The notes beneath the pieces were generated by a model that saw only the letters and a program-made list of their open reading frames with translations, had not been told where the DNA came from and did not search any database. Positions 1-63,148 of a DNA stretch of 63,148 nt are shown piece by piece. A program made the position numbers and the translations under genes. Origin of the DNA: an uncultured Eubacteriales bacterium (lineage in GTDB: Bacteria; Acidobacteriota; Aminicenantia; Aminicenantales; Saccharicenantaceae). The stretch covers positions 1 to 63,148 of the forward strand of contig CAZZCH010000007.1 in assembly GCA_964652895.1 (NCBI GenBank), read 5' to 3'. Position 1 is the stretch's first letter. Each line of letters begins with the position of its first letter.

Positions 1-882
1 CACCATGGAGACGGCGGACAACCCCATGATGATCCAGAAGGCGGGGTGCTCCTTGAGGCCGAAGGGCAACGACACGTTCATGGAGAACACCGAGACGACG
101 AACGTCGGGACCATGATGGAGATGGTGATGATGTTCAGGGTCTTCATCAGGACGTTGAGGTTGTTGCTGACGATGGAAGCCCGGGCATCCATGAGGCTGG
201 CCAGGATGTTGGAAAAAACCTCGGCCTGGCGGTAGCATTGGTTGTTCTCGATGACGATGTCGTCGAGGAGCTCCATTTCCTCCTGGGTGAACCCGAACCT
301 CGTGGCGTTGTGCCGGATCTTGTCGATCAGGGCCCCGTTGGAGTTGACGGCGTTCTGGTAGTAGACGAGGCTTTTCTGCAGGGCGAAGAGGTTGATGAGA
401 TACTTGTTCTCCATGGCCTTGTTGATCTTCTGCTCGACGTCGTCGACGATCGTGTTGATGATGCGCAGGTGCTCGGTGAAGTGGAAGATCGCCCGGTAGA
501 TGAGCCGGATCATCAGATCCCGGACCGAGGCCACCTTGGCCAGCTGCTTTCCCTCGAACAGGTTCGAGTCCTCGGCCGCGACGAGAATGAGAAGGTTCTC
601 GAAATAGAAGACGCCCATCGTCGAGGCCTTGAAAAGAAGCTGGTCGTCACCAGAATAGTTCTTGGGCCGCTTGTAGATGAAGGCGATGTGGTTCGGCTCG
701 CACTCGAGACGGGCCTGTTCGTCCGGGTCGAGGGCGGAATTGAGGGTGTGCTCGTCGATCTGGTAGTCGTCGACGAGGCAGCGTTTTTCGGCCTCGTCGG
801 GATTGACGAAGAGCAGCACCGGGGCTTTCTCGTCGGTCGTCTCGGCGATCTTGGAGTTTTCGATCTGGTAGCGTCTGAGCAT
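1..882 (-). CDS. corA: CorA-family Mg2+/Co2+ transporter (3' end runs off the window)
   Basis: Not in the ORF track; read manually. ATG at 882 with AGGAG RBS, MLRRYQIENSK...; C-terminal ILASLMDARASIVSNNLNVLMKTLNIITISIMVPTFVVSVFSMNV (GMN-like loop reads SMN) followed by a second TM helix. Confidence 0.85.
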   Translation of the reverse strand, partial: MLRRYQIENSKIAETTDEKAPVLLFVNPDEAEKRCLVDDYQIDEHTLNSALDPDEQARLECEPNHIAFIYKRPKNYSGDDQLLFKASTMGVFYFENLLILVAAEDSNLFEGKQLAKVASVRDLMIRLIYRAIFHFTEHLRIINTIVDDVEQKINKAMENKYLINLFALQKSLVYYQNAVNSNGALIDKIRHNATRFGFTQEEMELLDDIVIENNQCYRQAEVFSNILASLMDARASIVSNNLNVLMKTLNIITISIMVPTFVVSVFSMNVSLPFGLKEHPAFWIIMGLSAVSMV

Positions 883-977
883 CGACAGACTCCTTTCGGC
901 ACGATTCAAACGTCCCGGTAATAATTATGCTTCCGCCGCACGGGAAAGGGCAAGCGGATTCGTCTTGTTACGCGGGT

Positions 978-2738
978 CTATTCGAGCTTGACCGTCTTGG
1001 TGAGCTTGCCGCCATGCCGAGATTCGTAGCGGAGCGTCACCTCGCCCTTCCCTTCGATCAGGAACTGGTATTCGACCTTGCCGAAGCCGGGGACGACGAG
1101 GAACTGGATCGCGGGCTTGTCCTTTTTGTATGTGACCTGGTCGCGGTAAGGATCGACGAGGAGGCCGCCGGCGACCACCCTGGCCCCGGCCCCCGTCACC
1201 TTGAGTATGTCCTTGGGATAGAGGTTGGCCTTCTGTGCGAGGTAGCTCATCGTCGGCATGGCCTTGGGATTGGCCAGGCGCGTCCGGACCCGGTAGAGGT
1301 TTTCTCCGAGCGCCTTGACCTCGGTGACCTCGAGGGCGACCTCGGGCACGTGCTTGGCCGTGAAGAGGACAGCCATGGCGTTGCGGTGGACCAAGTCCTT
1401 GATCATGAACGGCGCGCCCAGCCGGGAGCTCATCTTGACCCAGCCGCCGATCTCGACATCGCCGTAATCCGGGTGCTTGAAGGGCTTCCAGGGCTTGTAG
1501 AGGTCGCCCTGGACGACGTTGTCGCTGAACTTGAGCCGGTCGCGCTCCGTGACGCTGCCGGATAAGAGGCTTTGTAGACCTCCGCCGGAGGACGATTCTC
1601 CAGCGGGCTTCTCCGAAACTCCCTTGAAGGCCTCCGAGTCGCTCTGGAAGACCTCGGCGCAGTAGAAATAGGCGCCCATCATCTGGGTGATCCATTCTCC
1701 GGAATCGCCGTAGGTCGTGTAGAGGTCCTTCCATGAGATCATGTAGCGGTAGCCGGGGATGATCCGCTCGCCCTGCTTGCCGAGGTAGTCGTAGACCGCG
1801 ATGTCCTGCGGCGGGTACTCGCCGAGCCCTTTCCGGCTGGGGCCGCGGAGGAGCATGCCCCCGTTGTTGTGGAAGGACCAGGCGAAGACAATGTTGGTCT
1901 TGGCCATCGTCCACTCGGCCAGGGCCTTGAGCCCGACCCCGGCAAAGGGGTAATCGCCGGAACCACTCTGGACGTACGAAGGCGCCCAGTCGAAGCCCCA
2001 GTTCCGGTTGGGGTCGACATAGCCCGGTCCGTCCTCGTTGACCAGGCCATCGCCGTCGTTGTCGAGGCCTTCGTCCCCGAGCAGGGTCCACTCGCCTTTC
2101 TCCCCGGGCTTGATGCGGACCATCAGGCGCGGGTCCTCCGGGTCCGTTTTAAACTGGCCGAAGGGGTCTTTCTTGCGCATCGTGCAGATGTTGCCGTCGC
2201 CGTCGAGGTCGTCATCGGGGTCTTCGTCGACAAGGCCGTCCCTGTCGTCGTCGACAGGAATCCGCAGGCCGCGGTTGCTGTCCGGGGAATTGGCGTCGGC
2301 GAAGAAATGATACCGGCCGTCGGCGTTGACGACGGGGATGACGTAGAAGCAGGTCTTGTCCACGATGTTCGTCATCTCCGGGTTCTTGCCGTAATTGCCG
2401 AGCATGTAGTCGAGGAGGTAGAGCGAGATGTCGCCCCCCTGGATCTCGTTGCCGTGGATGTTCCCATCGACATAGATCGCGGGCTTGTCCAGGGCGGCGC
2501 CCGTCTTGGGGTTGTTCACTGTCATGGCCATGATGGGCCGCCCCTCATCGCTCTTGCCGACCGTCTCGAGGGTCGTCAGCTGGGGGTAGGCCTTGTTGAG
2601 CGCCCGGAGGGCTTCATAAACTTTGTCCAGGGAATAATACTGGTCGAACCTCAAGGGGACCGTGATCTCGGACTTCTGCGCGGGGAGGGTCGACGCGAAG
2701 AGCATGAGGATGAGAATGAAACCGGGAATCTTTTTCAC
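978..2738 (-). CDS. Secreted M14 zinc carboxypeptidase-family protein
   Basis: Signal peptide; GNIHGNE (HxxE), PVVNADG, DPNRNW, SFHN motifs; DxDxDG Ca-binding repeats. Confidence 0.85.
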   Translation of the reverse strand: MKKIPGFILILMLFASTLPAQKSEITVPLRFDQYYSLDKVYEALRALNKAYPQLTTLETVGKSDEGRPIMAMTVNNPKTGAALDKPAIYVDGNIHGNEIQGGDISLYLLDYMLGNYGKNPEMTNIVDKTCFYVIPVVNADGRYHFFADANSPDSNRGLRIPVDDDRDGLVDEDPDDDLDGDGNICTMRKKDPFGQFKTDPEDPRLMVRIKPGEKGEWTLLGDEGLDNDGDGLVNEDGPGYVDPNRNWGFDWAPSYVQSGSGDYPFAGVGLKALAEWTMAKTNIVFAWSFHNNGGMLLRGPSRKGLGEYPPQDIAVYDYLGKQGERIIPGYRYMISWKDLYTTYGDSGEWITQMMGAYFYCAEVFQSDSEAFKGVSEKPAGESSSGGGLQSLLSGSVTERDRLKFSDNVVQGDLYKPWKPFKHPDYGDVEIGGWVKMSSRLGAPFMIKDLVHRNAMAVLFTAKHVPEVALEVTEVKALGENLYRVRTRLANPKAMPTMSYLAQKANLYPKDILKVTGAGARVVAGGLLVDPYRDQVTYKKDKPAIQFLVVPGFGKVEYQFLIEGKGEVTLRYESRHGGKLTKTVKLE

Positions 2739-4762
2739 TTGGCACCTCCCAGGTCGACCACGCGGGAATCGCTCCAGGCGATTCTCGTCTCCGCCTTGAT
2801 CTCGACTTTGACGGGTTTGCCGGCCCGGACGATCCAGGTCACCGGCTGGGAGCCGTGGGCCGGCACGGCCGCGACGAGGCTCCTCTTTTTGCCTTGGACG
2901 ATCTCGAAGCCCTGGCCGCCGAGAGTGACGATGACGGGCAGGACGCGTTCGTTGCGCCGGCCCATCGCCGTCGGGTAGGGCAGGCCGCCCGTGTTCTCGA
3001 CCCAGACCTTGACTTCGTAGACACCGGCGCCCAGCCGCTTGACCGAAGTGTCGGCGATCTTGATCCGGGCCATCTTCTTGGCGATCTCAAAGACCCAGGG
3101 GACCTGGCCCTTAAGCAGGCCGTCGATCATCTTGGCCGGAGGGGTGTTATCGGTGAACGGCACGGCGCCGCCGATCTCGACGTCGCCGAGGGTCGGGTGC
3201 TTGAAGGGTTTCCAGGCGACGAACCCTTTTCCGCCGAGCTCCTTGTCGCTCCAGGCGAGCAGGGCTTTCTCCTTGGGGTCGGCCCCCTCCTCGCTCGGCT
3301 TCTTGGGCATCTGCTTCAGCATCTCGGCCATCTTCTTGGTATCCATCATGCCGCCCTTGAGGGCCTCGATGATCTGCTTGGCCTTGAACTGGTCGGGCGC
3401 GCCGGAGGCCTTGAGGAAGGCATCGATCTTCTCCTCGCCCAGGGCGACGAACTCGTCGTTGGTCATCTTCTCGAGCTTTTCGGGCGTGATCTCGTCGGCC
3501 GCCTTCTCCTCCTTGACCTCGGGCAGCGTCCAGAAGTCCATGGCGAAGGAGGGCAGGCCGAGATGGTAGTAGGCCCAGAGCTCGAAGGACCCGTCCTTGT
3601 CGGGGGCCGGGTCGAGGCGCTTGCCGTCGAGTTTCGCGGCCTTCAGGAACTCCTTGTACTTTTCGGAAAGCTCCTTGTAGAACTTGAGGTCGTCATCGAG
3701 GGGGTTGACGACCGCCCCGAGGCCGAGGAAGCTGCCGATCATCGCCTCGGTGACCTCCATGCCGGGCGGGACGAGCGGCTTGACCATGTCCATGACCTCG
3801 GCGATGGTGTAGGTCCTGTTCGGGTCGGCGTTGAGGAATCCGGCGAAATTCTCAGGGATCTTGATCTGGTTGAGGTCGGCCTCCCCTTTCCGGCCGCCGC
3901 GCGGCGGGGCCAGGCAGAAGTTCGCTTCGCCGAAGGCGAACGCCAGGCCGACTTCCCGATGCAGGTCGAAGAACTGCAGCAGGGCGAAGGTCTCCGGTTC
4001 GCTTCCGGACCAGGCGCCGGAATCGGGGGCGTGGAATTTGAAGAGATGGGGGAAGGCCGTGCCGAGGTTGACGCCGCCGGGCCCGTCCTCGTTGAACTGG
4101 CCGTCGCCGTCGTTATCGAGGCCCTCGGGGAGGAGTTTCCAGATCCCTTTCTCGCCCTTGGCCCAGTCGGCTTTCTTCATGAGCCGCGGATCGACGGGGA
4201 CGGCGATCCATGCTCCCTCGGGATCCTTGACGCGCATCTGGGTGATGAGGCCGTCGCCGTCGAGGTCGTCGGCCCCGTCCTCGTCGACCTGGTCGTCCTG
4301 ATCGTCGTTGTGGGGTCGGGCGTTGCGCGCGTCGAAGCGCAGGGGCCGGCCGAAGTAGACCGCCGCGGCGTCCGGATTGCCGCAGGCGAGGATGTACCAG
4401 GTCCGGTCGGAACGCATATCGGCTTTTGCGCAGACGAGCTTGGCCAAATACAGGGCCGCCTCGGAGGAGATGGGCACGGTCCCTTCCATGTTGGCCGCGA
4501 TGAAGACGGCGGGAAGAGTTTTCGTCGTCATGGCCGTCTCGGGGCCGACCTCGAGCAGGACGAGCTCGCGGCCGCCGGGGCTCTTGGCCAGGATGTGGAC
4601 CTTGGCGAAGCCGGGGTTGGCCCGGGCCAGGTCCTGGGCCGCCGTGGCCAGTTCCTCGGGCTTATGGTAGCGGTCGAAGGTCAGGTCGGCCGCGGCGAGC
4701 GGGCCCAGGGTGAGACATAAAATGAAGGGGATCAGGAAGCTTGCGGATCGGCGAAGGGTCAC
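2735..4762 (-). CDS. Secreted M14-like protein lacking zinc ligands (probable pseudo-peptidase)
   Basis: Collinear paralogue of 978..2738 (YHKP, GNPD, DLDGDG, WKPFKHP..G.VEIGG); HxxE replaced by EGTV and the third His ligand absent; 4-bp overlap with the downstream gene. Confidence 0.75.
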   Translation of the reverse strand: MTLRRSASFLIPFILCLTLGPLAAADLTFDRYHKPEELATAAQDLARANPGFAKVHILAKSPGGRELVLLEVGPETAMTTKTLPAVFIAANMEGTVPISSEAALYLAKLVCAKADMRSDRTWYILACGNPDAAAVYFGRPLRFDARNARPHNDDQDDQVDEDGADDLDGDGLITQMRVKDPEGAWIAVPVDPRLMKKADWAKGEKGIWKLLPEGLDNDGDGQFNEDGPGGVNLGTAFPHLFKFHAPDSGAWSGSEPETFALLQFFDLHREVGLAFAFGEANFCLAPPRGGRKGEADLNQIKIPENFAGFLNADPNRTYTIAEVMDMVKPLVPPGMEVTEAMIGSFLGLGAVVNPLDDDLKFYKELSEKYKEFLKAAKLDGKRLDPAPDKDGSFELWAYYHLGLPSFAMDFWTLPEVKEEKAADEITPEKLEKMTNDEFVALGEEKIDAFLKASGAPDQFKAKQIIEALKGGMMDTKKMAEMLKQMPKKPSEEGADPKEKALLAWSDKELGGKGFVAWKPFKHPTLGDVEIGGAVPFTDNTPPAKMIDGLLKGQVPWVFEIAKKMARIKIADTSVKRLGAGVYEVKVWVENTGGLPYPTAMGRRNERVLPVIVTLGGQGFEIVQGKKRSLVAAVPAHGSQPVTWIVRAGKPVKVEIKAETRIAWSDSRVVDLGGAK

Positions 4763-5084
4763 GTAACGGTACCTCCACTCAATAAGGTAGGATCGGGCCG
4801 CACTCGGCGAGGGTCGGATGAAAGCCCGGAGCCATCATTTTCGCAAAATAGCCGCACAAAATCAACGCGCGAGTCTTGCCTTCTTATATACGAAGCCCCG
4901 CCAGCGAAGGTTCCTGTCCTCCTTCGCCCTCCTCCGGGCATCGCCGGCAGAGTCGTCATTCTGGCAGGCCTCGATATCCCGGCGCGCCCACAGCATGGCG
5001 GCACTCCTTCGGTCCTGTCCATCCGTGAGCGCTTGGCCGATCTCGGTTTCAATGAATCCTTCTCCCCCTTCGTCTCGATCCGCG

Positions 5085-5200
5085 GCCGCTCCGGAGTGGG
5101 GATGGACTTCCGTGTCCCCCTCGAGCAGGACATCCTCTTAACCGGAGAGGGCACGGTCTACCTCGATGGCCGGCAGACGGCGTTCCATCTCATTAAATAA
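5085..5200 (+). pseudogene. C-terminal remnant of an M24/Xaa-Pro aminopeptidase-like gene
   Basis: PEWG, frameshift, then MDFRVPLEQDILLTGEGTVYLDGRQTAFHLIK*, resembling the family C-terminus; no upstream gene body. Confidence 0.45.
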
Positions 5201-5290
5201 GAACCGACAAAGGCCGGCTTCCAGCAGGGATTCGTCCGACTAAATCGATGGCGCAGTCGGTCAAGGCGCCCCGGGATCGGAAGGAGACCC

Positions 5291-5923
5291 ATGATGAAAA
5301 GAAAGCACTTGATCTGGCTTGTCACCCTCGCAACGGTCGTCGGCTGCGCCGGCAATAAGTACACGATCGTCCCGCCCGCCGTCGACCTCACGGGCTATGA
5401 AACGGTCGGGCTTGTCACCTTCAAGGTCGAGAACGCCAAGGGCGATCTCGACAGCCTGGCGACACAGCTCTTCCTCCAGGAAGTCACAGCGGCCCAGCGC
5501 GTTCCGGTCGTCGAACTCGGGCGCTCCGACGAGGTCCTGGCCGGGATCGGGAAGACGGCCTTCAACCGCGAGGCCGCCCTGGCCATCGGCGAGAAGCACG
5601 GGGTCGAGGCCTTTTTCCTGGGCGAGATAAAAATATCCAAGGTCAAACCGCAGGTGGACCTGCTCGCGCCGCTGAGCAAAGCCCTGTTCGTCCGGGCCAA
5701 ATTCGACATCGCCGTGACGGCCCGGCTCGTGTCCGCCCCGAACAGCGCGATGCTTTGGACGCAATCCAGCGTCCGGGAGGGGACGGTCGGCGCGCTCGGC
5801 ATGGGCGCGGACGGCGTCCCGACCTTCGGCATGCAAAACAAGAACGAAGCCATGAGCAACCTGCTGCGGGAGATGATGTTCCAGATGACCTGGGAATTCC
5901 GGCCGTCGCGCCGGCGCTTGTAG
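5291..5923 (+). CDS. Lipoprotein, possibly CsgG/LpoB-like fold
   Basis: AAGGAG RBS; lipobox VVGC; alpha/beta pattern ending in ARLV...MLW. Confidence 0.65.
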   Translation: MMKRKHLIWLVTLATVVGCAGNKYTIVPPAVDLTGYETVGLVTFKVENAKGDLDSLATQLFLQEVTAAQRVPVVELGRSDEVLAGIGKTAFNREAALAIGEKHGVEAFFLGEIKISKVKPQVDLLAPLSKALFVRAKFDIAVTARLVSAPNSAMLWTQSSVREGTVGALGMGADGVPTFGMQNKNEAMSNLLREMMFQMTWEFRPSRRRL

Positions 5924-6058
5924 GCCCAAGCCAGTCCCTTCGCCCGCTATATCGTTCCCTTTCCCACCCCGAAGCATTGCCTTGTGCTGCGGAATAAACA
6001 ACTTGCTTGTTGATATGCGTAATCATAAGATAATATCTCCATTCTGCGGGGAGATTTG

Positions 6059-8038
6059 ATGGAACAAGCACAACTAGCATGGATTGCCAATTTCATATGG
6101 GGAATCGCCGATGACGTGCTCCGCGACCTTTATGTCCGGGGCAAGTACCGTGACGTCATCCTGCCAATGACCGTTTTGCGCCGGCTCGATGCTGTCTTGG
6201 AGCCCACCAAGCCGGCCGTCCTGGACATGAAAGCATCCCTCGACAAAGCGGGGGTCGTGCACCAGGACCAGGCGCTCCCTCAGGCGGCGGGACAGGCCTT
6301 TTACAACATTTCGAAGTTTACTCTTCGCGACCTTCGCGCCCGGGCCAGCCAGCAGCAACTCAAGGCCGACTTCGAAGCCTATCTCGATGGTTTTTCGCCC
6401 AACGTGCAGGAGATTCTAGAGAATTTTGAGTTCCGAAACCAGATACAAAGGCTCTCCAAAGCTGACGCTATTGGGACCCTCATAGAGAAGTTCCTCGATC
6501 CCTCGATCAATCTGAGCCCGTACCCCGTGCGCGCCGCCGACGGTTCTGTGCGCCTCCCCGGCCTCGACAACCACGGTATGGGCACGATCTTCGAAGAGCT
6601 GGTTCGCCGCTTCAACGAGGAAAACAACGAAGAAGCAGGCGAACACTGGACGCCACGCGACGCCGTGAAGCTCATGGCTCGACTCATTTTCCTGCCCATT
6701 GCCGGGGAGATCGAGTCCGGCACCTATCTCATCTACGACGGAGCCTGCGGCACCGGCGGCATGCTGACGGTGGCCGAGGACACACTCCAGAAGCTCGCCA
6801 AGGATCACAATAAGCAGGTCGCCACCCACCTCTACGGTCAAGAAATCAACGCCGAAACCTACGCCATCTGTAAGGCCGATCTCCTGCTCAAGGGCGAGGG
6901 AGAAGCGGCAGACAACATCGTCGGTGGTCCGGAACATTCAACATTGACGAACGACGCTTTTCCCTCCCGCGAGTTCGATTTCATGCTCTCCAATCCGCCC
7001 TACGGCAAGAGCTGGAAGAGCGACCTCGAGCGAATGGGAGGAAAGGATGGAATCAAGGACCCGCGTTTCTTGATCGAACACGACGGCAATCCCGAATTTT
7101 CGCTGATCACGCGCTCGAGTGATGGCCAGATGCTGTTCCTGGCCAACATGTTGAGCAAGATGAAGCACGGCTCGAAACTTGGCAGCCGCGTCGCCGAAGT
7201 CCACAACGGCTCATCTCTCTTCACCGGCGACGCGGGCCAGGGAGAAAGCAATATCCGGCGTTGGATCATCGAGAAAGATTGGCTGGATGCTATCGTCGCT
7301 CTCCCGCTCAACATGTTCTATAACACCGGTATCGCAACCTACATCTGGGTAATCAGCAATCACAAGCCGGCACATCGCAAAGGCAAGGTCCAGCTTATTG
7401 ATGCCACGCAATGGTTCAAGCCCCTGCGTAAAAACCTGGGTAAGAAGAACTGCGAGCTGAGCGAAGAGGACATCGCCCGTATCTGCGATACCTTCCTTAA
7501 GTTCGAGGAAACAGAGCAGTCGAAGATCTTCCAGAATTCTGCCTTCGGATACCAAAAAGTGACAGTAGAAAGGCCCCTGCGGCTCAAGGGCATCGATACC
7601 AGCCGCTCCTACAGCCCCAAAGAGATTAAGGCCCTCAAGGAAACCGCCGGGCGGGCTGAAACGGCGTCGCCAGTCATCAAGAAAATATACAAGCGAGGCA
7701 CAGCGCCCAATCCCGTTCGCGGCTTATTCGAGGTCCCCATTAACGGCAAGCCGGCTGTAGTCGAGTATGAGCCCGATATCGACCTTCGCGATACCGAGCA
7801 AGTACCGCTGCTCGAAGACGGCGGCATCGAGACCTTCCTCCGCCGCGAAGTCTTGCCGCATGTCCCCGACGCCTGGTACGACCCCGACAGCATCAAGATA
7901 GGTTATGAGGTCAGTTTCACTCGCCATTTCTACAAACCTCAACCCCTGCGGACGCTAGAGGAGATCCGCGCCGATATCCTAGCGCTGGAGAAAGAGACCG
8001 AAGGCCTGTTGACGGAGATCCTAGAAGGAGAGAAATAA
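6059..8038 (+). CDS. hsdM: Type I R-M methyltransferase subunit
   Basis: [30 protein letters not shown] (motif I), NPPY (motif IV), FYNTGIATY. Confidence 0.97.
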
Positions 8039-8039
8039 C

Positions 8040-9833
8040 GTGCCCACACAACGTTATGCCGTTACCCAACCGCACATCGAAACGCTCTTCGCCTGGATCA
8101 AGTCGGGCGAGATCGCCATCCCGGAAATCCAGCGTCCGTTCGTATGGGATGCCGTAAGGGTCAAAAAATTCCTGGACTCACTTTTCCAAGGGTTCCCTGT
8201 TGGTTATTTGATTGCCTGGCGTAACCATGATGTCAAGCTTAAGGATGGCACTTCTTCCAGCGGCAAAAGAATCCTTATCGACGGGCAGCAGCGCGTGACA
8301 TCTCTCATGGCGGCGCTCCTGGCTCAAGAGGTGATAAATAAGGATTATCGGCGTGTCCGCATTCGTATCGCATTCCACCCAATCAAAAAAGAGTTTGATG
8401 TCTCCAATCCTGCGATTGCCAAGGACCCTTTGTGGATTCCTGATATCGCAGTGGTTTTTGACCCGCAGACAAGCCTCTACGATCTTGTCACTGAATACTG
8501 TGGGCGGAATCCGGAAACTTCACAGCAGACGATTTCCAAGAGCCTTGAAGCTCTGAAAGGTATTACCAGCAACCAAATTGGGCTCATTGAGCTAGCCTCT
8601 GACCTGGATATTGAAACGGTCACGGAGATCTTCATTCGAGTGAACTCCGAAGGAGTTCCGCTGAGCCAAGCCGATTTTGCCATGTCAAAAATCGCGGTGA
8701 ACGAGACCTACGGCGGGAATATATTAAGAAAAGCGATCGATTACTTTTGCCATATGGCCGTAACCCCTGATTTCTATCGGACAGCGCAAGCAGACCCAGA
8801 ATTTGCCGCTAGTGAGTTCTTTCAATCGATGGGTTGGCTAAGGAACGAAAACGATGATTTATATGATCCAACTTATGGTGACCTCCTTCGTGTAGCCTTT
8901 ACGACCGAGTTTAAAAGAGGGAAGCTTCAAGATCTCGTGGCCCTGCTTTCCGGACGCAATTTCGAAACACAGCAATTTGAGGAGGCTATTGTTGAGGAGT
9001 CGTTCTCCTGCCTGAAGCGAGGCATCCTGCGATATATGAATGAAACCCATTTTAAGCGTTTCCTGATGATCCTTCGCTCGTGTGGGTTCGTGGATGCCTC
9101 GTTGATCGGCTCGCAAAATGTGTTGAACTTCGCCTATATCCTCTATCTTACCCTCCGCGATCAGAGCATTCCTGATGCGGACATCGAAAGAATAGTCCGA
9201 AGGTGGTATGCCTTGTCCGTTTTGACGGGGCGCTACAGTGGATCGCCCGAGACGGCTTTCGATTACGACATTCGTCAGGTTCATGCCCAAGGAGCCGAGA
9301 AATTTCTTGAAACCCTAATTCGGGGCGAGTTGTCCGACGCTTTCTGGAATACTTCCCTTCCTCAAGAGATGGAGACATCCTCGAGCATCAGCCCATATTT
9401 CCGGGCTTTTAAGGCTGCCCAAGTTAAGATGAACGATCATGGGTTTCTATCTCGAGACATTATGGTTCGAGAGCTTATCCAGCTTAAGGGAGATGAACAC
9501 CACATATTTCCCAGAGGCTTTTTGAAAAAAAATTCTCTTACAAAAGGACAATACAACCAAATAGCTAACTTCGCAGTTGCCCAAACCGAGATTAACATTT
9601 CCATTGGCGAAAAAGAGCCGAAAGTATATTTCGCCCAACTTTTAGAACAATGTAACGGTGGGAAAAAGCGTTATGGCAATATCGTTGATTTGAAGGGGCT
9701 ACGAGATAACCTCAGGTTGCATTGTATCCCCGATGAAATAACAGAGATGGGGATTAATGAATATCCCGATTTTCTCTCACTGCGCCGGAAATTGATGGCG
9801 CAGAAGATCAAGGTGTGGTTCGAGGGGCTATGA
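8040..9833 (+). CDS. DUF262 (GmrSD-like) protein with C-terminal HNH-like region
   Basis: [25 protein letters not shown] motifs; C-terminal DEHHIFP...N...N. Confidence 0.88.
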
Positions 9834-9834
9834 C

Positions 9835-9888
9835 GTGCTTGGGGAACTAAGGCCATATCCCGCTTATTGAGACTCCGGCGTGCCGTAA
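9835..9888 (+). pseudogene. Decayed hsdS 5' end
   Basis: Translates VLGELRPYPAY*DSGVP*, matching the intact HsdS start FKPYPTYKYSSVPW. Confidence 0.7.
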
Positions 9889-9925
9889 ATGGATTATTGG
9901 AAGAGATTGTCTGAGAGAGGCAAGG

Positions 9926-10828
9926 ATGAGCAAACCCAAAAAGCCAACCATCGCAATTTGCTATGATTTTGATGGCACTTTGTCTCCTGGCAACATGCAA
10001 GAGTATGATTATATTCCACAACTGAGATTGAGCAGCAGGAAATTCTGGAAGGACGTACAAGCAAGAGTCCAGGATCAAAGAGCAGACGAAATTCTCTCTT
10101 ACATGTGCCTTATGCTGGAAAAGGCGACGCGTACAAGCGGCGTTAAGATTACAAGGAAGTCATTTGTTGATTTTGGTAAAACCGTCGTTCTTTTTCCTGG
10201 CGTCCCAGATTGGTTCAAGAGGATTAATACCTATGGAAATCGCTTGGGGGCAACCGTTCAACACTTTATCATCTCTTCGGGTATAAGGGAGATGATACAA
10301 GGTACTCTAATTGCGAAAAAATTTAAGCGTATTTATGCTTCGTCCTTTATGTTCGATCAGAACGGGGTGGCCTATTGGCCCGCTCTTGCACTCAACTTTA
10401 CGACGAAGACACAATTCCTCTTCCGTATAAATAAGGGAGTTTTGGATTCCTGGGACAACACCAGGATCAATGATTTCATTCCTATGGATAAAAGGCCGGT
10501 CCCATTCTCTCGGATTATTTATATTGGCGATGGTTCCACCGACATTCCTTGTATGAAATTAGTAAAGGAACAAGGAGGATACTCCATTGCTGTATATCCG
10601 CCGGGTTCTAAGAAAAAGGCTTCCGCAGAAAGATTATTGCATGAGGATCGCGTAATTTTCGTAGCTCCTGCAAACTACAGTACGGGACGTTCTCTTGACC
10701 TTCAAGTGAAGCTTATCATCGAAAAGATGATGGCAGAACATGCCCTCTTTAAGAGAGAGAAACATCCCGCGTCAGTTTCTTCGGCTTCCGGTCCGCAACG
10801 TGCCCCTCGCAAAAAAACCAGAACATAA
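9926..10828 (+). CDS. HAD-superfamily hydrolase
   Basis: Motif I YDFDGTL, motif II IISSG, K in TTKTQ, motif IV IGDGSTD; low GC; stop overlaps the hsdS start. Confidence 0.88.
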   Translation: MSKPKKPTIAICYDFDGTLSPGNMQEYDYIPQLRLSSRKFWKDVQARVQDQRADEILSYMCLMLEKATRTSGVKITRKSFVDFGKTVVLFPGVPDWFKRINTYGNRLGATVQHFIISSGIREMIQGTLIAKKFKRIYASSFMFDQNGVAYWPALALNFTTKTQFLFRINKGVLDSWDNTRINDFIPMDKRPVPFSRIIYIGDGSTDIPCMKLVKEQGGYSIAVYPPGSKKKASAERLLHEDRVIFVAPANYSTGRSLDLQVKLIIEKMMAEHALFKREKHPASVSSASGPQRAPRKKTRT

Positions 10829-12240
10829 TGTTCAAGCCCTATCCTACCTATAAGTACTCCAGCGTGCCTTGGCTGGGGGAGGTGCCGGAGCATTGGGAGG
10901 TCAAGCGAAACAAGCTCTTTTTAAGAGAGGTGAACGACCGCTCAGAAGACGGTACCGAAGAGTTGCTTACAGTATCTCAGTACACCGGAATCACGAAGCG
11001 GCGAGCACGGCTGGCTAACGAGAGCGATTTGCTCACTAATGCTTCTAGCCTCGTTGGGTACAAGCGTGTCATGCCGGGCGATATCATAATGAATATAATG
11101 CTCGCATGGAACGGCAGCCTTGGCGTATCGGCCGTCGAGGGTATCGCAAGCCCCGCCTATTGCGTCTTCAGAACCAAGTCAGGCATTGAGCCGCGTTTCC
11201 TTCACTACCTACTCCGCACTTCTTTGTTCACAGGTGCTTTTAAAACGGTCTCTACTGGGGTAGTCGATAGCAGACTCCGGCTTTATCCAGATGTCTTCTT
11301 CCGCTTGCCTTCATTGATCCCTTCCCTCCCTGAGCAAGTCGCCATCGTCCGCTATCTCGACTATCTGGACAGCCGGATCAGTCGCTTCATCCACGCCAAG
11401 CAGAAGTTAATTAAGCTGCTGGAGGAGCAAAAACAGGCTATTATCCACCGCGCCGTCACCCGCGGCCTCAATCCCAACGTCCGATTCAAGCCGTCAGGCG
11501 CGGAGTGGCTGGGCGACATTCCGGAGCACTGGGACGTTGTTTCCCTTCGCTTTCGTTATATTCAGTGTCTCGGCAAGATGCTTGACTCCAAGCGCGTCCT
11601 CGGAATACACCCTCTCCCATATCTTCGGAATACAGATGTTCAGTGGTGCCGAATCAACGTTTCAGATTTGCCCGAAATGGATATCGCTCCATATGAGTAT
11701 GAGCGCTATACTATCAGGTCCGGCGATCTTCTCGTTTGCGAAGGGGGAGAAGTCGGACGGAGTGCTATCTGGAGCGGCGAAACTGGGAATTATGGATTCC
11801 AGAAAGCTATTCATCGACTTCGGCCACGCTCGCCCGCCCATGATTTACCGCTCTATCTCAACTATGTGCTTCGCCTGGCGGCTCAAGCTGGCGCTTTTAA
11901 TGATGGACACAAGAGCACGATCCCCCATCTCACAGGGGACAAGCTTAGGGCACACCGTTTTCCTTTTCCCAACAAGGCCGAACAAGCCGCCATCGTTCGT
12001 TATCTGGACAATGCCACCTCCAACATCACCGCCGCCATCGAACGCGCTCAAAGCGAAATCTCCCTCCTTCGCGAATATCGCACCCGCCTGATCGCCGACG
12101 TGGTCACCGGCAAGGTCGACGTACGCGAGGTTGCGGCCCGGCTACCGGACCAGGCCGAGGAACCGGAGCCGCTCGATGAGGCAACCATACTGAGCGATAC
12201 ACTAGAGGAGACCGAGAAGGGGGAGGAAATGGAAGAATGA
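10828..12240 (+). CDS. hsdS: Type I R-M specificity subunit
   Basis: Two TRDs, each preceded by WLG(E/D)(V/I)PEHW and followed by EQ.AIVRYLD; EYRTRLIADVVTGK. Confidence 0.95.
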   Translation: MFKPYPTYKYSSVPWLGEVPEHWEVKRNKLFLREVNDRSEDGTEELLTVSQYTGITKRRARLANESDLLTNASSLVGYKRVMPGDIIMNIMLAWNGSLGVSAVEGIASPAYCVFRTKSGIEPRFLHYLLRTSLFTGAFKTVSTGVVDSRLRLYPDVFFRLPSLIPSLPEQVAIVRYLDYLDSRISRFIHAKQKLIKLLEEQKQAIIHRAVTRGLNPNVRFKPSGAEWLGDIPEHWDVVSLRFRYIQCLGKMLDSKRVLGIHPLPYLRNTDVQWCRINVSDLPEMDIAPYEYERYTIRSGDLLVCEGGEVGRSAIWSGETGNYGFQKAIHRLRPRSPAHDLPLYLNYVLRLAAQAGAFNDGHKSTIPHLTGDKLRAHRFPFPNKAEQAAIVRYLDNATSNITAAIERAQSEISLLREYRTRLIADVVTGKVDVREVAARLPDQAEEPEPLDEATILSDTLEETEKGEEMEE

Positions 12241-12884
12241 CTATCCCGATACCTGCTGAGCCAAAGATCTACCACATCGTTCACTTCGATCGGCTGCCCT
12301 CGATTATTGCAGATGGTTCGCTCTTGTGTGACGCGGAGATCGCTCGCCGCTCTCCTCCCGGTACTCTCATCGGCATGAAAAGTATCAAACAGCGACGGCT
12401 TAATGAATTATTCCTTACCAGCCATCCGGACTTGCATGTCGGAGATTGCGTGCCATTCTATTTTTGTCCGCGGTCCGTCATGTTATACTTGATCCACCGA
12501 GCGAATGACCCCGAATTGGGCTATCATGATGGACAAGGCCCAATCATTCATTTGGAGGCAGACTTGAGGAAGACAGTCGCCTGGACGGAGGAACACCGTT
12601 TGCGTTGGGCATTCACGCGGTCAAACGCCGGTGCCTGTTACTTTGAAGATTGGTGCGACCTTGCCCAGTTGGGCGAGATTGACTGGAACGCGGTGCAAGC
12701 CAAGAGATGGCAGAAGTGCAAGATGGGAAAGCAGGCGGAATTCCTGATCGAGCGCCGATTTCCGTGGGAATTAGTTTCGCGTATCGGCGTCTCGTCGCGA
12801 CCCGTCTACGGTCAGGTAGCTACATTCCTGCAAGGGGCCGTCCATAAACCTGGTATCGAGGTTAAGCCGGAATGGTATTATTGA
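12237..12884 (+). CDS. darT: DarT DNA ADP-ribosyltransferase toxin (DUF4433)
   Basis: IYHIVH, VPFYFCPRSVMLY, FTRSNA, catalytic KQAEFL, WYY end. Confidence 0.93.
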   Translation: MTIPIPAEPKIYHIVHFDRLPSIIADGSLLCDAEIARRSPPGTLIGMKSIKQRRLNELFLTSHPDLHVGDCVPFYFCPRSVMLYLIHRANDPELGYHDGQGPIIHLEADLRKTVAWTEEHRLRWAFTRSNAGACYFEDWCDLAQLGEIDWNAVQAKRWQKCKMGKQAEFLIERRFPWELVSRIGVSSRPVYGQVATFLQGAVHKPGIEVKPEWYY

Positions 12885-12901
12885 GTAGAATGGAGATCCG
12901 A

Positions 12902-13966
12902 ATGATCGAATACAAAAGAGGCGACATACTCAAGGAAGATGCCGAAGCCCTGGTTAATTCCGTCAACTGTGTTGGTATTATGGGGCGCGGTATTGCCCTT
13001 CAGTTCAAGAACGCTTTCCCTGAGAATTTTAAATCCTATGCTTCCGCCTGCAAGCGGAACGAAATTCAGCCGGGGCGGATGTTTGTCTTCGAGACCGGAC
13101 AATTAACAAATCCGCGTTATATCATCAATTTTCCGACCAAGCGCCACTGGCGGGGAAAAAGCCGGATCGAGGATATTGACGCCGGTCTTGTCGCATTGGC
13201 GGAAGAAATCCGATCGCGGAACATCCAGTCTATTGCGATCCCGCCTCTAGGCAGCGGGCTGGGCGGGTTGGACTGGTCTGAGGTACGCCCGCGTATCGAA
13301 GAGGCGCTGCGGGAGTTCAGCAACCTTAAGGTCGATATTTACGAGCCGGGCGATGCGTCGGCGGATACGCGGGTCAATCGTTCGAGCGATGTGCCCAAGA
13401 TGACGGCCGGGAGAGCGGCGCTGGTCGGGCTGATGCACCGATATCTTGGCGGATTACTGGATCCCTTCATAACACTGCTGGAAGTACACAAACTTATGTA
13501 TTTCATGCAGCAGGCGGGCGAGCCATTACAACTGAACTACACGAAGGGTATCTACGGACCCTATGCCGAGAACCTTCGGCACGTGCTTAAGGCCGTCGAA
13601 GGACATCTGGTGTCGGGCTACGCCGACGGCGGTGATGCCCCTGACAAGCAATTGAACCTGGTGCCGGGCGCTCTTGAGGATGCTCTTGCATTCCTCAAGA
13701 ATAAAGCCGAAACCCAGACACGATTTGAAAGAGTTTCCGATCTCGTCGAAGGATTCGAGTCGCCATTCGGCCTGGAGCTATTGTCCACGGTTCACTGGGT
13801 CGTCAGCAAGGAGCAGGTCCAAACCGTGGACGATGTGGTGGTGCGGACCTATGCCTGGAACGAAAGCAAGAAACAGTTTTCCAGGCGCCAGATCGCGCTT
13901 GCGGTCGACGTGTTTTCACGAAAGAACTGGATTGAGAACAAAGGAATTCGTCCCGGAAACAAATGA
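12902..13966 (+). CDS. darG: DarG macrodomain antitoxin
   Basis: ALVNSVNCVGIMGRGIALQFK, IINFPTKRHW, PPLGSGLGGLDW; C-terminal YGPY and GLELLSTVHW. Confidence 0.95.
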   Translation: MIEYKRGDILKEDAEALVNSVNCVGIMGRGIALQFKNAFPENFKSYASACKRNEIQPGRMFVFETGQLTNPRYIINFPTKRHWRGKSRIEDIDAGLVALAEEIRSRNIQSIAIPPLGSGLGGLDWSEVRPRIEEALREFSNLKVDIYEPGDASADTRVNRSSDVPKMTAGRAALVGLMHRYLGGLLDPFITLLEVHKLMYFMQQAGEPLQLNYTKGIYGPYAENLRHVLKAVEGHLVSGYADGGDAPDKQLNLVPGALEDALAFLKNKAETQTRFERVSDLVEGFESPFGLELLSTVHWVVSKEQVQTVDDVVVRTYAWNESKKQFSRRQIALAVDVFSRKNWIENKGIRPGNK

Positions 13967-14212
13967 TAAATGAGGGAAAGTCGACGCAACTCATTGAATA
14001 AGAATGTGTTATCCCTTTACTAAACTACGGAAAATTCCGGTGCTCTAGTAGAGGATTTAGTAAACGAATGCCCTCGTGGGCGGCCCCGCAGTCGGGCGGG
14101 GAAGAGGGGCGTCGATGACTGGGATTCCATTTGATAGCCATTTGGTAGAAGCGAGGACTCGGGACCGGGCCTGGAGCCTAAAATCTCTGTTTTGCAGTAA
14201 AGGGAATTTGGT

Positions 14213-17200
14213 ATGACATCCGACACTAGCGAACGCGGGCTGGAGCGGCTGATCTGCGCAGCACTCACCGGAAGGCCATGCGACCCGGCTTTCGCGCCGC
14301 CGGGAGTGGTACGCGAGCCAAACGCCCCATATGGAGGAAGCGGCTGGATCTGCGGCTCTCCGGATGACTACGACCGCGAGTACTGTGTGGATCTGGTCCA
14401 GCTTCGTGCCTTCCTAAAGACTACCCAACCTGAGGCAGCGGAGGCGTTCGACCTCGAAAAGGGTGGCATCACGAGGCAGAAGTTTCTCGCCCGCCTCCAG
14501 GGAGAGGTCACAAAAAGAGGCACGATCGACGTTCTGCGTCATGGAATCAAGCACGGGCCGCACCATCTCGACCTCCTTTTCGGCAAGCCGTCCCCCGGGA
14601 ACGCGAAGGCAAAAGCCCTTTATGAAGCCAATCGCTTCAGCGTCACCCGCCAGCTTCGTTACAGCCGCGACGAGACACAGCTCGCGCTCGATCTCGGTCT
14701 ATTCATCAACGGCCTGCCCGTGGCTACATTCGAGCTCAAGAACAGCCTGACCAAGCAGACTGTCGAGGATGCCGTCCAGCAGTTTAAGCGTGACCGTGAT
14801 CCGCGGGAGCGGCTATTTGAATTCGGCCGCTGTGTTGTCCACCTCGCCGTGGACGACCATGAAGTCCGCTTCAGCACCCACCTCAAGGGCAAGGGGTCGT
14901 GGTTTCTGCCCTTTAACCGGGGCTGGAACGACGGCGCGGGCAATCCGCCCAATCCCGACGGCCTTAAGACCGAATATCTATGGAAAAGCTTCCTCACCCG
15001 GGTCGGGCTGACAGAGATCCTCGAGAATTACGCCCAAGTCGTCGAAACGAAGGATGAGAAAACCGGCAGGAAGAAACGTGTCCAGGTCTGGCCGCGGTAT
15101 CACCAGCTCGACGTCGTCCGCAAGCTCCTTGCGGACACGGCCCGGCATGGCGCAGGAAAAAAATATCTCATTCAACACTCGGCGGGGAGCGGCAAATCGA
15201 ATTCCATCGCCTGGCTCGCCCACCAGCTCATCGGACTGCGCAGGGACGATGCCCCGGTTTTCGACTCCATCATCGTTGTCACGGACCGGCGCATTCTCGA
15301 CCAGCAGATCCGCGACACGGTCAAGCAGTTCGCCCAAGTAGGGGCAACGGTGGGCCATGCCGAGCACTCAGGCAACCTGCGCGCGTTCATTGAAAGCGGC
15401 AAGAAGATCATCATCTCGACGGTACAGAAGTTCCCATTCATACTGGACGAGATAGGCAGTGAGCATCGCGGTCGCAGATTCGCCATCATCATCGACGAAG
15501 CGCATTCGAGCCAGGGTGGTCGCACCTCGGCTGCGGTGAGCATGGCACTTTCCGCCGGAGGAGCGGAAGAAGACGACGAGACCACCGAGGATGCGATCAA
15601 CCGCATCATGGAGGCGCGTAAGCTTCTGCTGAACGCAAGCTACTTCGCCTTTACCGCCACCCCGAAGAACAAGACTCTCGAGATTTTCGGCGAGCCCTAC
15701 GATGAAGGCGGACAGACTAAGCACAGGCCTTTCCACAGCTACACCATGAAACAAGCGATCCAGGAGGGCTTCATCCTGGACGTACTTAAAAGCTATACAC
15801 CCATTGAGAGCTACTACAAGCTCATTAAGACCGTTGAGAGCGATCCGGAATTCGACACCAAACGGGCCAGGAAAAAGCTGCGCCGCTATGTCGAGAGCCG
15901 CGATCACGCTATCCGGCTCAAGGCCGAGATCATGGTCGACCATTTTCATGAGCAAGTGGCCGGGCTCGGCAAGATCGGCGGGCAAGCCAGGGCGATGGTG
16001 GTGACGAACGGCATTGAACGGGCCATCCAGTACTACCACGCCATCAGCGATTACCTGGCTGAGCGAAAAAGCCCCTATAAACCCATCGTCGCCTTTTCGG
16101 GAGAGCACGAGTACGGAGGAGTGAAGGTTAGCGAAGCTTCTATAAACGGTTTCTCATCAAGCCGAATCGCGGACGAGATCCAGAACGAGCCGTATCGCTT
16201 TCTCGTTTGCGCGGACAAGTTCCAGACAGGCTACGACGAACCGCTCCTGCACACGATGTATGTGGACAAGATCCTTTCGGGGATAAAGGCCGTCCAGGCA
16301 TTGTCGCGCCTGAACCGCGCCCATCCTCAAAAGCACGACACTTTCGTGCTCGATTTCATGAACGATGCGGACACTATCCGAGAGGCGTTCGCCGATTATT
16401 ATCGGACCACAATCCTGGCCGAGGAAACTGATCCCAATAAGCTCCATGACTTGAAGGCCGAGCTTGACGGGTATCAGGTCTATGCTCAGGAGCAGATCGA
16501 TCAGTTCGTAGATCTCTATCTCGGCGGGGCGGACCGCGACCGGCTGGACCCCATGCTCGACGCCTGTGTCGCGACCTACAAAGACCATCTCAACGAGGAC
16601 GGACAGGTGGATTTCAAGGGCAAGGCCAAGGCTTTCCTGCGGACCTACGGTTTCCTGGCCTCGATCCTTCCATACACCAACGCTGGATGGGAAAAGCTCT
16701 CCATTTTCCTTAACTTTCTCGTTTCCAAGCTGCCGGCGCCGGTCGAAGAAGACCTCTCGAAGGGGATCCTCGAGGCCATCGACATGGACAGCTATCGCGT
16801 CGAGAAAAGAGCAGCCGTGAAGATCCAGCTCCCGGACGAGGATGCCGAAATTGAGCCGGTGCCCACGAGCGGCGGCGGCTACAAGCCCGAGCCCGAACTG
16901 GACCGACTCTCCAATATCTTAAGGACATTCAACGACCAGTTCGGCAATATCCCTTGGAGCGACAGGGACCGTGTCGATCGGATCATCACCCATGATATCC
17001 CCTCGCAGGTCGCCGCGGATACGGCCTATCAAAACGCAAGGAGGAATTCTGATAAACAGAACGCGCGTATCGAGCACGACAAGGCCCTAGCCCGCGTGAT
17101 GACCGCCGTGCTCAAGGACGATACCGAACTTTTCAAGCAATTCAGCGACAACGAATCGTTCCGACGCTGGCTGACGGACACGGTCTTCGCGTTGACCTAT

Positions 17201-17227
17201 GAGCCGTCAAGCCCTGAAGCTCGATAG
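14213..17227 (+). CDS. hsdR: Type I R-M restriction subunit
   Basis: NGLPVATFELKN nuclease motif, HSAGSGKS Walker A, IIDEAH, FTATP, QALSRLNR. Confidence 0.97.
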   Translation: MTSDTSERGLERLICAALTGRPCDPAFAPPGVVREPNAPYGGSGWICGSPDDYDREYCVDLVQLRAFLKTTQPEAAEAFDLEKGGITRQKFLARLQGEVTKRGTIDVLRHGIKHGPHHLDLLFGKPSPGNAKAKALYEANRFSVTRQLRYSRDETQLALDLGLFINGLPVATFELKNSLTKQTVEDAVQQFKRDRDPRERLFEFGRCVVHLAVDDHEVRFSTHLKGKGSWFLPFNRGWNDGAGNPPNPDGLKTEYLWKSFLTRVGLTEILENYAQVVETKDEKTGRKKRVQVWPRYHQLDVVRKLLADTARHGAGKKYLIQHSAGSGKSNSIAWLAHQLIGLRRDDAPVFDSIIVVTDRRILDQQIRDTVKQFAQVGATVGHAEHSGNLRAFIESGKKIIISTVQKFPFILDEIGSEHRGRRFAIIIDEAHSSQGGRTSAAVSMALSAGGAEEDDETTEDAINRIMEARKLLLNASYFAFTATPKNKTLEIFGEPYDEGGQTKHRPFHSYTMKQAIQEGFILDVLKSYTPIESYYKLIKTVESDPEFDTKRARKKLRRYVESRDHAIRLKAEIMVDHFHEQVAGLGKIGGQARAMVVTNGIERAIQYYHAISDYLAERKSPYKPIVAFSGEHEYGGVKVSEASINGFSSSRIADEIQNEPYRFLVCADKFQTGYDEPLLHTMYVDKILSGIKAVQALSRLNRAHPQKHDTFVLDFMNDADTIREAFADYYRTTILAEETDPNKLHDLKAELDGYQVYAQEQIDQFVDLYLGGADRDRLDPMLDACVATYKDHLNEDGQVDFKGKAKAFLRTYGFLASILPYTNAGWEKLSIFLNFLVSKLPAPVEEDLSKGILEAIDMDSYRVEKRAAVKIQLPDEDAEIEPVPTSGGGYKPEPELDRLSNILRTFNDQFGNIPWSDRDRVDRIITHDIPSQVAADTAYQNARRNSDKQNARIEHDKALARVMTAVLKDDTELFKQFSDNESFRRWLTDTVFALTYEPSSPEAR

Positions 17228-17233
17228 GCTTAG

Positions 17234-17974
17234 ATGCTGATAGACATTCGGGCTGATTCGAAAGAACCGGATCCGGAGGCACGCGCCGCAATATGGAGAG
17301 CTATATGCCACGCAGCTAACATGCTCGCGGGCCAGTGTAAGGTCTATATCTCTCGTGAGCATGGAGAGCATATCAGCAGTAATACTCCCCTTCTGGACGC
17401 CAAGATTGAAATTTGGAAGCTGGTTGAAGCCCTAAGTCTCGTGACTATCTTGCTCAAGGCCGACCAGGTAAAATGCAGCGAAGTCCCCAATTTGTTCGGT
17501 CAAAATGGCCCGCTGGCTTTTGTGGAGGATGGGCAAGACCGATGCTTGTGGACGCAGCCCAAATTAGAAGGAGACATCAGCAAGTTCATTGGAATTCCAG
17601 ATCTGATAGTAGCATCAAGTCCTGGGAAACCGACGGCGAGGACGATATTACGGATCATCGAGTGCAAGCATCGAAAACACCTAGGTGCTCGTGACATCCG
17701 GGCTGAGTTCGGAAAAGGATATGATTTACGGGTAGCTTCTTACCTGATCTGGTCCTATTATAAACCCTCGCCAAGAGCCATTGCTGGCGCCAGGGGACTT
17801 GGATTGGATCTTGTGGAATTGGGTTTCGAGTCGTCCCAACGCCCTAACTTGATTTCAAAGCCAGAAAATTTAATCGAACACGTTGCCAAAACCATTGAAG
17901 CCTCAAAACGAGAGAGGCGCTTTGCCCTAGCATTAATAGAAAGCGGCCGAGAAATTGGCATTAAACTCCGCTGA
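17234..17974 (+). CDS. Putative PD-(D/E)XK nuclease
   Basis: IPDLIV...IIECKHR motif; 6 bp after hsdR. Confidence 0.6.
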   Translation: MLIDIRADSKEPDPEARAAIWRAICHAANMLAGQCKVYISREHGEHISSNTPLLDAKIEIWKLVEALSLVTILLKADQVKCSEVPNLFGQNGPLAFVEDGQDRCLWTQPKLEGDISKFIGIPDLIVASSPGKPTARTILRIIECKHRKHLGARDIRAEFGKGYDLRVASYLIWSYYKPSPRAIAGARGLGLDLVELGFESSQRPNLISKPENLIEHVAKTIEASKRERRFALALIESGREIGIKLR

Positions 17975-17980
17975 TAAACA

Positions 17981-18832
17981 ATGACGCGAGACGTTCTCGG
18001 CTTCGGGTTCTCCTTTATCACCGTTCTCGAGCCTGCGCGAGATGAGCTTGGAGAGATAAGAGTATTCATGCCCCAGTCCAAGTATCGGAATACCAGCGGC
18101 CTCCCTTTAAACAAGTATGGTGAAGGTCCGTTCTGTCAGTTTCGTATTTTGGCGGCCTTGCCCCTTAAGGGAGTCTATGCCATTACGGTCGATGACGATA
18201 TTGCCTATATCGGACAAAGCGAGAATCTATCGGAACGGTTCAATGAACGTGGGTACGGGACTATACACCCTCGGAACTGTTTCCGGAAAGGCCAATCCAC
18301 GAATTGCCGGATTAACAGCTATATTCTTGGGAGTGCACGGAAGCGCCAGCGAATCGAGCTCTGGTTTTGCCGTTCCGATAATCCTTCTCCCCTCGAGGCC
18401 CAGCTAATATCCAAGCTAAGTCCTCCGTGGAATGCCCAACGCTACGTCGGATTTAAGAAGGCACCGCTGGTCAGGCCAAGGAAAAAAGATCAATCAGATC
18501 TCGCAAAAGAGAATTCCCAACGTTCAGCTAAATCGGAGGCAGGCATGCCAATATTTGGGCTCATTCTTGAAAAGACATACTACAACAAAGGATTTTTCAA
18601 TGTGACCGTCGATTTCGACCGGTTCATACGCCCCACAGAGGAGCCAATACAGCTGGAGCTGGGTGATTCAGGAATGACTATCATGGGCAGAATCGACCGA
18701 AGGGCAAATACAAACGGGACAGCTCGGATAATCGCGGGTGCTCGCCTCCGGGATTGGTTTCAATCACGCTATAATCTCGGCGATGTTGTCGATGTCGACC
18801 TTAGTTCGTTTGATCTTATCAAGATTGGTTGA
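17981..18832 (+). CDS. GIY-YIG nuclease with additional C-terminal domain
   Basis: GVYAI...AYIGQSENLSERF, LEAQLI...PPWN; basic linker, then a beta-rich domain of about 95 aa. Confidence 0.75.
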   Translation: MTRDVLGFGFSFITVLEPARDELGEIRVFMPQSKYRNTSGLPLNKYGEGPFCQFRILAALPLKGVYAITVDDDIAYIGQSENLSERFNERGYGTIHPRNCFRKGQSTNCRINSYILGSARKRQRIELWFCRSDNPSPLEAQLISKLSPPWNAQRYVGFKKAPLVRPRKKDQSDLAKENSQRSAKSEAGMPIFGLILEKTYYNKGFFNVTVDFDRFIRPTEEPIQLELGDSGMTIMGRIDRRANTNGTARIIAGARLRDWFQSRYNLGDVVDVDLSSFDLIKIG

Positions 18833-18861
18833 CGTAGCCTAGCCGACGGTAAGGAGGGTCC

Positions 18862-19602
18862 ATGGACGAAGAAAACAAAGTCATCTGCGGAGTGTGCAAG
18901 CTCGCCAAGGACCCCGACGACGTCGTGCCCGGCCAGGCCGTGCGGGCCTCCATTGCCGAGCTCATCCGTAAGGACCACCCGGATTGGAACCCGGAGAGTC
19001 CCATCTGCCGGGACGATCTCAACCGCTACCGGGCGCAGTATGTCCAGGGGGTTCTCGAAGCCGAGAAGGGCGACCTGTCCGTGATCGAAGCCGAGGTCGT
19101 CGAGAGCCTGCGCGAAGGGGAGGTCCTGACCCGGGACGTCAACCAGGAGTTCGAGGAAAAGAGGACGCTCGGGCAGCGGCTCGCCGACCGGCTGGCCGCT
19201 TTCGGCGGCAGCTGGAAGTTCATCACCATTTTCATGGGCGTTCTCTTCGGCTGGATCATCCTCAATTCCATCGTCCTCCTCACGCACCGCTTCGACCCCT
19301 TCCCATTCATCCTCCTCAACCTCATCCTGTCCTGCCTCGCCGCCATCCAGGCGCCGGTCATCATGATGAGCCAGAACCGCCAGGAGTCCAAGGACCGGCT
19401 GCGCGCCCAGCACGACTACCAGATCAACCTCAAGGCCGAGATCGAGATCCGCGGCCTCCACGAAAAGATCGATCATCTCATTTTCAAGCAGTGGCAGCGG
19501 CTCCTGGAGATCCAGGAGATCCAGACCGAGCTCATGGGGGAATTATCGGACAAGCTCCAGGCCCGCGGGCAGCGCGGACCGGGAGACCGAAAGGAATCCT
19601 AG
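18862..19602 (+). CDS. DUF1003 membrane protein
   Basis: ADRLAAFGGSWKFI, FDPFPFILLNLILSCLAAIQAPVIMMSQNRQ. Confidence 0.93.
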   Translation: MDEENKVICGVCKLAKDPDDVVPGQAVRASIAELIRKDHPDWNPESPICRDDLNRYRAQYVQGVLEAEKGDLSVIEAEVVESLREGEVLTRDVNQEFEEKRTLGQRLADRLAAFGGSWKFITIFMGVLFGWIILNSIVLLTHRFDPFPFILLNLILSCLAAIQAPVIMMSQNRQESKDRLRAQHDYQINLKAEIEIRGLHEKIDHLIFKQWQRLLEIQEIQTELMGELSDKLQARGQRGPGDRKES

Positions 19603-20156
19603 AGAGTTTTCGGCTCGTGTTTTCTCTCGATCTTGATGTTGAGGCGGGCCTGAAGATACTCGATCGCCGACGCGACGGACTGTTCCAGGATCTGGCGCTC
19701 TTTGGCCAGCGGTGATTCCGCCTCTCCGACCATCCCCTGGAATTCGTCCGGAGCGGCGGTGACGGTCTTGAGGGCGGCCAGCGCCGCCGCTTCGTCCTGG
19801 GTCGACGGCCCGGCTTCGCGGAGCACGACCTGGAACAGGACGAGCACGCCGGCCACGATGAGGACGGCCGCGGCGGCCGCCGGGAAGGGATGAAGGACGA
19901 GCCGGCGCGGGAGGATCCCCCGCTTCCCGCGAACGCCCCCATCTTCGGCCCACCTCGTCTCGTTCAAAGGGAAGTCCGGGACCGAGGCAAGGAACGCGGG
20001 CCGCTCTCCGGCGAACCGCGACGGCAGGGAGGCCGCGAACCGCGCGTACGCACGGCAAGCCCCGCACCGCTCCGCGTGACGGAGGGCGAGACGAGGCGTC
20101 TTTTTTCCCCGGTCGACCTCACGCGAAATGAGCCATCGGGTCAGTTTGCAGAGCAT
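19599..20156 (-). CDS. Zinc-binding (ZAS) anti-sigma factor-like protein
   Basis: HAERCGAC (HxxxCxxC), one TM helix, directly after the ECF sigma gene; AAGGAG RBS. Confidence 0.75.
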   Translation of the reverse strand: MLCKLTRWLISREVDRGKKTPRLALRHAERCGACRAYARFAASLPSRFAGERPAFLASVPDFPLNETRWAEDGGVRGKRGILPRRLVLHPFPAAAAAVLIVAGVLVLFQVVLREAGPSTQDEAAALAALKTVTAAPDEFQGMVGEAESPLAKERQILEQSVASAIEYLQARLNIKIERKHEPKTL

Positions 20157-20173
20157 CGTCATTCTCCTTTGCC

Positions 20174-20770
20174 TCATCCGAGCGGCGTTCCCTTGACGGC
20201 CACGGTCTTCGTCGCCGCCGCCGGGGCCGGGACGGGGCAGACCCGCTTCATCAGGCCTTTCCGGGCCCGGTGAAGAAGAACGCGCACGGCCAGCCGGCTC
20301 TTCCCGAGGGATGTGGCGATTGCTTCGATGGTCATGTCCTCACCGTAGCGCAACCAGAGGACCCGGTACTGGCTCCCGCCGAGATTCCGGGCCGCGTCCC
20401 AGATCCCGGCCTCCCCGGCGGCTCCGACCTCGGGGTCCGCCAAGGCGCCGGCCGCCTCCACGTCGAGTCTCCCCGACGCGATCTTTTTCTTGCGATAGGA
20501 ACTGATGGCCAACCGGTTGGCCGAAGTGTAGAGCCAGGTGGAGAACCGGAAAGCAGGGTCGTAGCTCCGGATGTTCCGGAAGAGCTTGAGGAACGTTTCC
20601 TGGACCATGTCCTCGGCGTCCTGGTCGCTCCCGAGGCGGGGGCGGAGATAGACGAAGAGCCGGCGCTTGTAGCGTTGCGCCAGCTCCTCGAAAGACCGCC
20701 GCGAGCCGGCCCGCGCCTCGCGGGCCAACTCCTCGTCGGTCTTCGTTGCGATCGGGTCGGGGTCGACCAT
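20174..20770 (-). CDS. ECF RNA polymerase sigma factor
   Basis: DAEDMVQETF, FSTWLY, region 4 VRVLLHRARK. Confidence 0.93.
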   Translation of the reverse strand: MVDPDPIATKTDEELAREARAGSRRSFEELAQRYKRRLFVYLRPRLGSDQDAEDMVQETFLKLFRNIRSYDPAFRFSTWLYTSANRLAISSYRKKKIASGRLDVEAAGALADPEVGAAGEAGIWDAARNLGGSQYRVLWLRYGEDMTIEAIATSLGKSRLAVRVLLHRARKGLMKRVCPVPAPAAATKTVAVKGTPLG

Positions 20771-20835
20771 GCTCTCCCCGAGTCCCGTTCTTCCGGAGCC
20801 CCGATGACTTGAGAGCCGGGCGCCCGGAACGGGGC

Positions 20836-21756
20836 TCAGTCGAAGAAATCCAATCCCCGTCCACGCGACGCCATGTTCGCGATTTCCCGCGAAGGGATAT
20901 CGAGCTCCAGGCGGACGGTCTTCCCCTCCATTTTAACCTGGAGACCATCGACAAGGAAAGCGGGGACCGCCCCGGGTCCATCCCCCTCTCCGAGCCGGGC
21001 CAGGGCGATGAGTCCCTGGGCGATATCGACCATGTTCTTGGCGTTCTCGGGGGAATCCGCGGTGACCTGGATCCGGACCTGGAGATTGTCCTGTCTTTCC
21101 TGGGCCAGGAAGGACATCAGACCGGCTTTTTCGACGAACTTGGACTGCCTGACTTCCTGGCCCAGCCCGGCCAAGTTTTCGACGACCCCGCTGAGGAAAG
21201 TGCCCGAGGAGACATCCTTGAACGACGCGGCCAGCTTGGACGCGGCGAAGTTCTTCGCCTTGCCGGCGGCCGTATCCAGGACCTTCTCGATGGCCTGGCG
21301 ACTCTCGGAGAAGACGATCAGGCCGTCGTTGATGAAGGCGCCGAACTCGTCGCCGCCCGTCGAGTAAAGGGTGTAGGCGCCGTAGGCCGTTTCCGTGTGA
21401 TCTTCAGCGAGGTCGAGCAGGGTCAGGATGCGCGCTTTGTCGAATTTCCCCGCCACGGCGAAGACAGCCTGCTTGGCTCCGGGCTCGAGCCCGAAGATCG
21501 TCAGGCCGGTGATGTCCTTGGGCACATCGATCTTGAACCACCGGTTGAGGTCCCGGCTCTTGATATCGAACTTGCCGTCTTTATTCAGGTATTCGTAGAG
21601 CTTGGTGGCGGTGAACTTTTCCATATCCAGGTGGGCCACCCAGCGGGCACCGTCGGGGATGACCGACGTCGGCAGGGTCCCGGGCCAGGCGGGGACGACG
21701 AGGATGAGGGCCGCCAGGGCCAGGATCGTGATCAACAGAATGGATTTCTTGAACAT
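20836..21756 (-). CDS. Secreted hypothetical protein, first gene of the ECF operon
   Basis: AAGGAG RBS, signal peptide, host-like codon usage. Confidence 0.75.
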   Translation of the reverse strand: MFKKSILLITILALAALILVVPAWPGTLPTSVIPDGARWVAHLDMEKFTATKLYEYLNKDGKFDIKSRDLNRWFKIDVPKDITGLTIFGLEPGAKQAVFAVAGKFDKARILTLLDLAEDHTETAYGAYTLYSTGGDEFGAFINDGLIVFSESRQAIEKVLDTAAGKAKNFAASKLAASFKDVSSGTFLSGVVENLAGLGQEVRQSKFVEKAGLMSFLAQERQDNLQVRIQVTADSPENAKNMVDIAQGLIALARLGEGDGPGAVPAFLVDGLQVKMEGKTVRLELDIPSREIANMASRGRGLDFFD

Positions 21757-21793
21757 CCGTGACTCCTTTGCGTGTGATCCGTTCGCCCTGTAA

Positions 21794-21819
21794 TACGCCG
21801 CCGTAGCCCGGATGTTTCA
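21794..21819 (-). promoter_or_regulatory. ECF-type promoter
   Basis: TGAAAC-N16-CGTA on the minus strand (SigW-like consensus), upstream of the operon containing the ECF sigma. Confidence 0.7.
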
Positions 21820-21829
21820 CTCCCGCCCA

Positions 21830-24427
21830 TTAAAAATCGAGCCTGAGCGTCTCCCCCTCCTTGACGGTTTTCGGTTGTTTGAAGGTCCGCGGCCGGGCGT
21901 CCCCCAGTTTGAACGACTTAAGGGAAAGGCCGCCGTGGAGGACGGCGAGTTCGGCCGTCTTGCCGCCGCCCCCGACCCGGCAGGTTCCCCAGGCCCAGCC
22001 GTTCGACCAAAAGAACGTTCCGTCACCCGCGCCGAAAGTCATCGCCTTTTCCACGCCGTTCCAGTCGAAGCCCGTCATGGCCGGCACGGCCGCCCAGCTG
22101 GCCATGGGCCGGGCGTAGTGGTGGCCGCATTCGGCTTCGTCAAAGGGGCTGCGTTTCTTCCCGTCATAACGCGCCCGGATGTCCCGAATGACCTTCAAGC
22201 CATCTTCCCGATTCCCCTCGTAGAGCATCCCGACGGCGGCCGCGTATTCGAAGCCGGTCATGACCTCGGTGAAATACGGGAACGGGTTCTTCGGGCGGCC
22301 CTTCGGGTAGCTGGCCATGAGGAGCGCCGTCTCGTCGCCCAGGACGAACGACCGCAGGCAGTTGAAGTGGTCGGCGAAACCGTCCTGCGTGTTGTACTTC
22401 ACGATGCTCCGGAGCGTCGTCTTGACATGGGCGGCGTCGACGAGATAGCCCAGCCCGCAGACGTGGGCCATGAACTGGCCGACGAGTTGGTCGACGAGGC
22501 ATCCTTCGCCAAGTTGATAATCCGGTTCGGTGATGTCCTTGGCGCCCATGTCGAGCCGCAGGCTCGGGGCCACGTCTTCGACACTCCGCGGCGGACGGAC
22601 GTGGTGCTCGTAATATTCGCCGTTGAACAAGTTCGCGTCCGTCCAGGCGCGGCCCTTGTCGAAAAGCTCCCGGCAGAGTTTGGCAAAGGGCTTGTCTCCG
22701 ACCCTCCTGGACATTTCCTCGGCGGCCCGGAGCGCGCCCAGGTACCAAAGCTCCATCTGCGGGTTCGGGCCGTAGTATTCGACGTCCATGGTGTTGTGCT
22801 GACAGCCCTCCATGACGCCGTCCCGGTCGGCGTCCCAGCCGCCCTGAATCCAGGCGAACGAGAGAGCCCGCTTGACCGCCGGCCAGAGCTTGCCGAGCCA
22901 GGCGTCGTCGCCGGACATCTTCCAGTCGCGGTAGGCCTTCATGATGCAGCCCATCTGGCCGTCGGCGGCGGCTTTGCCGTATTCACGGGCCCGGTCGATC
23001 GGCAGGCGCACCCGGAAGCTCATCAGGCCCTGGGCGTCCGTCGCCTCGAGAAATTCCGTCTCGCGCATGGAGCGGGAGAGCTGGCCGAAAAGAAAAGCAG
23101 TGGCCTGTTCGTAGTTCCAAACGTGCGTGCACGACCCGAAGCAGCAGCCGGCCTGGTTGCTCGATCCTTCGAAACCGAAAAACCGGCCGTCCGGCGTCCG
23201 GAAGCAGGTCTGCGTCCGGAGAGTGCTTAGGTTGAAGAGGGCCGCCTCCTTGACCTCGTCCGGAAGCGTGCTCGTCGCGAAGGCGCGGACGAACTCGACC
23301 GTCCGGGCCTCGAGCCCGGCCGACCGGGACGCGAAATCCTCGGCCGCGGCCCAGGCGTCGCTCCACTTCGTCGTGTAATAGTTGCCGATGAGGTCGTCCG
23401 GCGTCCCCTTGGGCGACCACGTCCGCCGATTGGGGAAGTGCCACGCGAGGAGAAACGTCGTTTCGGCGCTGCCGTTGGCGGGGACGTCCAGTTCCACGGT
23501 CAGCGACCCGAACGGCATGTCCTCCCCCGTTTCGGGACGCGGGTCGAGCATCCCGTCGGCCGAGAAATCATCCCAAAAATCGAGGAGCGGCGTCCCCCAT
23601 CCCGCGGCGAGCCAAGCGGTCCGGCTCGTGCCGATGGTCCCCGCGGGGGCAGCGAGGGCGATCGACCCGAAGGCCTCGTCCTTGGGGTCGACGCCGGCCG
23701 AGGACATGAAGATGCCGCGCAGGCCCGCGGTTGCCCGGAACTCGTTCTTGTTCGTCTTGGGGCCGGTCGTGACCGGGTCGCTTTTCCAGTCCTGGCCAAG
23801 CTTCGATCCGTCGGCGCCGATGAAGTTGGGAAGAGTGCCGCAAACGGAGACCCGGAAGGCCCGGCCGGTTTTGTTGATGATCACGTAGCGGAGGACGGCC
23901 ACGGGCATCCCGCTCGCTTCGGCATCGCCCGGGACAAGGGGGTTCCAGGCCTCGAGGCGGACGTCCACGGGAGAGGCGGGGTCGGAGAGGAGGACCTGGC
24001 CGAGCGGGTAGGCGGCGGCGAAGGCGGCCTCGCGGAAACGGGGCAGGCCGTGGTTCACGGCCGTCGATCCGTGGGAGGCTTCGTAAGCGTAGAGCGGCAG
24101 CGGGCCCTCGAGAGCCCGGGTGAACGATGAGTCCCCGGACGAGACGCGGATGGCGAAGAACGGCCCGAGCTGCTGCCCGACGAACGGAGTATAGCCCTTG
24201 GCCGGCCGGTTCATGATCTCCCAGTCGACGAGGTTGCCCCGGCCGCCGAGGCTAACCGTGCCCGTGCCGATACCGCCGAGGGGCAGGACGATCTTGTCGA
24301 TATGGTCCCGATCATAGGTCCTGAGGACGGGCCAGTCCGGCCGCCAGCCGTCCGCGGCCGAAACCGCGATTACGAGCACAGAGATGAAGAAAGCCGCGAT
24401 TACGAACCGACCGATCAAGCGTCTCAT
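21830..24427 (-). CDS. GH116 beta-glucosidase/glucosylceramidase
   Basis: LPLGGIGTG, FEG...CCFGSCTHVWNY, AADGQMG, HNTMDVE, EAECGHHYAR; signal peptide. Confidence 0.9.
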   Translation of the reverse strand: MRRLIGRFVIAAFFISVLVIAVSAADGWRPDWPVLRTYDRDHIDKIVLPLGGIGTGTVSLGGRGNLVDWEIMNRPAKGYTPFVGQQLGPFFAIRVSSGDSSFTRALEGPLPLYAYEASHGSTAVNHGLPRFREAAFAAAYPLGQVLLSDPASPVDVRLEAWNPLVPGDAEASGMPVAVLRYVIINKTGRAFRVSVCGTLPNFIGADGSKLGQDWKSDPVTTGPKTNKNEFRATAGLRGIFMSSAGVDPKDEAFGSIALAAPAGTIGTSRTAWLAAGWGTPLLDFWDDFSADGMLDPRPETGEDMPFGSLTVELDVPANGSAETTFLLAWHFPNRRTWSPKGTPDDLIGNYYTTKWSDAWAAAEDFASRSAGLEARTVEFVRAFATSTLPDEVKEAALFNLSTLRTQTCFRTPDGRFFGFEGSSNQAGCCFGSCTHVWNYEQATAFLFGQLSRSMRETEFLEATDAQGLMSFRVRLPIDRAREYGKAAADGQMGCIMKAYRDWKMSGDDAWLGKLWPAVKRALSFAWIQGGWDADRDGVMEGCQHNTMDVEYYGPNPQMELWYLGALRAAEEMSRRVGDKPFAKLCRELFDKGRAWTDANLFNGEYYEHHVRPPRSVEDVAPSLRLDMGAKDITEPDYQLGEGCLVDQLVGQFMAHVCGLGYLVDAAHVKTTLRSIVKYNTQDGFADHFNCLRSFVLGDETALLMASYPKGRPKNPFPYFTEVMTGFEYAAAVGMLYEGNREDGLKVIRDIRARYDGKKRSPFDEAECGHHYARPMASWAAVPAMTGFDWNGVEKAMTFGAGDGTFFWSNGWAWGTCRVGGGGKTAELAVLHGGLSLKSFKLGDARPRTFKQPKTVKEGETLRLDF

Positions 24428-24471
24428 GGGCGCCTCCTTGAAAAAGCACTCCCGGTATTTTCGCGATATGC

Positions 24472-25950
<1,479 letters not shown>

Positions 25951-25951
25951 G

Positions 25952-26776
25952 TCAGACCCTCGGGACGACCCAGTCGAGGACGTCCTTGAAAACCTTTTCC
26001 CGGCCGAGATCGATGGACAGCGCATGGAGCATGTCCGGGTACTCGAGGATCGTCTTGTCGGCAAGCGTAAGTTTATTGAACATTTTCCGGCCGGCCTTCT
26101 CATCGACGAGAAGGTCGACCCCCGGGATGAGGAAGAGCGTTGGGACGGCGAGCTTTTTGGCGAGCTTGCCCGACCCGGCCTGCTCGGGCAGAAAATTGAA
26201 CAGGCACTTCAGGCTGGCCACGCGGATCTCGTCCGGACTCGCGTTCATGACCGGAAGATAGTCCGGATCGCGGCTGACCATATCCGAGGAGAAAGGCAGG
26301 TCGACCAGCATGGCCGGCTTGATGAGGAGGAAAGCCGCGAGCTTGAGATAGACGCTGAAAGGGAACTTCATGCCGTTCTTGAAGGCCGGGGCGATCAGGA
26401 CTTGGCCGGCGAACTTGTCGGCGTTTTGGCAGGCCAGGTTGAAGGCGAGCAGGCCGCCCATGCTCTCGCCGAGCAGGAAGACTTTTCGGCCCGGAAAGTC
26501 CTTCCCGATGGTGTCCCGCAGGTCCAGGATGTCCCGGTCCCAGACGCGGAAGGAGTCGATATGGCCCCGGGGCCGCTGCGGCGTCCGGCCGAAGCCGCGG
26601 AGCTCGACGGCGTAGGAGGCGAAGCCGCGTTCGGCGAAATGACCAGCTAGAAAATTCCAGCGGGCCGAGTGGGCGCCGAGGCCATGGACGAGGAGAAATA
26701 CGGCTTTGGGGGACGCGGGCGACGGAGAGGCGTCCCACCGGCGAAAGAGCACGTTGGTTCCTTGGAGTTCGGGCAT
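25952..26776 (-). CDS. Alpha/beta hydrolase (lysophospholipase/monoacylglycerol lipase)
   Basis: LVHGLGAHS, GESMGG nucleophile elbow, D and H of the triad; coupled to glpK. Confidence 0.88.
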   Translation of the reverse strand: MPELQGTNVLFRRWDASPSPASPKAVFLLVHGLGAHSARWNFLAGHFAERGFASYAVELRGFGRTPQRPRGHIDSFRVWDRDILDLRDTIGKDFPGRKVFLLGESMGGLLAFNLACQNADKFAGQVLIAPAFKNGMKFPFSVYLKLAAFLLIKPAMLVDLPFSSDMVSRDPDYLPVMNASPDEIRVASLKCLFNFLPEQAGSGKLAKKLAVPTLFLIPGVDLLVDEKAGRKMFNKLTLADKTILEYPDMLHALSIDLGREKVFKDVLDWVVPRV

Positions 26777-26900
26777 GGCCGGATTATAACAGAGCGGAGT
26801 CGTCCGGCGGAAGCGGGACTCCCCAAGCGAGCATTCGGAACACTTGAACGGGCAGGGCTTTCTCTGTATGATAAGGGCAATTCTAGAACAAGGAGGCTTG

Positions 26901-27095
26901 GTGGCCAGAGGAAAAAGAGCATTTAAGAGCGAAAAAAGAGGCAAAGAGCTGAGGCGCCTCAAAAAACAGGAAGAAAAGCGGTTGAGACGCCTGGGAAAAT
27001 TAGCCCCGCCAGACGGAGAATCCCAGGCACTGACGCCGGACGAGGCCCCGGCGGCGCCGCCCGGTCCGGACGATCCCGCCAGGGAAGCGTCCTGA
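26901..27095 (+). CDS. Small basic hypothetical protein (64 aa)
   Basis: AGGAGG RBS before GTG; K/R-rich helix and acidic/Pro tail; followed by a terminator. Confidence 0.65.
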   Translation: MARGKRAFKSEKRGKELRRLKKQEEKRLRRLGKLAPPDGESQALTPDEAPAAPPGPDDPAREAS

Positions 27096-27133
27096 GGCCC
27101 TTTTCGAACGAAAAAGACTATTTCATTTCGGCC

Positions 27134-27154
27134 AAAACCCCGCTCAGGGGTTTT
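27134..27154. terminator. Intrinsic terminator-like hairpin
   Basis: AAAACCCC-GCTCA-GGGGTTTT. Confidence 0.55.
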
Positions 27155-27186
27155 CTCTGGCGCATGAAACCTCCTCTCAGGGTCCG

Positions 27187-28506
27187 ATGACGCCGTCTGC
27201 CCGCCCGGCGAGAGCATTCCTGCAGGGAGCTGTCCTTTTTATCACGGCCCTGCCGTTTCTCTGGGGACAACAGCCCGTCCGGACGCTCTTCAAGGATATG
27301 CCTCCTTCAGATCCTCGAAGAGAGGTCATCCAGGCTGTCCTCGACTCGCCGATCGATTTCCTGCGGGCCCGATTCCCGGGCCGGGAATGGGCCGAGGGGG
27401 GATATTGCGCCGCCTGGGACCGAGCCCGCCGGTACTTCCCCGCGAGCGTCTATTACGTCAAGCCCGGGACCTACTTCATGACCCACGGCTTCGGCCCCGA
27501 CGGCCGGATGTTCATGGAGATCCACGCATCGGCCTATCTCTCGCTCGGCGTTGAAAACCGCCGGACCTTCACGGACGGCTCGATCGTCGCCGAGTACGGA
27601 CGGATGCTCGACGCGGCCGGCGGGGGCGAAGCCGCGGTCTTCCGGGAGAAGACGGGAAGGCTCGAATCCTATTTTCGCGACGCGGCTTCGAAAAAACGTC
27701 TCCGGAAGAGCCTTGGCGAAGCCCTCTACTCCCACCTCCTCGAGGGGCTCCGCGAAGAGAACGCCCATATGTTCGAGGGCGGGCTGATGCACGAGGGCAT
27801 ACACGCCGGCATGGACGGCGAAGAACTCGTGGCCCGGATCCAGGCCGATTTCAAGGGAGGCGGGCTCAACGTTCAATGGGACGAACTTCGGGCCTTCATG
27901 GCCGAAGCCGTATTCCACGGATCATTTGGCCGCTGGGCCGCAGACGACATCGCCGCCGGCGGGGACGAGGTCGAGGCCCGGCTCGAGATGCTCGAGACGC
28001 TGAGGAAAACACCCCGGCTTGTCAGATCGCCGGATAGAGAGAAGTTCGAAAGAGCGGCGGCCGGGATAGGGGCCGTCACGGCCCTCGCCCGGCTGCGCAT
28101 GCGGGAGCTCTGGCAGTCCGCCCAACGCATGCAGGGGCTTGTCAACAATTTCGAAAAGGATTACCTCAAGCCCGATCCGCCGCCCGATGTCGACGGCCTC
28201 ATCACGAAACTCGCCGGAGAAATCGCCGGTTTCGTCGGCGATGCCGGGGAAAGCATCCAGCGGACCGAGCTTGCGCTCCGACGCCTCGAAGAGGTCCTGG
28301 GACAGTGGGACGAATGGGCGGCCGGCCTTCGCCCCTTCCCTCCGCCGGTGACGGACTCCAAGGATGTTATGGCCAGGCTCGGGCAGACGAACTGGCCGGC
28401 GCCTCCCTCGGCCGACGCCGATCGCCTCAAGAAAATGGCGGAACGGGAGCTCGCCAGGGTCCGGGGATCCCTCCCCTCCGGAAAAGACAGGCCTGGCACG
28501 AATTAG
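27187..28506 (+). CDS. Secreted hypothetical protein with HExxH motif
   Basis: Signal-like N-terminus; MHEGIHAG with downstream DELRAF; helical C-terminus. Confidence 0.65.
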   Translation: MTPSARPARAFLQGAVLFITALPFLWGQQPVRTLFKDMPPSDPRREVIQAVLDSPIDFLRARFPGREWAEGGYCAAWDRARRYFPASVYYVKPGTYFMTHGFGPDGRMFMEIHASAYLSLGVENRRTFTDGSIVAEYGRMLDAAGGGEAAVFREKTGRLESYFRDAASKKRLRKSLGEALYSHLLEGLREENAHMFEGGLMHEGIHAGMDGEELVARIQADFKGGGLNVQWDELRAFMAEAVFHGSFGRWAADDIAAGGDEVEARLEMLETLRKTPRLVRSPDREKFERAAAGIGAVTALARLRMRELWQSAQRMQGLVNNFEKDYLKPDPPPDVDGLITKLAGEIAGFVGDAGESIQRTELALRRLEEVLGQWDEWAAGLRPFPPPVTDSKDVMARLGQTNWPAPPSADADRLKKMAERELARVRGSLPSGKDRPGTN

Positions 28507-28532
28507 AGCCAGCCCTCGCCGTAATTTTCCCC

Positions 28533-28561
28533 TTGACAAAGCCTTTCATGAATAATATATT
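28533..28561 (+). promoter_or_regulatory. Sigma70 promoter
   Basis: TTGACA-17-TATATT upstream of the MerR gene. Confidence 0.7.
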
Positions 28562-28615
28562 CCTATACGTTCATGTTGTATTTATTTAATTCCTCTTTGA
28601 ACGCATAGGTACATT

Positions 28616-29338
28616 ATGAATAAGGATCTGCTCACTCTCGACGACCTGGCCCGCAGGGCCGGCGTTTCTTCGGACCGCCTCGCCGAATGGACCAAAGCCA
28701 AGCTCCTCAAGCCCGACGGCTTCGGCGACGGGAAGGTCCCCCTCTTCTCCGCCGGCAGCCTCGACCGCGTCGCCCACGTCCTGAGGCTCGCCGACCTGGG
28801 CTATGGAACCGAGGAGGTCCTCAAGATCATCAAAAAGGTCGGTTTGCCCCGGGACGGGCGCGGCCGCAAGCCGGCCCCGGACAAGGGCCGCTTCCTCACG
28901 GTCGGGAACCTGGCCGAGCGGTCCGGCGTCAGCCCGAGGACGATCAAACACTGGGAGGACAAGGGCATCATCGAGCCCGACATGCGGACGGAGGGCGGCT
29001 TCCGGCTCTATCCGGAATCCTACGTTTTCCTCTGCCAGCTCATCCGCGACCTCCAGCTCTTCGGCTACACGCTCGAGGAGGTCAAGTCGGTGTCGGACGA
29101 CGTCCGGACGCTCCTGGCCATCGAGGCCGACCTCGAATCCTCCCCCCGGGCCGAGGTGGAGAAAAAGCTCGAAGCCATGCTCGAGGCCATCCAGGCCCTC
29201 TTCGACAAGATGAAACTGCTCGAAGAAGGCATCGAACGCTGGGCGGACCTCCTCAAGAAAAAGAGAAAGGACATCCGGGCCCTCAAAGCCAAGAACCAGA
29301 AACGGGGCAAGGCCGCCAAGGAGGCGAGCGATGGCTAA
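28616..29338 (+). CDS. MerR-family regulator with tandem MerR HTH domains
   Basis: LTLDDLARRAGVS and LTVGNLAERSGVSPRTIKHWEDKGII...GGFRLY. Confidence 0.88.
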   Translation: MNKDLLTLDDLARRAGVSSDRLAEWTKAKLLKPDGFGDGKVPLFSAGSLDRVAHVLRLADLGYGTEEVLKIIKKVGLPRDGRGRKPAPDKGRFLTVGNLAERSGVSPRTIKHWEDKGIIEPDMRTEGGFRLYPESYVFLCQLIRDLQLFGYTLEEVKSVSDDVRTLLAIEADLESSPRAEVEKKLEAMLEAIQALFDKMKLLEEGIERWADLLKKKRKDIRALKAKNQKRGKAAKEASDG

Positions 29339-30770
29339 GATCGTTTTCATCGAGCCGCAGGCGCCGAACCTGCACATCTTTTCCCAATTCCCCCTGCCCC
29401 GCCTGGGGACGCTCATCCTGGGGACGATCATGAAACGGCGCGGTTTCGAGGTCGAGGTTTTCGTCGAGGATTTCCGGAAGATCGATTTCGATGTCGTCGC
29501 CTCGGCCGACCTCGTCGGCATCTCGACCATCACCTCGACCGCGCCGCGGGCCTACGCCATCGCCGACCGGGTCCGGGCGATGGGCATCCCCGTCCTCATG
29601 GGCGGGCCCCACGTGACCTACCTGACCGAGGAGGCCCTGGAGCACGCCGACTTCGTCGTCCGGGGAGAGGGCGAGGCGGCCCTCGCGGCCTTCATCGACG
29701 CCCGGGAGCGCGGCCAGGGCTTCGACGAAGTCCCGAGCCTTTCCTTCAAGGACGCTACGGGAAAGGTCGTCCACAATCCGATGGCGCCCCGGGCCGTGGA
29801 CCTCGACCGCATCCCCTTCCCCGACTTCACCCTTCTCCGGCCCGACGCGAACGACACGAAACACATGCCGTCCATCCCCGTCTTGACGTCGCGCGGGTGC
29901 CCCTTCGACTGTTCCTTCTGCTCCGTGACCGGCATGTTCGGCCGGAAATACCGTTTTCGCTCGACCGAGAATATCATCGAAGAGCTCCGCCTTTACAGCG
30001 ACCGGAAGGCCCTCATTTTTTTCTACGACGACAACTTCGCGGCCGACCCGAAGCGGACCCGCGACCTGTGCGAAGCCATGATCCGGGAGAAGTTCAGGTT
30101 CAAGTGGACGACCCAGGTCCGGGCCGACATCGCCCGCGACCCGGATCTCGTCCGGCTCATGAAGAAGTCCGGGTGCCACACCGTCTATATCGGCTTCGAA
30201 TCCGTCAACCCGGACAGCCTCGTGGGCATGAAGAAGAGCCAGACCGTGGCCGAGATCGCCCGCGCCGTCAAGGTCTTCCGCCGCTGCCGGATCCACATCC
30301 ACGGCATGTTCGTGCTCGGCTTCGACGAGGACGATTGGAAATCGGTCCGCAAGACGGTCCGGTTCGCCAAGAAGGCCCGCCTGACGTCGACCCAGTTCCT
30401 CATCCTGACCCCCCTTCCCGGCTCCGCTTTCTATGACCGGATCGCTTCGGAGAACCGGATCCGTTTCCACGACTGGGCCCTCTACGACGCCCATCACGCC
30501 GTCTTCCAACCGGCGCGTTTCTCTCTCCCCGACCTCCAGAAAGCGCAGATCTTCGCCCACCGGAAGTTCTATTCGCTGAAGGAGACGGTCCGGAAAATCG
30601 CCGCCGGCCAGTGGCTCGGCGTCGCCATCGCCCACTACGCCCGGAACCTCAACCGGACCTGGAAGCGCCGCAACCGGACGTTCCTCCGGGTCGTCAAGCT
30701 CCTCAAGCCCCGGCCGGGCGCCCGGGGCAGGGTTTCCGTGGACTACCACGAGGACATCAACCTCGAATAA
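29331..30770 (+). CDS. B12-binding radical SAM enzyme
   Basis: N-terminal cobalamin domain (GGPHVT, VVRGEGE); SRGCPFDCSFC; YDDNF; IGFES. Confidence 0.92.
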   Translation: MAKIVFIEPQAPNLHIFSQFPLPRLGTLILGTIMKRRGFEVEVFVEDFRKIDFDVVASADLVGISTITSTAPRAYAIADRVRAMGIPVLMGGPHVTYLTEEALEHADFVVRGEGEAALAAFIDARERGQGFDEVPSLSFKDATGKVVHNPMAPRAVDLDRIPFPDFTLLRPDANDTKHMPSIPVLTSRGCPFDCSFCSVTGMFGRKYRFRSTENIIEELRLYSDRKALIFFYDDNFAADPKRTRDLCEAMIREKFRFKWTTQVRADIARDPDLVRLMKKSGCHTVYIGFESVNPDSLVGMKKSQTVAEIARAVKVFRRCRIHIHGMFVLGFDEDDWKSVRKTVRFAKKARLTSTQFLILTPLPGSAFYDRIASENRIRFHDWALYDAHHAVFQPARFSLPDLQKAQIFAHRKFYSLKETVRKIAAGQWLGVAIAHYARNLNRTWKRRNRTFLRVVKLLKPRPGARGRVSVDYHEDINLE

Positions 30771-30930
30771 TCAACCCATTCGTCTCCTCGGCCTTAAGCC
30801 CGGGGGTATGCGCGGGGTTAATACTGAGCGGCGCTTGGCGCCGGCGAACGTATCGGTAAACCGTTTACATCTCCCTGCGTATTCCATAGAATACGTCCGT
30901 CATTTATTACGTCACTCTAGGGAGTCGACC

Positions 30931-31653
30931 ATGGAAAATGTCCTGACCGTCAGAGGATTGAAAAAATCCTACGGAAAACAGATGGCTTTGGCGGGCATCG
31001 ATTTCGAGGTCCGTCCGGGAGAGGTGTTCGCCCTGATCGGCCCGAACGGCGCCGGCAAGACGACGACGCTGAGAATCATCGCCACGCTTCTCACGCCCGG
31101 CGAAGGAACGATCACCTTCCTCGACCACGACCTCCGTAAGGACCCGGACTTCGTCCGGGAGAAGATCAGCTATCTTCCGGAGGAAGCCGGGGCTTACAAA
31201 AACATGAAGGGCCTGGACTACCTCCACTTCATGGCCGCCTTCTACGCCCGGACGCCTGAGGAGGAGAAGGCCTTCGTCGACCGCGCCGTCGAGATCACGG
31301 AGCTCGGCGCCAGGCTGAAAACAAAGGTCGGAACGTACAGCAAGGGCATGACCCGGAAGATCCTGTTGGCCCGGGCCCTGATGACCAAGCCCGTCCTGTC
31401 CATCCTCGACGAGCCGACCTCCGGCCTCGACGTCCTCAACGCCCTGGAGGTCCGGGAGATCGTCCGGCGCTACGTCAAAGAGGGGACGTCCGTCCTCCTC
31501 TCCTCCCATAACATGCTCGAGATCGAGTTCCTCTCCGACCGGGTGGCCCTGATCGACAAGGGCCGCATCCTCGATTCCGGGACGCCCCACGAGTTGAAAG
31601 AAAAATACCAGGCCAAGAACCTGGAAGAAGTCTTCAGGAGTTCCCTCCGATGA
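30931..31653 (+). CDS. ABC exporter ATP-binding subunit (NatA-like)
   Basis: GPNGAGKTT, YSKGM, LDEPTSGLD, SSH. Confidence 0.93.
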   Translation: MENVLTVRGLKKSYGKQMALAGIDFEVRPGEVFALIGPNGAGKTTTLRIIATLLTPGEGTITFLDHDLRKDPDFVREKISYLPEEAGAYKNMKGLDYLHFMAAFYARTPEEEKAFVDRAVEITELGARLKTKVGTYSKGMTRKILLARALMTKPVLSILDEPTSGLDVLNALEVREIVRRYVKEGTSVLLSSHNMLEIEFLSDRVALIDKGRILDSGTPHELKEKYQAKNLEEVFRSSLR

Positions 31654-32942
31654 AAAGATTCCTCAACCTTCTCAAAAAAGAGATCAAGGAGCTGGTGACC
31701 CCTCAATTAGTCATCTCCCTCGCCTTGACCATCCTCCTGTTCAACTTCGTCGGCCAGATGAGCCGCAAGGAAGTCCAGAAGGCCATCGGCGTCCAAAATA
31801 TTTCTGCGCTCGACTTGGACCGTTCCGCTGCATCCCAGGCCATCCTGACGGGGCTCGAGTCGGCCCGCTTCAAGATCGAGCGGCTCGAGGGAAAGACCAA
31901 GGAGCAGGCCATCGATATCGCCCGCGGCGGGGATTCGAAGCTTCTCATCGTCATCCCGGCCGGCTTCGGCGAATCGCTCCAGAATCTTAAGCCCGAGACG
32001 ATCGAGACTTACTCTTATATGCGCAGCTTTTCCCTTATCGGCGCGAGCGGCTCGGCCATAGTGGGCAGCGTCATCTCCGCCCTCAACAACGTCCTCTCCA
32101 ACAAGTTCCTGAAGGAACGGCTCCCCGACCTCGACCCGCAGAGCCTCAAGAACCCCATCAAGAGCAAGGACTTCGTCATCGTCCATAACCGGATGGCCGA
32201 GGCTTCGGCCTCCGAGATCGCCAACAGGGTCAGGTCTCAGTCCATGCTCATCCCCATCGTCTTGATGATGATCGTCATGTACTCCTCGCAAATGGTCATC
32301 TCGGCCGTGGCCATGGAGAAGCAAAACAAGACGTTGGAAACCCTGCTGACCGTGCCCATCCGCAGGACCTCGATCATCACCGCCAAGATGCTAGCGGCCG
32401 GGCTCGTCGGCTTGATCTCGGCCGTCGTCTACATGTTCGGCTTCAAGGGTTTCATGGGCGGCATCGGCGGCGACGAGCTCAAGGCGGCCTCGTCCCAGGG
32501 CGGCGCCGTCATGCGCCAGCTGGGACTTTATTTCGACACGTCCGGCTACATCATCCTCGGAGCGGCCCTCTTCCTGGCCATCCTGGTCGCCCTGGCCCTG
32601 GCCATGATCCTCGGCGTCCTGGCCGAAGACTTCCGCAGCGCTCAGAACATGATCATGCCCCTGATGTTCATGGTCATGATCCCCTACTTCCTGTCCCTTT
32701 TCGCCGATATCAATACGGCCTCCCTGCCGGTTAAGATCTTCCTTCTGGTCATCCCCTTTTCCCATCCCTTCCTGGTGTCGCAGAACCTCTACCTCGGCAA
32801 CTACGGCATGATCTTCGGCGGGCTGGCCTACATGCTGGTCGTCTTCACCGTGCTGGTCGTCTTCGCCGCCCGGATCTTCTCGACCGACAAGATCTTGACC
32901 ATGAAGCTGCGCTTCGGCAAGAAAAGAGGAGTCACCGCTTGA
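31650..32942 (+). CDS. ABC-2 permease (NatB-like)
   Basis: EKQNKTLETLLTVP; 1+5 TM layout. Confidence 0.9.
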   Translation: MKRFLNLLKKEIKELVTPQLVISLALTILLFNFVGQMSRKEVQKAIGVQNISALDLDRSAASQAILTGLESARFKIERLEGKTKEQAIDIARGGDSKLLIVIPAGFGESLQNLKPETIETYSYMRSFSLIGASGSAIVGSVISALNNVLSNKFLKERLPDLDPQSLKNPIKSKDFVIVHNRMAEASASEIANRVRSQSMLIPIVLMMIVMYSSQMVISAVAMEKQNKTLETLLTVPIRRTSIITAKMLAAGLVGLISAVVYMFGFKGFMGGIGGDELKAASSQGGAVMRQLGLYFDTSGYIILGAALFLAILVALALAMILGVLAEDFRSAQNMIMPLMFMVMIPYFLSLFADINTASLPVKIFLLVIPFSHPFLVSQNLYLGNYGMIFGGLAYMLVVFTVLVVFAARIFSTDKILTMKLRFGKKRGVTA

Positions 32943-33124
32943 GTGGGCTAGAAAACCGGTTTGGATCGCTTTGGAGCTGACGGGAAGAGCCGGCGAGATT
33001 GCGCCGGGGTGTGGACGCTCTTCATCGCCCTGCCGGACATCGTGACGAAGAAGTATGTCAGCGAGACGGTCAGGCTGGAGAAGCTCCGGACCATCATCCG
33101 CCACCCCGTGGAAAAGGCCAAGCG

Positions 33125-34228
33125 ATGAACGGCTTCGATTTCCACCTGCCCACGAAAATCCTGTTCGGGACGGGGCGGGTCCGGGACATCGGCTCCCACA
33201 TCCCCGACGAGGCGCGCCGCGTTCTCGTCGTCACCGACCGGGGAGTGGCGACTCGAACGCCGGCCTTGGACGCCGTGAGGCGGGGGTTGGAGGGACGCGA
33301 CGTTCGGGTTTTCGACGGAGTGGAGGAGAATCCCTCACTGGCCACGGTCGAGGCCGGCACAAAAGAAGCCAGGGATTTCGGCGCCCAGCTCATCGTCGGG
33401 CTCGGCGGCGGGTCGCCCATGGACGCGGCCAAGGGTATCGCTCTTGCCGCCGTCCACGACGGCGCCCTGAAGGGGCTGCTAGCCGGCGATCAGCCCTCGC
33501 AACCCGCACTTCCGGTTATCGCCGTCCCCACAACATCCGGCACGGGGAGTGAAGTCACGCCTTATGCCGTTTTCACCGACCCCCAGGCCGGAAACAAGGT
33601 CGGTTACGGCCACCCCTCGATCTTCCCCGCGGTAGCGATCATCGACCCCGACCTCTCGGCGGGCATGCCCGAAACCGTGGCCCTCAATACCGGCCTCGAT
33701 GTTTTGGCCCACGCCGTGGAGGCCTATCTCTCGACGATCGCTTCTCCCCTGAGCGATACCCTGGCGCTCGAGGCCGCCAAGGCCGTGCTCGCCCACCTCG
33801 CTCCCGCCGTCCGCAAGGTCCCCGAGTCCATCGACCGGATGGCCTACGCGGCGATGCTGGCCGGAGTAGCCATCACCCACGGAAGCACAATCCTGCCCCA
33901 CATTATGGGCTATCCCCTGACGGTTTCTCACAAGGTGCCGCACGGCCGGGCCAGCGCCCTTCTCCTGGCACCGGTTCTCGTTTTCCTTCGCCGCGCGGGC
34001 CGCGTCCCCGAACGTATCCGGACGATCGACGGGCTCTTTGCCCCGCTTGGAGGGATCACGGCCTATCTAAGCGGGCTGGGCGTTTCCACCAGGCTCTCTG
34101 ACTACGGCGTCCGCGAGGACGAGATCCTCGATTTCGCCCGTAAGACGATCGTCAAGGGCGACGTGCGCATCACGCCCGCGGAAGTGACCGCGGCGGATCT
34201 GGCGGGAATCTACCGGTCCGCCCTCTGA
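33125..34228 (+). CDS. Iron-containing alcohol dehydrogenase
   Basis: GLGGGSPMDAAK, PTTSGTGSEVT, D..H.VE, H...H ligands; start adjusted to MNGFDF. Confidence 0.92.
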   Translation: MNGFDFHLPTKILFGTGRVRDIGSHIPDEARRVLVVTDRGVATRTPALDAVRRGLEGRDVRVFDGVEENPSLATVEAGTKEARDFGAQLIVGLGGGSPMDAAKGIALAAVHDGALKGLLAGDQPSQPALPVIAVPTTSGTGSEVTPYAVFTDPQAGNKVGYGHPSIFPAVAIIDPDLSAGMPETVALNTGLDVLAHAVEAYLSTIASPLSDTLALEAAKAVLAHLAPAVRKVPESIDRMAYAAMLAGVAITHGSTILPHIMGYPLTVSHKVPHGRASALLLAPVLVFLRRAGRVPERIRTIDGLFAPLGGITAYLSGLGVSTRLSDYGVREDEILDFARKTIVKGDVRITPAEVTAADLAGIYRSAL

Positions 34229-34243
34229 AGCGGCCGCCGTTTT

Positions 34244-35377
34244 TTATTTTTCCCAGCGGACCCGGCAGCACCTGAGGGTTTTGTATCCGTCTTCATCTTC
34301 CACAAAGAAATAGGCCTTTCCGTCCCGCCAGAGCCGGATTTCATGGACGATGGGAACCTTGGCGATATAGCGGCCTTCGGCGTCGAAAACGTCCCAATAA
34401 TACTCTTTTTTCACCCGTCCCTTTTCATACGTTCTCACCAGGAGGCGCCCCTCGTCGGCCAGGACGAAACTGCCGAAGGGCGGGAAATAGTCCGGAAACA
34501 GGATCATGTCCTTGACGTTGACGCCGGAGACGTTGGGGATGAGCGCCAGCATCTCGTCCTTGTCCTTTTGGGTGATGGCGACCGGGTCGTACTCCCGGCC
34601 GATCGTCTTGAGGAGTTGGCCCTCAAAGGAGAGGATCTTGATCTCATAACCGCGCTGACCGTTGAAATAGAGGAAGCCTTGGCCGTCGAGCTCATAATTG
34701 AGGTTCATCGCCGAGAAAGGATTGATCTTGGCCTGCAGGGAGATCGGGAACTCGAAAGACGTCAGCTTGATCTTCGGGTTGAGGTCCTTGTCGTACGTTT
34801 TGACGTCCATCGACATCTTGCCGGCCTCGCCCAGGCCCATGGAACGGGCGACGATCCGGCCCAGGCTGTCCATCCTAATTCCGGATAGTCCTAAGGCCTT
34901 CCCCGTGGAGATATGCCGGCTAAACGTTCCGTCGAGGGCGAAAATCGCCAGCCGCTGGTTGAGGGCGTCTTCGACAAGGACTTCATTCTCCGGCGTTATG
35001 AGAATTCCCACCGGCTGGTTCAATTCCCCGGGGCCCTGGCCGGCTCTGCCGAAGGCCCGTAAGAACTTGCCTGTGGCGTCGAAGGCCTTGACCCGGCTGT
35101 CCTTCGTGTCGAGAACATATACCGTCCCGTCCTTAAGGACGTCCAAAGCCGAGATCTCGACGAATGACGAGTCGGGCGCATCGCCGCCGCCGACCGTATA
35201 GATCTCCTCGAGGATCAGTTTGGTCGGCGCGCCCTTCGGCGGGTCCGGTTTCTTGCCGTTCGTGACGATCGTGACGCCGTTCTCGGTCTTGACTTTATAC
35301 TGGCCGGCCAGGGCCGAGACGATGATGGCCAAGGAGCCTAGAACGACGAAAACCACCCTTCCTTTTCGCATGTTCAT
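34244..35377 (-). CDS. Secreted 6-bladed beta-propeller (NHL-like)
   Basis: FGRAGQGPGEL motif, DVFDAEGRY; signal peptide. Confidence 0.85.
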   Translation of the reverse strand: MNMRKGRVVFVVLGSLAIIVSALAGQYKVKTENGVTIVTNGKKPDPPKGAPTKLILEEIYTVGGGDAPDSSFVEISALDVLKDGTVYVLDTKDSRVKAFDATGKFLRAFGRAGQGPGELNQPVGILITPENEVLVEDALNQRLAIFALDGTFSRHISTGKALGLSGIRMDSLGRIVARSMGLGEAGKMSMDVKTYDKDLNPKIKLTSFEFPISLQAKINPFSAMNLNYELDGQGFLYFNGQRGYEIKILSFEGQLLKTIGREYDPVAITQKDKDEMLALIPNVSGVNVKDMILFPDYFPPFGSFVLADEGRLLVRTYEKGRVKKEYYWDVFDAEGRYIAKVPIVHEIRLWRDGKAYFFVEDEDGYKTLRCCRVRWEK

Positions 35378-35528
35378 GGGGGACCTCACAGGGAGAGAAA
35401 TCCGTCCTTTTCGTTCCTCAATAACACCCCTGCTCTTATGGGACGATGATAATCCCGGCCCTTGAGCGATGTCAAGAAGGGCGCGTCCGGCGCCGGGCGA
35501 GAGGCCCGCGCCGGACCGCGGTCCCGGG

Positions 35529-36194
35529 TCAAACGATCTTTTTCAGCTCGAGATGGAACCAGCCGGCCTCGTCTTTCCGGGCGACGACCTCGAAGCCCGC
35601 CGCCTTGGCCAGCTCCAGGAAATGATCCGCCCCCTGCCCTTCGTTGATCTTCACGCCGTAGCCGGTATTGATCGATTTCTCGGGCAGCTGGATGTGGAGA
35701 GGGTACATGACGCTCAGCTGAGCCGGGTCGGTCTTCTGGGGAAACACGACGTCCCAGACGAGAAGCCGGCCCCCGGGCCGGAGGACGCGGTAGATCTCCT
35801 GGAAGACCTTGGCGTGGTCTGCCGGCGCGATATACATGAAGGTGAAGAAAACGGTGGCCGTGTCGAACGTCTTGTCCAGGAACTTGAGGTCCCGGGCGTC
35901 CATGACGATCTTGATCAACGGTTCGCCGGGGGCCTCTTCGAGCTCACGCTTGCTGAGGTCGATGGCGACGACCTGCTTTCCCTTGAGCTGGCCGATGACT
36001 CCCTCTCCTCCGCCCCCGATATCCAGGACGAGCCCCTGGGCCGGAAAATCGGGGACTACGACTTCGAGTTTCGCGTGCACGATCATCTGGCCGGGTTTGG
36101 GACGTTCCTGAGCGGTCAGGACAAGCCCGGCGGCAAAGAGGATACAGCTAAGCCCCAACACGACAGCGGACCTTCGTTGTTTTCCACCAAACAT
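35529..36194 (-). CDS. Class I SAM-dependent methyltransferase
   Basis: VLDIGGGGEG, MDARDLKF, EIYRVLRPGG; hydrophobic signal-like N-terminus. Confidence 0.85.
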   Translation of the reverse strand: MFGGKQRRSAVVLGLSCILFAAGLVLTAQERPKPGQMIVHAKLEVVVPDFPAQGLVLDIGGGGEGVIGQLKGKQVVAIDLSKRELEEAPGEPLIKIVMDARDLKFLDKTFDTATVFFTFMYIAPADHAKVFQEIYRVLRPGGRLLVWDVVFPQKTDPAQLSVMYPLHIQLPEKSINTGYGVKINEGQGADHFLELAKAAGFEVVARKDEAGWFHLELKKIV

Positions 36195-36286
36195 GGGAAT
36201 CTCCTCTATCGACGGACTACGAAGGGAATCGAAGTTCCCTTCATTCCGGTAATACGCTACCGTTTGGCGAATTGTTTCGGTCCGGG

Positions 36287-36877
36287 TCAGCTTTTCTTGA
36301 CCCAGGCGCCGTCTTCCTGCTGGATCCACCAGCCGGCCGCGGCGCTCTTGATCCAGCTCTCGGCGAAGATCTTCTGGATGCGCTCGATCTGGCTGGCCTC
36401 GATGTTGAGGGACTTGGCCACTTCCGCGTAAAGCTTCGTCCGGTCGCCGTTCTCGTCCTTGACCAGGTTGCGCAGGGCCGCCTTGGCCTGGAGGTTGAGT
36501 CCGGTTTCGTCCCGGACGTCGAGCAAGCCCTTGTTCGTCTCACCGATGTTGCCGCCGTCGAAATAGGGCTTGAGCGCGGGGAAGCGGTTCTTCATGGCCT
36601 CCTTGAGGGCCCGGATGGCCGGCGTCGAAACGCTCGTCGCTTCCTGGGCGTAGGCGGCGGGGACGAACGCGAACGGGGCGGGATCGGGGAGCGCGGCCAG
36701 TTTCTCGACGGCTTCCTGGCCGCTCTTCTCCGCGTCCTTTTTGCGGATCTCGTCGACGATCTGCTCGGCGGCCTGCTTGACCGTCGCTTCCGGGAAGTAG
36801 ATGTTGACCGTGATGCAGGCCAGGACGAAGACGAGGCCCACGACCGCGATGCTGCCTACGGTGTATCGTTTTCTCAT
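36287..36877 (-). CDS. YdbL/DUF1318-family lipoprotein
   Basis: Lipobox VLAC-ITVNIYFP; IGETNKGLL, ENGDR..LY, GWWIQ...W. Confidence 0.85.
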   Translation of the reverse strand: MRKRYTVGSIAVVGLVFVLACITVNIYFPEATVKQAAEQIVDEIRKKDAEKSGQEAVEKLAALPDPAPFAFVPAAYAQEATSVSTPAIRALKEAMKNRFPALKPYFDGGNIGETNKGLLDVRDETGLNLQAKAALRNLVKDENGDRTKLYAEVAKSLNIEASQIERIQKIFAESWIKSAAAGWWIQQEDGAWVKKS

Positions 36878-36903
36878 GTCGCTGTCCTCCTTACCTTGTG
36901 GGA

Positions 36904-39900
36904 TTATTTTTCGGATCGACCGACCCGTTTGAGCCGGTTCGTCATTTCCTTGAAGCTGATCACCTTGTCGGGCTCCCGGTTAATGACACTTATACCAAAA
37001 AGCGCCGGTTTCTTCACCAGGTATTCGACGCCGCGGTCATGGATCGTGCCGTTCAGGGTGAAGGTGTCGTTGCGGAGCGTGCTGACGAGGCCCAGCTTCT
37101 GATAATGGAAGCCCCGGACGAGGCTCATCCAGAAGCCGCCCGTCCCGGCGGACGCCTGCTGGCCGGAGCTGAGCACCGTCAGATTGTCCACGGCCTTCAG
37201 GCTGAACGTCTGCGCCACCCCCTTGCGCGGCACGGACTCGAGGCGGAACTCGAACCGTTCCGGCTGGCCGTAAGAGATGACCAGGTTGCGGACCTCGCCG
37301 CTGACGATCCCGGTCACCTCGCCGAAGGGGACCTCATCCGTCAGCTTCTTCAGGTCGAGGCCGAGGAGGTCGATGTTGAGCGAGATGGACCGGTTCGCGG
37401 CGAACGGCCTGGCCACGGCGAGGTCGCGGAGGACGACCTTGCCGCCGAAAACATCGGCTTCGCCGCGTCCGGAAATAGCGATCTCCCGGGAGCTGATATC
37501 GAGGCGGGGGAACTCAGCCCGGATCTTGCCGGTCAACTTGAACTGCGGAGATTGGATCGGGAAGCGGGCGATGTCGATCTCGCGGAGGGCCAGGGAGCCG
37601 ATGCCCCGAAGGGCGCCGCTTTGCGCGTCGACGCGGAAGGTCGTCCGGCCGAGTTCGAGCCGGCCGCCGAAAAGCTCCAGGACGAGGGGTTCGATGGCGA
37701 AAGCGTTCGTGCCGACCCGGAGCGACACGGCCACGGGCTTCAAGGTCAGGAAGGGGCTCTGGATCTCGGCGATCCGGAGAAACCCTTCATCGGAGAGCGG
37801 GCTTTCGGGGAGGGCCTGCACGGCGCCTCCGGTCTCGTAATGGATGGGGAGCTCGGCGGCGACGCCCAGAAGCAGAGTTTTCGACGATGGAAGTTCGAGA
37901 CTGGTATCGGCGAGGGTCAGTTTGCCCTTGACCGAGAGCGCGTCGCCTTCCCCCCGGACGAGCAGGCCGGCGCCAAGCGTCCCCTCGACGCTCATCCGGT
38001 TCTCCTGGGCCACCCCGGCCTGGGTGTAGAGGGAGTAGAGCGGCCCGAGGCTCAGGCGGGCGTCCGTGCGCAGGTCGAAGGACGGAGCGGGCCTTAACGA
38101 GATCGAGCCGGCGACGTTGACTTCGCCGATCGTCGGAAAGAAGAAACGCGCCGCGAGTCCGTCGAGTCCGCCCGAGCCGGTGTCGTAGCGCCCGGCAAGG
38201 GTCGCTTTGAGGGGGTGCTTGTTCCAGGAGACGTAGACCGCCTTCCACAGCGATTCGCCCTGGCCGATGTCGAGAGCGCCGGTGAAAGAGATCCCCTTCG
38301 AAGCGCCATAGGCACCTTCGAACTTCAGCACGGGATCGAGCCCTTCGCCTGCAATCGTGAATGACGGGTCGTTGAACCGGACCTGGGCCAGGGCAACGGT
38401 GCCCGAGAATCCGTAGCTTTCCCCCGAAAGGGCCGGACGGACGGCCTCGATCGAAAGGTCGGCCATGCCGCCAAGGTCCCAGCCGGCAAAACTCTCGGGG
38501 ATGAAGGGTGAAGCGAGACCCCGGAGGGCCGGAATGTCCAGGCCATGGCTTTCGAGCTTGACCCGGGCCACGCCCGCTTTCCCCGATCCGTATCGCCCCG
38601 TCACGAAGAGCGGGGCGAGACCGGGGAGCTGGACTTCAAGCGGATCGACGGCCACGGTTTTCCGGTCGAGGTCCAGGCGCGCCTTCCCGGCGAGCGTGAT
38701 CTTATCGAAAGAGATCTTCTTCCCCTCGGCGACGTCGAGATCGACGTTCTTGATCGTGGCCGTGAGCCGGGAGATGTCCGCCGCCTTTTTCGTCGCCGTC
38801 CCGACCAGATGGAGGTCCGAGCCGCCGACGGATAATGCGCCAAGCGCGACCTGGCCGAGGGACGACCGGATGTCGGCCGCGAGGCGGGGAGCGCTCGAAG
38901 GCCCGGACGCGTCGACCCGGCCGGAAAGCTTGACATGGAGAGGCATCCCGCCGAGGACGTGGTCCAATTCCACGCCTTCCAGGGCGAGCGATCCGGTGAG
39001 GCTGTCGTTGGTCTCCTGGCTCGTACGGTGGATCCCGTACTTCCCGGAAAGTTCCACCCGGCCCCGGAGCTTGGCGTTTTGGAACTCCGCGGGCAGACGG
39101 GGCCCGAGGAGTGCGGCCAGGTTCTCGAGGCTGTCGACGCTGGCACGGACCTCGGCCTCGAGGAAAACGCTGTGGCCGAACCTCCCCACGGCCGTGCCGT
39201 CGATATTGAGAAGCCCCGGGACGGCGAGCTTCAACCGGGAGATGAGGAGCTCATTCAGGCCCGCGTCGAACTTGCCCGTCGTCTCGACCGTGAGGCCGGT
39301 GAGGGAATCGTCGATGCCGCCCGCGGCGAACCGCGGCGAGCTGAACGAGAACGCGGCGGCGAGGCCGAAGGGCGAAGCCAGCCGGAGAGTGCCCGACGAG
39401 CTCAGGCCGCTGGCCAGGCTGTAGGCTCCCCCCTTGTCCGTGACGCCGATGTCACAGCGCCCGATGGAATAGGCAACCTCACCGAAAGCATTTCCGGTCG
39501 TCAGGGAGATATAAAAATTCCCCAGGCTCACTTGTTGAGAGGCGAGTGATATCGAAAGACCGGCGTTCACGATCGAGATCCGTTCGGCCCAGGCCAGGGC
39601 GTCGGACGCCTGAACGAGGAGCGCTTCGATGTCCAGCGGCTCTTCGGAAACGGCTTTCTGCTCCAGGAGGAAGACGACGCCGTCGGCTTCGATCGTTTCG
39701 AACGCCGGCTTGCGCCCGCGGACGATCTTCCAGAAATCCCCCCTGGCCTCGAGGCGTTTCAGGGAGATATCCATCTTCTGGAAAGCGGTCTCCTGGCCGA
39801 GCTCGAGCGCGTCGACCGAGAGGCGGAAGGGGAAGAGTGCGTAGTCGAGCTTGCCGATGCGGACCGTCATCCCCGCCCTTTTCGCGAGCTGGCCTTGGAG

Positions 39901-40023
39901 AATATTCCTGACGAGCGGTTTGTCGAAGATGAAAAGGAGCGATGCGGCGACAACGAGGAGGGCGACAAGGCCAAGGACGATGCCCGTTACCTTGAGGGTC
40001 TTCTTCAGCGCTTTCTTCATCAT
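36904..40023 (-). CDS. AsmA-like/YdbH-family bridge lipid-transfer protein
   Basis: N-terminal TM anchor, long beta-rich body, C-terminal FGG.V / F.Y.KLG; next to ydbL. Confidence 0.75.
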   Translation of the reverse strand: MMKKALKKTLKVTGIVLGLVALLVVAASLLFIFDKPLVRNILQGQLAKRAGMTVRIGKLDYALFPFRLSVDALELGQETAFQKMDISLKRLEARGDFWKIVRGRKPAFETIEADGVVFLLEQKAVSEEPLDIEALLVQASDALAWAERISIVNAGLSISLASQQVSLGNFYISLTTGNAFGEVAYSIGRCDIGVTDKGGAYSLASGLSSSGTLRLASPFGLAAAFSFSSPRFAAGGIDDSLTGLTVETTGKFDAGLNELLISRLKLAVPGLLNIDGTAVGRFGHSVFLEAEVRASVDSLENLAALLGPRLPAEFQNAKLRGRVELSGKYGIHRTSQETNDSLTGSLALEGVELDHVLGGMPLHVKLSGRVDASGPSSAPRLAADIRSSLGQVALGALSVGGSDLHLVGTATKKAADISRLTATIKNVDLDVAEGKKISFDKITLAGKARLDLDRKTVAVDPLEVQLPGLAPLFVTGRYGSGKAGVARVKLESHGLDIPALRGLASPFIPESFAGWDLGGMADLSIEAVRPALSGESYGFSGTVALAQVRFNDPSFTIAGEGLDPVLKFEGAYGASKGISFTGALDIGQGESLWKAVYVSWNKHPLKATLAGRYDTGSGGLDGLAARFFFPTIGEVNVAGSISLRPAPSFDLRTDARLSLGPLYSLYTQAGVAQENRMSVEGTLGAGLLVRGEGDALSVKGKLTLADTSLELPSSKTLLLGVAAELPIHYETGGAVQALPESPLSDEGFLRIAEIQSPFLTLKPVAVSLRVGTNAFAIEPLVLELFGGRLELGRTTFRVDAQSGALRGIGSLALREIDIARFPIQSPQFKLTGKIRAEFPRLDISSREIAISGRGEADVFGGKVVLRDLAVARPFAANRSISLNIDLLGLDLKKLTDEVPFGEVTGIVSGEVRNLVISYGQPERFEFRLESVPRKGVAQTFSLKAVDNLTVLSSGQQASAGTGGFWMSLVRGFHYQKLGLVSTLRNDTFTLNGTIHDRGVEYLVKKPALFGISVINREPDKVISFKEMTNRLKRVGRSEK

Positions 40024-40080
40024 GCCGCAGGATGATTATAACATTGTTTAGTCGGCTGAGCTTTCCAGAAGGTTCCAGAA
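39703..40080. repeat. Copy 1 of the ydbH-like 5' end and upstream region
   Basis: Ungapped diverged match to 42459..42836. Confidence 0.95.
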
Positions 40081-40226
40081 AGGGTAAAGCCTACGACCGG
40101 GAGCGGATTCTGAGAAGCGACCAACAGAAGTGCGGCGGAGCAGCCCGGAGGCGCACTTCTGGGAAATATCCGAATGGTAATGAAAAAAGCGTAAAAATCA
40201 ACCTTGGTTCCCTTTTGGTCGGACGA

Positions 40227-42116
40227 TCATCGATCCGAGGCGACAAGCGAAACGCGGCCGTCGAAGTCCGTGACGACCACTTCCCGGCCGCTGAGGGGTG
40301 TAACCGTGTTGAGGAGCGCCACGCCGACCCGGTGCTTCCATTTCAGGGTGCCCGTCGCGCCGTCGAGGGCCAGGAGCAGGCCGTTTTTCGTTCCGTAGAA
40401 AACGACGCCGTCCTTCTCCACGAGCTGGGCCGAATTGATATCGGAGCCGAAACCGGCGTCCGTCTCCCAGACGGCTTCGGAGCCGTCGGCGGAGGGCGAG
40501 ATCGCGGCGATGATGTCCTCGGTCGTCCGGACATAGACGCGTTGGCCGTCTTCCGAGAGCCCTATCGATTCGCGGACGGCCCAATTATCGGTACCCCAGA
40601 TCTCGCGTCCCGTGGCCAGGTCGATGGCCGTCATCCAGGGATCCGGAGCGACGACGAAAACACGCCCGTTCGCGGCGACCGGCCAGCAGGCGGCGGGAGA
40701 ATAGTACGGGCTCGGCTTCTCACCCTGCCACTTCCAGGCGAGCTTGCCGGTCTTCATATCGAGGGCGTAAAGACAGCCGTCCCAGGCGCCGAAGACAACC
40801 TTGCCGTCCGCTACGAGCGGTTTCGTTTCCACGAACCCCTCGATCCCGTCGTTGCTCCAGACGGTCCGGCCGGTGGCCAGATCGATGGCTCGGAAGACGT
40901 GGTCGCTCGAGCCGATATAGACGACGCCGCTGGCGACGCACGCGGCGGCGACGACGGGGCCGCCCGTTACGACTTTCCAGGCAGGCGTTCCGGTCCGGAC
41001 GTCCAAAGCGTAGATCGTCCCATCCGTGCCCCCGAAGACGACCCGATTGCCCCCTGTGGCCGGTGTCGAGTAGACGGGATCGTCCGTCTTGAACTCCCAG
41101 GCGATGCTGCCGTCGGTGATACGGAGGGCGCGTACGGCCCCCGAGGCGTCGCCGAAGACGACGGTCTCGCCGGCGGCGGAGGCCGCGGACGCGATCGTCC
41201 AGCCCGCGTCGAAACGCCAGCGCACGCGGACCTGAGGAAAAAGTTGGTTGACGGCAAAATCAGGCCGGGGCGTGAGGCCGGCGGGCCGGCCCGCCGCGAC
41301 GATCGGAAGACCGCCCTTCTTGAGCACGATCTGATGCCACGGAGGGCGCGTCTTGCCCGCGGTCCTTTCGGCGAAGGTCATGGCCTTGGCCCCGACCTCC
41401 ACGATCGTGTAGCCGGAGGCCGCTTCTTTCGTGCCCAGGTTGGCCCGGCCCATGACACCTTGCAGGCCTTCGAAGTCCATAGCCCGGTTCTTGTGGCCGT
41501 GCCCGACCAGAACCGCGACCGTGGGGATCGTTTTCAGCTTGTCCAGGACGACGTACCAGTTGGCGATGCTCTCATCGAGGGGATAGTGGCTGACGAAGAC
41601 GGTCGGTTTCGTCGCCCCGCCCGGCTCCGCCAGGAGGCCCTCCAGCCAGCGGACGTCCTGGGGCGCCCAATTTCCGTCGCCCATCCTCAGGACGGGCCCC
41701 TGGGAGAGCCCGATGAACCGGAAGCCGCCGCTCTCGAAGGCGAAGCGGTCGGAGCCCCAGAGCCGCGTGAAATCCGAGCCGCCCGATCCCGACCATTTCG
41801 TGTCGTGATTGCCGGGGATGATGTGATAGGGAACGCGGAGGCCGTCGAGGATGTCCTTGGCCAGACGGAGATTCGTGTAGGATCCCATTTCGGCGATGTC
41901 CCCCGTCACCAAGACAAAAGACAGGCCGGGCCGGGCGTTGATGTCCGAGACGGAGGCCCGGAGGTCATCGGCGCCGCGGTCCGATCCGACATGCGTATCG
42001 CTCAGCCAGGCGAAGCGAAGTGGCCCGCGCGGAGCGGCGGGGCTGGCGGCCATCAGGAGGACGACGAGTGCGGTGCAGATGACGGCCGCCACCGTCCAGG
42101 TCTTCTTCGCCGCCAT
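40227..42116 (-). CDS. Calcineurin-like metallophosphoesterase fused to PQQ/BamB-like beta-propeller
   Basis: SDTH, TGD, PGNHD, SHYP, GHGH; repeated LD..TG...W. Confidence 0.9.
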   Translation of the reverse strand: MAAKKTWTVAAVICTALVVLLMAASPAAPRGPLRFAWLSDTHVGSDRGADDLRASVSDINARPGLSFVLVTGDIAEMGSYTNLRLAKDILDGLRVPYHIIPGNHDTKWSGSGGSDFTRLWGSDRFAFESGGFRFIGLSQGPVLRMGDGNWAPQDVRWLEGLLAEPGGATKPTVFVSHYPLDESIANWYVVLDKLKTIPTVAVLVGHGHKNRAMDFEGLQGVMGRANLGTKEAASGYTIVEVGAKAMTFAERTAGKTRPPWHQIVLKKGGLPIVAAGRPAGLTPRPDFAVNQLFPQVRVRWRFDAGWTIASAASAAGETVVFGDASGAVRALRITDGSIAWEFKTDDPVYSTPATGGNRVVFGGTDGTIYALDVRTGTPAWKVVTGGPVVAAACVASGVVYIGSSDHVFRAIDLATGRTVWSNDGIEGFVETKPLVADGKVVFGAWDGCLYALDMKTGKLAWKWQGEKPSPYYSPAACWPVAANGRVFVVAPDPWMTAIDLATGREIWGTDNWAVRESIGLSEDGQRVYVRTTEDIIAAISPSADGSEAVWETDAGFGSDINSAQLVEKDGVVFYGTKNGLLLALDGATGTLKWKHRVGVALLNTVTPLSGREVVVTDFDGRVSLVASDR

Positions 42117-42247
42117 CCTGTCTTCTCCTCGCACGGCTCGATCGCGTACCCGATCAAATCCTATGGCCACTCCCTCACGATGTCAACCGGCGTGTGCCAC
42201 GTAATGGACCGCCCCATACCGTCCGTGCGATCGGATACGTTCGGCGG

Positions 42248-42465
42248 ATTGACTCCCTTCGGCCCAAGGGGTAATCTAAGGCCAACTCAAGACACCTATC
42301 ACGGGGAGACCCACGATGTCTCAAAACGCATGGGAAAGACGGGATTTCCTTAAATCGCTCCTGGCCGGAATGCCGCTCCTCGCTTGGGACTGGAACGCCT
42401 TTCCGCGCGGCGGCCAGGACAAAACCCCGCCGGGGACTTACGACGCCATCGTCATCGGCGCCGGC
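42248..42465 (+). pseudogene. Truncated duplicate of the promoter and first 50 codons of the FAD oxidoreductase gene
   Basis: Matches 44846..45064; about the last 130 bp are identical. Confidence 0.92.
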
Positions 42466-42836
42466 TTGCGGCCGCGGACGAGCTTCCAGAAATCTCCCTT
42501 GGCCTGGAGGCGTTTCAGGGAGACGTCCATCTTCTGGAAGGCATTCTCCTGACCGAGCTCGAGCGCGTCGACGGTGATGCGGAAGGGGAAGAGCGAGTAG
42601 TCGAGCTTGCCGATGCGGACTGTCATCCCCGCTCTTTTTGCGAGCTGGCTTTGGAGGAGGTTCCTGACGAGCGGCTTGTCGAAGATGAAAAGGAGCGATG
42701 CGGCGACAACGAGGAGGGCGACAAGGCCAAGGACGATGCCCGTTACCTTGAGGGTCTTCTTCAGCGCTTTTTTTACCATGCCGCACGACGATTATAACAT
42801 TGTTTAGTCGGCTGAGCTTTCCAGAAGGTTCCAGAA
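42459..42836 (-). pseudogene. Truncated duplicate of the ydbH-like 5' end
   Basis: Matches 39703..40080; fused at CGCCGGC to the oxidoreductase fragment. Confidence 0.92.
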
Positions 42837-42879
42837 GGGGTCAAACCTACCTTTTGCTGCAAAAGGTAGGTTTGACCCC
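42837..42879. repeat. Perfect palindrome (21-bp arms), REP-like
   Basis: GGGGTCAAACCTACCTTTTGC-T-GCAAAAGGTAGGTTTGACCCC. Confidence 0.85.
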
Positions 42880-42886
42880 CCTTCTG

Positions 42887-42917
42887 ATTGACATCTCCCC
42901 GGGTAGTGGGCTATCGT
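42887..42917 (+). promoter_or_regulatory. Putative sigma70 promoter of the Tat-protein/YcaO unit
   Basis: TTGACA followed by TATCGT at about 18 bp spacing. Confidence 0.45.
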
Positions 42918-42953
42918 TGAGCCATCTTCAGCGGATTGCTCGTAGAGGAGGAC

Positions 42954-43535
42954 ATGATGAGTCGAAGGATAATCTCCCGCCGGGACGCCCTCGGCGTCAT
43001 CGGAAAGACGGGCGCGGCGCTCGGCGCCGGCACCTGCTTTTTCCTGAGTTTGAAAACCTCCCCGCTTCTCGGCGCCATCGGCGATGGGCCCGGTCCGGGC
43101 AGGGGACAGGCGAAGTCTCCTCGCCTGAAAATCGCGCCACAAGTCGCCGAAAAGGTCGTCGTCAGCGGTTCGGGTTCGACGCTTATCTTCAAGATCTCCG
43201 GGCCGGCGGGACGCCATTGCGGTGTCTCTTTCGCCACGGCCGATGCCCGCGACCGCTTCAAGGCCGCCACCAACGCCCGGGGTCTCATCGGCGAAAACGG
43301 ACTGGCCACCATCGAGGTCGACGCCAAGGGCCTTCCGAACGGAAAGGTCTTTCTCCGGGTCGTGACGGGCGCCTCGGGCAAATTCAGCAAGGACCTCCGG
43401 GGGACACAGGCCTTCGAGGTCACCATTTCCAATGGCGTCATGACAAAATTCGGCGGCGTCCGCGAGAGGCCTCTGGAAAGCGCTTCGGTCGCCGTCTCCG
43501 TGGCCGCGGCCGGATATCATTCAAAGAGCCGTTAA
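42954..43535 (+). CDS. Tat-signal hypothetical protein (193 aa)
   Basis: GAGGAGG RBS; ISRRDALG twin-arginine motif plus hydrophobic stretch; beta-strand-rich mature part. Confidence 0.8.
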   Translation: MMSRRIISRRDALGVIGKTGAALGAGTCFFLSLKTSPLLGAIGDGPGPGRGQAKSPRLKIAPQVAEKVVVSGSGSTLIFKISGPAGRHCGVSFATADARDRFKAATNARGLIGENGLATIEVDAKGLPNGKVFLRVVTGASGKFSKDLRGTQAFEVTISNGVMTKFGGVRERPLESASVAVSVAAAGYHSKSR

Positions 43536-43594
43536 ATCGCGGTCCTGACCGCGGAGCACGAAGGGACACCTTTTTGCGATCGGACATTCCCCCC

Positions 43595-44845
43595 ATGGCG
43601 CGCGGAGGAAGAAGCGGGATCGCTCTCCGGCGGCGCCGCGTCTGCTATTCCGGAAACGGGCTCCGCTCGGTCCCCCTCAATAAGACGCTGGCCGGTATCG
43701 AAAATTATTTCCTGACCGGCGGCGCAGAAGCTCAATTCGAGATGATCCACGGGGCCGCCGACGGCTGCCTCCGCGCCGTCCTGGAATACCTGCCTCCGCC
43801 GGGAGAGCCGGAAAACCAGAGATACTTCGGAAAGGGAGTGACCGCGGGGCAGACTCTGGCCAGCGCCTGCATGGAGTTCATCGAGAGACAGTCCGCTAAA
43901 ATGAAACCCGGGGACGGTCTGCTCGAGGCGAGCTACCCCGAGGTCGCTTCGGACGCCCGCGACCCCGTCCTTTTTTCCATTGCGAAGGAAGCGGGTTACG
44001 AACCGGCTAAACGGATCGATTGGATTTGGGGCTATTCCCTGACGAGGTCGGAGCCCGCGCTCGTCCCGGCGAACCTGGTTTTTTTTCCCTACGAGACGGA
44101 CCCGGGCGAAAAATATATCACCTGGACCGACTCCAACGGATTGGCATCAGGCAATAATCTCGAGGAAGCGGTCCTCCACGGAATCCTGGAAGTCATCGAG
44201 AGGGATGCCGTAGTCATCGCCGAGTACAACCGGCTTCCGTTCGCCGGGATCAAGGCGGACGGTCTGTCTTCCGAAGCCGTCCCGGGCCTGGATCGCCTGG
44301 AAGCCGCGGGATACTCATGCTCGTTCAGGGCCGTCCCGACGGATATCTCCATCAACGCCGTAGCGGTCTTCCTTCGCCATGAGGACGACTCAGCGAATTG
44401 CTGCGTGGCCTTTGGGTGCCACCTGGATCCCGGCCTGGCCATGGCTCGGGCCCTCACCGAGGCTATCCAGCTCCTCCCGCCCACCGTCAATCATGGAGGA
44501 TGGCTTCTCTCCGGGTCGCCCGAGCGCTACGCCGCCCGGCCCTCGCGCGAGATCCCCTTCGACGGCTTGAGAAGCTCGGCCTCCGCCGACCTCAAGGACA
44601 ATATCGAAGCGTGCGTGGCGATCCTGAAAGACATCGGGTCCGAGGTCATCATCGTCGACCTGAGCCTCCCGGATATCCCTTTCTCGGCCGTCCGCGTCCT
44701 CGCCACCGGACTTCAGCCTCTCCTCCACGAGGGCGACATGCGGCTCTCCCCGCGGTTCTTCGATGTTCCCGTCAAGCTGGGATTCCGCGATCGGCCTCGT
44801 GATCCGGCCGAGGTCAAGATCTGGCCCCTCTGCGGCTACCGGTGA
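43595..44845 (+). CDS. YcaO-family ATP-dependent amide-activating enzyme
   Basis: GKG...ASACMEFIER, LVPANLVF, DSNGLASG...EEAVLHGILEVIERD, RALTEAIQ; start uncertain (the N-terminal third of ORF 42800 is shadow). Confidence 0.9.
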   Translation: MARGGRSGIALRRRRVCYSGNGLRSVPLNKTLAGIENYFLTGGAEAQFEMIHGAADGCLRAVLEYLPPPGEPENQRYFGKGVTAGQTLASACMEFIERQSAKMKPGDGLLEASYPEVASDARDPVLFSIAKEAGYEPAKRIDWIWGYSLTRSEPALVPANLVFFPYETDPGEKYITWTDSNGLASGNNLEEAVLHGILEVIERDAVVIAEYNRLPFAGIKADGLSSEAVPGLDRLEAAGYSCSFRAVPTDISINAVAVFLRHEDDSANCCVAFGCHLDPGLAMARALTEAIQLLPPTVNHGGWLLSGSPERYAARPSREIPFDGLRSSASADLKDNIEACVAILKDIGSEVIIVDLSLPDIPFSAVRVLATGLQPLLHEGDMRLSPRFFDVPVKLGFRDRPRDPAEVKIWPLCGYR

Positions 44846-44914
44846 ATTGACTCTCCCCTGCCAAGGGGTTAAGCTAGGGCAACCTCAAGACAGGGATATC
44901 AGGGAGGCCCCGAG

Positions 44915-46558
44915 ATGTCGCAAAACATATGGGGGAGACGGGATTTCCTTAAATCGCTCCTGGCCGGAATGCCGCTCCTCGCTTGGGACTGGAACGCCTT
45001 TCCGCGCGGCGGCCAGGACAAAACCCCGCCGGGGACTTACGACGCCATCGTCATCGGCGCCGGCCTCGGCGGCCTCAGCGCGGCCGCGGCATTTGCCCGC
45101 CAAGGGTACAAGGTCCTCGTCCTCGAACAGCACAGCGTCCCCGGCGGCTACGCCTCCGCCTTCACCCGGCCGGGCGGCTTCACGTTCGACGTCTCCCTCC
45201 ATTCGACGACGGTCGGCATTCGCAACGGTATCCCCAACCTGATCGAGGGCTTTCCGGAGATCCAAGACGTCGCCTTCGTCCCCCACAAGACCCTTTACCG
45301 AACGATATATCCGGACTACGACATCCGGGTCCCGCACATGAACGTCCCCGGCTTCATCAAGACCTTGAAGGCGAATTTTCCGGACGAAGCGGAGGGCATC
45401 GACGGGATTTTCGCGGACATGAAGGGTCTTTCCGACGACGTCGGCAATCTTTCGGGCGCGGGCGGCCAGGTCGATATGTCCACGTTCCCCGCTAAATTCC
45501 CTCATCTCTTCAAGAACCTCAACAGGACCTGGGGGGCCATGGTCGACGACCGCATCAAGAACCCGAAGCTCAAGGCCGTCATATCGGGGCTCTGGGGCTA
45601 CTTCGGACTGCCCCCGTCCAAGCTTTCGCCTTTCTACTACGCTATGCCCCTCATGGGTTATCTTGAGGGCGGCGGCTATTACCCCGTCGGCACCTCGCAG
45701 AAGATCAGCGACGCCTTCGCCGGCCTGATCAAGAAAAACGGCGGCGAGATCAAGCTCAACACGCGCGTCGATAAGATCCTCACCCGCGACCACGCGGCCT
45801 ACGGGGTCAGGACCGCAGACGGCGCGGAATACCGCGGCCGGGCCGTCATCTCCAACGCCAACGCCGTGGACACGTTCACCCGGATGGTCGACGAAAAGGA
45901 ATTTCTCCAGGGCTTGCTGGCGCGCATGGACAAGCTCTCCGTCAGCTATTCGACCCTCCTCGTCTGGCTGGGCCTCAAGACGGACCTCGTCCGCAAGGTC
46001 GGGCTCAAGGAATCCGAGATCTTCTACAACACGGGTTACGACATCGAGGCCGATTACAAGGCCGTCATGGCCGGGGGCCTGCCGGACGATCCGGATTTCG
46101 GGCTGACCGTCTACGACAACCTCGGACCGGGCTTCTCACCCAAGGGAAAGAACACGCTCAATATCATCGCGACACAGGGCTTCGACTATTGGAAGAAGTT
46201 CGAGACCGATTATTTCTACGGCAACAAAGACGCCTACACGAAGGAGAAGATGCGCCTGGCCGACATCCTCATCGACAAGGCGGAGAAAACGCTCCTGCCC
46301 GGACTGCGGAAGGCCATCGAGGTCATGGAGGTCGCGACTCCGCTGACCAACCTGCGCTTCACGAGCAACCCGCGCGGCGCGATCTACGGCTGGGACCAGA
46401 CCGTGGACAACTCGGGCAACCGGCGCTTCCCGCAGACGACGCCCATCAAGAACCTTTACCTCTCCGGCGCCTGGACGTTCCCGGGCGGGGGGTACGGCGC
46501 CTGCATCCCCAGCGGCCTCGCCTGCTTCAGCCGGGTGATGGCGGACTGGAAGGTCTGA
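44915..46558 (+). CDS. Tat-exported FAD-dependent oxidoreductase, phytoene desaturase/CrtI-like superfamily
   Basis: GRRDFLK Tat motif; IVIGAGLGGL, ATPLT, GAIYG, NLYLSGAW.FPGGG. Confidence 0.88.
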   Translation: MSQNIWGRRDFLKSLLAGMPLLAWDWNAFPRGGQDKTPPGTYDAIVIGAGLGGLSAAAAFARQGYKVLVLEQHSVPGGYASAFTRPGGFTFDVSLHSTTVGIRNGIPNLIEGFPEIQDVAFVPHKTLYRTIYPDYDIRVPHMNVPGFIKTLKANFPDEAEGIDGIFADMKGLSDDVGNLSGAGGQVDMSTFPAKFPHLFKNLNRTWGAMVDDRIKNPKLKAVISGLWGYFGLPPSKLSPFYYAMPLMGYLEGGGYYPVGTSQKISDAFAGLIKKNGGEIKLNTRVDKILTRDHAAYGVRTADGAEYRGRAVISNANAVDTFTRMVDEKEFLQGLLARMDKLSVSYSTLLVWLGLKTDLVRKVGLKESEIFYNTGYDIEADYKAVMAGGLPDDPDFGLTVYDNLGPGFSPKGKNTLNIIATQGFDYWKKFETDYFYGNKDAYTKEKMRLADILIDKAEKTLLPGLRKAIEVMEVATPLTNLRFTSNPRGAIYGWDQTVDNSGNRRFPQTTPIKNLYLSGAWTFPGGGYGACIPSGLACFSRVMADWKV

Positions 46559-46631
46559 TGGGCATGATCCCCAGTGACTAAGAATCAAAGAAGATTGCCA
46601 GTTAACACTCTGTTTTTCTGGGAGGGCAGGC

Positions 46632-47789
46632 GTGATTAAGAGTAAGGGAGTGTCGGCATTCTTACTCTATTCTATGCTCGCAATGACCTGCGCATGCCGG
46701 AACAGCCAGGCACCGCACGCGCTGAGGGCCGGCGATTTTACAATCACCAAAAGACCCATTGGGGATTTATTCCGGTTTGGGACTATTGAAAAAATCGTCG
46801 TCCCGGAATTGACGGATGATTCGTCAATCGCTGAAGTCAGCCAAATCGCGTTCGACAAGAACGGAGACATCTACGTGGCTGATCTCTCTTCTCGGGGAAC
46901 TGTCCTGCGATTCGATGAGTCCGGTAAATATATATCTCGATATGGGCGGCCTGGACAGGGGCCGGGAGAGCATGGCTCCTTGAGAGCGTTTGATATCGAT
47001 GGGAATTTACGGGTTTATCTCATTTCGGATACGAAGATCATTCGCTACAGCCAGGCCAGTGAATTTGAAAAAGAGACATCGATAGGTTATTTCCCTGGGG
47101 ATATCAAAATTGTCAAAGACGGGCTATACGCGCGGATCTTCGGAACTAGGGACTCCTCGGGCGGCTTGGGGCCTGCTATAAAAGTGTATGATCTGGGCCT
47201 CGCCGAACAAGGAGGGGTATGCCACTTTGACCCGCGGCTGAACGCTTATAAATTTCTCCCAAGAAGCAGTGTCGCGGTTTGGAAGGATAAGATCATTTTT
47301 ACGGATATCTATGACCTCGCTCTCAATATTTACGACCCTCGTGCGGATCAAACTCAGCGGATTGTCTTTCCTAATGATAACGGGAGGCTGGATTCCGTTT
47401 GGAAAAGGGAACACCTCGTCGAGGATGACCGATCCCATATCAGGGATAATATCCATCGTTTCAATGCCGTATACAGTTTTGACGGGATCGTTTATTTAAC
47501 CGAGATCGACCGGAAAAGAAACGAAGTGAATTTTTGGCTGCTGGACATTGATCATAAGAATATCGTCGTTTTTCCTCTCCTGGATGTCATCGGGACCGCA
47601 ACAAGAACTTCTGCCTCCATCCGCTTCGAAACCATCGTCGGAACTTACGAAAACGGGTTAGTGTTTGTTGTGGAAGATGAGGAGAAGATCCAAAAGATCC
47701 GGGAGCAATACCCTCAGTTTAAGGATGTCCGCTTCGGGGCCAACGATAACCCGGCCTTAGTTTTTTTCCGCGTGAACGGAATTTCATAG
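46632..47789 (+). CDS. 6-bladed beta-propeller lipoprotein, lower GC
   Basis: GGAGG RBS; CAC lipobox; YGRPGQGPGEH. Confidence 0.78.
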   Translation: MIKSKGVSAFLLYSMLAMTCACRNSQAPHALRAGDFTITKRPIGDLFRFGTIEKIVVPELTDDSSIAEVSQIAFDKNGDIYVADLSSRGTVLRFDESGKYISRYGRPGQGPGEHGSLRAFDIDGNLRVYLISDTKIIRYSQASEFEKETSIGYFPGDIKIVKDGLYARIFGTRDSSGGLGPAIKVYDLGLAEQGGVCHFDPRLNAYKFLPRSSVAVWKDKIIFTDIYDLALNIYDPRADQTQRIVFPNDNGRLDSVWKREHLVEDDRSHIRDNIHRFNAVYSFDGIVYLTEIDRKRNEVNFWLLDIDHKNIVVFPLLDVIGTATRTSASIRFETIVGTYENGLVFVVEDEEKIQKIREQYPQFKDVRFGANDNPALVFFRVNGIS

Positions 47790-47881
47790 CCGACGGGACG
47801 GACGCGGCTTGTTGCCATTAGACGTCAAGCTTCTTCTCCTCTCTCTTTGTTCCCCGGGAAGGCGTGTGCTATAGTGAGGGC

Positions 47882-48223
47882 GTGAAAATCATCAACGAGC
47901 CTGTCTCCTTGGCAGACCTGAAGGCCATGGCCCAAGGCGGCTTCGGGAACCTGGTGAAGGCCGTGGTCGATGTGGATCGCGAGATCATTGCCGTCGACGG
48001 CGAGCTCCATGCGGACGAAGAAGCGCTCCTTCTCGAGAACGGGTCCCGGCAAAGGAACCTGTGGGGGATCAACATCTATCCCGAGCTCGAAGGCGCGGAC
48101 CGGATTGAATTCGATTCCATGATCAATATCCGGCCTGCCCAGGGGAATCGCTCCCGGGGCGTCGATAATATGGAGATCCGGGAAAAGATCATTCAAGTGG
48201 TTCATAAGCTGATATCGACATGA
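47882..48223 (+). CDS. DUF5674-like protein
   Basis: VKAVVDV, GELHADEE.LLL.NGS.Q.NLWG.N, FDSMINIRP. Confidence 0.8.
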   Translation: MKIINEPVSLADLKAMAQGGFGNLVKAVVDVDREIIAVDGELHADEEALLLENGSRQRNLWGINIYPELEGADRIEFDSMINIRPAQGNRSRGVDNMEIREKIIQVVHKLIST

Positions 48224-48585
48224 GCATTCAACATCGGGAACTGGCGGCGGGGCGCTGGCAGAGCTTGTCGTTTGTCGAGCAGCTGGCCAACGTCGGGAGC
48301 GAGGTCGAGCGGGCGCTGAATTGGCGCCAAAAGCAAAACTCCGATTACAGCCTCCTGGCTCTCGACCGGGCCTTGGAGCTCCTCGACCTGACGATCGCCG
48401 ACCCCCGCCACAGCCGCCGTCTCCGCGAGTTGACCCGGCTTCGCGAGGCTCTCGTGGATTATTTCCTCGGGGATAATCAGTATGCTTCTACAGATAAGCT
48501 CTGGAGAAATTACTTCTATGCCTTCGGTTATGCCGCCGCTTTGACGAGAAGGCCATCGGATCAGAATCGAACTTCACGTTCTTAG
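48220..48585 (+). CDS. Conserved helical hypothetical protein coupled to the DUF5674 gene
   Basis: ATGA overlap; EQLANVGSEVERA, ELTRLRE motifs. Confidence 0.75.
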   Translation: MSIQHRELAAGRWQSLSFVEQLANVGSEVERALNWRQKQNSDYSLLALDRALELLDLTIADPRHSRRLRELTRLREALVDYFLGDNQYASTDKLWRNYFYAFGYAAALTRRPSDQNRTSRS

Positions 48586-48621
48586 CGCGCGGCGAAGAAG
48601 GGTCGATTTAAAGGGGGCCGG

Positions 48622-49563
48622 TCAGGGACAGGTCCCGAAGGTCAGGTGCCGCCAGGCGGGAATTGAAGGCGGAGGACAAACGACTTCCACGTCTTCGCCG
48701 CTTGTCGGATGGGGAAACCGGAGCTTCCACGAATGCAGGAGATATCCTGTTTCGCCGGGAAGCGCGGCGTACTCATCATCAATGGTGTCAGAACGGGGAA
48801 TTCCACCCTCCTGATAGAGCGGGTCACCCACCAGAGGGAATCCGGCATAGCTGAGATGGATCCGGATCTGATGGGGACGTCCCGTGGGAATGGTCACTTC
48901 GAGGAGGGTCGCGTTTTCCTCGGGGAGTCGACGGATCACCCGGACATGACTTATCGACGGCCGGCCTTGGGGACAATACGCATTGAGGGTTTCCGGACGC
49001 CGATACGGGACAGGCCCGATGGGCGCGTCGACCGTGAAGGTGTCAGACATCGCGGTCCCGGAGGCCAAGGCCAGATACACCTTAAGGATCCGCCGTTCCT
49101 TCATGGCGATCGTCAATAGTCGCGCGGCCCGGGGGTTGCGGGTGAAGAGAATGGCCCCGGAAGTGCCGCGCCCAAGCCGATGGAGAGGCGAGCATTCGGT
49201 TCCATGGCGTTGCCGCACCAGATGTAGAAGCGTATTATCCAAAAAAAAGCCGCCGGGCAGGACGGGCAGCCCGGAGGGTTTCGCCAGCACCAGGGCGTCG
49301 TCATCTTCGAATAGGATCCCGAAATCGGTTGGAGCCGCGGGCTCTTCCCAGGGAAGGCGACGGTAGATGAGGAGGTCGCCCCGGGTCAGGAGTTCATCCG
49401 GTAACGCCGACCGCCCGTTGAGCAGGACCTGTCCCGCTTGGATCCGCTGCCGCCACACATCCCCGGCCGAGTGGGTGTAATGAACCGCATAGAAGGCCGC
49501 GACCGAGACGCCTTCGTCCTTCGGGAGAATCCGATCGGAGTAAGCGTAGCCGTTGTTTTTCAT
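48622..49563 (-). CDS. RluA-family pseudouridine synthase
   Basis: KPSGLPV, HRLGRGTSG, TGRPHQIRIH, PLVGDPLY. Confidence 0.85.
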   Translation of the reverse strand: MKNNGYAYSDRILPKDEGVSVAAFYAVHYTHSAGDVWRQRIQAGQVLLNGRSALPDELLTRGDLLIYRRLPWEEPAAPTDFGILFEDDDALVLAKPSGLPVLPGGFFLDNTLLHLVRQRHGTECSPLHRLGRGTSGAILFTRNPRAARLLTIAMKERRILKVYLALASGTAMSDTFTVDAPIGPVPYRRPETLNAYCPQGRPSISHVRVIRRLPEENATLLEVTIPTGRPHQIRIHLSYAGFPLVGDPLYQEGGIPRSDTIDDEYAALPGETGYLLHSWKLRFPHPTSGEDVEVVCPPPSIPAWRHLTFGTCP

Positions 49564-49609
49564 GATATCGCGCTTCGGCGGCAAAACGGGCCACGGGGCG
49601 GACGTCAGC

Positions 49610-50176
49610 TCAGGCCTTGGACACGTATTCACCCGTACGGGTGTCGACGCGGACGACCTCGCCGGTCGACATGTATTCGGGGACCTGCACGACCAGCCCG
49701 GTGGACAGGGTGGCCGGTTTCGTCCGCGCCGTGACCGACCCGCCCTTCACCGACGGCTGCGTATCCACGATCTCGAGGTTGATGAAGGTCGGGATCTGCA
49801 GACCGAGGACGCGGCCCTCGGACGAGATCGATATCAAGCCTTCGATTCCGTCGGAGAGATACGGCCACTCTTCCTCGATCTCGTCCTTTGTCAGCGTGAA
49901 CTGGCTGTAGTCCTGCAGGTCCATGAAGGTGATGCTCGAAGCGTCGCCGAACAGGAACTGGACCGGCCGCCTCTCGAAATCGGCCTCGGCCAGGATATCG
50001 TCGCCGCGCAGGGCCTGGTCGATCTTGCGCTTCGACTTTAGATTGCGGAAGCGGATCTTGTAGAGCGTCACCGCTCCGCGGGCCGAGGGCGATTGGACCT
50101 TGATCGTCTCGATGATATGCGCGTCGCCCTCGATCTTGATGACGTCGCCTTTCTTCAGATCGGATGCTCGGAACAT
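49610..50176 (-). CDS. yeiP: Elongation factor P-like protein (EfpL/YeiP)
   Basis: SPSARG loop, KPATLSTGLVVQVPEY, VDTRTGEY. Confidence 0.85.
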   Translation of the reverse strand: MFRASDLKKGDVIKIEGDAHIIETIKVQSPSARGAVTLYKIRFRNLKSKRKIDQALRGDDILAEADFERRPVQFLFGDASSITFMDLQDYSQFTLTKDEIEEEWPYLSDGIEGLISISSEGRVLGLQIPTFINLEIVDTQPSVKGGSVTARTKPATLSTGLVVQVPEYMSTGEVVRVDTRTGEYVSKA

Positions 50177-50184
50177 AAGACCGC

Positions 50185-50574
50185 CTATTTGATGATCTTC
50201 ATCCCCTCGATGGTCTGGCCTATCGTGCTCATGACGCACTTGTCGATGACGCCCTTATCGTTGCGGACGAATTGCAGTTCGTAATAGTCTCCGGTCTCCG
50301 CCAAGGTGACGTCGAAGCAGAGGGGCTTGCCTTCGACGGGCTTGATCTCCTCGGGCGTCTCGCCGGGAGGGGCGCCGAAGAGCTTGCCATCCTGCTCCGT
50401 GAACTGGACGATCAGCGATTCGCCCTGGATGGAAAAGTCGTAGTCGCCGACGATCTCGGCGATGAGCTTTTTCATGTCCACGGGCTTGTCCTGGGCGGCC
50501 GCCGGGGCGGCGATGGCCGTCAGGCAGGCCATGGCCAATAGAGCCGTGGCCATAATGAGCATGGCTTTCTTCAT
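50185..50574 (-). CDS. Small secreted hypothetical protein
   Basis: GGAGG RBS; AAA-Q signal peptide; VGDY motif. Confidence 0.7.
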   Translation of the reverse strand: MKKAMLIMATALLAMACLTAIAAPAAAQDKPVDMKKLIAEIVGDYDFSIQGESLIVQFTEQDGKLFGAPPGETPEEIKPVEGKPLCFDVTLAETGDYYELQFVRNDKGVIDKCVMSTIGQTIEGMKIIK

Positions 50575-50693
50575 GAGCGCCTCCAAGTCGTTAATGAGTT
50601 CTCATATTATACACGTTTACCAGTCGGGCTTCGTTCCCGGAGGCGGCTCCACATGCCCCTCCGACGTCCTTGAACCGTCGTGTAGCGCCCGGG

Positions 50694-53621
50694 CTATTTC
50701 CCCTTGGCGTCGAGGTTCTTCCAGTTGAGCAACACATTGAAAATAAAGAAGTAAGAACCGTGAGTCTGGCTTCGCCAGGTCGGGTTGAAGCTGAACAGGA
50801 CCACGTGCCCCTGGCCCAACGTCACGTCGGCGAGGGCGGGTGAACCGGTCAGCTCCTCGCCGGCGGCGAGGCCGCCGCTGATCAGGAGGTCGTTGACGTT
50901 GCGGGCGAAGCTGAGGACGATCCTCGGCCGGGCGGCCGACGCCATCGCCATGCGCGGGCCTTCCTCGGCCGGCTGTTGGGGCGCGCCCTTCTGGGCCTTG
51001 CGAAACTCCTCGATCGACTTCTGGCCCAGGTCCTTGGCCCTCCCCTGCGGGATGTCGGGGTCGGTGGCCGTCCCGCGACCCGAGACCCGGCCGGACGGGA
51101 CGCCCATTCCGGGCATCTGACCCATGCCCCGACCGCCCATCCCGCCCATGGCGAAGACGGGGGACTGGCTGAAGTAGATGCCCAGCGTGTCGTCATAGCC
51201 GTAGACGAGGGGGCTCGTCTTGTCGCCGAGGTCGGCCCGGAAAACGCCGCCCCGGGCCCAGAGGTTCGGGGTGTCACGTATGGACAACCCCTGGGCCAGC
51301 CCGAATTGGATGGGGAGCGCAGAGCTGTTGCTCAGGGTGATGAAGACACCGCCGTCCCTGATGAAATCGCGCAGGTGGAGGATGCCGTCGAGCTCGATGC
51401 CGCCGCGCATGTCGTCCGTCGAGTCTTCGGAGCCGAGGTTCGGGGTGAGGTCGGTCTTTTTCCAAGGCATGGGCTTATCGCCGCTGACGCCGCTGAGGAT
51501 GCTCAGCGCATTGGGCGACGATGGGCCGAAGATGATGACGTCGTATTTCTCGCGGAGCTTGGGATTGTCCCGGACCGCGTGGACGGAGACGTAATCATAG
51601 GGGATGCCGTACTCGTCGAGGGCGATCCTCAGCCAGCCCTCGGTCTGCGTGCTCTGCCACGTGTGCATGAGCGCGACGCGCGGGGCGAGCACATCGTGCG
51701 TCGGAACGGCCGGGACGGCCGGGACGGCGGGGACGGCGAAGACCGCGAAGCCGTACTCTTTCCCTGCCGCATCGAGCGTCGCTTCGATGTTCCCGCCGTT
51801 ATCGGCCGGCTTGAGGATGAACGTCCCGGCCCTGAACTTTTTGCCCTGGGATTCGAACTCCTTCTCGGCAGCCTGGATCTTCAGATCCTTATTCTTGAAG
51901 CGGAAGGTGGCCAGGACGTTGTCGGCGTTATGGTTGATGAGATAGGCCTGGACCGCGCCTTTCCCCAGGCGCGAGAGCCCGCCGGGTGAGGCGACCTCGC
52001 CCTTGACGAGCGTCATCGGCGCGTCGAGGACGGCGAGGTCGTCGACGCGGACGGTCTTGACGTTGTAGAGCGGACCGAGCGTCCAGCCGACGTCATCGTA
52101 GGGCCGCGGGTCGTTGACGTTGAAATACTGCTTATCGAGCATCATGTCGGCCATCCGCGAATAGGGCTGGTCCATGCGGACGACGTAGCTGCCGGCCGGG
52201 AATTCGGCGTCCTTGACCTTGAAGGACTTGTCCGCCTTGTGGACCTCGACGCCCTGGGCCTGGAGCCCGCGGAGCAGCCGGGCCGCCTGGCCGGGGCGCG
52301 GGTCGTCGCCGGGAAAGACGTAGGCCGCGGGGCCTTCGTTCCGGGCTTTGGCCACGGAGCGCTTGCTCTTGAGGTAGAAGTTCTCCAGGAACTTGTCCTT
52401 GAGCGAGGCGACGTGGTTCATGCCGACGAGGATGGCGCTCTGCTGAAGGTTGACGTTGTCGCGGATCGACCAGAGAAGCGAGCGCAGCGGCGGGTTGGGC
52501 CGGTACCAGTCCCGGTCGCCGGCTGCCGAGATGATACGGGTCGAGCCGTCGCCCGCGCCTTGCGTCTCGTAGAACCGGCCGATGGAGTTGTGTCCGTTGG
52601 CCGCGTAGAAGGCGTAGTTGGGAGCCCAGCCGTCGTAGAAGCCGTGGGTCCAGACGCCCGGAACGCCCATCTTCGTCATCTCGTCGACCTCACGATAGGC
52701 TAGAAGATTCCATTCGTCGACGACGATCGGGTCGAGCCAGGCGTTGTAGGGGCCGGTTCCGGTCGAAATGTAGAGATGGGAAACGGACTCGTGGAGGTCG
52801 TGCATGACGATGGGGTGGTAGTCGAGGAAGACCTTCATGATGTATCGGCTCAAAGCCAAGGCCAAGCCGAGGTTGTCGCGGTTATTGTCGTGAGAAACGT
52901 ATTTCCCCCACCACAAGAGCCGGTTGGGGACGTTGGACTTGGGGTCCTTGCGTTTGGCCATCGACACGTCGACCTGTTTGTCACGGCCGTCGACCTCGAG
53001 GATAGGCGTGATGAGGATGATGCTGTTCTCGCGGATCGTCTTGATGAAGGGGGACTCGTCGACGGCGACGCGGTAGGCGAGCTCCATGAGCATCTCGACG
53101 GAGCCCGTCTCGCTCGAGTGCATACCGCCCGTGGCCCAATACATCGGTTTGGCCTGTTTCATCAGGCTCTCGGCTTCGGCGTCGCTGAGGCCGCGCGGAT
53201 CGGCCAACCTGGCGTTGATGGCCTTGTACTTGTCGAGATTCTTGATCGTTTCCTCATCGGCCACGGCGACGAGTATCCAGTCGCGGCCCTCCTCGGTCTT
53301 GCCGATGTCGAAGACTTTGACCCGGGGAGTGGCGGCGGCCAAGGCCCGCATGTACTTGTAAACATCGGCCGAGTAGCTCAGGACGTCTTTGGCCCCGGCG
53401 ATGTGGCCGAGGACCTCGAGAGGGGTCGGGATGCCCTCGGCATAAGGCAGGTAGTTGACGTACTTCGTGGTAAAGCAGGGGTCGGTCGTGAACTCGAGGA
53501 TCTTCTTGGTGTATTCCTCGTGGTTCTTTTGCTGGGCCAGGACCGGAAAAACGGTCAGCCCCAGGACGAGGACCAACACGGTGATCGGAACAGATACCTT
53601 TCTCAAAATATCACGGCTCAT
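50694..53621 (-). CDS. Large secreted M14-family zinc peptidase with C-terminal GATase-like domain
   Basis: GMHSSE, HDNNRD, HDLHE motifs. Confidence 0.85.
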   Translation of the reverse strand: MSRDILRKVSVPITVLVLVLGLTVFPVLAQQKNHEEYTKKILEFTTDPCFTTKYVNYLPYAEGIPTPLEVLGHIAGAKDVLSYSADVYKYMRALAAATPRVKVFDIGKTEEGRDWILVAVADEETIKNLDKYKAINARLADPRGLSDAEAESLMKQAKPMYWATGGMHSSETGSVEMLMELAYRVAVDESPFIKTIRENSIILITPILEVDGRDKQVDVSMAKRKDPKSNVPNRLLWWGKYVSHDNNRDNLGLALALSRYIMKVFLDYHPIVMHDLHESVSHLYISTGTGPYNAWLDPIVVDEWNLLAYREVDEMTKMGVPGVWTHGFYDGWAPNYAFYAANGHNSIGRFYETQGAGDGSTRIISAAGDRDWYRPNPPLRSLLWSIRDNVNLQQSAILVGMNHVASLKDKFLENFYLKSKRSVAKARNEGPAAYVFPGDDPRPGQAARLLRGLQAQGVEVHKADKSFKVKDAEFPAGSYVVRMDQPYSRMADMMLDKQYFNVNDPRPYDDVGWTLGPLYNVKTVRVDDLAVLDAPMTLVKGEVASPGGLSRLGKGAVQAYLINHNADNVLATFRFKNKDLKIQAAEKEFESQGKKFRAGTFILKPADNGGNIEATLDAAGKEYGFAVFAVPAVPAVPAVPTHDVLAPRVALMHTWQSTQTEGWLRIALDEYGIPYDYVSVHAVRDNPKLREKYDVIIFGPSSPNALSILSGVSGDKPMPWKKTDLTPNLGSEDSTDDMRGGIELDGILHLRDFIRDGGVFITLSNSSALPIQFGLAQGLSIRDTPNLWARGGVFRADLGDKTSPLVYGYDDTLGIYFSQSPVFAMGGMGGRGMGQMPGMGVPSGRVSGRGTATDPDIPQGRAKDLGQKSIEEFRKAQKGAPQQPAEEGPRMAMASAARPRIVLSFARNVNDLLISGGLAAGEELTGSPALADVTLGQGHVVLFSFNPTWRSQTHGSYFFIFNVLLNWKNLDAKGK

Positions 53622-53710
53622 GACTTTCCTCCTTCCGGAAAACACGGTGATGACTGGCAACATACTCAATTTCCCCCCGGGGGTCAAGATTCAGTATCTA
53701 GTTCATATTA

Positions 53711-56146
53711 TTAGCGTTGCTGCTGTCCGACCCCAATCCGAACCCCGACCTGATAAAGAGAAACGCTGATAGGCGGCACCAGGAGCTTCTTGCCGAACGG
53801 GGCGGCCGCAATTTCCTGGACCGCGACACCCGGCGGCCGGCCCGGCCCCGGCACGTTGCAGGCCCTGGGATCGTCGCCGGCGACGAGATAGAGCTTGGCC
53901 GTCTCGGCGAGCTTCAGCTTCCCGAGATCGAGCCTGAGGGTCTGGGTCGTCTTGGTCGGGTTGACGATCGACAGGATCAAGACGCTTTTCGTTTCGTCCT
54001 TCCAGCAGGCCATGATGTCGAGCGGCTCGGGCGCACCGGTGACCTCGACCGGGATCGTCCCGAACCGTTTCCGGTAGAGCGCCAGGATGACGCCCGTCGA
54101 GTCGAGCACGGCCGCCGTCTTCGAGGTCTTGATGGCCCCGATGACGTTGACCGTCTGGGCGTAATTGGCCATGAAGTAGACATCGCTCTGGCGGGCGTAT
54201 TCGTTGAGCCCGGCGGCGACGCCGAGGGCGTCTTCCAGGAAATACTGAGTGCCGAGCTCACCGTAAAGGTGCGGTCCGTACCAGTAGTTCCACTCGTCGA
54301 GGGCGACGGGGACTTCCTTCATCTTGAGCGTCGGGATCATCTGCCGGTATTTCCGGTGGGCTTCGGCGATCCGGCGGATCTCCGTCGGCATCTGATTGAC
54401 GTGGCTGAGGAGCCCGGCCTTGTGCCCGACGTAGAAGTGCTCGCTGATGAGGTCCATGTGGTTCGAGGCCTCGGCCAGCATGGTTTCGCTCCAGCGGCCG
54501 ACGGCGCCCACGGCGACGACTTGGACGGATGGGTCCATGGCCTTCATGGCCACGGCGTACTGGGTATGCTTCTTGACGTAGTCGGAGAGGGGGATGTGGC
54601 CGAGCTGCCAATTGCCGTACATCTCGTTGCCGATGGCCCAGAATTTGACGCCCCAGGGTTCGGGGTGACCGTTCGCGGCCCGGAGCCGGCCCATCTTCGA
54701 ATCGGGCGCGCCGTTGACGTATTGGAGCTCATCGAGGGCCATGACGACGTCGCCCAGCCCGCTGTTGACGGTGATATAGGCCTCGGCACCGATGAGCCGC
54801 ATCAGGTCGAGGTACTCATGGACGCCGACGTCGTTGTGCTCGACGCCGGTCCAGGCCGGGTTCTTGCGCGGCGGCCGCCTGTCCCGGTCGCCGATGCCGT
54901 CGCGCCAGTCGTAGCCGCTGACGAAGTTGCCGCCGGGCCAGCGGTAGACGGGCGAGTCGAGCTCCTTGAGCAGGGCCAGGACCGAGGGCCGGAAGCCTTC
55001 GATGTTGTCGGCCGGCATGATCGAGGCCGTCCCGACCTTGAACCAGCCGCGGCCCGAGGAAGCGATCTCCAGGCGGGCGTTCTCCGTCGACGCCCCGGCC
55101 TTGAAAGCGAACGGGAACGTCTTGTAGTCGCGGCCGATCCCTTTGACGGCGATGGTCTGGCGGGCGTCGGGAGCGGCGCCCCAAACAAGGCTGACGTTGA
55201 CGGGCGCCGCTCCGGGGTCGCCGGCAAGGACCACGCGACCGACGTATTCTTTGCCTTCGACGAGCGCCAGCGCTTCCTGGACGATCCCGCCCGGGCCTTT
55301 CCCGGCGAGGGTCACGCGCGGCGTGTGGGCGCCCGTGAAGGGCTTGACCTTGTCCATCTTGACGAGGACGGCGCCGCCGATGGCCTTCCATGGCGACTCG
55401 CCTTCGCCCACGGCGTTGAAGAATTTCCTGTCCTCCAGCATCTCGGCCCAGATGCCCTGATAAATGCATCGACCCAGGTGCTCGATGAACTGGCCGTAGA
55501 TATATTGGGATAGGGGTTTCCCGGTTTTCCCGGTATTGATAGAGACCTTGGGCCGGCCCAACTCCTTGCCCGAGAGGCGGACGAGTTCCACGTCGTCAAA
55601 CCAGGCTTTCCCCGTCGCCCGGCCCCAGCCGCCGAAGAGGCATGTCACTTCGAGGGCGTCGTTCGGGCCGGCGTCGAATGCGACTTCGACCTTGGTCCAA
55701 TCCTGGGTCCCGGTGATCGCCGCCGTCCGCCATTCTTCTTCACCATTGATGTTGATCTGGGCCCCGCGGCTCGTACCCCGGACAAGGTCCTGGGTTTTGA
55801 TCCAGCCGCTCAGTTTATAGCGGGAATAGGGCTTGACCGGGACGACGGCGAGCCAAGAGGCGTCGGCGCCCTTCTCCGACGAGATCATGACGCTCCGGCC
55901 CCCGCTATGTCCGGAGGGGTCAACGGCGAACGCCGCCCCGCCCCTCTGCCAGCTCCTCGACCGCCAGCCCGCGGGATTGTCGCCGTCCATCTCTTCGAAA
56001 GAGCCGTTGGCGACGAACTGGGTCACCCCGGCCAGCTCGTCCCCGGGTTGGGGTCCGCCGGTCCGGCACGATATGAACGAAAAAGCGAGTCCGCAGGCGA
56101 TGATGCAGGCCAGCAGGGCAGCCGAATATTCGCGGGGTGTGTTCAT
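53711..56146 (-). CDS. GH51 alpha-L-arabinofuranosidase with CBM4/9-like modules (lipoprotein)
   Basis: YGQFIEHLG, RWPGGNF, IGNE, LDEWN, AQTVNV. Confidence 0.92.
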   Translation of the reverse strand: MNTPREYSAALLACIIACGLAFSFISCRTGGPQPGDELAGVTQFVANGSFEEMDGDNPAGWRSRSWQRGGAAFAVDPSGHSGGRSVMISSEKGADASWLAVVPVKPYSRYKLSGWIKTQDLVRGTSRGAQININGEEEWRTAAITGTQDWTKVEVAFDAGPNDALEVTCLFGGWGRATGKAWFDDVELVRLSGKELGRPKVSINTGKTGKPLSQYIYGQFIEHLGRCIYQGIWAEMLEDRKFFNAVGEGESPWKAIGGAVLVKMDKVKPFTGAHTPRVTLAGKGPGGIVQEALALVEGKEYVGRVVLAGDPGAAPVNVSLVWGAAPDARQTIAVKGIGRDYKTFPFAFKAGASTENARLEIASSGRGWFKVGTASIMPADNIEGFRPSVLALLKELDSPVYRWPGGNFVSGYDWRDGIGDRDRRPPRKNPAWTGVEHNDVGVHEYLDLMRLIGAEAYITVNSGLGDVVMALDELQYVNGAPDSKMGRLRAANGHPEPWGVKFWAIGNEMYGNWQLGHIPLSDYVKKHTQYAVAMKAMDPSVQVVAVGAVGRWSETMLAEASNHMDLISEHFYVGHKAGLLSHVNQMPTEIRRIAEAHRKYRQMIPTLKMKEVPVALDEWNYWYGPHLYGELGTQYFLEDALGVAAGLNEYARQSDVYFMANYAQTVNVIGAIKTSKTAAVLDSTGVILALYRKRFGTIPVEVTGAPEPLDIMACWKDETKSVLILSIVNPTKTTQTLRLDLGKLKLAETAKLYLVAGDDPRACNVPGPGRPPGVAVQEIAAAPFGKKLLVPPISVSLYQVGVRIGVGQQQR

Positions 56147-56272
56147 GGGTCCTCCTTCCCGGTCCGTGCGACGAGGGGGAATGTACCTCGGCTCCGGCCC
56201 CCTGTCAACGCAGCCCGACACCACCTGCTCTTTTCTTTGGTTCTTCTCTCGATTTCGTGGACGGCGATAGAA

Positions 56273-56398
56273 AGCTCACGATGGATATCACCCTGAAGAC
56301 CCCCGTAGCGGAGGGGGACCCGTCGCAATGCGACGGGGGAACCGCCGGGACAGGTTCCCGGGGGGCCGGGGGGCTAAGGGCGATATCCATCGCGAGCT
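56273..56398. repeat. Structured repeat, copy 1 (REP/MITE-like or ncRNA)
   Basis: Terminal inverted repeat plus internal hairpins; direct homologue at 57681..57794. Confidence 0.85.
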
Positions 56399-56496
56399 CA
56401 CCACCTGCCGGCTTACTAAATCGGGAGAAGAACCCGCTTTTCATCTTGACACCAGGCCTAGGTCAGAGTATCCCTTGTGCCTGGATCGTGAAAGCC

Positions 56497-57108
56497 ATGC
56501 TCACGCAAGATCGTAAGTTCTTGTTCTTCGACTGCGAAACGACGGGACTGCCTCGCAGCCGCTATTTTTCGCCCGACGACGTCGACGGCTGGCCCCGTCT
56601 CGTCCAGATCGCCTGGGCACATTACGACCTCCGGGGAAATTCCAAAGACGCCAAAAGCCATATCGTCAGGCCGGACGGATTCATGATCCCGGCCGATGCA
56701 ACGAGGATCCACGGCATCACCCACGCGCGCGCCCTTCGGGTGGGCAGGGACTTGGGGGAGGTCCTGGACGAATTCCTCGAGGCGGTCGAACAGCCGGGGA
56801 CGACACTCGTCGCTCACAACCTCGATTATGATCGCGGGGTGCTCGGGGGCGAGCTCGTCCGGCAGAGGAAGTCCCTTCGGTTCCTGGAGATCCCGGGGAT
56901 CTGCACGATGAAGTCGACGACGGAACTATGCCGCTTGCCCCGGCCGGGCGGATTCGGTCTCAAGTGGCCGGCCCTCGAGGAGCTACACATCTTCGTGTTC
57001 GGCCACTCCTACGAGGGGGCCCACGACGCCGCGAGCGACCTCGAGGCCTGCGCCCGCTCGTTCTTCAAGCTCCTTCAGGCCGGGCATTATCCCCTGCCCG
57101 GGGAGTGA
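56497..57108 (+). CDS. DEDDh 3'-5' exonuclease (DnaQ-like)
   Basis: FDCETTG, VAHNLDYD, AHDAASD. Confidence 0.92.
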   Translation: MLTQDRKFLFFDCETTGLPRSRYFSPDDVDGWPRLVQIAWAHYDLRGNSKDAKSHIVRPDGFMIPADATRIHGITHARALRVGRDLGEVLDEFLEAVEQPGTTLVAHNLDYDRGVLGGELVRQRKSLRFLEIPGICTMKSTTELCRLPRPGGFGLKWPALEELHIFVFGHSYEGAHDAASDLEACARSFFKLLQAGHYPLPGE

Positions 57109-57156
57109 GGCCTGAGCTGCTCGCGCTCCGCGTAAATCGACGTCCGTATCCAACGA

Positions 57157-57450
57157 TCACAGGCGGCTTGGAGGATGGGAGGGATTGTTGCTTGTGATGC
57201 CTTTGTCGCCCAACTCCTCCCGAATGATCCGCCGCAAATACTTCTCCAGGACCTCTCCTCCTCGTCGGACATGTTCTTTGAGCACGTCGTTGATCATGCC
57301 TTGATAGCTGCCGCCGCCTCTCGCTTCAACTTGCGAGCGGAACCATTCGAGGACCTCATTGTCCAGGCGGATGGTGATCCTCGTCTTGCCCGCGGGGATC
57401 GCGACCACGGCTCCCCTTCTTCCCAGGCTGAAATCATAGGTTTTACTCAT
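57157..57450 (-). CDS. BrnA-family (RHH) antitoxin, orphan
   Basis: YDFS.G.RG, KTRITIRLD..VLEWFR, YQGMINDVL. Confidence 0.85.
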   Translation of the reverse strand: MSKTYDFSLGRRGAVVAIPAGKTRITIRLDNEVLEWFRSQVEARGGGSYQGMINDVLKEHVRRGGEVLEKYLRRIIREELGDKGITSNNPSHPPSRL

Positions 57451-57463
57451 GTCTTCTTCCCGT

Positions 57464-57492
57464 GTTATATGCACATTTGTATATCTTGTCAA
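57464..57492 (-). promoter_or_regulatory. Sigma70 promoter with overlapping palindromic operator
   Basis: TTGACA-17-TATAAC; ATATGCA-CATT-TGTATAT inverted repeat overlapping the spacer and -10. Confidence 0.8.
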
Positions 57493-57680
57493 GCTGCAAA
57501 CGTCCGTCTTCATCTGGCGATCCCTTTATTGAACCAACCGATCACATTCCGAAGGAGCGTCTCATCAAACGAAGACGCTCCATGAGCTTGATCACGCTCA
57601 TGTCGACGCTGTCTAACGAGTTCTGGGAGAGGGGTCTTTTGATGTTTTGCCCCCTATATCGAGGAAGTCCATCATGAGGC

Positions 57681-57794
57681 GGCGATGGATATCGCCCTGA
57701 CGACCCCCGTAGCGGAGGAGGACCCGCCGAAGGCGGGGGAACCGCCGGGACTGGTTCCCGGGGGGCCGGGGGGCTAAGGGCGATATCCTTCGCC
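57681..57794. repeat. Structured repeat, copy 2
   Basis: GGCGATGGATATCGCCCT...AGGGCGATATCCTTCGCC; same internal layout as copy 1. Confidence 0.85.
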
Positions 57795-57836
57795 AAGCCG
57801 AATAGAGGACTTCCACGAAATCGTGAGGCGGACCCT

Positions 57837-60281
57837 CTACTTGACCTTCCACTCGTGGACGCCGGCCGACCAGTCCTTCTGCAGCTGGACCTCGAGGCGC
57901 AGTGCCGTCGTCCGGACCGGCGCGAATTTCACCGTGTTCCAGGCGTCCTTAGCTACACCATAAGCGCCGGCGGCCTTGACCGGCAGCCAGTCTTCGCCCG
58001 CCTTGTAGAGGATCCGCCAGGAAGCCGGCACGCGGCACCCGCCGCTACCCGTGTCGTCGAACCAGTAAACGGAGGATTCGGACACGCGCACGGGCGCGTC
58101 GAACGTGTAGTCGATCCACTCCGAGGTCCCCTTCTTCGGCCACCAGTGCATGTAGCTCGCGGCGTCGTCCGAGCCTTCGGGCTCGAACTGGTCGTTCGCG
58201 CGCCGCAAATTGACAGCCCGTTCGGACGCCGTGACCGTGGCCTTGGCCGAGAGCCCTGGCTCCCGGGCGACCCGCGCTTTGGCGGGATCGCGGGCGAGCC
58301 ACACGGTCATCTCGCCCTTGCCCCGGTTGGCCCAGGCATAATACGGGATGAGCGTGACGGACTTCTTCTCGGAAATGACCTTCCCGGCCTTCTCGCTCAA
58401 CGCCTCGGCCTCGCCTTTGATGACGACGACGCCGTTGAGGAGGTCGGGCCGCGCCTCGGTCGTGAGCACGGTACCGTCGGCCAGGACCAGGTTCGAGACG
58501 CGGCCGCCGTTGTCCGGCCCTTCGGCGCAATAGACGAGCGGCCCGCGCTCGACGGCGACGCGGCCGCGGTCTTCCTCGACGGCCTCGTTCGCGGCGACTC
58601 GCCGGACGGGCATGGGCAGGCTGAGCTCGACGAAGTCCCCGGCCTTCCACGTCCGGCTGACGAGGGCATATCCTTTTTCGACCTTGAATTCGACGGGTTC
58701 GCTGTTGAGCTTGAGCGCCGGCGCGCCCGCCGCCTCTTCCGTGTAGGCGTAAAGGTCCGAAGGCACGGGCCGGTTCATGGCCCAGCCGGGGACGCGGACG
58801 CAGAGCGTGAAGTCGGCCTCGCGCGCAGGCTTGACCTCGATCCGGACGTCGCCTTTCCAGGGGTATTCGGTCGTCTGGACGATCTCGAGGTCCGTCCCGC
58901 CGGCCTTGAGCTTTCCGGTCCCCTGGGCGAAGAGGTTGACATAGACCTTGTCGTTCGAGGCCGTGTAGAAATACCCGGGGACGGAGGTCAGGATGCGAGC
59001 CACGTTCGGCGGGCAGCAGGCGCAGCTGAACCAAGGCACCCGTTCGTGCTGGCCGTAGGACGTCAGCGGATTGGGGTAGAAGAACCTGTCGCCGGAGAGC
59101 GAGATGCCGGAGAGGACGCCGTTATAGAGGATGCGCTCCATGACGTCGGCGTATTTCCCGTCGAGCTCCAGGCGGAGCATCCGGGAGTTCCAGAGGAAGG
59201 TGGCGATGTTGGCGCAGGTCTCGGCGTATGCGCTGGCGTTGGGGAGCCGGTAGGCCGGGCCGTAGCCTTCCCAGCCGCCGGCCGCGCCGATGCCGCCGGT
59301 GATATAGAGTTTCGTCCCGACGACGTCGGCCCAGATCTTGTCGAGGGCCGCGACGTAGGCCTGGTTCCCGGTCAGGGCGGCGACGTCGGCCGCGCCGGCG
59401 TAGAGGTACCCGGCCCGGACGGCGTGCCCGACGGCCGTCGTCTGTTCGACGAAGGGCTTGTCGTCCTGGGCATATTCGCCGTAGAGCAGCTGCTCGCGGC
59501 CCTCGCGGCCGTAGGGGATGCGCCCCTCGCTCTTGCCCCGGGCGTCGATGAAGAAATTGGCCAGTTCGAGGTACTTCGTTTTGCCGGTGGCGCGATAGAG
59601 TTTGACCAGCCCGATCTCGATCTCTTCGTGGCCCGGAGGGTTGGTCCGCTTGCCGGGCCCGAACTCCTTGGCGACGAGGTCGGCGCTCTTGAGGGCGACG
59701 GCCAGGAGGTTTTTCATGCCCGTAGCCTGGTAGTGCGCAACGGCCGCCTCATAGAGATGGCCGAGGTTGTAGAGCTCGTGGCTCATATAGAGGTTCGCCC
59801 AGCGTTCCTTGCCCAGCCAGTTCTGCGGTGGCGGGCCGCCGATCGTCCGGGACGTGTAGAGGTATCCGTCGGGCTCCTGGGCCGCGGCGATCTTGGCCAC
59901 GAGCCCATCGACGTATTTATCGAGCTCGGGGTCGGCGTGCGTCGCCAGCGCGTAGGAGGCGGCCTCGATGATCTTGTAGAGGTCGGAATCGTCGAACGGA
60001 TAGCGGCTGCAGAACTTGCCGTCCGTGGCCCCGCCGAGCGCGGCCTCGGCCAGGACGAAGTTCTTGACCCGGCCCGTCTCCTCGCTCTGTTTGAAGATGT
60101 GCGGGATGGTCACGGTCCGGTTCGTTTCGAGGCGCGGCGCCCAGAACGCATCCGTGAGATGGACGTCGGTAAAGGGCACGGGTGCGGCCGGGTAGTCGGC
60201 CTTGGGCGCCGTCGAACAGACCGCGGCGCTCAAAGCCAGAACGATTAGAATGAATAAGTTAATAACAATAGTTTTCCTCAT
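57837..60281 (-). CDS. GH127 beta-L-arabinofuranosidase with C-terminal F5/8-type module
   Basis: HELYNLGH, GHEEIE, GHAVRA, YAETCA, CACCPPN. Confidence 0.92.
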   Translation of the reverse strand: MRKTIVINLFILIVLALSAAVCSTAPKADYPAAPVPFTDVHLTDAFWAPRLETNRTVTIPHIFKQSEETGRVKNFVLAEAALGGATDGKFCSRYPFDDSDLYKIIEAASYALATHADPELDKYVDGLVAKIAAAQEPDGYLYTSRTIGGPPPQNWLGKERWANLYMSHELYNLGHLYEAAVAHYQATGMKNLLAVALKSADLVAKEFGPGKRTNPPGHEEIEIGLVKLYRATGKTKYLELANFFIDARGKSEGRIPYGREGREQLLYGEYAQDDKPFVEQTTAVGHAVRAGYLYAGAADVAALTGNQAYVAALDKIWADVVGTKLYITGGIGAAGGWEGYGPAYRLPNASAYAETCANIATFLWNSRMLRLELDGKYADVMERILYNGVLSGISLSGDRFFYPNPLTSYGQHERVPWFSCACCPPNVARILTSVPGYFYTASNDKVYVNLFAQGTGKLKAGGTDLEIVQTTEYPWKGDVRIEVKPAREADFTLCVRVPGWAMNRPVPSDLYAYTEEAAGAPALKLNSEPVEFKVEKGYALVSRTWKAGDFVELSLPMPVRRVAANEAVEEDRGRVAVERGPLVYCAEGPDNGGRVSNLVLADGTVLTTEARPDLLNGVVVIKGEAEALSEKAGKVISEKKSVTLIPYYAWANRGKGEMTVWLARDPAKARVAREPGLSAKATVTASERAVNLRRANDQFEPEGSDDAASYMHWWPKKGTSEWIDYTFDAPVRVSESSVYWFDDTGSGGCRVPASWRILYKAGEDWLPVKAAGAYGVAKDAWNTVKFAPVRTTALRLEVQLQKDWSAGVHEWKVK

Positions 60282-60491
60282 GGCCTGAACTCCTTTAGCA
60301 GAACTGTATCTCCGGCCGGGCGGCGCTGTCAATAACCACGAAAACCGCGCCCGCGGCATGTCCTGACAAGAAATCCATCGGCTGTGATTAAGAGACGATA
60401 GACTCCCGCTCCCCCCTGACCACAAATGGCCTTACAGGGACAAAGAGCGCAGTCCAAAGCTTAGAATTTCTCTTGTATGTGTTCTCTTTAT

Positions 60492-60509
60492 TGAGTACAA
60501 TTGTACTCA
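60492..60509. promoter_or_regulatory. Perfect 18-bp palindromic operator
   Basis: TGAGTACAATTGTACTCA just upstream of the GGAGG RBS of the wHTH-MNT gene. Confidence 0.75.
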
Positions 60510-60524
60510 GATTGGAGGACAATC

Positions 60525-61112
60525 ATGATCGAGAGTCTGTACATCTCAAAATCTCGTATCAGGCGGGAATTGCTCGCACTTTTCTACACGAACCCGGACC
60601 GGACTTACTATCTCCGGGAGCTAAGCCGTCTTCTCGAATGCTCTGTCGGGAGCCTGCGGAGGGAGTTGCTGAGGTTTCAAGAGGATGGGCTATTCCTGTC
60701 CGAGAGAAAAGGAAACCTCGTCTTTTATTCTCTCAACACGGGCCATCCGCTCTATGGGGAAATGAAGAGCATCGTCGCCAAGACGGTCGGGGTTGTTGGC
60801 AGTTTAAAGCAGGCTCTCAAATCGGTGCTTTGCGTTAAGGTAGCTTTTATTTATGGTTCATTTGCCTCCAACCGTGAGAATCCGACCAGTGACATCGACG
60901 TCTTTATTATTGGAGACGCGAGTTTGATGGAACTATCCAAGGTCCTCCGCAGTGTCCAGAAAAGGCTCATGCGCGAAATCAATCCGACGCTTTATTCTCG
61001 TGATGAATATCTCAAAAGAAAAGCGGAAGGGGGAGGGGGAGGGGGAGGGTTTATCGAGGACATTCTCTCAAAACCTAAAATCATGCTTATAGGCGATATG
61101 GATGACCTCTGA
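60525..61112 (+). CDS. wHTH-minimal nucleotidyltransferase (MNT) antitoxin-like protein
   Basis: N-terminal wHTH; IYGSFA...SDIDVFII. Confidence 0.88.
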   Translation: MIESLYISKSRIRRELLALFYTNPDRTYYLRELSRLLECSVGSLRRELLRFQEDGLFLSERKGNLVFYSLNTGHPLYGEMKSIVAKTVGVVGSLKQALKSVLCVKVAFIYGSFASNRENPTSDIDVFIIGDASLMELSKVLRSVQKRLMREINPTLYSRDEYLKRKAEGGGGGGGFIEDILSKPKIMLIGDMDDL

Positions 61113-61572
61113 ATTAGGCCTCAAGGAATTGATGAAACGCGGCTCCATCAAGCCGTGCCCAGCAGATCATCGGGCCGCCGCCAACCTGATCCGTCGAGCA
61201 TCGACGGACTTACTGACGGCCGAGAGAAATCTCGATGTTGATCCCGAGTGTGCTTTCACCTATTCCTATACGGCCATGATGCGCTCGGGACTTGCCCTCA
61301 TGTTCAGCCGTGGATACAGGCCGGTCGCTGTCAACAAACACCAGACGATCGTCCAATTCGTGTCGGCCTCGACGGACCCAGAGGATGAACATATATTCAG
61401 CGCTTTCGACCTATTGAGAAACAAGAGAAATAAATTCATTTACGAGCCAGATCTCCCCTGCTCATATACGGAAGCTAAAGAGGCCTTGGAAATTGCAAGA
61501 CTATTCGTTGAGGTTCTAGCCGGGGCTATCAATTCGAAGAAGGGCCAAGGCCGGCTCGGCTTTGGCGAATAA
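61102..61572 (+). CDS. HEPN-domain protein
   Basis: Overlaps the MNT gene; SYTAM, H.TIV.F, RNKRNKFIY. Confidence 0.78.
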   Translation: MTSELGLKELMKRGSIKPCPADHRAAANLIRRASTDLLTAERNLDVDPECAFTYSYTAMMRSGLALMFSRGYRPVAVNKHQTIVQFVSASTDPEDEHIFSAFDLLRNKRNKFIYEPDLPCSYTEAKEALEIARLFVEVLAGAINSKKGQGRLGFGE

Positions 61573-61650
61573 CAGGGGACGGCGGGGGCCTTCCGCCACG
61601 CGCCCGCTTCTCGTCCGTTGCCGCGCGCTCTCTCAATCGGCTCTTGCCCT

Positions 61651-63097
61651 CTAGAAATTCGCGATGATCGGGCCGAGCCCCGCGGCCGTGAGCGTCTTGT
61701 TGAAGGCCGGGATCGTCTCGGCGACGAGCTTGTCGAAGGCGGCCCGGGCATCGGCCAAGCGCTTTTTCAGGATGTCGTAGACTTCGAGCTGCTGGCTCGT
61801 CGGGCCGAAGTCCTCCGTGTTGCGGATGTCGCCCGCGCCCGAGCCGACCTCGCCCGCGAACCAGATGAGTTTCTGGTAAATGGCCATTTCTTCGCGATAG
61901 GACTTCGGGTCGGAGGCCAGGAGCTGGTCTTCGAGGAACAGCCGCTCGACCGCCCTCAGTTTGCCGTGAGTTTCGGTCAGGGCGCCGAGCATGGCCCGGC
62001 CGTCCTTGGCCCGGGCCAGGATCTTGCGCAGGTCTTCCATCTGCCGGCCGGCCCACTCGATCCGGTTGATGATGCCCACGACCTCGTTGATATCCTGGAT
62101 CGCCGCCGACCAGAGCCGGGTCATGGCCCGGATGTCTTCCGGCGTGCCTTGCGAATTCGGGTCCTTGATAACCTCGAGCTTTTGCTCGTGGGTCTTGCCG
62201 GCCACGGTCAGCTTGACGGCGTAGAGCCCGGGAGGCGCCAGGACGCCGACGAGCGGCTGCTGCATCCCCCAGTGGCTGACGGGCCGCGTCTCGCGGCCGC
62301 GGAACCTCTTCTCCTCCCAGACGTGCGTGTGATAATCCGGCGTCGTCCGAAGCTCCACCTGGGGGACAGGCTCGCCCCTCAGGTTCCAGGTGACCCGGTT
62401 CAACCCCTTGACCGCCGGGGCCCTCAGGGTTCGGACTTTCGCTCCGCTTTCATCGAAGATCTCGAGCGTCGCCCCGCCGGGCACGGCTTCGGCCAGGAAG
62501 AAGTTCAACCCCGCCCCGCTCTGCCCTCCCCGCCCGCGTCCGCCGCCGATTTGGCCAGGGGCGCTGTCGATCGCCTGCCGGGGCTTGAACCGGTAGACCG
62601 GACGGGGCTTGAGGAAAACTCCCCCCCGTCCGTATTCACGGAGCGGCGAGATGTCGTCGAGGATCCAGATGCCCCGACCGTTCGTCCCGACGACCAGGTC
62701 GCCGAAACGCTCCTGGACGGCGATCCAGGTGACGCAGGCCTGCGGCAGATTGGCCTGGAGCGGGAGCCACGACGCGCCGTCGTCGACCGAGAAGTAGATG
62801 GCGTTGGCCGTCCCTGCGAAGAGGAGGCCCTTGCGGACCGGGTCTTCCTTGATGGCGCTCGTGTAGCTCAGCGACGAGCGCGGGATCCCGGCGTCGATCC
62901 GCGTCCAGGTCTTGCCGAAGTCCGCGGTTTTAAAGAGATACGGATCGCGGACGTTTTCCTGGTGCCCGTCGACGGCGACGTAGCAGCGGCCCGCCTCGAA
63001 GCGCGAGGGTTCGATCATGCTGACCGTGCCCCAGTTGGGCATGGCCGTGGGCGTGACGTTCGTCCAGGTCTTGCCGCCGTCGCGGGTGACATGAATA
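61651..63097 (-). pseudogene. 3' half of a VPS10/BNR-repeat glycosyl hydrolase-like gene, truncated at its 5' side
   Basis: TRDGGKTW, TADFGKTW, SVDDGASW Asp-boxes, GTNGRGIW; homology-like sequence stops abruptly at 63097. Confidence 0.7.
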
Positions 63098-63148
63098 GGG
63101 CTTGTCCCAAGGTTACGTGATGGCATTTGACAAAGGCAAAAAAGAAGG
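63098..63148 (+). mobile_element. Probable IS terminus
   Basis: TA followed by GGGCTTGTCCCAAG, abrupt shift to AT-rich sequence, internal TTGACA; interrupts a gene. Confidence 0.45.

Follow-up and report, generated by a model that had tools for sequence, protein, structure and literature searches.

A conserved cassette of a stand-alone YcaO and a twin-arginine protein, its probable substrate

Pairing of the two genes

The window analysed here, the whole 63,148-nucleotide stretch of contig CAZZCH010000007.1 from an uncultured member of the Aminicenantales, carries a cassette of two genes that form a conserved, self-contained pair. The whole cassette lies within 42888-44845 and comprises a promoter-like site, a gene for a 192-residue twin-arginine protein (the partner), and a gene for an intact, stand-alone YcaO of 416 residues that ends in WPLCGYR. 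The two-gene unit occurs in many anaerobic bacteria. From sequence comparison and structure modelling together, we consider it reasonably likely that the cassette is a self-contained mobile pair in which a cytoplasmic YcaO modifies the co-encoded 192-residue protein, which is then exported. The enzyme probably acts on a flexible tail of the folded protein prior to export. A target of this kind would be new to the YcaO family.

Fourteen loci were selected from the YcaO side, by a YcaO identity of at least 42%; they represent at least six phylum-level groups, and in 14 of 14 the gene immediately upstream is the partner. A second set, selected from the partner side, consists of 19 metagenome loci. 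YcaO is directly downstream in 16 of the 17 that could be assessed; two loci are too short to judge, and one (L118) has a partner gene with no adjoining YcaO. The longest contig is of equal size for YcaO and partner in 15 matches. Adjacency is strict across phyla while every other neighbor changes, and the cassette recurs in 30 other loci. The two genes thus co-occur, as the original prediction had supposed.

No third conserved gene of at least 90 codons was found across the 14 loci and the window, nor any conserved nearby gene for a protease, transporter, dehydrogenase, E1-like protein, or RRE. Likewise, 16 loci and the window share no conserved reading frame of 15 to 90 residues within 1 kb, which agrees with the earlier statement that a short precursor is missing. 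The companion statement, that helper genes are missing, holds for genes conserved beside the cassette, but a flavoprotein gene does lie close by: an FAD oxidoreductase of the CrtI/amine-oxidase type (44915-46558), 69 nucleotides downstream of YcaO. It is treated as a flank gene rather than a cassette gene because the locus keeps it in members of the genus that lack the cassette, and because it is not conserved next to cassettes in other phyla.

The putative promoter proposed earlier was found as TTGACA-18-TATCGT on the forward strand at 42888-42917, a sigma-70-like site matching at 10 of 12 positions; one such site occurs upstream of the partner gene where 0.4 would be expected by chance. A ribosome-binding site, AGGAGG (42946-42951, forward), ends five nucleotides before the ATG at 42957. 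Both the promoter-like site and AGGAGG(A) are kept upstream of the partner gene in two other loci, L005 and L130, although the upstream neighbors there differ. The partner gene, encoding the presumed substrate, runs from 42957 to 43535 on the forward strand and is directly upstream of YcaO in every related locus. The open reading frame listing gives 42936-43535, or 199 residues from a TTG. We set the start at ATG 42957 because homologs begin MSR(R/K). The original prediction was correct as to a twin-arginine protein, but its length of 193 residues corresponds to ATG 42954. YcaO follows at 43595-44845 on the same strand. RNA-library contigs span the partner gene and portions of YcaO; contigs cannot prove transcription, however, and gaps in their cover carry no meaning.

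Features of the cassette YcaO

The YcaO protein, which has no signal peptide, matches Pfam model PF02624 over nearly its full length, with an E-value of 1.2e-71, a score of 242 bits (gathering cut-off 25.7), and an alignment that covers positions 2-324 of the 325 in the profile, and homologs of 421-423 residues span 100% of its 416 residues, so the earlier description of the gene as intact holds. It is a single domain, modeled by AlphaFold2 with pLDDT 91 and pTM 0.93. Foldseek matches of this model include LynD (TMq 0.86), MusD (0.81-0.82), and the YcaO of M. jannaschii (0.78). The host genome holds no other YcaO. Columns invariant in 33 sequences include E94, E97, R98, E199, E202, R203, D204, R285, and E289, which may correspond to the known ligands of ATP and Mg2+.

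Scores against protein family models place this YcaO outside the characterized groups. The top NCBIfam family is SagD (TIGR03604), at 176 bits against a cut-off of 219.25. The model for McrA-glycine thioamidation (TIGR03266) gives 170.6 bits, below its equivalog cut-off of 365, and the S12/uL16-type model NF040716 gives 33.5 bits, below its equivalog cut-off of 700. In profile comparison, the azoline formers MusD, TruD, and LynD score E-values from 5.4e-53 to 1.5e-49, the M. jannaschii YcaO scores 8.1e-51, and the YcaO of E. coli is distant at 1.9e-12. A quick tree, with branch support by SH-aLRT only, gathers the partner-linked YcaOs in one branch (SH-aLRT 98), with its own C-terminal signature and apart from methanogen and ANME sequences. 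By these comparisons the partner-linked YcaO is a separate clade, outside the characterized equivalog families; a place in a characterized clade with a known substrate would have counted against the original prediction.

The C-terminal signature is WPLCGYR, residues 410-416 (44822-44842, forward strand), in which, across the 33 sequences, G414 never varies and C413 is kept in at least 90%. Ends of this type are confined to the partner-linked loci L005-L018, of which L016-L018 show variants; the other 66 loci have none. Myxococcota relatives from the same search end in LNPxPLFL. The Pro-rich PxPxP end, a feature of TOMM cyclodehydratases, is absent from the cassette YcaO. The unusual end IWPLCGYR noted earlier is therefore present and not Pro-rich, although it marks the whole clade rather than this copy. 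The suggestion that the terminal Cys takes part in catalysis or sulfur transfer fared worse. A conserved CGY end is indeed limited to the partner-linked clade, but its Cys is replaced by Val in three members (P0035, P0056, and L018) while G414 never changes. This makes an indispensable catalytic or sulfur-carrier Cys unlikely. The reported lack of TfuA was borne out: model PF07812 finds no match at E-values up to 0.001 in the host genome, which is 95% complete, while the control, M. acetivorans, was matched.

Architecture of the partner family

A profile search with the partner found 84 clusters among 1.84 billion representatives. Neither Pfam nor NCBIfam supplies a named family for it; no Pfam domain occurs among 62 homologs, and no Pfam family recurs among 33 members at E-values up to 10. 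JGI annotation lists the family as hypothetical. Its hosts include Aminicenantes, Bacteroidales, bacteria of Desulfobacterota type, and other uncultured groups.

The N-terminal region, residues 1-40 (42957-43076, forward strand), resembles a twin-arginine signal. It contains SRRDAL, then a hydrophobic stretch rich in Gly and Ala, then the conserved sequence FFLSLKTSPL. Of 69 family members, 65 carry the motif RR[DENSK][AVF][LI], and conservation reaches at least 90% at R8, R9, F28, L32, and P36. Since the partner combines an RR motif with a moderately hydrophobic stretch, and the host genome encodes a Tat translocase (TatC matched at an E-value of 1.5e-67), we infer that it is exported through Tat. 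One branch, comprising L017 and distant relatives, has instead a Lys/Arg-rich N-terminus that lacks the motif, and Tat is therefore not obligatory for the family.

A disordered linker in the model leads from the N-terminus to an Ig-like beta-sandwich at residues 65-167 (43149-43457, forward strand; AlphaFold2 pLDDT 73-90), the best-conserved part of the protein apart from the N-terminus. Fold matches to this domain are generic only, the best being to a DUF3244 Ig-like protein (Z 8.1, VIA-align wide), and the fold is described here simply as an Ig-like sandwich. A Foldseek search of the PDB returned nothing at E-values up to 0.001.

The Ala-rich C-terminal tail, residues 171-192 (RPLESASVAVSVAAAGYHSKSR; 43467-43532, forward strand), is the presumed modification site. 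Both the tail quoted in the original prediction, ERPLESASVAVSVAAAGYHSKSR, and the SRRDAL motif read as stated in the translation. Ala accounts for 28% of residues in the tail and for 9% in the body. Among 69 tails, 48 have A[GC], 64 end in K or R, all 69 contain Ser or Thr, and 41 contain Cys; A183 is at least 90% conserved. Ser, Thr, and Cys are abundant in the tails, whose sequences are more variable than that of the body, and the tail motif persists in distant family members. In two tandem forms, P0188 and P0193, the motif follows each domain.

These features also bear on a different reading, in which the system is a classical RiPP and the Ig-like body and N-terminus act solely as a giant leader of about 170 residues. 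YcaO would form azolines at Ser, Thr, or Cys of the tail; later cleavage after the conserved R-E-R-P-L-E hinge would set the tail free as a small bioactive peptide. The closest matches of the YcaO are cyclodehydratases, and the TOMM family SagD tops the NCBIfam list at 176 bits; the tails have much Ser, Thr, and Cys and are more variable than the body, and long structured leaders are known, according to the portion of PMC12455567 consulted. The score nevertheless falls short of the SagD cut-off of 219, the PxPxP end is missing, and none of the protease, transporter, dehydrogenase, E1-like, or RRE genes sought is conserved nearby. The tail motif between domains in P0188 and P0193 suits a protein feature better than a freed peptide, and conservation in the proposed leader is highest, after the N-terminus, in the Ig domain. 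We regard this reading as unlikely.

In SoxY (PF13501), a twin-arginine signal precedes a body of Ig-like fold, and a small-residue motif sits on a short, flexible arm at the C-terminus. The partner shares this architecture, by analogy only. SoxY is the top language-model neighbor of the partner at 0.78, a level that random sequences exceed. PF13501 has no match at E-values up to 10 in the 33 members and none in the genome search, and the top 50 fold matches do not include SoxY. Cys occupies the G/C position in a minority of tails, and there is no invariant Cys, unlike in SoxY. The SoxY lead was thus not confirmed. SoxY itself occurs in five of 151 genomes of the phylum, too few for comparison of phylogenetic profiles.

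Modelled interaction of enzyme and partner

The predicted complex of YcaO and partner has a median ipSAE of 0.75, while the best of three controls reached 0.00, so that the structural check of the original prediction turned out in its favor. A value of 0.75 is reached by 58 of 80 solved complexes and by 2 of 110 mismatched pairs, a calibration that holds only roughly because our own alignments served as input. Runs agree on at least 67% of contacts, with partner pLDDT of at least 68.

The most confident predicted contact, above that of the tail and absent from the original prediction, is made by the signal-peptide strand. The pairing of partner residues 26-33, which contain the FFLSLK stretch, with residues 39-50 of YcaO has expected errors of 0.8-1.4 A, and the interface contains the nearly invariant residues L40, E45, and F48 of YcaO and F28 and L32 of the partner. 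The end of the signal region is thus predicted to double as a recognition ("leader") element for the enzyme. Tail residues 171, 173, 181-182, and 184-186 touch YcaO residues 78, 85, 88, 177-180, 293, 298, 378, and 414-416, with residues 181-186 placed in the model at the active-site region, beside the enzyme's own G414-Y415-R416. This placement may lean on solved complexes of YcaO proteins with peptides (LynD, M. jannaschii YcaO).

That the strongest contacts involve the signal peptide and not the tail would also suit an interaction in which YcaO binds the partner and leaves it unmodified, whether as a dedicated signal-peptide chaperone or escort or because the partner regulates YcaO or delivers it to another target. 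This seems quite improbable to us, since the YcaO domain is complete, its invariant columns are rich in acidic and basic positions from the conserved motifs of the family (E94, E97, R98, E199, E202, R203, R285, and E289), as would be expected of an active enzyme, and the tail, itself conserved, is modeled at the active site. The earlier claim that YcaO modifies the folded protein or its Ser/Ala tail before Tat export gains from the conserved pairing and from the modeled position of residues 181-186; the part concerning time, modification before export, would be the logical order of events.

Proposed order of events and tail chemistry

We propose the following scheme for modification of the partner by YcaO. 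Both genes would be read from the cassette's own promoter, for which the site and its conservation are observed. The preprotein, going by sequence and model, consists of the twin-arginine N-terminus, the disordered linker, the Ig-like sandwich, and the Ala-rich tail. Its signal-peptide end, F28-K33, is predicted to add as a strand to YcaO strand 45-50, while the Ig domain would rest on YcaO helix 28-41 and tail residues S181-G186 would lie at the active site beside the C-terminal G-Y-R. ATP-dependent activation of a backbone amide is common to all YcaO enzymes, and here, with ATP, one backbone amide of the tail would be activated. The bound enzyme may mask the signal peptide, and its release after modification would free the folded protein for Tat.

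As to the product, a thioamide formed by attack of sulfide is our tentative choice, slightly favored over an azoline formed with a Ser, Thr, or Cys side chain, which is possible but doubtful; some other outcome, such as cleavage or an amidine, is doubtful to the same degree. The preference reflects a YcaO that stands alone, with no E1-like or RRE partner, and a M. jannaschii enzyme that is nearly as close as the cyclodehydratases (8.1e-51 against 5.4e-53; TMq 0.78). In addition, as far as the consulted part of PMC13063428 describes them, both known YcaO protein substrates, MCR and uL16, receive thioamides, and the uL16 enzyme works without TfuA, which was not found here either. Against a thioamide, the best sequence and fold matches, MusD, TruD, and LynD, form azolines and have an equally long C-terminal extension. 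An azoline is chemically possible because Ser or Thr is found in every tail and Cys in 41 of 69.

The mature periplasmic protein might, as a guess, present the modified tail as a swinging arm on an Ig-like body that binds or carries a metal or sulfur species. A more elaborate version of the scheme would make YcaO at once the maturation enzyme and a Tat "proofreading" chaperone, with the signal-peptide end recognized as a leader through strand addition, export delayed meanwhile, a thioamide (or azoline) placed at an A-A-A-G/C-aromatic site of a swinging C-terminal arm, and final release of a folded, Ig-like protein to the periplasm, where its sulfur-bearing arm binds or carries a soft metal or sulfur species. 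We think this version, taken whole, is speculative and unlikely. Were it true, the partner would be the third class of protein known to undergo YcaO modification, the first exported one, and the first whose signal peptide doubles as a leader peptide.

Similarity to characterized systems

TfuA-independent YcaO enzymes of McrA type are not known to use a partner protein. The thioglycine-forming enzymes (TIGR03266; structures 6PE3/6PEU for M. jannaschii MJ1094 and 6CI7 for M. kandleri) are likewise stand-alone, about 400 residues long, and act on a protein. The cassette system differs in its bacterial hosts, in a substrate that is co-encoded, exported, and unrelated to MCR, and in its separate clade. 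MJ1094 aligns only to profile position 399 and lacks the C-terminal extension of the cassette YcaO. LynD, TruD, and MusD, of the SagD family, are the best matches in both sequence and structure and have an equally long C-terminal tail that reaches the end of the alignment. The cassette YcaO, however, has no fused or adjacent E1-like or RRE domain or dehydrogenase, and ends in WPLCGYR rather than a Pro-rich sequence.

Tat proofreading chaperones of the TorD/DmsD/NapD type hold the signal peptide of one dedicated substrate until maturation ends. The likeness to a cytoplasmic signal-peptide binder comes from the predicted interface alone; the binder here would be the maturation enzyme itself, and there is no sequence relationship. 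Bufferins carry a Sec signal. These MNIO-modified precursors are described, in the consulted part of PMC12452194, as protein-sized, with an export signal, cytoplasmic modification, and an extracytoplasmic role, as proposed here, although the modifying enzyme belongs to a different family.

The YcaO of E. coli resembles the cassette enzyme in being stand-alone and independent of TfuA. From what we saw of PMC13063428, it thioamidates ribosomal protein uL16, recognizes the folded protein through an extended surface, and carries an extra TPR domain. Its substrate is core and encoded elsewhere, whereas the cassette pair is accessory, mobile, and genetically linked. MCR and uL16 are given in that portion of the article as the only two proteins known with a YcaO-installed thioamide, and its authors expect further substrates but name no general means of finding them. 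In the partner-linked clade, gene linkage points to the substrate, and the prediction is directly testable. We found no published description of the pair in the YcaO papers searched, although the supplementary SSN data of PMC13063428 may already contain the cluster.

If the proposed modification is correct, YcaO chemistry would extend to secreted, folded proteins, leader recognition in the style of RiPPs would be linked to Tat quality control, and a family lacking any Pfam match would gain a function. Should the product be a thioamide formed independently of TfuA, the system could help explain how sulfur is delivered to such enzymes.

Genomic context and mobility

The cassette was found in two of 65 genomes searched from the genus, and YcaO is absent from 60 relatives, 36 of them of the same genus. 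One could suppose that the two neighbors are functionally unrelated, YcaO acting on a housekeeping protein such as a ribosomal one while the partner gene merely travels along; the E. coli enzyme, whose uL16 substrate is encoded elsewhere (PMC13063428, in the part available to us), and the lone partner gene of L118 would fit. Absence from so many relatives argues against a core role, however, and with strict adjacency amid otherwise changing neighbors across phyla and a complex prediction that passes its controls, this is very improbable.

An insertion of 2.6 kb, with microhomology at a junction, contains the cassette. At the left edge of the inserted segment lies a duplicated 5' fragment of the downstream FAD-oxidoreductase gene (42303-42465, forward strand), 94% identical to 44902-45064 at a spacing of 2599 nucleotides. 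Its homology ends at the microhomology CGCCGGC. A duplicated N-terminal fragment of an AsmA-like gene, 113 codons long (42438-42779, reverse strand; Pfam AsmA, DUF748), was brought with the cassette; 42459-42758 is 92% identical to 39703-40002 in the AsmA-like gene, and the junction of this fragment is bridged by contigs from two runs. Judging from these alignments the two-gene unit is horizontally mobile, and the insertion, its junction, and the genus members that have the same locus without the cassette uphold the earlier view of a swappable unit.

Also very improbable is that the gene fragments around the cassette are an assembly chimera of two strains, uninformative on mobility. The source is a MAG of 196 contigs with 3% contamination, and one joint passes through letters where assemblers can misjoin. 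The C'|A' junction, however, shares only about 7 nucleotides, too little to cause a k-mer misjoin. It is spanned in two runs that were assembled independently of each other, by X10 record 10, which shows 0 differences and extends at least 46 letters on its short side, and by X7 record 24. A chimera would, moreover, concern the flanks only, not a cassette that recurs elsewhere. The bridging runs may stem from the same campaign as the MAG. The joint in question, which goes back 2599 nucleotides, occurs in one RNA-library contig, where it spans 129 shared letters. Because such a joint may be a misjoin, neither a circle nor a tandem copy of 2599 bp was adopted as an explanation.

A scan for terminator-like structures found a perfect palindrome of 43 nucleotides with a 20-bp stem at 42837-42879, immediately before the promoter of the cassette. 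The source community carries it as a multi-copy repeat. Numerous contigs diverge at 42831-42833 and at 42879-42881, continuing into unlike sequence, and run X1 contains a 43-nucleotide contig of exactly the palindrome stretch at a depth of 85, compared to about 11 for its neighbors.

The cassette and its surroundings in the window

The partner gene (42957-43535, +) encodes a 192-aa twin-arginine protein, its start set at the ATG at 42957 because homologues open with MSR(R/K). The YcaO gene (43595-44845, +) follows after 59 nt and encodes 416 aa, fully covered by homologues of 421-423 aa and spanned end to end by Pfam model PF02624 (E 1.2e-71). Upstream of both lies the sole sigma-70-like site of the region, TTGACA-18-TATCGT at 42888-42917 (+; 1 found versus 0.4 expected), with AGGAGG and then two ATG codons downstream of it. 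The source MAG (3.47 Mb in 196 contigs, 95% complete, 3% contamination), of which the window is one entire contig, encodes TatC and a single YcaO; TfuA was not found in this 95% complete genome. The original prediction described the locus correctly overall, and erred in reporting no flavin dehydrogenase nearby: an FAD oxidoreductase with its own twin-arginine signal, gene C (44915-46558, +), lies directly 3' of YcaO. Gene C is a flank gene, not a cassette gene. Its product, whose twin-arginine start contains RRDFLKSLLAG, is of the CrtI/carotenoid-isomerase type and scores under all equivalog cut-offs. The cassette is directly 5' of gene C in Aminicenantes loci whose contigs include downstream sequence, and not so in other phyla.

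Conservation of the gene pair

Scanning the YcaO alignment against one genome per species gave 80 loci. Fourteen of them (L005-L018) encode a YcaO of at least 42% identity, in MAGs labelled Aminicenantes, Syntrophobacterales, Ignavibacteria, Bacteroidales and Prolixibacteraceae, delta proteobacterium, Desulfotignum, Eubacteriales and Sulfomarinibacteraceae. A partner homologue lies directly upstream in all 14, with a gap of about 60-140 nt to the YcaO start; the L006 contig holds only the end of the partner gene. Frameshifts interrupt the partner gene in L013 (5372-5864) and L016 (5855-5935), the latter in a G-run after which the tail (…AAAAGMPNH) resumes in the +1 frame, which may be a homopolymer error of long-read assembly. 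The reverse search, from the partner protein, found 19 metagenome loci, with YcaO directly downstream in 16; two others (L117, L133) end too soon to show the downstream gene, and L118 has a convergent 4Fe-4S gene in its place. The pairing of YcaO with this upstream partner, as originally proposed, is conserved when approached from either gene.

No other gene is conserved beside the pair. When every ORF of 90 aa or longer in the window and the 14 loci was clustered, only partner and YcaO were common across phyla, other clusters being antisense shadows or confined to close Bacteroidales relatives. Among ORFs of 15-90 aa within 1 kb, in 16 loci and the window, the only sharing was between three Aminicenantes loci, whose common ORFs are shadows of the gene downstream. 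Therefore no conserved short precursor, E1-like, RRE, TfuA, dehydrogenase, protease or transporter gene accompanies the pair in these loci.

Beyond about 40% YcaO identity the context differs. The closest YcaO beyond the clade, that of L019 (37% identity), stands in what looks by eye like an ordinary RiPP context, which marks the clade boundary; at 170-762, upstream of this YcaO, SPASM-like (radical SAM end) and PqqD-like peptide-binding ORFs can be picked out by eye. Within the high-identity set, L009 and L010 are two cassette copies about 47 kb apart on one Bacteroidales contig, the second with its YcaO split into two ORFs. L006 and L007, from MAGs that carry the labels Syntrophobacterales and Ignavibacteria, have almost the same YcaO (tree branches 0.02-0.04), and L013, labelled "delta proteobacterium", nests inside Bacteroidota sequences; both point to recent transfer or binning errors.

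Placement of the YcaO and its C-terminus

The enzyme falls below the cut-off of each characterised NCBIfam family scored, reaching 176 bits for TOMM SagD (cut-off 219.25), 170.6 bits for the McrA thioamidation type (cut-off 365) and 33.5 bits for the S12 type (cut-off 700). A 33-member YcaO profile, searched against all PDB sequences, matched MusD (E 5.4e-53), TruD (1.1e-51), M. jannaschii YcaO (8.1e-51), LynD (1.5e-49), M. kandleri YcaO (5.8e-36) and E. coli YcaO (1.9e-12). The AlphaFold2 model has high confidence (pLDDT 91, pTM 0.93) and superposes in Foldseek on the YcaO domain of LynD (TMq 0.86), MusD (0.81-0.82) and M. jannaschii YcaO (0.78). Together these profile E-values and superpositions give the enzyme an intermediate position, with azoline formers on one side and archaeal thioamide formers on the other.

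A quick maximum-likelihood tree was built from 84 rows: 72 of the 80 loci, 11 database proteins and the window. Omitted as split, truncated, stop-containing or too short were L010, L018, L022, L032, L033, L056, L060 and L067. The 24 high-identity rows are set off to one side of the tree by a branch with SH-aLRT support of 98, separate from a methanogen/ANME group and a Myxococcota group; nearest to them are Roizmanbacteria and DPANN archaea sequences and L019. Linkage to a partner is verified only for the loci; of the 11 database proteins, two have a visible neighbourhood.

The atypical CGY end to which attention had first been drawn proves to be a clade feature: WP[LI]CGY[RK] closes the protein in L005-L015, variants occur in L016-L018, and the other 66 of the 80 loci lack it. 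Across the 33 aligned YcaOs G414 is invariant and C413 at least 90% conserved, with Val at the Cys position in members P0035, P0056 and L018. Alignment of the archaeal YcaO structure stops at profile position 399, and that of the cyclodehydratases continues to the end; the C-terminal extension therefore has the length of a cyclodehydratase's and not its Pro-rich sequence.

The partner protein family

The partner belongs to no Pfam or NCBIfam family. Its own family is small, with 62 matches in a word-indexed search and 84 clusters, 50 of them under 1e-10, when 1.84 billion representatives were searched with a profile. In the model (pLDDT 69 overall) an ill-defined N-terminus and a disordered linker (residues 38-61) precede an Ig-like sandwich modelled with confidence (residues 65-167, block pLDDT 73-90) and a tail with a low-confidence helix; fold searches returned generic Ig-like domains and nothing more specific.

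The motif RR[DENSK][AVF][LI] occurs near the start in 65 of 69 family members, and in the stretch after it conservation reaches 90% or more at F28, L32 and P36, which is unusually high for a signal peptide. Distant members that lack the motif at the N-terminus keep an L-[KT]-T-S-P ending to this stretch. At the other end, K or R is the last residue in 64/69, Ala makes up 28% of the last 20 residues versus 9% of the body, and the tails contain A[GC] (48/69), A[GC][YF] (33/69), Cys (41/69) and Ser or Thr (69/69). Distant relatives retain the Ala-rich tail (AAAG[YF], AVAGVRG). Two proteins of 328-329 aa, P0188 and P0193, whose N-termini lack the RR[DENSK][AVF][LI] motif, are tandem forms built as domain-tail-domain-tail, each domain being followed by an AAAG[YF]-like motif; a free C-terminus is therefore not needed.

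Predicted complex of YcaO and partner

Structure prediction of the complex had been proposed as a check on the idea that the enzyme acts on the partner. Folded together, each with its own alignment, in three runs and three controls, the two proteins gave a median ipSAE of 0.75 against 0.00 for the best control. Of solved complexes 58 of 80 come up to that mark, and of mismatched pairs 2 of 110; this calibration is only roughly valid because own alignments were supplied here. Contacts agree between runs to at least 67%, and partner pLDDT in the complex is at least 68. As predictions, the models support binding of the partner by YcaO.

The lowest-error predicted contacts set partner residues 28-33 (FFLSLK) beside YcaO 44-50, strand beside strand; we know of no solved precedent for such a contact by a signal peptide. 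Residues 64-81, 116, 153 and 165-168 of the Ig domain are predicted to rest on YcaO 32-40, and the interface includes nearly invariant residues on both sides (YcaO L40, E45, F48; partner F28, L32). Tail residues 171, 173, 181-182 and 184-186 (S, V, A, A, G) are predicted to touch YcaO 78, 85, 88, W177 to S180, 293, 298, 378 and the C-terminal G414-Y415-R416. Of these, YcaO 78-88 flanks the invariant G79-K80-G81, and W177 to S180 stand just ahead of the invariant N181-G182. The pose of the tail in the active site may be due partly to likeness with solved YcaO-peptide complexes.

Proposed mechanism and chemistry

We favour, with some reserve, the model in which YcaO modifies the co-encoded partner. 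The Tat pathway exports proteins folded in the cytoplasm. Because YcaO has no signal peptide and its conserved neighbour has a Tat-type one, modification first and export second would be the simplest order, and the predicted hold of YcaO on the signal peptide could delay export.

Three rivals bear on this model. In the least unlikely of them, the partner is a RiPP precursor with a giant leader; the cyclodehydratases as best matches and the Ser, Thr and Cys of the tails would suit it, and the locus clustering, which found no conserved protease or transporter gene, would not. A role in binding only, less likely still, would agree with the signal-peptide strand as the most confident predicted contact and less readily with a tail predicted to lie at the active site. 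That the two are unrelated neighbours, a very unlikely reading, might draw on L118, and fares worse against adjacency recovered from both genes.

All YcaOs use ATP to activate a backbone amide, the nucleophile varying, according to PMC13063428. For the modification model a thioamide is our tentative first choice, for which the stand-alone enzyme and its closeness to the M. jannaschii enzyme speak. The same paper states that both known YcaO protein substrates receive thioamides, that the uL16 enzyme needs no TfuA, and that organisms of sulfide-rich settings may use sulfide directly (PMC13063428); the cassette hosts, to judge by taxon labels only, would be anaerobes. An azoline is a somewhat fainter prospect, favoured by cyclodehydratases as best matches, the length of the extension, and Ser, Thr or Cys in every tail. 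Other outcomes seem about as doubtful as the azoline; the title of MusD entry 7U58 indicates that cleavage too is within reach of this fold.

The cassette may be likened to the YcaOs that modify MCR and uL16 as a protein-modifying system, and in its working to leader-guided RiPP enzymes. No paper found in our literature searches reports a YcaO that pairs with an Ig-like or twin-arginine protein; supplementary network data lay outside the search and may include the cluster. The single source name encountered for a YcaO of this clade was "YcaO-like family protein"; the partner is annotated by JGI as "hypothetical protein". The enzyme superfamily and its general chemistry are known; what is new is the clade, the linked exported protein as presumed substrate, and a signal peptide predicted to serve as leader.

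Mobility and local rearrangement

The YcaO and partner genes were not found in 60 relatives, including 36 of the same genus. In 29 genus loci compared around gene C, the gene upstream is gene B in 25, the AsmA-like gene A in two and the cassette in one (L087, genome G064); L110 stops at the start of C, its upstream gene not visible. Gene B (647 aa, 40227-42170, -), with a metallophosphoesterase domain, a PQQ-like beta-propeller and a hydrophobic N-terminus, is the usual occupant of the cassette site in most genus genomes. Cassette-bearing loci read A-B-partner-YcaO-C in L005, likewise from cassette to C with B upstream in L115, L116 and L120, A-partner-YcaO-C in L130, and A-partner-YcaO in L127. 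The promoter-like site and the ribosome-binding site move along with the cassette.

The window reads A, B, C', A', partner, YcaO, full C, where C' (163 nt) and A' (113 codons) are 5' fragments. These duplicated pieces (42303-42779) have counterparts by sequence identity at 39703-40002 and 44902-45064; C' matches its full gene at 94% identity and A' at 92%, with spacings of 2599 and 2756 nt respectively. The only common sequence at the C'/A' junction is a 7-nt microhomology, CGCCGGC. We infer that a circularised 2.6-kb piece from an A-partner-YcaO-C strain recombined with the chromosome through one crossover within the 5' end of gene C.

Assembly chimerism, the weakest rival, would make the junction an artefact, and contigs from RNA libraries X10 (42413-42866, 0 differences) and X7 (42337-42819) cross it, in runs that may come from the same campaign as the MAG. 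Sediment run X12, from another study, contains the cassette at 95-99% likeness with A extending left of 42458, and so has the proposed donor order. The X7 contig (record 24) runs from the YcaO end and the start of C, jumping from 44935 to 42337 and so going back 2599 through 129 shared letters, into the C'/A' junction; this joint fits a circle or tandem copy of the 2599-nt unit, and may equally be a misjoin through the shared letters.

Just upstream of the cassette, a perfect 43-nt palindrome (42837-42879) stands at about eight times the surrounding depth, with many contigs breaking at its edges, and has the appearance of a REP-like element present in multiple copies. Near 40090, after the AsmA-like gene, there is a degenerate copy.
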